Assembly: GCA_031268315.1 (NCBI GenBank)
Contig: JAIRXK010000021.1
Location: 8,859 to 72,858 of the forward strand
Direction: 5' to 3'
From: Puniceicoccales bacterium
GTDB lineage: Bacteria; Verrucomicrobiota; Verrucomicrobiia; Opitutales; JAIRLM01
Length of the DNA stretch: 64,000 nt
Within the stretch, counting starts at the first letter, position 1. Every line of letters starts with the position of its first letter. The notes beneath the pieces were generated by a model that ran no database searches, was not told the origin of the DNA, and saw only the letters and a list, made by a program, of their open reading frames with translations. The position numbers and the translations under genes were made by a program. Shown piece after piece: positions 1 through 64,000 of this stretch.

Positions 1-43359: not shown

Positions 43360-45114
43360 TTAAACATTGTGTAAGTTTCGCTTTCCCGCTACCCTACTCC
43401 TATGTAGAGCTTCTATAATTTTTTTTGCCGTTTTAAACTTTGCATTCAAAATACGTGCCACTGCTTCGAAATTCATTCGCATCACAATTTTCGCAATGTG
43501 CGTATCTCCTATTAGATCAAGAAAATGCGTTGCGTCCCCATCACTCATTTGCGCCAAAACTACAACAACTTCCCCTATTTGACCTTGCTTGCAGAGCTCA
43601 TTAGAAAACTTTCCGGCAGCATCATCGTTACCCGCTAAAACAAGCGCCATACTACTGGCCGGTATCAACATCGCAATTGATTTGATGCTTTGGCCGTTCA
43701 TTTCTGCTATGGCCTGTGCTTTTTCCTGTATCCCATCGAAAATGCCACTCACTATCTCGTTTTTACGTTGATTTCTTCCACCTACTAGGAGCTTGCTAAA
43801 AATTATCTCTCTAATATCGGTATTTTCATCTAAAATTGTCATTATAGTTAACACTATTTGTTCAGATGGCGTTCGCAATATGAGCACTTCAATTGGGTGG
43901 TCGTAATTTTTATTATTATTAATTATGCTACGTAAAACATCTGCCTTTAACGTAATTTTATTGAAAATATTAGATGCAATTTCCTCATCTTTCTCATCGA
44001 AGCGCCCTTCATCGTTCTCGCCATTAAATCGATGGTCATTACAGCGATTATGGCGCATATAATTGCAGAGATTAACAAAGATATATGCAACGACTCCCAT
44101 GTCCATACGGTGCGTATTAAGAACGCTTGCTTTTTGGGCGGGATCCATTAGCCTTATTGTCTTTAAAATTTTAGTATATCTCATCTCTCCCCTGCGCACA
44201 TCTTTTTTTATTTTAACATTACTGAGAGCCCCTGCCGCCACGTCTTTTTCCGGCATTTCTGTCAAAATCTTACCTGCTGCTACTTCCACATTGGCGCAGA
44301 GAAGCACCTCTAAAACAATTGTTGAAAAAATGCAATTTACACCCAAAATTTTCATAAATTTATCCCATAATTCGAGATCTTTCTGGGCTGCATTTACAAT
44401 TGCATTTATAATATTATCATTGTGCGCAATTCTTTCAAACATTTTCGCTATCACCCGCTTGTCATTCATTTCCACCAAAATATTTACCGCCCACAGTACG
44501 TTGTCATTTTCATATAGTTCCCTGAAAACATTTTCAGCGGCTCTAGCTTCATCTTCCAACGCTGTACCCTGGCGAAAATTCGCTCGGGCTTGATCATTTT
44601 TAAATTTTTCATTGAAATATTCTCTCCATAAAATTTGATCACACAGATCGTCCGGCTCGGAAATTTCGCAAATCACTTTTGCTATTTCGCTGTAACCCTT
44701 CCTTTGCACGATCACTTGAAAAGTTGTAAATTTTACCCCTTTCAAAATTTTCACTTTGTTAGTTAGCCTACCGAAAATTGTAGCTGCTTTTTCACGGTCA
44801 GGGAAATAACTACTGTCGCATAGCACGTTCAAAACATTACTTGCAGCTTTTCCGCTTTCATTTAAAATCAATATCAAGTCATCAACGATCATACTTTCAA
44901 CAACAATTGCAGTGCTATTGCGATTCATGCTCTCCAGAACTTTTCCTTTATTGCGTATTTCTTTATAAATATTAATTACTTCCTGCCTATTATTTTTATA
45001 TTGCTGATCATTACATTGTGACACATCGAAACATAGCGCATTTAAAATATTTCCCGCAAATTTCCCACCGCTATCGCCATTTAAAATACGGGATATGCAA
45101 TTGGCATCTACCAT
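43360..45114 (-). CDS. helical-repeat protein (same family)
   Basis: 584-aa ORF. Motifs GKFAGNILNALCFDV, GKAASNVLNVLCDSS, AAGKFSNELCKQGQIGEVVVVLAQM and KTAKKIIEALHRS. The start ATG is separated from the upstream ORF by only TAG + AAA, in the same frame. Confidence 0.8.
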   Translation of the reverse strand: MVDANCISRILNGDSGGKFAGNILNALCFDVSQCNDQQYKNNRQEVINIYKEIRNKGKVLESMNRNSTAIVVESMIVDDLILILNESGKAASNVLNVLCDSSYFPDREKAATIFGRLTNKVKILKGVKFTTFQVIVQRKGYSEIAKVICEISEPDDLCDQILWREYFNEKFKNDQARANFRQGTALEDEARAAENVFRELYENDNVLWAVNILVEMNDKRVIAKMFERIAHNDNIINAIVNAAQKDLELWDKFMKILGVNCIFSTIVLEVLLCANVEVAAGKILTEMPEKDVAAGALSNVKIKKDVRRGEMRYTKILKTIRLMDPAQKASVLNTHRMDMGVVAYIFVNLCNYMRHNRCNDHRFNGENDEGRFDEKDEEIASNIFNKITLKADVLRSIINNNKNYDHPIEVLILRTPSEQIVLTIMTILDENTDIREIIFSKLLVGGRNQRKNEIVSGIFDGIQEKAQAIAEMNGQSIKSIAMLIPASSMALVLAGNDDAAGKFSNELCKQGQIGEVVVVLAQMSDGDATHFLDLIGDTHIAKIVMRMNFEAVARILNAKFKTAKKIIEALHRSRVAGKRNLHNV

Positions 45115-45117
45115 TTT

Positions 45118-46458
45118 CTACAATTCATCCATTCGCACCCTTTGAATCTTTTGTCGCATTCGCAACGCATTTAAATTGGATCGCATTCGCAGCACAAGTC
45201 CATTCCTTTTCCCGTCAGCACTTGCCGTCGATAGGGCCGCTGCCGCGATTACTTCCACGGGTATCGTATTTAAAAAATTAATTGTCAGTTCTTCTTCGCC
45301 GTCTTCAGTGAGCGTCCTTAGAACATTTGCTATAATTTTGAAATCCTTTTGCAAGTTTTTCAATATGAATTTATGCATCGACAAAGGGTCTACGCCATCA
45401 CCATTGCAGTCGGCATTCTTCTTCTGCTCCTCCAACATTGATGCAGCGATCGCTAAAATCCCCCTGCTATCCGGTGCTTTCTCCATGATGATGCTTCTGT
45501 AATCGCGCACATTGCTATCTTCGTCAACGTATTGCCTTTTTTGCTCTGAAATTGCTTTCCAAAGAAACATTGCCCTCTCTTTATAAATATTTCTTTCAAG
45601 TTTTAAATCGTCATTATTGCCACTATTTGGCTGATTCCATTCCTCATCTAATTTTTCCTTGCGTTCATCATCCGACAATGCGTCATACTGCTCATCCGCA
45701 AATTTACTACACCCACTACTAAATAATTCAATGCATTTTTCTTTAATAAATGCATTAAACTGATCATTGTTGGATTGATCACAACCCAAATAGCTTAGAT
45801 ATAGTGATCCAAGAATTTTCCCAACGGCAGCAGGATTTTCCACCATCATATTGGCTAATTTCTTCTCAGGTACTACCTTTGCTATCGTAATAATGACATT
45901 GTTTTTTGCTCCCAGGATAGATTTAAGAAATATTCCGTATCCTATTCCATTGTTAAGAATACAACTACTCAACATTTCTTCCCCATCTCTGCCATTGGCG
46001 CATAGCGCCTCTAAAATCTTTCCCATAACTTTGATGCGTGTTTCATCCGGTTTATCAGACGAACATAATTTTCGAAAAAATGCTGCTACGCCATTGAGTT
46101 TCATTTTTGATAGCATCATATTAACGGCATTGCTGCTCATTTTTTCAATACCCATTATTTGATCTTTCATTCCAGCAAAAAGATCACACATTATTTGTGT
46201 ATTATTTACACTATTGCAATTGCGCAATTTTCCAAAAGTGGATTCAATTAAATCATGACGCTCATTCAAAGCAGAGAATATTAGATAAGCATAACTCCAT
46301 CCAAAGCGCTTATCGCTGCGACCCGCTATTGTTGCAATGCTACTGCCATTCATAGCCGCGAGAACATTGCCGTTGCGGAATTCAGTAGGTCCTTCGTTAC
46401 AAATTTCAAATGCTTTTACTATTCGCTCCTCTTCATTGCTTTTAGGGTCATCCGCCAA
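45118..46458 (-). CDS. helical-repeat protein (same family)
   Basis: 446-aa ORF. Motifs KVMGKILEALCANGRDGEE and AAVGKILGSLYLS. The only available start is TTG 46458. The frame is open upstream (..IINILL). Confidence 0.7.
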   Translation of the reverse strand: MADDPKSNEEERIVKAFEICNEGPTEFRNGNVLAAMNGSSIATIAGRSDKRFGWSYAYLIFSALNERHDLIESTFGKLRNCNSVNNTQIMCDLFAGMKDQIMGIEKMSSNAVNMMLSKMKLNGVAAFFRKLCSSDKPDETRIKVMGKILEALCANGRDGEEMLSSCILNNGIGYGIFLKSILGAKNNVIITIAKVVPEKKLANMMVENPAAVGKILGSLYLSYLGCDQSNNDQFNAFIKEKCIELFSSGCSKFADEQYDALSDDERKEKLDEEWNQPNSGNNDDLKLERNIYKERAMFLWKAISEQKRQYVDEDSNVRDYRSIIMEKAPDSRGILAIAASMLEEQKKNADCNGDGVDPLSMHKFILKNLQKDFKIIANVLRTLTEDGEEELTINFLNTIPVEVIAAAALSTASADGKRNGLVLRMRSNLNALRMRQKIQRVRMDEL

Positions 46459-46466
46459 AAGGATAT

Positions 46467-46970
46467 TTATAATCCTTCCACGGCTTTCCGTCCTTGCCCT
46501 ATGTCAAATTTATAATCGCCTAAATCGCGATACATGTCGGCCGCCACTTCCAGTAATTTATCATCATAATTTCCTACTGCATCCTTTGCGCATAGCGCTG
46601 TTAAAATCTTTTTAATATCATCGATATTTTCTTTATTCATGCGCACACATGCACCGTTCACTTTTCCATGATTTATGCAAGCTTTTCTGCCATATATGCC
46701 CACCATAATTTCAATAATGCTCTTATTGCATATTCGTGAAAAGAATTTTATATTCCGCCCAAGCAATGCCCGAAAAATCACATCCACTGCACTACTCTCA
46801 ATTAAAGAATACCGAGCACTATCCGCTCGAAGGCTATCTATCGCTTTCACTTTTACATCTCTGCATAGCCACAGCAAAATTTCTTCCACAGTTTCATCGC
46901 CCGCTTTTAAAATCAAATCCGCCGTCTGGGAGCTCATCGAATAGTCGCGCTCAATCCCATTAAAACTCAT
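46467..46970 (-). CDS. helical-repeat protein (same family), small
   Basis: 167 aa. Motifs DETVEEILLWLCRD and IKKILTALCAKDAVGN. ATGA start/stop overlap with the upstream ORF. Confidence 0.7.
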   Translation of the reverse strand: MSFNGIERDYSMSSQTADLILKAGDETVEEILLWLCRDVKVKAIDSLRADSARYSLIESSAVDVIFRALLGRNIKFFSRICNKSIIEIMVGIYGRKACINHGKVNGACVRMNKENIDDIKKILTALCAKDAVGNYDDKLLEVAADMYRDLGDYKFDIGQGRKAVEGL

Positions 46971-47368
46971 TTTTTTAGAATTTCTATGACTAAAGTCGCC
47001 ATTTTATCCCGCTTTGCACTGTCAATTTCGCCGTCCCTATGCTCACATAGCGCCATTAAAACTTCTGTAGCGACTTCGGCATTTTGTTCTAAGGCCAAAA
47101 CTATGAGATCAAGGTCCGATACTTGATCACTGTCGCCATTTAAAGCCTTCAAAATGTCCGCCACCAATGCAGATTTAGAGGCATTGGCAGCTGTGCGATT
47201 TTCGTCTCCGCCGCTACCCGCCGGCGACAACAGCAGATTCGGAATCTGCGTTTCAACTTGAGCACTTAATCCCGAACCTGACGGGCCATTAGCCCCGCTG
47301 GAGAGACCACCGATGCCGCTTTTCACTGGGAAAGAATTGGGAGTAGAATTACTCGTAGAATTAACCAT
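46967..47368 (-). CDS. first ORF of the string: disordered S/G/N-rich N-terminus + one repeat unit
   Basis: 133 aa: MVNSTSNSTPNSFPVKSGIGGLSSGANGPSGSG... then ALEQNAEVATEVLMALCEHRDGE. Confidence 0.7.
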   Translation of the reverse strand: MVNSTSNSTPNSFPVKSGIGGLSSGANGPSGSGLSAQVETQIPNLLLSPAGSGGDENRTAANASKSALVADILKALNGDSDQVSDLDLIVLALEQNAEVATEVLMALCEHRDGEIDSAKRDKMATLVIEILKK

Positions 47369-47376
47369 ATTGCGCT

Positions 47377-47407
47377 AGTGCATGAAATATTTGCCAGCTG
47401 CCAATGG
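47377..47407 (-). promoter_or_regulatory. putative promoter/operator of the 47368-39987 string (motif shared with 17881-17914)
   Basis: The minus strand reads tttCCATTGGCAGCTGGCAAATatttcaTGCACTagcgcaatATG. -35 TTGGCA at 47399-47404. Imperfect inverted repeat TTTCCA-N8-TGGCAA. Weak -10. The ATG starts 9 nt after the -10. Confidence 0.4.
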
Positions 47408-47631
47408 AAAATTATGATGCGCAGGAAAAAGCTTTTATGCCCTCGGATGGAGCGGACTATCGCCGCACCACCCGCAATGTTTCTTCAGTTAAAGCAACGC
47501 TTTGACGGCGCCATTAGCCGCTTTAATGTTGTTCAGAATGCATTGGCATTGTGCGCAGCAGGCACAATTTTCTTCGGGAAGTGACTTTTTTACCGAGGCA
47601 ATGGCACGCAAAGCCCCATCGATGCCATCTT

Positions 47632-48342
47632 TCAATTGTTCGATATTTTTCCGCCGACATTGCCCCCTTCTTCTACACTTTGAAACAGTAATGCCTCCCA
47701 GCCGGATCTCCTATCGCGGAGTGATGGTTTTACATCATCATTAATCGTTACATTTAATTGGTCAATTGATTTTCCAAATTCTACGATTTCTCCTTTCACT
47801 TCTTCGTCGATACGAGCCCAACTATCATGGCTCTGAATTTTTTCCAAGCGCATCTTTAAAGCGCTACTTTCTTTGTTTAGACTGGTTAATTTTGTTTGAA
47901 GTTGAAAAAGCTCCAGCGCCTTACTGCCATTGGCATAGCTCGCCTTGCGTGTTAGATAGTAGTGCCTTGCAACGGTTATAATCGCTGCCACTACCGCCGA
48001 TATAACTAGGAGAATACCGACGCTCACAGCAATGCCGACGGCAATGTGCATGGACAGTATAAATGCGACCATCGCCGCTGCCGCCGGATGACATACCAAC
48101 GAGATCAACCTGACCACCAATATGGCCACATCAAAAACTACGGAAGTCGCCCACAAAAAAAAGCGGAAATTTGAGCTGGCGCTCTTTCCGCTGATTTTTG
48201 GGATAAACTCAGAAAAAAGAAGCTCCGAGACGGAACACGGATTGCACTCATTATTGGCAGAAAGATCGAAATTTGCATTGACAACATTCTGCATCCCACT
48301 CAATGAGATATTTTCATTATTTAAAATATTTTCTCCTTCCAT
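47632..48342 (-). CDS. Inc-like membrane protein (hydrophobic domain + coiled-coil tail)
   Basis: 236 aa. FFLWATSVVFDVAILVVRLISLVCHPAAAAMVAFILSMHIAVGIAVSVGILLVISAVVAAIITV, followed by LELFQLQTKLTSLNKESSALKMRLEKIQ. Confidence 0.75.
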   Translation of the reverse strand: MEGENILNNENISLSGMQNVVNANFDLSANNECNPCSVSELLFSEFIPKISGKSASSNFRFFLWATSVVFDVAILVVRLISLVCHPAAAAMVAFILSMHIAVGIAVSVGILLVISAVVAAIITVARHYYLTRKASYANGSKALELFQLQTKLTSLNKESSALKMRLEKIQSHDSWARIDEEVKGEIVEFGKSIDQLNVTINDDVKPSLRDRRSGWEALLFQSVEEGGNVGGKISNN

Positions 48343-48347
48343 ATTAC

Positions 48348-48376
48348 ATTTTACGAAAAAACTTAATGAAAATCAA
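48348..48376 (-). promoter_or_regulatory. putative promoter, leaderless geometry
   Basis: The minus strand reads TTGATT (48371-48376), 17 nt, TAAAAT (48348-48353), gtaat, then ATG (48342). Confidence 0.45.
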
Positions 48377-48556
48377 TGTAAAAATAAAAATTTGGCACAT
48401 TTAATGCGAAGTGTCTACGCAGTAGACTGATGCGAAAATTGTTGAAATGAATTCCCCCTGCGCCAATCCCCCACGGCAAAGCAGGCAAGTGCGGCCGCCG
48501 ATGAAACGCCCATTGCCACCGCCAACGCATGTTCGGCGGCCTCCATTTTTGTGCAG

Positions 48557-48702
48557 ATCGCAAAATTATCGAAAAGTTTTTGGGGTAAAATTATCGCGCT
48601 TTCATTCGCCTAGAGCCACATTCTCAGCCATTTGCGCGAGTGTTTTGGCTGTAAATTTAGGACGTTAAACCGGTGAAGAAATTTTGCGATTCGCGTCATT
48701 GA
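48557..48702. repeat. intergenic repeat family, copy B
   Basis: See 4147-4322. Its 3' end overlaps the last codons of the 48665-49468 gene on the opposite strand. Confidence 0.75.
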
Positions 48703-49468
48703 TTATTTTCTTACATGCACTCAGTGCCTCATATGCTTCTTTCCATGCGGTACTGACATCATTTTCATTAGGAGAATTCTGGGAGGGATCTTTTTTTTGT
48801 TTCTTTCTCGCACTTTTGACTTTTTCTGCTTCATTTGATAACTTTGAAAAACATTTTTGTAAATTTTGAAAGGATTCCATCAATTTATCGAAATCATCAC
48901 TGTCCTCTAATGCATTATTGTTTAACTTCGATATATCTTCGGTATTTTGGTTGATTGCGTCAAAATTATTATTTATATGATCCTTGCAATATCTCGTATT
49001 GAATTTATTAATTTCAGTGAAGGTAAATTTAATTTCTCTATTTATATTTTCATAGTTGTGGCGTTCTGCTCGGAATCCGAGTTGGCGATCGGATGAATAG
49101 ATAGATTTTAATATATCTTCAATTCGAATGGCAATATCGCTAGACGCTTTCTGGGCACTAAAATCAAAAAAGCTTACAATAAATTTAATGGATTCAAATC
49201 CAAAATAGATAAATATGAAAATGAAAGCAATGCCAAAAACAATAGGTCCTAACAGTGGTATTAATGGCGCTGCGAGGACGAGAAATAAGAAGATTATGCA
49301 ATCAATAACGAACATGCCAATAATTGTAATGGCGGAGAAAAAAATAGCAGATAGCACATCTGTAACGGTAACTTTCTCTTCAAAAAAAGGCTTTCCATTG
49401 GACAAAGGTAGCGGTGAATCCGTGGAATCTTGCGGACGGGACCGAAGAGCAGGAAAATCGCCAGACAT
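48665..49468 (-). CDS. Inc-like membrane protein (bilobed hydrophobic domain + N/D/K-rich helical tail)
   Basis: VLSAIFFSAITIIGMFVIDCIIFLFLVLAAPLIPLLGPIVFGIAFIFIFIYFGF. I prefer the ATG at 49468 (MSGDFPALRS). The TTG at 49507 in the ORF track coincides with a -35 hexamer. Confidence 0.75.
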   Translation of the reverse strand: MSGDFPALRSRPQDSTDSPLPLSNGKPFFEEKVTVTDVLSAIFFSAITIIGMFVIDCIIFLFLVLAAPLIPLLGPIVFGIAFIFIFIYFGFESIKFIVSFFDFSAQKASSDIAIRIEDILKSIYSSDRQLGFRAERHNYENINREIKFTFTEINKFNTRYCKDHINNNFDAINQNTEDISKLNNNALEDSDDFDKLMESFQNLQKCFSKLSNEAEKVKSARKKQKKDPSQNSPNENDVSTAWKEAYEALSACKKIINDANRKISSPV

Positions 49469-49479
49469 AGCAATTGCTA

Positions 49480-49507
49480 ATTCTATGTGAATTTCGAAGT
49501 ATTTCAA
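49480..49507 (-). promoter_or_regulatory. putative promoter
   Basis: The minus strand reads TTGAAA (49502-49507), 16 nt, TAGAAT (49480-49485). The ATG is 11 nt downstream. Confidence 0.5.
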
Positions 49508-49553
49508 TAAATTTTTTAAAAATATTTACTCCGACTGCATAAACGGTTTATCA

Positions 49554-49656
49554 TTCAAAAACGCCCCCTCATTGGGACTGCAATCACAAAATTATCGCGC
49601 TTTCGTTCGCCTAGAGCCGCATTCGCAACCATTTACATGGGTGCCTTGGCCGTAAA
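49554..49656. repeat. intergenic repeat family, copy C (lacks the 3' portion seen in copies A and B)
   Basis: ttcaaaaacgccccctcattgggactgcaatcacaaaattatcgcgctttcgttcgcctagagccgcattc... It ends about 30 nt from the 3' end of tRNA-Leu. Confidence 0.75.
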
Positions 49657-49688
49657 GAGAGTAAATGCCCAAGGGAAGTGAACGATTC

Positions 49689-49776
<88 letters not shown>

Positions 49777-49951
49777 TCACGCGTCACTTTTGGGGCGATG
49801 TCCCACCGCAACCATTGCGATGATACCCATGCCCCGTTGGACGCCCTTTTGTAGTTTGCAGCATGCGGAATGCAAGGGAAATTTAAAATATTTTTCTGCG
49901 GAGCGAAAAAAAGATTTACATTTGGATTATTTTGTCCATTCTTGGTGTGTA

Positions 49952-51943
49952 ATGGAAGTAGAGAACAGCTGTCCTTCAAAGTTGTCCACCCTCGGTGGGC
50001 AAGAAAATGAGAAATCCATCTCAAATATGAAAATGTGGATCGGCGTAGCTACCGTGGCCGTCGCCATTCTGTGCGTTGCATCGGCCATCGTCGCCTATGT
50101 CACCTGTGCCTCCGTGATCAATTCCGTTGCAATTGCAGTGCTCGTGATCACCGCCGTTTTGACCACCGTGGGGTGCATTGCCCTGCTCATACTGCCAACG
50201 GACAAAAAATCGCAGCAACCTCTGCAGTCGCCTTCCACCCACTCCTCCTCCACTGAGGATTTGCTGAGGAACCTAAAAAATAATCTGCCACCAGTAGAAA
50301 TGTCCAAAAAATTGCCCGATTGTCCACCAAGCCAAGAGGAAAATTCATCCGAAATCCCAGAGAGCGCCACCCCTTCACTCCATGAATACAAGACAGTTTC
50401 TAGCAATACTTTAGAACTCTTAAAACGCTTTGCCCAAGAGGTCTATCCATGCAAAAAAGATCAAAGTGGCATTGCAGGTATTACCAATGATCTTAAATCG
50501 CTCTCAGAAGACGACATTACAGCCTTTTTTGAGAGCCAATTCACAGGAAGCGCGGAGGGAAATACACCGGTCCATTGCCTAATGCTGCTGGTCAATACTG
50601 CCACCAGTAAGGCCTTCGTGGATGCCATAGTTGCATGCGGCGAAAATTCAGCAATTTATGGCTGCTTTTTCAAAGCATTTCTCACGGCACGGAATAACCA
50701 CGGGCTTACCCCCATGGCGTCCCTATGCGGCCATTGCAGAAATCTCGATTTCTTCAAGTGCATGATGAGAAATGCCACCGCACTGATTAAAAATGGCATC
50801 GTAACATCTGAGTGTGTGGTCGACTGCATGGCATGGAATTATGTCGAAGAAATAGTCGCAATAAGCAGCCATGTAAGGGAAACGATATTTTCTATTTTAG
50901 CTTCTAGATACTATTGCTATAAACTCGATGAAGATGAAGATGCGGCATCATTTCTCGATGGGATATACGCCGAAATATTAAACTTCATGGATGCGTTGGG
51001 TACGCCAAGTAATTTAGATCAATTTCTTTCTGAAAAACAAGGCTTTCTCAGTTGCGATCCATCGGTAGTAAAAAATGCCTTAATCTTTGCGGAGAGAAAC
51101 GAGAATAACGGGAAAAAAATTGCCGAAATATTAGGAAAAATAGCGACACTTGAAAACTTACCAAGAACATGTTCTGTGATATTTAGAGCAGCATTTGGTG
51201 ATGCTCCAACGTTCAAGCCCAAAAACTATCGCTTACCTGTGCCCTATCAGCCCCACCGCTCATTCTTCAACAATTTCATTGAAAAATTCATTGCAGCAGT
51301 AGATAAAAAAAGCGAAAAAGAAATCATGCAAATTTTCGCAGAAAAATTCCACGGAGAAACGATCCACGAATGCGTGAAGATGGGTGTCACTACGGCCCCA
51401 TGGACAGAATTAATAGCCGCCGTGAATAAGTGTGGGCAAGAGTCAATCATTTATAAGCACTTTTTCCTTGAATTTATAAGACAAAAGGATCCGTGGTGGG
51501 AAGGGAAGATATTGCACGGCCTAAACATTGATATGTTTGGTGATGTTTTGCTCGCACTGAAAATAATGGCCAAATCAGATCCCCCCAAATCCGAGATAGC
51601 CAGTCTTATGTTCGACTGCAATGAGACGTCATTTTTATCAATCTACATGCACCATCAATTTCCCACTGACCCCAACCGCGTAAAAAAACTCGAAACACTG
51701 CTAGACTTCGCCGGAGAAATTCTATCGGCGGATCAGCTGGAAAATCTTTTGTTTACCTACAAAAGCAATTTCAACATGCCATTTAATTATAATGGTAAAT
51801 TTCTCAACTCGACTGCGTTTTATATGCTGCATTATAAAGGCGGTATTCAACTTAAAAATAAAATCCTTTCGCTCATAGAAAAGACAAGTGAACCCCATAA
51901 AACACGCATGGCGAATGCAATGAAAAATTTAAGCTCCACCTAA
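49952..51943 (+). CDS. Inc-like membrane protein with N-proximal bilobed hydrophobic domain and internally duplicated C-terminal domain
   Basis: WIGVATVAVAILCVASAIVAYVTCASVINSVAIAVLVITAVLTTVGCIALLIL. The start is ATG 49952 or 50027. The ATG at 49790 in the ORF track begins only 17 nt from the tRNA-Leu gene, so I consider it too early. Internal duplication: CGENSAIYGCFFKAFL versus CGQESIIYKHFFLEFI. Confidence 0.75.
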   Translation: MEVENSCPSKLSTLGGQENEKSISNMKMWIGVATVAVAILCVASAIVAYVTCASVINSVAIAVLVITAVLTTVGCIALLILPTDKKSQQPLQSPSTHSSSTEDLLRNLKNNLPPVEMSKKLPDCPPSQEENSSEIPESATPSLHEYKTVSSNTLELLKRFAQEVYPCKKDQSGIAGITNDLKSLSEDDITAFFESQFTGSAEGNTPVHCLMLLVNTATSKAFVDAIVACGENSAIYGCFFKAFLTARNNHGLTPMASLCGHCRNLDFFKCMMRNATALIKNGIVTSECVVDCMAWNYVEEIVAISSHVRETIFSILASRYYCYKLDEDEDAASFLDGIYAEILNFMDALGTPSNLDQFLSEKQGFLSCDPSVVKNALIFAERNENNGKKIAEILGKIATLENLPRTCSVIFRAAFGDAPTFKPKNYRLPVPYQPHRSFFNNFIEKFIAAVDKKSEKEIMQIFAEKFHGETIHECVKMGVTTAPWTELIAAVNKCGQESIIYKHFFLEFIRQKDPWWEGKILHGLNIDMFGDVLLALKIMAKSDPPKSEIASLMFDCNETSFLSIYMHHQFPTDPNRVKKLETLLDFAGEILSADQLENLLFTYKSNFNMPFNYNGKFLNSTAFYMLHYKGGIQLKNKILSLIEKTSEPHKTRMANAMKNLSST

Positions 51944-51984
51944 ATCCTCCAGCGGCAAAAAAAGGGGGACCCAGTTGCCGACAA

Positions 51985-53367
51985 TCACTTACCGATGCAA
52001 AACTTGTTAAATATCTGATCTAAAATAGTTTCCGTTGTCTCTCGACCCGTAATTCTTGCCAATCCGTGGAGGGCGTAGTTGATTTTTGCTGCCACAAATT
52101 CCGGAGACGCTCCTTCCTTTACCAGAGACTTTGCGGCGTTTAACTCGCCAATGGCATCCAATAGGCATTCCCTGTGGCGTGCATTGACCACACAGGGAGC
52201 CCCGTCGGGCACGATTTGATTCGATTTCAATGTGTCAATTATTTGCTGTCTTAGCGCCGCCATATCGCCGCAATCGAGCGCAGAAACGGAAACCTTTGGC
52301 CAAGGAATACCTGGGAGCATTCCATCGTCAATAGCCCGCGGAAGATCCCTTTTATTGAGAACAATGAGGCCGTTTTTTTCCATCAAAATTTCCCCGAGGG
52401 AATCGTCCAAATTTTCCAAAGGAACGGAACCGTCAAAGATGAGCAGCACAAAGTCGGCAAAGCGCAATTTTTCCAAGCTGCGCCGCATGCCTAGCCGCTC
52501 CAACATGTCCTTCGACTGCCGTATTCCCGCCGTGTCAATGATGCGCAAACACCAGTTGTCGACGGAAATGAACTCCTCTAAAAAATCACGGGTAGTGCCG
52601 GGAATGTGGCTAACCAACGCCCTTTCCTTTCCTATGAGCCCATTGAGAATGCTGCTCTTTCCGCCGTTTGGAGGCCCAATGAGCACCGTTCCAATGCCGC
52701 AGTCCAGCAGCGGCCGATAGCGGGCCGTCGATTCGAGGTATCCCAATGTGGCTTGGGCATCTTCCAGCGCAGCGATGGTGGAGTCGTCGCCGCCGTCGGG
52801 CAGGTCTTCCTCGGGAAAATCGATGCGGGATTCCCACTGGGCAGCGACAGCAAAGAGCGCATCCATGACTCCGTTGATCTTCCTTCCCAGCACGCCGGCC
52901 AGCTGATTTTGAGCCACACGCAAGGCCGCCTCACTCTGGGCGTGAATCGTATCGCCCACCGCCTCCGCCTGGGAGAGATCCATCTTCCCGTTAACAAATG
53001 CAGTGCGCGTAAATTCTCCCGGTTCAGCCAGCCGGCAACCGCGCTTGCACAGGTCCTCCAGTATTTTTTGGATAATGAATGGGTTGCCATGGCAGGAAAT
53101 TTCAAGCATGGACTCCCCCGTGTAAGAGTGGGGTGCAGCGTAGTAGGTGACAACCACCAGGTCCAGCGGAGTCCCATCCCGTGCCACATAGTTGCGCGCA
53201 TAGGCGCGGTGTGGCTGCGCACTTTCCAGGAAAAAAATTTCTTCGAAAAGAGACGGACACAGAGAGCCACTACACCGGATGACAGCGACACCGGAAATGC
53301 CGAACGGCGTGGACAACGCGGCAAATGCTGATTTGCTATCCATATTTATAGGTAGACACGCAGTCAA
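51985..53367 (-). CDS. mnmE: tRNA modification GTPase MnmE (TrmE)
   Basis: G1 GPPNGGKSS, G3 DTAG, G4 NKRD, C-terminal FCIGK. The start is possibly the ATG at 53343 (MDSKSAFAALSTP). Confidence 0.93.
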   Translation of the reverse strand: MTACLPINMDSKSAFAALSTPFGISGVAVIRCSGSLCPSLFEEIFFLESAQPHRAYARNYVARDGTPLDLVVVTYYAAPHSYTGESMLEISCHGNPFIIQKILEDLCKRGCRLAEPGEFTRTAFVNGKMDLSQAEAVGDTIHAQSEAALRVAQNQLAGVLGRKINGVMDALFAVAAQWESRIDFPEEDLPDGGDDSTIAALEDAQATLGYLESTARYRPLLDCGIGTVLIGPPNGGKSSILNGLIGKERALVSHIPGTTRDFLEEFISVDNWCLRIIDTAGIRQSKDMLERLGMRRSLEKLRFADFVLLIFDGSVPLENLDDSLGEILMEKNGLIVLNKRDLPRAIDDGMLPGIPWPKVSVSALDCGDMAALRQQIIDTLKSNQIVPDGAPCVVNARHRECLLDAIGELNAAKSLVKEGASPEFVAAKINYALHGLARITGRETTETILDQIFNKFCIGK

Positions 53368-53501
53368 TGGATTTGCCGGCCCATTACAAGTTGTTTCTGG
53401 AAGATATTTTTTGGGAAAAAATGAAAAAGTCTCCCCCGGAGGCGATTAAAAATTATTAAAAAAAATATTGAAAGAAATTTTCGGCGGGCAATGGTGCAGC
53501 G

Positions 53502-54617
53502 ATGGACCCACGCTACGAGCAATTGGCAAAAAATTTAGTTTTCTACTCCATGGATGTGCAACCGGGAGAGAATGTACTCATTAGCACCATCGCTGTGCCA
53601 GCGGAGATGATCATTGCGCTCATGCGCTGCGTACGCGAACGGGGAGGCGCACCGTTCCTTGATTCGATGGACGAGCGCCTGCGCCGGGAATTTCTACTCC
53701 ACGGCACAAAGAAGGAGATGGAATTGATCGGCGCCATGGAATTAAATCGGATTAGGCACATGCAGTGTGCAGTGATTATCCGCGGATCCGACAATATTTT
53801 TGAATGCAGTGATGTGCCGGACACTCAGCAGCGCCTCTACAACGACGCAGTCAAGGTCGCCTTCGACTATCGCGTCAATGAAACGCGCTGGGTGGTGCTG
53901 CGTTGGCCAAACAAATCCATGGCGCAAATGGCGCAAATGAGCACGGAAAATTTTGAAGAATTTTTCTTTCGCGTCTGCAACCTCGACCACAGCCGCATGC
54001 GGGAAGGCGCCGAGGCACTGAAGGCCCTGATGGAGTCAACGGATCGGGTGCACATCAAGGGTCCCGGCGTTGATTTGCAATTCTCAATTAAGGGCATTCC
54101 CGCCAAGCCCTGCATCGGGCACATCAACATACCGGACGGAGAGATTTTCACCGCCCCCGTAAAAGAAAGCGTGGAGGGCGTAATCGCCTACAATGCGCCG
54201 TCCGTCTACCGCAGTCAGCGCTTCGAAAATATCCGCTTCACATTCGAGCGGGGAAAAATCGTGGAGGCAACCGCCAATGATACGAAGGCCATTAACTCCA
54301 TCCTGGACAGCGATGAGGGCGCCCGCTACATCGGCGAATTCGCATTTGGTTTCAATCCATACATCCTTAGCCCAATAGGCGATATTCTCATGGACGAAAA
54401 AATTGCCGGATCCTTCCACTTCACCCCGGGACAGGCCTATAAAAATGATGCCGACAATGGAAATCGCTCCCAAATTCACTGGGACATCGTGTCCATTCAG
54501 CGGAAGGACTACGGCGGCGGCGAAATTTACTTCGACGGAAAACTCATCCGCAAGGACGGGCTGTTTGTCGTGCCGGGCCCCGATAGGCTAAATCCCGACC
54601 ATTTGCTGGAGGGCTAG
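53502..54617 (+). CDS. aminopeptidase, peptidase M29 (AmpS/PepS-like)
   Basis: 371-aa GC-rich ORF. The N-terminus MDPRYEQLAKNLV.YS..VQPGENVLI and the HWDIV motif near the C-terminus match my memory of this family. Not verified by a search. Confidence 0.7.
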   Translation: MDPRYEQLAKNLVFYSMDVQPGENVLISTIAVPAEMIIALMRCVRERGGAPFLDSMDERLRREFLLHGTKKEMELIGAMELNRIRHMQCAVIIRGSDNIFECSDVPDTQQRLYNDAVKVAFDYRVNETRWVVLRWPNKSMAQMAQMSTENFEEFFFRVCNLDHSRMREGAEALKALMESTDRVHIKGPGVDLQFSIKGIPAKPCIGHINIPDGEIFTAPVKESVEGVIAYNAPSVYRSQRFENIRFTFERGKIVEATANDTKAINSILDSDEGARYIGEFAFGFNPYILSPIGDILMDEKIAGSFHFTPGQAYKNDADNGNRSQIHWDIVSIQRKDYGGGEIYFDGKLIRKDGLFVVPGPDRLNPDHLLEG

Positions 54618-54619
54618 GT

Positions 54620-54640
54620 GCCCTCTGGGCCATTTTTTTT
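54620..54640 (+). terminator. weak candidate intrinsic terminator
   Basis: gccc-tct-gggc (only a 4-bp stem) followed by ca + T8, immediately after the stop codon. Confidence 0.3.
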
Positions 54641-54667
54641 CGCCGAAATTGCCATGAATTTCAAAAA

Positions 54668-55639
54668 ATGATTTTGGGCGAACGGTTCTCTTTTACACTG
54701 GGAATGGATTGCCATGGAATGCGCTTGGATGTAGCCCTTGCCCGCTCCTTCGAGGAAAAAAGTCGCACGCAAATTCAGCGGGCATGCCGGGAGGGACTCA
54801 TTCACTGCAACGGGATACCCATTGGAGCAAAGGCCAAGGTGTGCGCCGGACAGACGCTGACCATCCAATGGCTCAGCCAGGGCGAAATGGCGCTGCAGCC
54901 GAGGCAGATGGACTTGGAAATTCTCTACGAAGACGAGCACATGCTGGCCATTAATAAACCCAGCGGGGAGGTGGTGCATCCGGCGCCACACGTCGCCCAA
55001 TCCATCGTCGAAGCGGTTCTACATCACTGCAATGGCCAACTGGCAATGGCCGCGGGAAAGCATCGGCCCGGCGTAGTTCACCGCCTGGATAAAGGAACCT
55101 CCGGAGTGCTCCTATTTGCGAAAACGGACATCGCCTATCATCGCCTTAGCGGAATGTTCGGCAGAAGGGATGTGGAAAAATACTACGAGGCCCTTGCCCA
55201 CGGAAATCCCAAGGAAAAGGAGGGCACCATTCTTCTCCCCATTGGCCGCGATCTCCATTGGCGCACCCGTATGGCCATCCGCGAAAATGGCCGACCTGCC
55301 CACACCCACTGGCAATGCCAACGCCGCTACTCCAACGGCGTTATTCTACTATCTCTGCGCATTTACACGGGCCGAACCCATCAAATTCGCGTGCATCTTG
55401 CCTCCATGCGATGCCCCATTCTCGGCGATAGCACCTATGGATTTCTCAGCGAATGGCTGCCAAATTTGCACATTCCCCGGACCATGCTCCACAGCCACCG
55501 CATCGCACTGGAACACCCGATGACCCACGGACCGCTCCTCATTGAAGCTCCCCGCCCGCGAGACATGGAAATGCTGATTCGACTTTTCGCAGAAACGCCC
55601 AAATTACCGGAAACGACAGCAGGCACGCCGTACAATTAG
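54668..55639 (+). CDS. rluD: RluA-family 23S rRNA pseudouridine synthase (RluD-like)
   Basis: S4-like N-terminus (RLDVALARSF..SRTQIQRACREGLIHCNG). Catalytic motif HRLDKGTSGVLLFAKT. HQIRVH near the C-terminus. Confidence 0.88.
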   Translation: MILGERFSFTLGMDCHGMRLDVALARSFEEKSRTQIQRACREGLIHCNGIPIGAKAKVCAGQTLTIQWLSQGEMALQPRQMDLEILYEDEHMLAINKPSGEVVHPAPHVAQSIVEAVLHHCNGQLAMAAGKHRPGVVHRLDKGTSGVLLFAKTDIAYHRLSGMFGRRDVEKYYEALAHGNPKEKEGTILLPIGRDLHWRTRMAIRENGRPAHTHWQCQRRYSNGVILLSLRIYTGRTHQIRVHLASMRCPILGDSTYGFLSEWLPNLHIPRTMLHSHRIALEHPMTHGPLLIEAPRPRDMEMLIRLFAETPKLPETTAGTPYN

Positions 55640-55734
55640 GCTGAATAGCTCATCCTAGACATTTTAGTTGGATCTCATCCCAGTGAATTTTGAAAATCTT
55701 TACACTGCTACTCCACTTGCGCAGTTAAAAAAAC

Positions 55735-58700
55735 TCAAGCTTCCAGGGCCATTGGTTCTTTTTGCGGTGAAATAATTACTCTTGCATAGGCCAAACCCGT
55801 ACATATGAGAAAGACGACACCCGGCCCAAATATGACTATTTTTGCCGCAATCAAACCAAATGGCACGGCAATGGCCGCTAAAATTCCGCTTCCAAACACA
55901 CCAAAGAGTAGGAGTAAAGCCACTAAAATGCTCACCACTGTGGCAATGGCAAGACCAACGACTAAATATTGACCTTGCTTCGCTTTTTTTATTAGGGCTA
56001 CGCTGCTTATCGCCACTTTGATAGGGCTTTGATTTTGTGTATTTTCATTTTTAATTTGCATCCACTCTTCATTTACCTGTGAATTTTTCCTATCTATTTG
56101 CCAATCATCATTCTCCACTTGAATTTCCTCACTTATTTGCGTATTTGCGCTAGCGGCTTTGTTCAAAAGATCAAAATATTTCTGACGAAACATCTTCGAA
56201 ATTTCTCCATCACAGCAGTCCAATAGGCCAAGTTGCGCAGTGAGCAAATTTTGATTTTTGAAGAAAAAATTCATCTGCTTTTCTTCGGGTTTTTGCGAAA
56301 ATTTCACGTCGAATGCCTTTAAAAATTCTTCGGCAAATTCTTTACTAACAAATTTTTCCATGTCTTTTCTTTCACAAATCGTTCTAAGTAATTTCGAAAT
56401 TAAAAGTGGATTGTTTTGATATTTATTTAATAATTTCGTTAAGTCATCCGGGCTTAAATCGTTCAACGTATTTATGATGATATTATTTTTAAGACATATC
56501 AACATAGTATTCACTTCACTTTCACTGGTGACTGACAAAATAAAATCCAATATTTGCTGCTTCTGCATTTTGCAAAGTAAAAAAGCACACACGTAGTTAA
56601 AATTGCTTTGCTTGCATGATTTACTTTGACGATTATAATTGGAATCATTCCCGAAAGTTACATTAAATAACTTTTCCACAATCTCACAGTTGATGGCACT
56701 GCTCATTTCTTTATCCACAGAGATTCCATGAATAAATTTCGCATAAAGCTCCTTGAGATTATTAAATTCATATGGATCAAGTATTTCGATGAAATCAATC
56801 AGTGATGGATGCCGCAATTGATCATTTCCTTCGTTGGAAATAAGGGTGAGCAGTGCGACCATATTCGGATCTCTAATATCTTCTATTCTAGCAGAATCAT
56901 TGTTCAAAATAAAAGTACATATTTCTATTAGGAATTTCAATGAACTTTCATTGCGGCGCAACAGCAAACTAAGTATTTCCTCATCACTAAATTGTGCTAA
57001 AATATCTTTTATCAAATCTTGCCTATTACTTTCACTGCTATTTATTCTATTCATTAGTGCGGTTAATTTCTTGTTATCATTAATATGCTTTTTACCATAT
57101 TTTAAAACAGTTTTTAAAACATTTGCGCTTATGCTCCCTTTGCCACTTTCACTGAAAACCTCATCAAAAAATTGATTGATATTCATTTTCACTATTTCAT
57201 CGCCTTGGGCGCATAGTCCCGCATAGGCATTGGCTAAAATGCTATTGCCAACTTTTTCATTGCAAAGAATTTCCGCATTCTGAATTTTTTTACGGCATTC
57301 TTGTGCATCATTACTGCGTATCATAAGAAACTTATGAACGGCATCACTGTGCTCGTTGAAATTTCCCATTCCGTGGAGTATTTCGCAGGTTTTGTCTTCA
57401 TTTTTTAGCAATTCCGCAATTTCGCCGTTAAAAAAATTAGACATCCATTTAACGTCATTAAGGAACTCTATCACTTTCGCATCTAATTTAGCTCTAGTAT
57501 TGGCATGTGCATTGCCGTAGGCAGTGGCTAGATAGCAGTTAGTGAGTCGTCCACATTCAATAAGCTTTTTTATCTCACTTAGGTCATTTTTAGCAACAAA
57601 TACACATTTAATATCACTAGCATCTTCATTCCAAACAATGAGAACATCATCTGCGCAAATTTGCGATTTGTGAAAAACCGATAATTCGGCTTTTGTCGCC
57701 TGTAGGAAATTTTTTGAATAGTAAAATGAATTAAAAAATGGATTTTGAAAAAATTTTTCAAATGCACTAAACTCTTCCTTAATTTTCGAAAGTCCCATGG
57801 ACTGACTTCCATCTCCCGCAAATTTATGGAAATGCGCTGCAAGGGTTTGGAGATTACTATCTTCGCCATCACCGGACCATTGCTTTTGCAAATATTCATA
57901 TGCATTGCATTGGTTTGATTCACGCTGCGACAAGTGCTCAAATAGGCAAGTTGGGTTGCGTGAAATTGCGCGATCATTACAATTGCCTTCCTGCATAATA
58001 TTTTCCAATTCAACAAATTGCATTACACTCATTTCCTCATTTTGCTCCTGTTGCACACTCACTTCCACATGCGCTTCCTGCATCTCTTCAAGAATTGCAT
58101 CGGTATGCCCGAAATCTTCGCTGCCACTGCTGCCCAGCGGCACTAGGAATTTTTCATCTTCGGGTATGCGGTCCATGCTTTCAATTGCACGCGCGTTAAT
58201 TTTTTCAATATCACCCTGCATTTTTCCGTATTTTTCCTCTGAAAATTTGCCCTTTAATTTTTCTAGTATTTCGGTCATTCTCTGCATTTTTCTTGCAAAG
58301 TCATTCCCTACGACACCGCGGACTGATTTCAAACATTGCAAATATTTCCAATTGTTGAGTTCAAATAATTTTTCTTCAATGAGGAATTCCGAAAAGCACT
58401 TTCTTAGTTCGATTTGATTTTTACTTCCTTCATTTTCTATATCATCGACTAGCCATCCTTTAATTATCATTACTATCAATTCATGGAGCTGTATTTGCAC
58501 GGCCCGAGCGCGCTGTCTAATGGTGTCATGGGTGGTGTTATTTACGAGATGTTTAATAATACTAATCGACAATTCTTTCTGCCGAGACCCGCCGTAAAAA
58601 TTAGTGCCATCGCTGTCATTTTTTGCCGTTGGCTCTATTTCACTTAGTGCATCTTTACGGACAATTAAGTCCATTTTTTGCCCGGGACCACCGAGAAAGT

Positions 58701-61700
58701 GCCGCTCGCGCATGATACTCTGTGTAAATGCGCCCATTTCCATATTGTGCAAGTTTGCAGTCATCAGACCATGGCCGTCCTGCTTCATGGCGGGGTCGGA
58801 TCCAACGCTGTGTCCCGCATCGAGAAATGTGAAGATTTTATCCCTGCTCTTTGGCCGTTGATTTTCCGCATCATTTAAAACTGTTATTGGAAAATTGCGG
58901 TTTTCACTTTCGAGAATATTCCAAACTTCTGCAATGACAAATGCCTTAGCTTGAGGGTCATACCATTCTATATGTGTAACATCGAGCTCTGCGGAACGAA
59001 TAAATTCAGCGATATCGCAAATGACATCGCGGATTTCCTGGGATACCAGGAAGCACCCGCTGTCGACAATTATGCGGAGATTTTTAATCATAGCCTCTGC
59101 ATTTACACTGGCATCTGCGCCATTTTCATGCGCTCTCCGAATATCCTTCGTCCATTGCTGCAGCAATTTTTTGGCGGTCAGAATGGGCTCGTCGTTTGAA
59201 GTTTCTTCCCCTTCATCAATCATCGTTTCCGGCGCTATGGCATGGATGTGGGAACGCTTATTTTCGTTATTTTCCACAAATTTTGAACATACGGCACCCA
59301 ATGAACCTTGCTGGGGACTATAATTATCCTTCATGCACAGCGGAAATGCACTTCGATTGTAGGTGGTTCCAGTCGCGCCAATGGCCGATTGAAACACATT
59401 TTCTATGATCGCGGATGGGGATGTGCCATAGGAGGATGGATTCCAAACGGCAGCATTCATACAAATTTCTCGAATGAGTGCAATCGTGACCGCGTGACCT
59501 TCCTGAGTTTGCGCGTATTGGCCAATTGCCTCCAAAATATCATTTGGAATGTAGGGATTACCTCTATCATCAGTTTTGACTATATTTGCTAAATCTATCA
59601 CATCTTCACCAAATTGGCAATGCTTAAAATATTCTTTGAACAATTTATTAGACTTAGAAAGATTAAGTTTAATTCCCGCAGCAACTTCTCTATGCATTTG
59701 TATGTTAAATTCGATAATAAATTCTGAAATTGCTTTCTTAGAAAAACCTTCGACCATGGCACTTAGACATGAAAAGCAAATTATTTCCCACGGGTTTTGA
59801 AATTTGCTCATCGACGGCTTAGAGTTTGCATAGGGTACCACATTTCCCGTTTCGGGATCATAGCCAAAATCTTTATTATAAACCTTCTGAAAGCAATGCG
59901 GAATGAAATGGGTAACCATTGCCCGCAGGGCAAGGATGGATTTCAATTGATCGGATCCAAATTGCTCGATAATGTGATGAATTCTTTCCTGCTGCGCTTC
60001 AACGCTGAGATCATTTTCAGACAACCCATCCAATTCACCGGCCATAAATTTAATGAGCAATTCCTCATCATCCTCGCTGAGCATTTTCGCATTTTCTGAA
60101 CTCAATTTCATCGCATTTAGCTTATTTCTAATTGCTTTTTTTAATTGATTGTGCAACTCTTGTTGAGCAATCAAACTTTGCTGGTTGCATCTACATGCAG
60201 CTAATAGCTCCTTTGGCAAATAATTAAATATAAAATCTGTGACAGCATTAATTTCATTTTTCTCAATACTTTTTATATTTTTTTCCCCGTTTGGCGCCGC
60301 CTCAACAATGAATGCCTCCTTTGGATTGGCAGTGAGGTGAATTTCATCAAATATGCCGGTGCACTTTTTTAAAAGCTTCATGACCTCTAAATACTCCGAA
60401 AGATACTTTTCCATGCCTTCATCGGAATTCGCTTCGTATGAATTGAAAAGCGTGAGCAGTGCCATGAGGTCACTGGATGTAAATACGGGTATGTGGGTTC
60501 TTTTTTTCATCATATTTTTTAATTTCCTGCGAAAAAATTGCATTCCCTTCACTGATCTCAGGCTTTGAAAATCCAATTTAATTGCCTCAACGCCAATCTT
60601 TAGCTCACTAAAAATTGCGGGCAACTCCTTGATCACGGAAGAAAGCTGGGTCGAGTGAGATACGATGACGGGATAGCCAAAATAGTGACTATCACTGTCA
60701 TTTTCTCGCTTTTTCCTCATATAGAGCCCCATGAGCACCAAAGCGGGAATGAGGGCCTTTGACTTTCCGCTTCCCATGAGCTGCTGAATAAGTGCGCCTG
60801 TCGCTATCTCATCTCCACTTTTATTTCCATTCTGAACTGCCTGAAAAATGAAGTATATTTTTTCTATTTGATCGGGGCGTAGGCGAATTTGCGACATCAT
60901 TTCCAAAATAAGCGAAAATCGATGGATCATTTTGCGATGCATTCCACTTTCGGTTTTGTCGAATTTGCCCAATTGGCTGTCGCGGAAAGAGCGAATGAGT
61001 GAAGCGGCCATACCCCACGTAATGCCATTTTTATTCTTCACAAATGCGTTCAATGCATCCATGGTCTTTTGAATATGCCGCATGGAATTTATTCTGGAAA
61101 TATAATTTTCAATTAATTCATTAAGGCGATCTAAATTTTCAGCTTTAAAACTTGGGTTATTCCCATGAATGTAATCGAGCGCCTTCTTCCTATGCCCCCC
61201 AGCGTAGTATCCAAATATGTGGTGAATGACTTCGGAAATATTCGCCGACCTCCACTTGCCGGCGCCAAATGTACTTTCGTATTTTCCAGCGTATAGCAAA
61301 TTGCTGATTTCACTGAGAAATTCAGGAATTACGTCGCATAAATTGCTCCTTTGAACTTCGAGAAATGCTACAAAGTTAGTCACCTCGTCTTCGCCTATGT
61401 TTCTAAAAAAATCTTCCTTTAAAAATGGATCATTTTGCCTCTTGGCTTGCTCTTGCGCCCCAAGATTCATTTCCTCTTCAAAGGATTTCATGTCCTCCTG
61501 AGCTTCGATACCTTCGCTGGAATCTATTCCTTCCGCTATGTCATAGTGCGGTGCTGGAGAGTTACTTTCGTCCGGCGAATCGAAAATATTCCCCTCTCCA
61601 TCGCCGTCATTTATTTTTACTTTGAAAGTTTTTTTTGCCATTTCCACTACGTCCGCTTCAACGGTATTGCAACTGCTAAACTTTTCGTCCAACGCAGCGC

Positions 61701-64000: not shown

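Follow-up and report, generated by a model that had tools for sequence, protein, structure and literature searches.

A single in-frame TAG between two adjacent ORFs of a Puniceicoccales bacterium falls inside a helical repeat unit and probably reflects the decay of a giant gene

In a 64-kb window (the whole stretch of DNA analysed here, from the MAG of an uncultured organism annotated as 'Puniceicoccales bacterium') a single TAG codon separates two adjacent minus-strand ORFs of 446 and 584 aa and thereby interrupts a repeat unit. We consider it likely that this TAG is a genuine nonsense mutation in a giant gene on its way to being lost; ordinary gene decay would have left about seven disabling lesions there, the TAG among them. 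We favor this reading because the repeat unit is colinear across the TAG, because further frameshifts are found in the same array and because N- and C-terminal modules occur singly, as they do in an intact 732-aa paralog. The former gene would have comprised about 2,490 codons for a disordered N-terminus, roughly 30 five-helix repeats of ~66 residues (faintly MgtE_N-like) and a two-lobed C-terminal membrane anchor. Six ORFs of 133, 167, 446, 584, 810 and 295 aa, together with a tail reaching to 39895, would be the remains of this one helical-repeat membrane-protein gene.

On the minus strand the sequence around the stop reads CGA ATG GAT GAA TTG TAG AAA ATG GTA GAT GCC, with the TAG at 45120..45118, AAA at 45117..45115 and ATG at 45114..45112. 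The gap between the 446-aa ORF (45118..46458, annotated as hypothetical protein MDR1437925.1 / LBI69_02585) and the 584-aa ORF (43360..45114, hypothetical protein MDR1437924.1 / LBI69_02580) comprises one stop and one codon. The first bases of the codons of both ORFs lie at coordinates congruent to 0 mod 3, and translation from 46458 to 43360 meets exactly one internal stop, the sole break over 1,032 codons. This bears out two statements of an earlier sequence-only reading, namely that a single in-frame TAG lies between the two ORFs and that both are in one frame. Taken alone, the common frame is a 1-in-3 chance event. The feature that exceeds chance, beyond the mere shared frame, is where the stop falls inside the repeat unit.

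The repeat unit is about 66 residues long and consists of five helices. In the unit holding the TAG, helices 1-4 are located upstream of the stop and helix 5 starts from the next codon. The features of this region are:

45058..45324, minus strand: TAG-containing repeat unit (unit profile HMM, two-unit HMM and scoring blocks)
45324..45193, minus strand: helices 1-4 of this unit (HMM and scoring blocks)
45192..45118, minus strand: Arg-rich insert of 25 residues including the TAG, the extra residues of this unit
45118..45192, minus strand: 27-nt periodic stretch CTGCGAATGCGA... / TTGCGAATGCGA... / GTGCGAATGGAT..., encoding LRMRSNLNA / LRMRQKIQR / VRMDEL*, in which an exact 11-mer recurs at 27-nt spacing
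45118..45120, minus strand: in-frame TAG, lesion J3, residue 751 of the repaired 2491-residue ORF and end of the annotated 446-aa ORF
45117..45070, minus strand: helix-5 block KMVDANCISRILNGDS of this unit (scoring-block match)
45112..45114, minus strand: ATG, initiation codon annotated for the 584-aa ORF, at the start of the helix-5 block
from 45057, minus strand: next repeat unit (AGNILNALC), downstream of the TAG-containing unit, beginning at residue 772 of the repaired ORF (unit HMM)

The position-specific scoring blocks were built from the other repeat units, leaving out the TAG-containing unit, and the unit profile HMM was trained with the TAG region masked. The helix 3-4 block scored best at residues 704-726 of the repaired ORF, corresponding to 45261..45193 of the window (p=0.0013 per 23-residue window, 39 windows tested). 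Of 26 windows of 16 residues scored with the helix-5 block, the best begins at residue 752, which immediately follows the TAG (p=0.0015 per window). After correction for the windows tested both p-values are ~0.04-0.05, borderline singly; the two blocks flank the TAG colinearly and in the expected order. Furthermore, the unit profile HMM aligned residues 683-719 to positions 4-40 of the unit (E 0.008), and matches to a two-unit HMM follow in the same order across the TAG. The repeat units near J3 are degenerate, and 25 extra residues part the two halves of the TAG-containing unit.

A family pattern spanning the stop had also been proposed from the letters alone. The repeat unit does continue across the stop; the proposed register was slightly off, as the Met...ILN spacing suits the Met after the stop (ATG) rather than the preceding 'MD'. 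Unit columns 48 and 50 carry Met more often than any other residue (8 of 27 and 5 of 27 units), and the ATG at 45112..45114 is most likely a pre-existing internal Met codon of the repeat and no evolved start. The extra residues of the unit coincide with the 27-nt periodic stretch, which probably arose by tandem duplication of a short in-frame segment within the helix 4-5 loop, the TAG being in the third copy. Tandem Repeats Finder made no call around the stop, and the 27-nt periodicity rests on the exact 11-mer pair only. An AlphaFold2 model of a 259-residue stretch across the TAG had a mean pLDDT of 50.7, with values below 50 throughout the junction.

The two ORFs belong to a series of six tightly packed minus-strand ORFs running from 47368 to 39987, followed by an unannotated tail to 39895, which would make up a former gene of 7.5 kb. 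The fragments and the paralog used for comparison are:

46967..47368, minus strand: fragment 1, 133-aa ORF, beginning with the only disordered N-terminus of the array and continuing into the first repeat helices; two codons before its ATG there is a stop
46467..46970, minus strand: fragment 2, 167-aa ORF
45118..46458, minus strand: fragment 3, 446-aa ORF MDR1437925.1, degenerate repeat units
43360..45114, minus strand: fragment 4, 584-aa ORF MDR1437924.1, begins mid-unit and has a weak MgtE_N match
40846..43278, minus strand: fragment 5, 810-aa ORF, with 12 repeat units in a good state of preservation; the ATG annotated as its start falls within a unit, where helix 5 and helix 1 join
39987..40874, minus strand: fragment 6, 295-aa ORF, last repeats, linker and first lobe of the membrane anchor
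21359..23557, minus strand: intact 732-aa paralog with disordered N-terminus, six repeat units, linker and two-lobed C-terminal membrane anchor

The paralog served as an architectural reference; it is much shorter, so only its architecture is colinear with that of the fragmented gene. Disordered N-terminus, repeats, linker and two-lobed anchor follow one another in the array in the same order as in the paralog, the N- and C-terminal modules being present once each and at opposite ends. Fragment 6 is colinear with residues 310-693 of the paralog. Neither the 446-aa nor the 584-aa ORF has an N-terminal region or a membrane anchor.

Besides the in-frame stop (J3) the array contains four clear frameshifts (J4a, J4b, J5 and J6) and two probable ones (J1 and J2), and repeat units continue across these lesions. 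All of them would have accumulated in one gene during its decay. From 5' to 3' the lesions other than J3 are:

46970..46976, minus strand: probable lesion J1, an A7 run where one extra A would join ...EILKK to MSFNGI...
46447..46494, minus strand: probable lesion J2, marked by the helix-5 block RTESRGRIINILLADD in the frame of the 446-aa ORF (p=0.0014 per window)
43268..43393, minus strand: lesions J4a and J4b, frameshifts at about 43396 and 43267
40846..40857, minus strand: lesion J5, +1 frameshift at the 810/295 junction (three-frame reading, unit HMM and scoring blocks)
39895..40002, minus strand: lesion J6, -1 at the G4 run 39999-40002; behind it the second lobe of the anchor, VVTMISLVSLAFLASVSIFVELGSFVMKSRSTLRN*, forms an unannotated tail

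At J5 the 810-aa frame ends in ...KMDNDSVVSKIV*, and the reading goes on as NYLKVEKIFNILNSNAKVAAKIM in the frame of the 295-aa ORF once one base (T 40848) is skipped. Repair yields a unit that is complete and canonical in length, with a score of 53.1 bits (iE 1.6e-18) versus 35 and 10 bits for the halves in their separate frames; the codon before the stop is the last of the helix 3-4 block, and in the other frame the helix-5 block (p=1.4e-4) follows directly. The annotated 81-nt gap that separates the 584-aa ORF from the 810-aa ORF encodes, in a third frame, GSGKAKLTQCLMGMNDEMVAWITFSEDKSGVIACILAANGNS, the middle and end of a repeat unit. This off-frame stretch was matched by the unit HMM at positions 32-65, and the repaired unit reached an iE of 2e-4; its helix-5 block was placed at SEDKSGVIACILAANG (p=4e-4), and the repaired 'ILAANGNS-AARIL' has the canonical N+3+AAKIL spacing. 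The frameshift at J6 precedes the second membrane helix, and the repaired C-terminus aligns over both lobes with the 732-aa paralog (E 1e-7). As to the probable lesions, repair of J1 recreates the L-x-K-M-S-x-N motif of helix 2/3, and a unit-HMM match at residues 100-139 spans the junction. The helix-5 block at J2 lies upstream of and across the TTG start of the 446-aa ORF and overlaps the 3' end of the 167-aa ORF, which is in another frame.

Judged from these readings, the junctions adjoining J3 cannot be designed gene boundaries, because a one-base skip restores the unit at J5, the J4 gap encodes the remainder of a unit and the lobe behind J6 aligns with the paralog. The sequence-only reading had doubted a designed intergenic gap at the TAG and named a nonsense mutation as one option: both views hold up, since the stop breaks a repeat unit and the two ORFs are best seen as parts of one former reading frame. 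A scan of the ORF cluster for promoters and terminators set none of the junctions apart. Another family of the window likewise includes a frameshifted copy (16565-17498).

Could the breaks be flaws of the sequence? An assembly or consensus artefact would mean that the real gene is intact and that TAG and frameshifts are errors of the MAG, caused for instance by a mixture of strains that differ at this locus. The sequence comes from one 111-kb contig of a MAG and has no replicate, and J1 (A7 run) and J6 (G4 run) sit at homopolymers, where errors or slippage are commonest. However, such breaks are missing from ~51 kb of coding sequence elsewhere in the window. This includes two uninterrupted ORFs of 15.7 kb and 8.2 kb, which stay in frame through 40 A/T runs of 7 or more and 31 G/C runs of 4 or more: at a lesion rate of 7 per 7.5 kb about 22 lesions would be expected in these 24 kb, and 0 were observed. 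MutS, MnmE, RluD-like and DprA proteins were matched by their family models essentially end to end. Random sequencing error thus appears an unlikely source of the lesions, because giant ORFs and housekeeping genes are intact and long homopolymer runs are all in frame. Moreover, J3 is a substitution, and J4a, J4b and J5 lie outside homopolymers. Near-identical DNA repeats able to provoke misassembly are absent (copies are 60-85% identical over about 40 nt), and the repeats are too diverged at the DNA level for collapse or mis-joining. Altogether we hold an artefact to be unlikely, and we infer that the lesions are genuine and did not arise in assembly, and that the gene no longer yields a single protein. 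The sequence-only reading had named a read-through site as its other option. If the TAG were read through or recoded in a programmed way, by a suppressor tRNA, pyrrolysine or a context-driven mechanism, a protein of 1,031 residues would result. An in-frame stop with the repeat pattern going on beyond it is what such a mechanism would look like, but we found no support for it. TAG ends the RluD-like gene 18 residues past the end of the family-model match. Reassignment of TAG was ruled out, as it is the normal terminator of this conserved gene at its natural C-terminus. The Rfam scan of the window returned two tRNAs, tRNA-Lys(UUU) and tRNA-Leu(GAG), and no other matches; the window holds no CUA-anticodon, suppressor or Pyl tRNA. 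RNA folding around and after the TAG gave an MFE of -27.4 kcal/mol versus a shuffle mean of -28.95 (z = 0.46), so that a stable, stimulatory structure is missing. Finally, read-through is powerless against the frameshifts (at least four) further along the same former gene, which leaves it a very slim chance.

A nonsense split might also have been followed by functional fission, both halves still being made and selected and the downstream one being translated by termination-reinitiation at TAG-AAA-ATG. The ATG lies 3 nt past the stop, and the fragments are long uninterrupted ORFs (446, 584 and 810 codons). No Shine-Dalgarno-like motif was found at usable spacing before the ATG at 45112..45114, only a GGA at 13 nt. 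This is not telling, as many genes of the genome lack one; in the window most genes, including mutS, mnmE and rluD, are without the motif. Against fission, the 584-aa product would begin in the last helix of a unit, without the N-terminal region and membrane anchor of the paralog, and the frameshifts leave coding remnants outside any ORF (J4 gap, J6 tail), a mark of decay. We regard fission as improbable. A more elaborate version, in which TAG-AAA-ATG is a maintained fission point (through reinitiation, or through low-level read-through mixing 446-aa and 1,031-aa products) and the A7/G4 runs at J1/J6 act as slippage switches, so that different portions of a surface or host-facing repeat protein are produced, would be distinctly speculative and is given little credence here. 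The two ORFs might instead be unremarkable neighboring genes that belong to one repeat family, evolved independently and happen to share a frame. In favor of this, PGAP and IMG both called two genes, and operons often have short stop-start spacers, a third of which keep the frame by chance. Yet the end of the 446-aa ORF and the start of the 584-aa ORF supply complementary positions of one repeat unit, the other junctions likewise split units and show frameshifts, and the whole array has just one N-terminal and one C-terminal module. The chance of independent genes is accordingly close to negligible.

A point against gene decay, the preferred explanation, is that long open frames are left (446, 584 and 810 codons), which would call for lesions of recent date or for continued selection on the pieces. 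For annotation, the six hypothetical proteins LBI69_02570 to LBI69_02595 are best treated as fragments of one disrupted gene, and the entries of 446 and 584 aa are better not counted as separate protein families. The locus is a modest further sign that gene decay is under way in a deep-branching Puniceicoccales lineage, whose giant genes lacking known relatives and Inc-like membrane proteins fit a host-associated life. For stop-codon recoding nothing new follows from this TAG.

Homologue searches returned little beyond the locus itself. A word-indexed protein search for the fused 1,032-aa sequence recovered the 584-aa ORF alone, an exhaustive phmmer search against 1.84 billion representatives only the 446-aa and 584-aa ORFs themselves, and the 810-aa ORF as protein query only itself. 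A junction-spanning query against genome and metagenome contig collections found no related locus. The repeat-unit profile search of proteins gave no matches and also missed the window's own repeat proteins. Synteny via MnmE was of no use, as its best relatives are 42-43% identical and too distant. Among the collections searched, the repeat-protein family appears only in the Puniceicoccales MAG.

As to known systems, the all-helical ~66-residue unit weakly resembles MgtE_N (PF03448) and FliG-type helical repeats. The 584-aa ORF scored 28.2 bits against a cut-off of 25.9 bits, a weak match with no single stretch significant, and the 810-aa ORF 16.8 bits, with single units at E 0.067-0.14. In contrast to MgtE there are no CBS or transporter domains here, and the unit is repeated about 30 times. 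The unit profile had no significant match among PDB sequences, the best (E 0.016) being a designed repeat protein. Programmed UAG read-through and pyrrolysine decoding share with our case an in-frame UAG with coding sequence beyond it; here, however, UAG is a normal terminator, the window holds no such machinery, no stimulatory structure is present and frameshifts occur in the same gene. Like chlamydial inclusion-membrane (Inc) proteins, the family ends in a two-lobed hydrophobic segment, neighboring ORFs have similar segments and one of them shows a weak CT214-family match (E 3e-4), but its score of 19.9 bits is far under the 90-bit cut-off, the organism is a verrucomicrobium and type III secretion genes were not noticed in the window. 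The closest parallel is offered by host-associated bacteria such as Rickettsia, Mycobacterium leprae and Sodalis, in which nonsense and frameshift mutations have given rise to split genes and pseudogenes. Our case differs in that no orthologue represents the intact ancestor, the family is limited to one MAG and host association is something we infer. The likeness lies in one former frame turned into several adjacent ORFs through one stop and several 1-nt indels, in fragments automatically annotated as separate hypothetical proteins, and in an intact paralog that shows the original plan.

On the minus strand, positions 45120..45112 read TAG AAA ATG, with CGA ATG GAT GAA TTG before and GTA GAT GCC after this stretch. 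The stop codon lies between two ORFs:

45118..46458, minus strand: 446-aa ORF, upstream of the TAG
43360..45114, minus strand: 584-aa ORF, downstream of the TAG

Both share one frame, and over the 1,032 codons of 46458..43360 the translation is interrupted by a stop just once, so that strand sequence and translation agree with the single in-frame TAG described in the sequence-only reading. In public databases each ORF has its own hypothetical-protein entry (MDR1437925.1 / LBI69_02585 for the 446-aa ORF, MDR1437924.1 / LBI69_02580 for the 584-aa ORF); the contig, 111 kb long, belongs to a MAG called 'Puniceicoccales bacterium'.

A helical repeat is common to seven minus-strand ORFs, namely 21359..23557 and six located between 47368 and 39987. 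The unit consensus, AAKILTALHSKSEKEKFVKYLEEMDENEIVAALLEMDNDATIAKIILELKFNKIAEILNKNAKV, forms five helices, and the 810-aa ORF holds 12 clear copies of about 62–74 residues each. For these ORFs Pfam returned only weak matches to MgtE_N, and the unit profile found no significant match among PDB sequences. One small member of the family, the 732-aa ORF 21359..23557, is intact; between its disordered N-terminus and its two-lobed hydrophobic C-terminus lie six units followed by a linker. Between its helical repeats and the membrane anchor (residues about 500–640) we observed a Ser/Asn/Gln/Glu-rich tandem repeat of about 46 residues (…SVDLSSVNDSSQVDNYMQxKQENExEKLSxDL…). In the array of six ORFs a disordered N-terminus is present only once, in the 133-aa ORF, where a stop lies two codons 5’ of the ATG, and a two-lobed membrane anchor only once, in the 295-aa ORF and its tail; their order is that of the intact paralog. 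No internal spacer exceeds 81 nt, and the one of that length is a coding remnant. Judged by this architecture, the six ORFs at 47368–39987 appear to be one gene, not six.

To place the TAG within a unit we used unit profile HMMs trained on the other ORFs (round 1) or on all units, the junction region being masked (round 2), as well as ungapped scoring blocks derived from all units except the one containing the TAG. Residues are numbered along the frame in which all lesions are mended. The masked-training HMM matched unit positions 4–40 to residues 683–719 (45324..45214, E 0.008), and the following unit starts at 45057 with AGNILNALC. The helix 3-4 block falls on residues 704–726 (p = 0.0013 per window), while the helix-5 block, KMVDANCISRILNGDS, begins with the first codon after the TAG (p = 0.0015 per window). 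With matches on both sides, the stop lies in the helix 4-5 loop of a single unit whose parts run colinear across it. The proposal that a family motif spans the stop holds insofar as one unit does; its register, which relied on the 'MD' preceding the stop, is displaced by about six residues. The two blocks are separated by 25 extra residues (LRMRSNLNA LRMRQKIQR VRMDEL*), which are accounted for by a stretch at 45118–45192 (minus strand) with a 27-nt period. Here TGCGAATGCGA recurs exactly, and (C/T/G)TGCGAATG... is found three times directly 5’ of and including the TAG, which lies in copy three. TRF made no call on this stretch, which is probably a small in-frame tandem duplication. Since Met is the most frequent residue at the first helix-5 position (8 of 27 units), the ATG after the TAG is most simply a pre-existing internal Met codon.

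At the 810/295 junction the upstream frame terminates in ...KMDNDSVVSKIV*, and skipping T 40848 leads to NYLKVEKIFNILNSNAKVAAKIM in the 295-aa frame. The repaired unit has full, canonical length and scores 53.1 bits (iE 1.6e-18), compared to 35.3 and 10.2 bits for its halves in separate frames; the last sense codon closes the helix 3-4 block and the next codon, in the other frame, opens the helix-5 block (p = 1.4e-4). The 81-nt 'intergenic' gap of the 584/810 junction reads GSGKAKLTQCLMGMNDEMVAWITFSEDKSGVIACILAANGNS in the third frame, matching unit positions 32–65 and including a helix-5 block (p = 4e-4), and skipping one base connects it, at the canonical N+3+AAKIL spacing, to AARILTAAH in the 810-aa ORF. 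At the end of the 295-aa ORF a G4 run (39999–40002) is followed by VVTMISLVSLAFLASVSIFVELGSFVMKSRSTLRN* in another frame, which forms the second membrane lobe. Once repaired, the tail can be aligned over both lobes with the C-terminal end of the intact 732-aa paralog (E 1e-7). These four frameshifts, two of them at the 584/810 junction, are clear. Those at the 133/167 and 167/446 junctions are probable: an extra A in the A7 run 46970–46976 would give ...EILKKMSFNGI..., restoring the family motif LxKMSxN, and the 446 frame contains a helix-5 block, RTESRGRIINILLADD (p = 0.0014), that begins ahead of this ORF's TTG start and extends over it. At both homopolymers, A7 and G4, a single-base gain would restore the frame; either run may be prone to slippage or reflect a sequencing error. 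Mending every lesion yields a reading frame of 2,491 residues from 47368 to 39895.

A read-through site had also been considered for the TAG. MutS, DprA, MnmE and an RluD-like synthase in the window match their family models essentially end to end. The RluD-like gene stops at TAG 18 residues past the end of its family match, and TAG closes three other ORFs; it is therefore an ordinary stop and working terminator in this genome. The 141 nt around the TAG fold no better than shuffles (z = 0.46), and the window's only tRNAs are tRNA-Lys(UUU) and tRNA-Leu(GAG), with no further Rfam match. Read-through is thus without support, and passing a single stop would leave the several frameshifts of the gene in place. 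Physically, ribosomes could plausibly reinitiate at the adjacent ATG; the Shine-Dalgarno analysis is of no help here because most genes in the window lack the motif. Fission into pieces that still function is improbable in our view, ranking second among the rivals after an assembly artefact.

The artefact, though the main rival, is itself unlikely. Elsewhere in the window, about 51 kb of coding sequence is without a comparable break, and the 15.7-kb and 8.2-kb giant ORFs stay in frame through 40 A/T runs of ≥7 and 31 G/C runs of ≥4, where the lesion density of the cluster would predict about 22 lesions in 24 kb. Of the lesions themselves, three frameshifts are not in homopolymers, and the TAG is a substitution. 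Repeat copies are only 60–85% identical over about 40 nt of DNA, making collapse or mis-joining unlikely. Moreover, a different paralog family contains a second broken gene: 16565–17498 (+), annotated merely as a 179-aa ORF, is a frameshifted partial copy of the 468-aa ORF 18361..19767 (+) (46% identical, tblastn), with residues 70–339 in frame 2 (16565–17350) and 322–435 in frame 3 (17298–17498). On this indirect evidence the lesions are very probably real. The earlier suggestion of a nonsense mutation was right, the TAG being placed within a colinear unit, and the stop is likely just one of about seven lesions in a giant gene for a repeat protein that is undergoing decay. Such decay is ordinary; what is unusual is a gene without a known family.

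No orthologue in which conservation of the stop might be compared turned up in the collections searched. When 1.84 billion representatives were searched exhaustively with the fused protein, the two ORFs themselves came back and nothing else. Word-indexed protein searches gave self matches alone (one, which came back empty and also missed the window's own proteins, carries no weight), and locus searches with a junction-spanning query gave no match. The closest MnmE is 42–43% identical, indicating a lineage without a close sequenced relative in the searched collections.

The window holds further families. The giant ORFs 23961..39665 (+; 5,234 aa) and 55735..63972 (−; >2,745 aa, running past the window edge) are uninterrupted paralogs that share 50% identity along about 2,400 residues. 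Five tandem paralogs at 1602..13520 (+; 500–903 aa), 26–39% identical across their N-terminal 200–470 residues, are the only genes of the window with clear GGAG-type ribosome-binding sites. Base composition is strongly split: G+C content is about 52–53% for the housekeeping genes mutS, mnmE and rluD-like (14001–16000 and 52001–56000) versus 31–43% for the family-less giant, repeat and membrane-protein genes (22001–48000). Beside the cluster, ORFs 47632..48342 (−), 48665..49507 (−) and 49790..51943 (+) carry long hydrophobic segments of two or three lobes, and coiled-coil-like tails come after these. Along with the repeat family's two-lobed anchor, these segments and a weak match of one of the three ORFs to CT214, a family of chlamydial inclusion-membrane proteins (E 3e-4; 19.9 bits, cut-off 90 bits), hint at proteins targeted to a host membrane.
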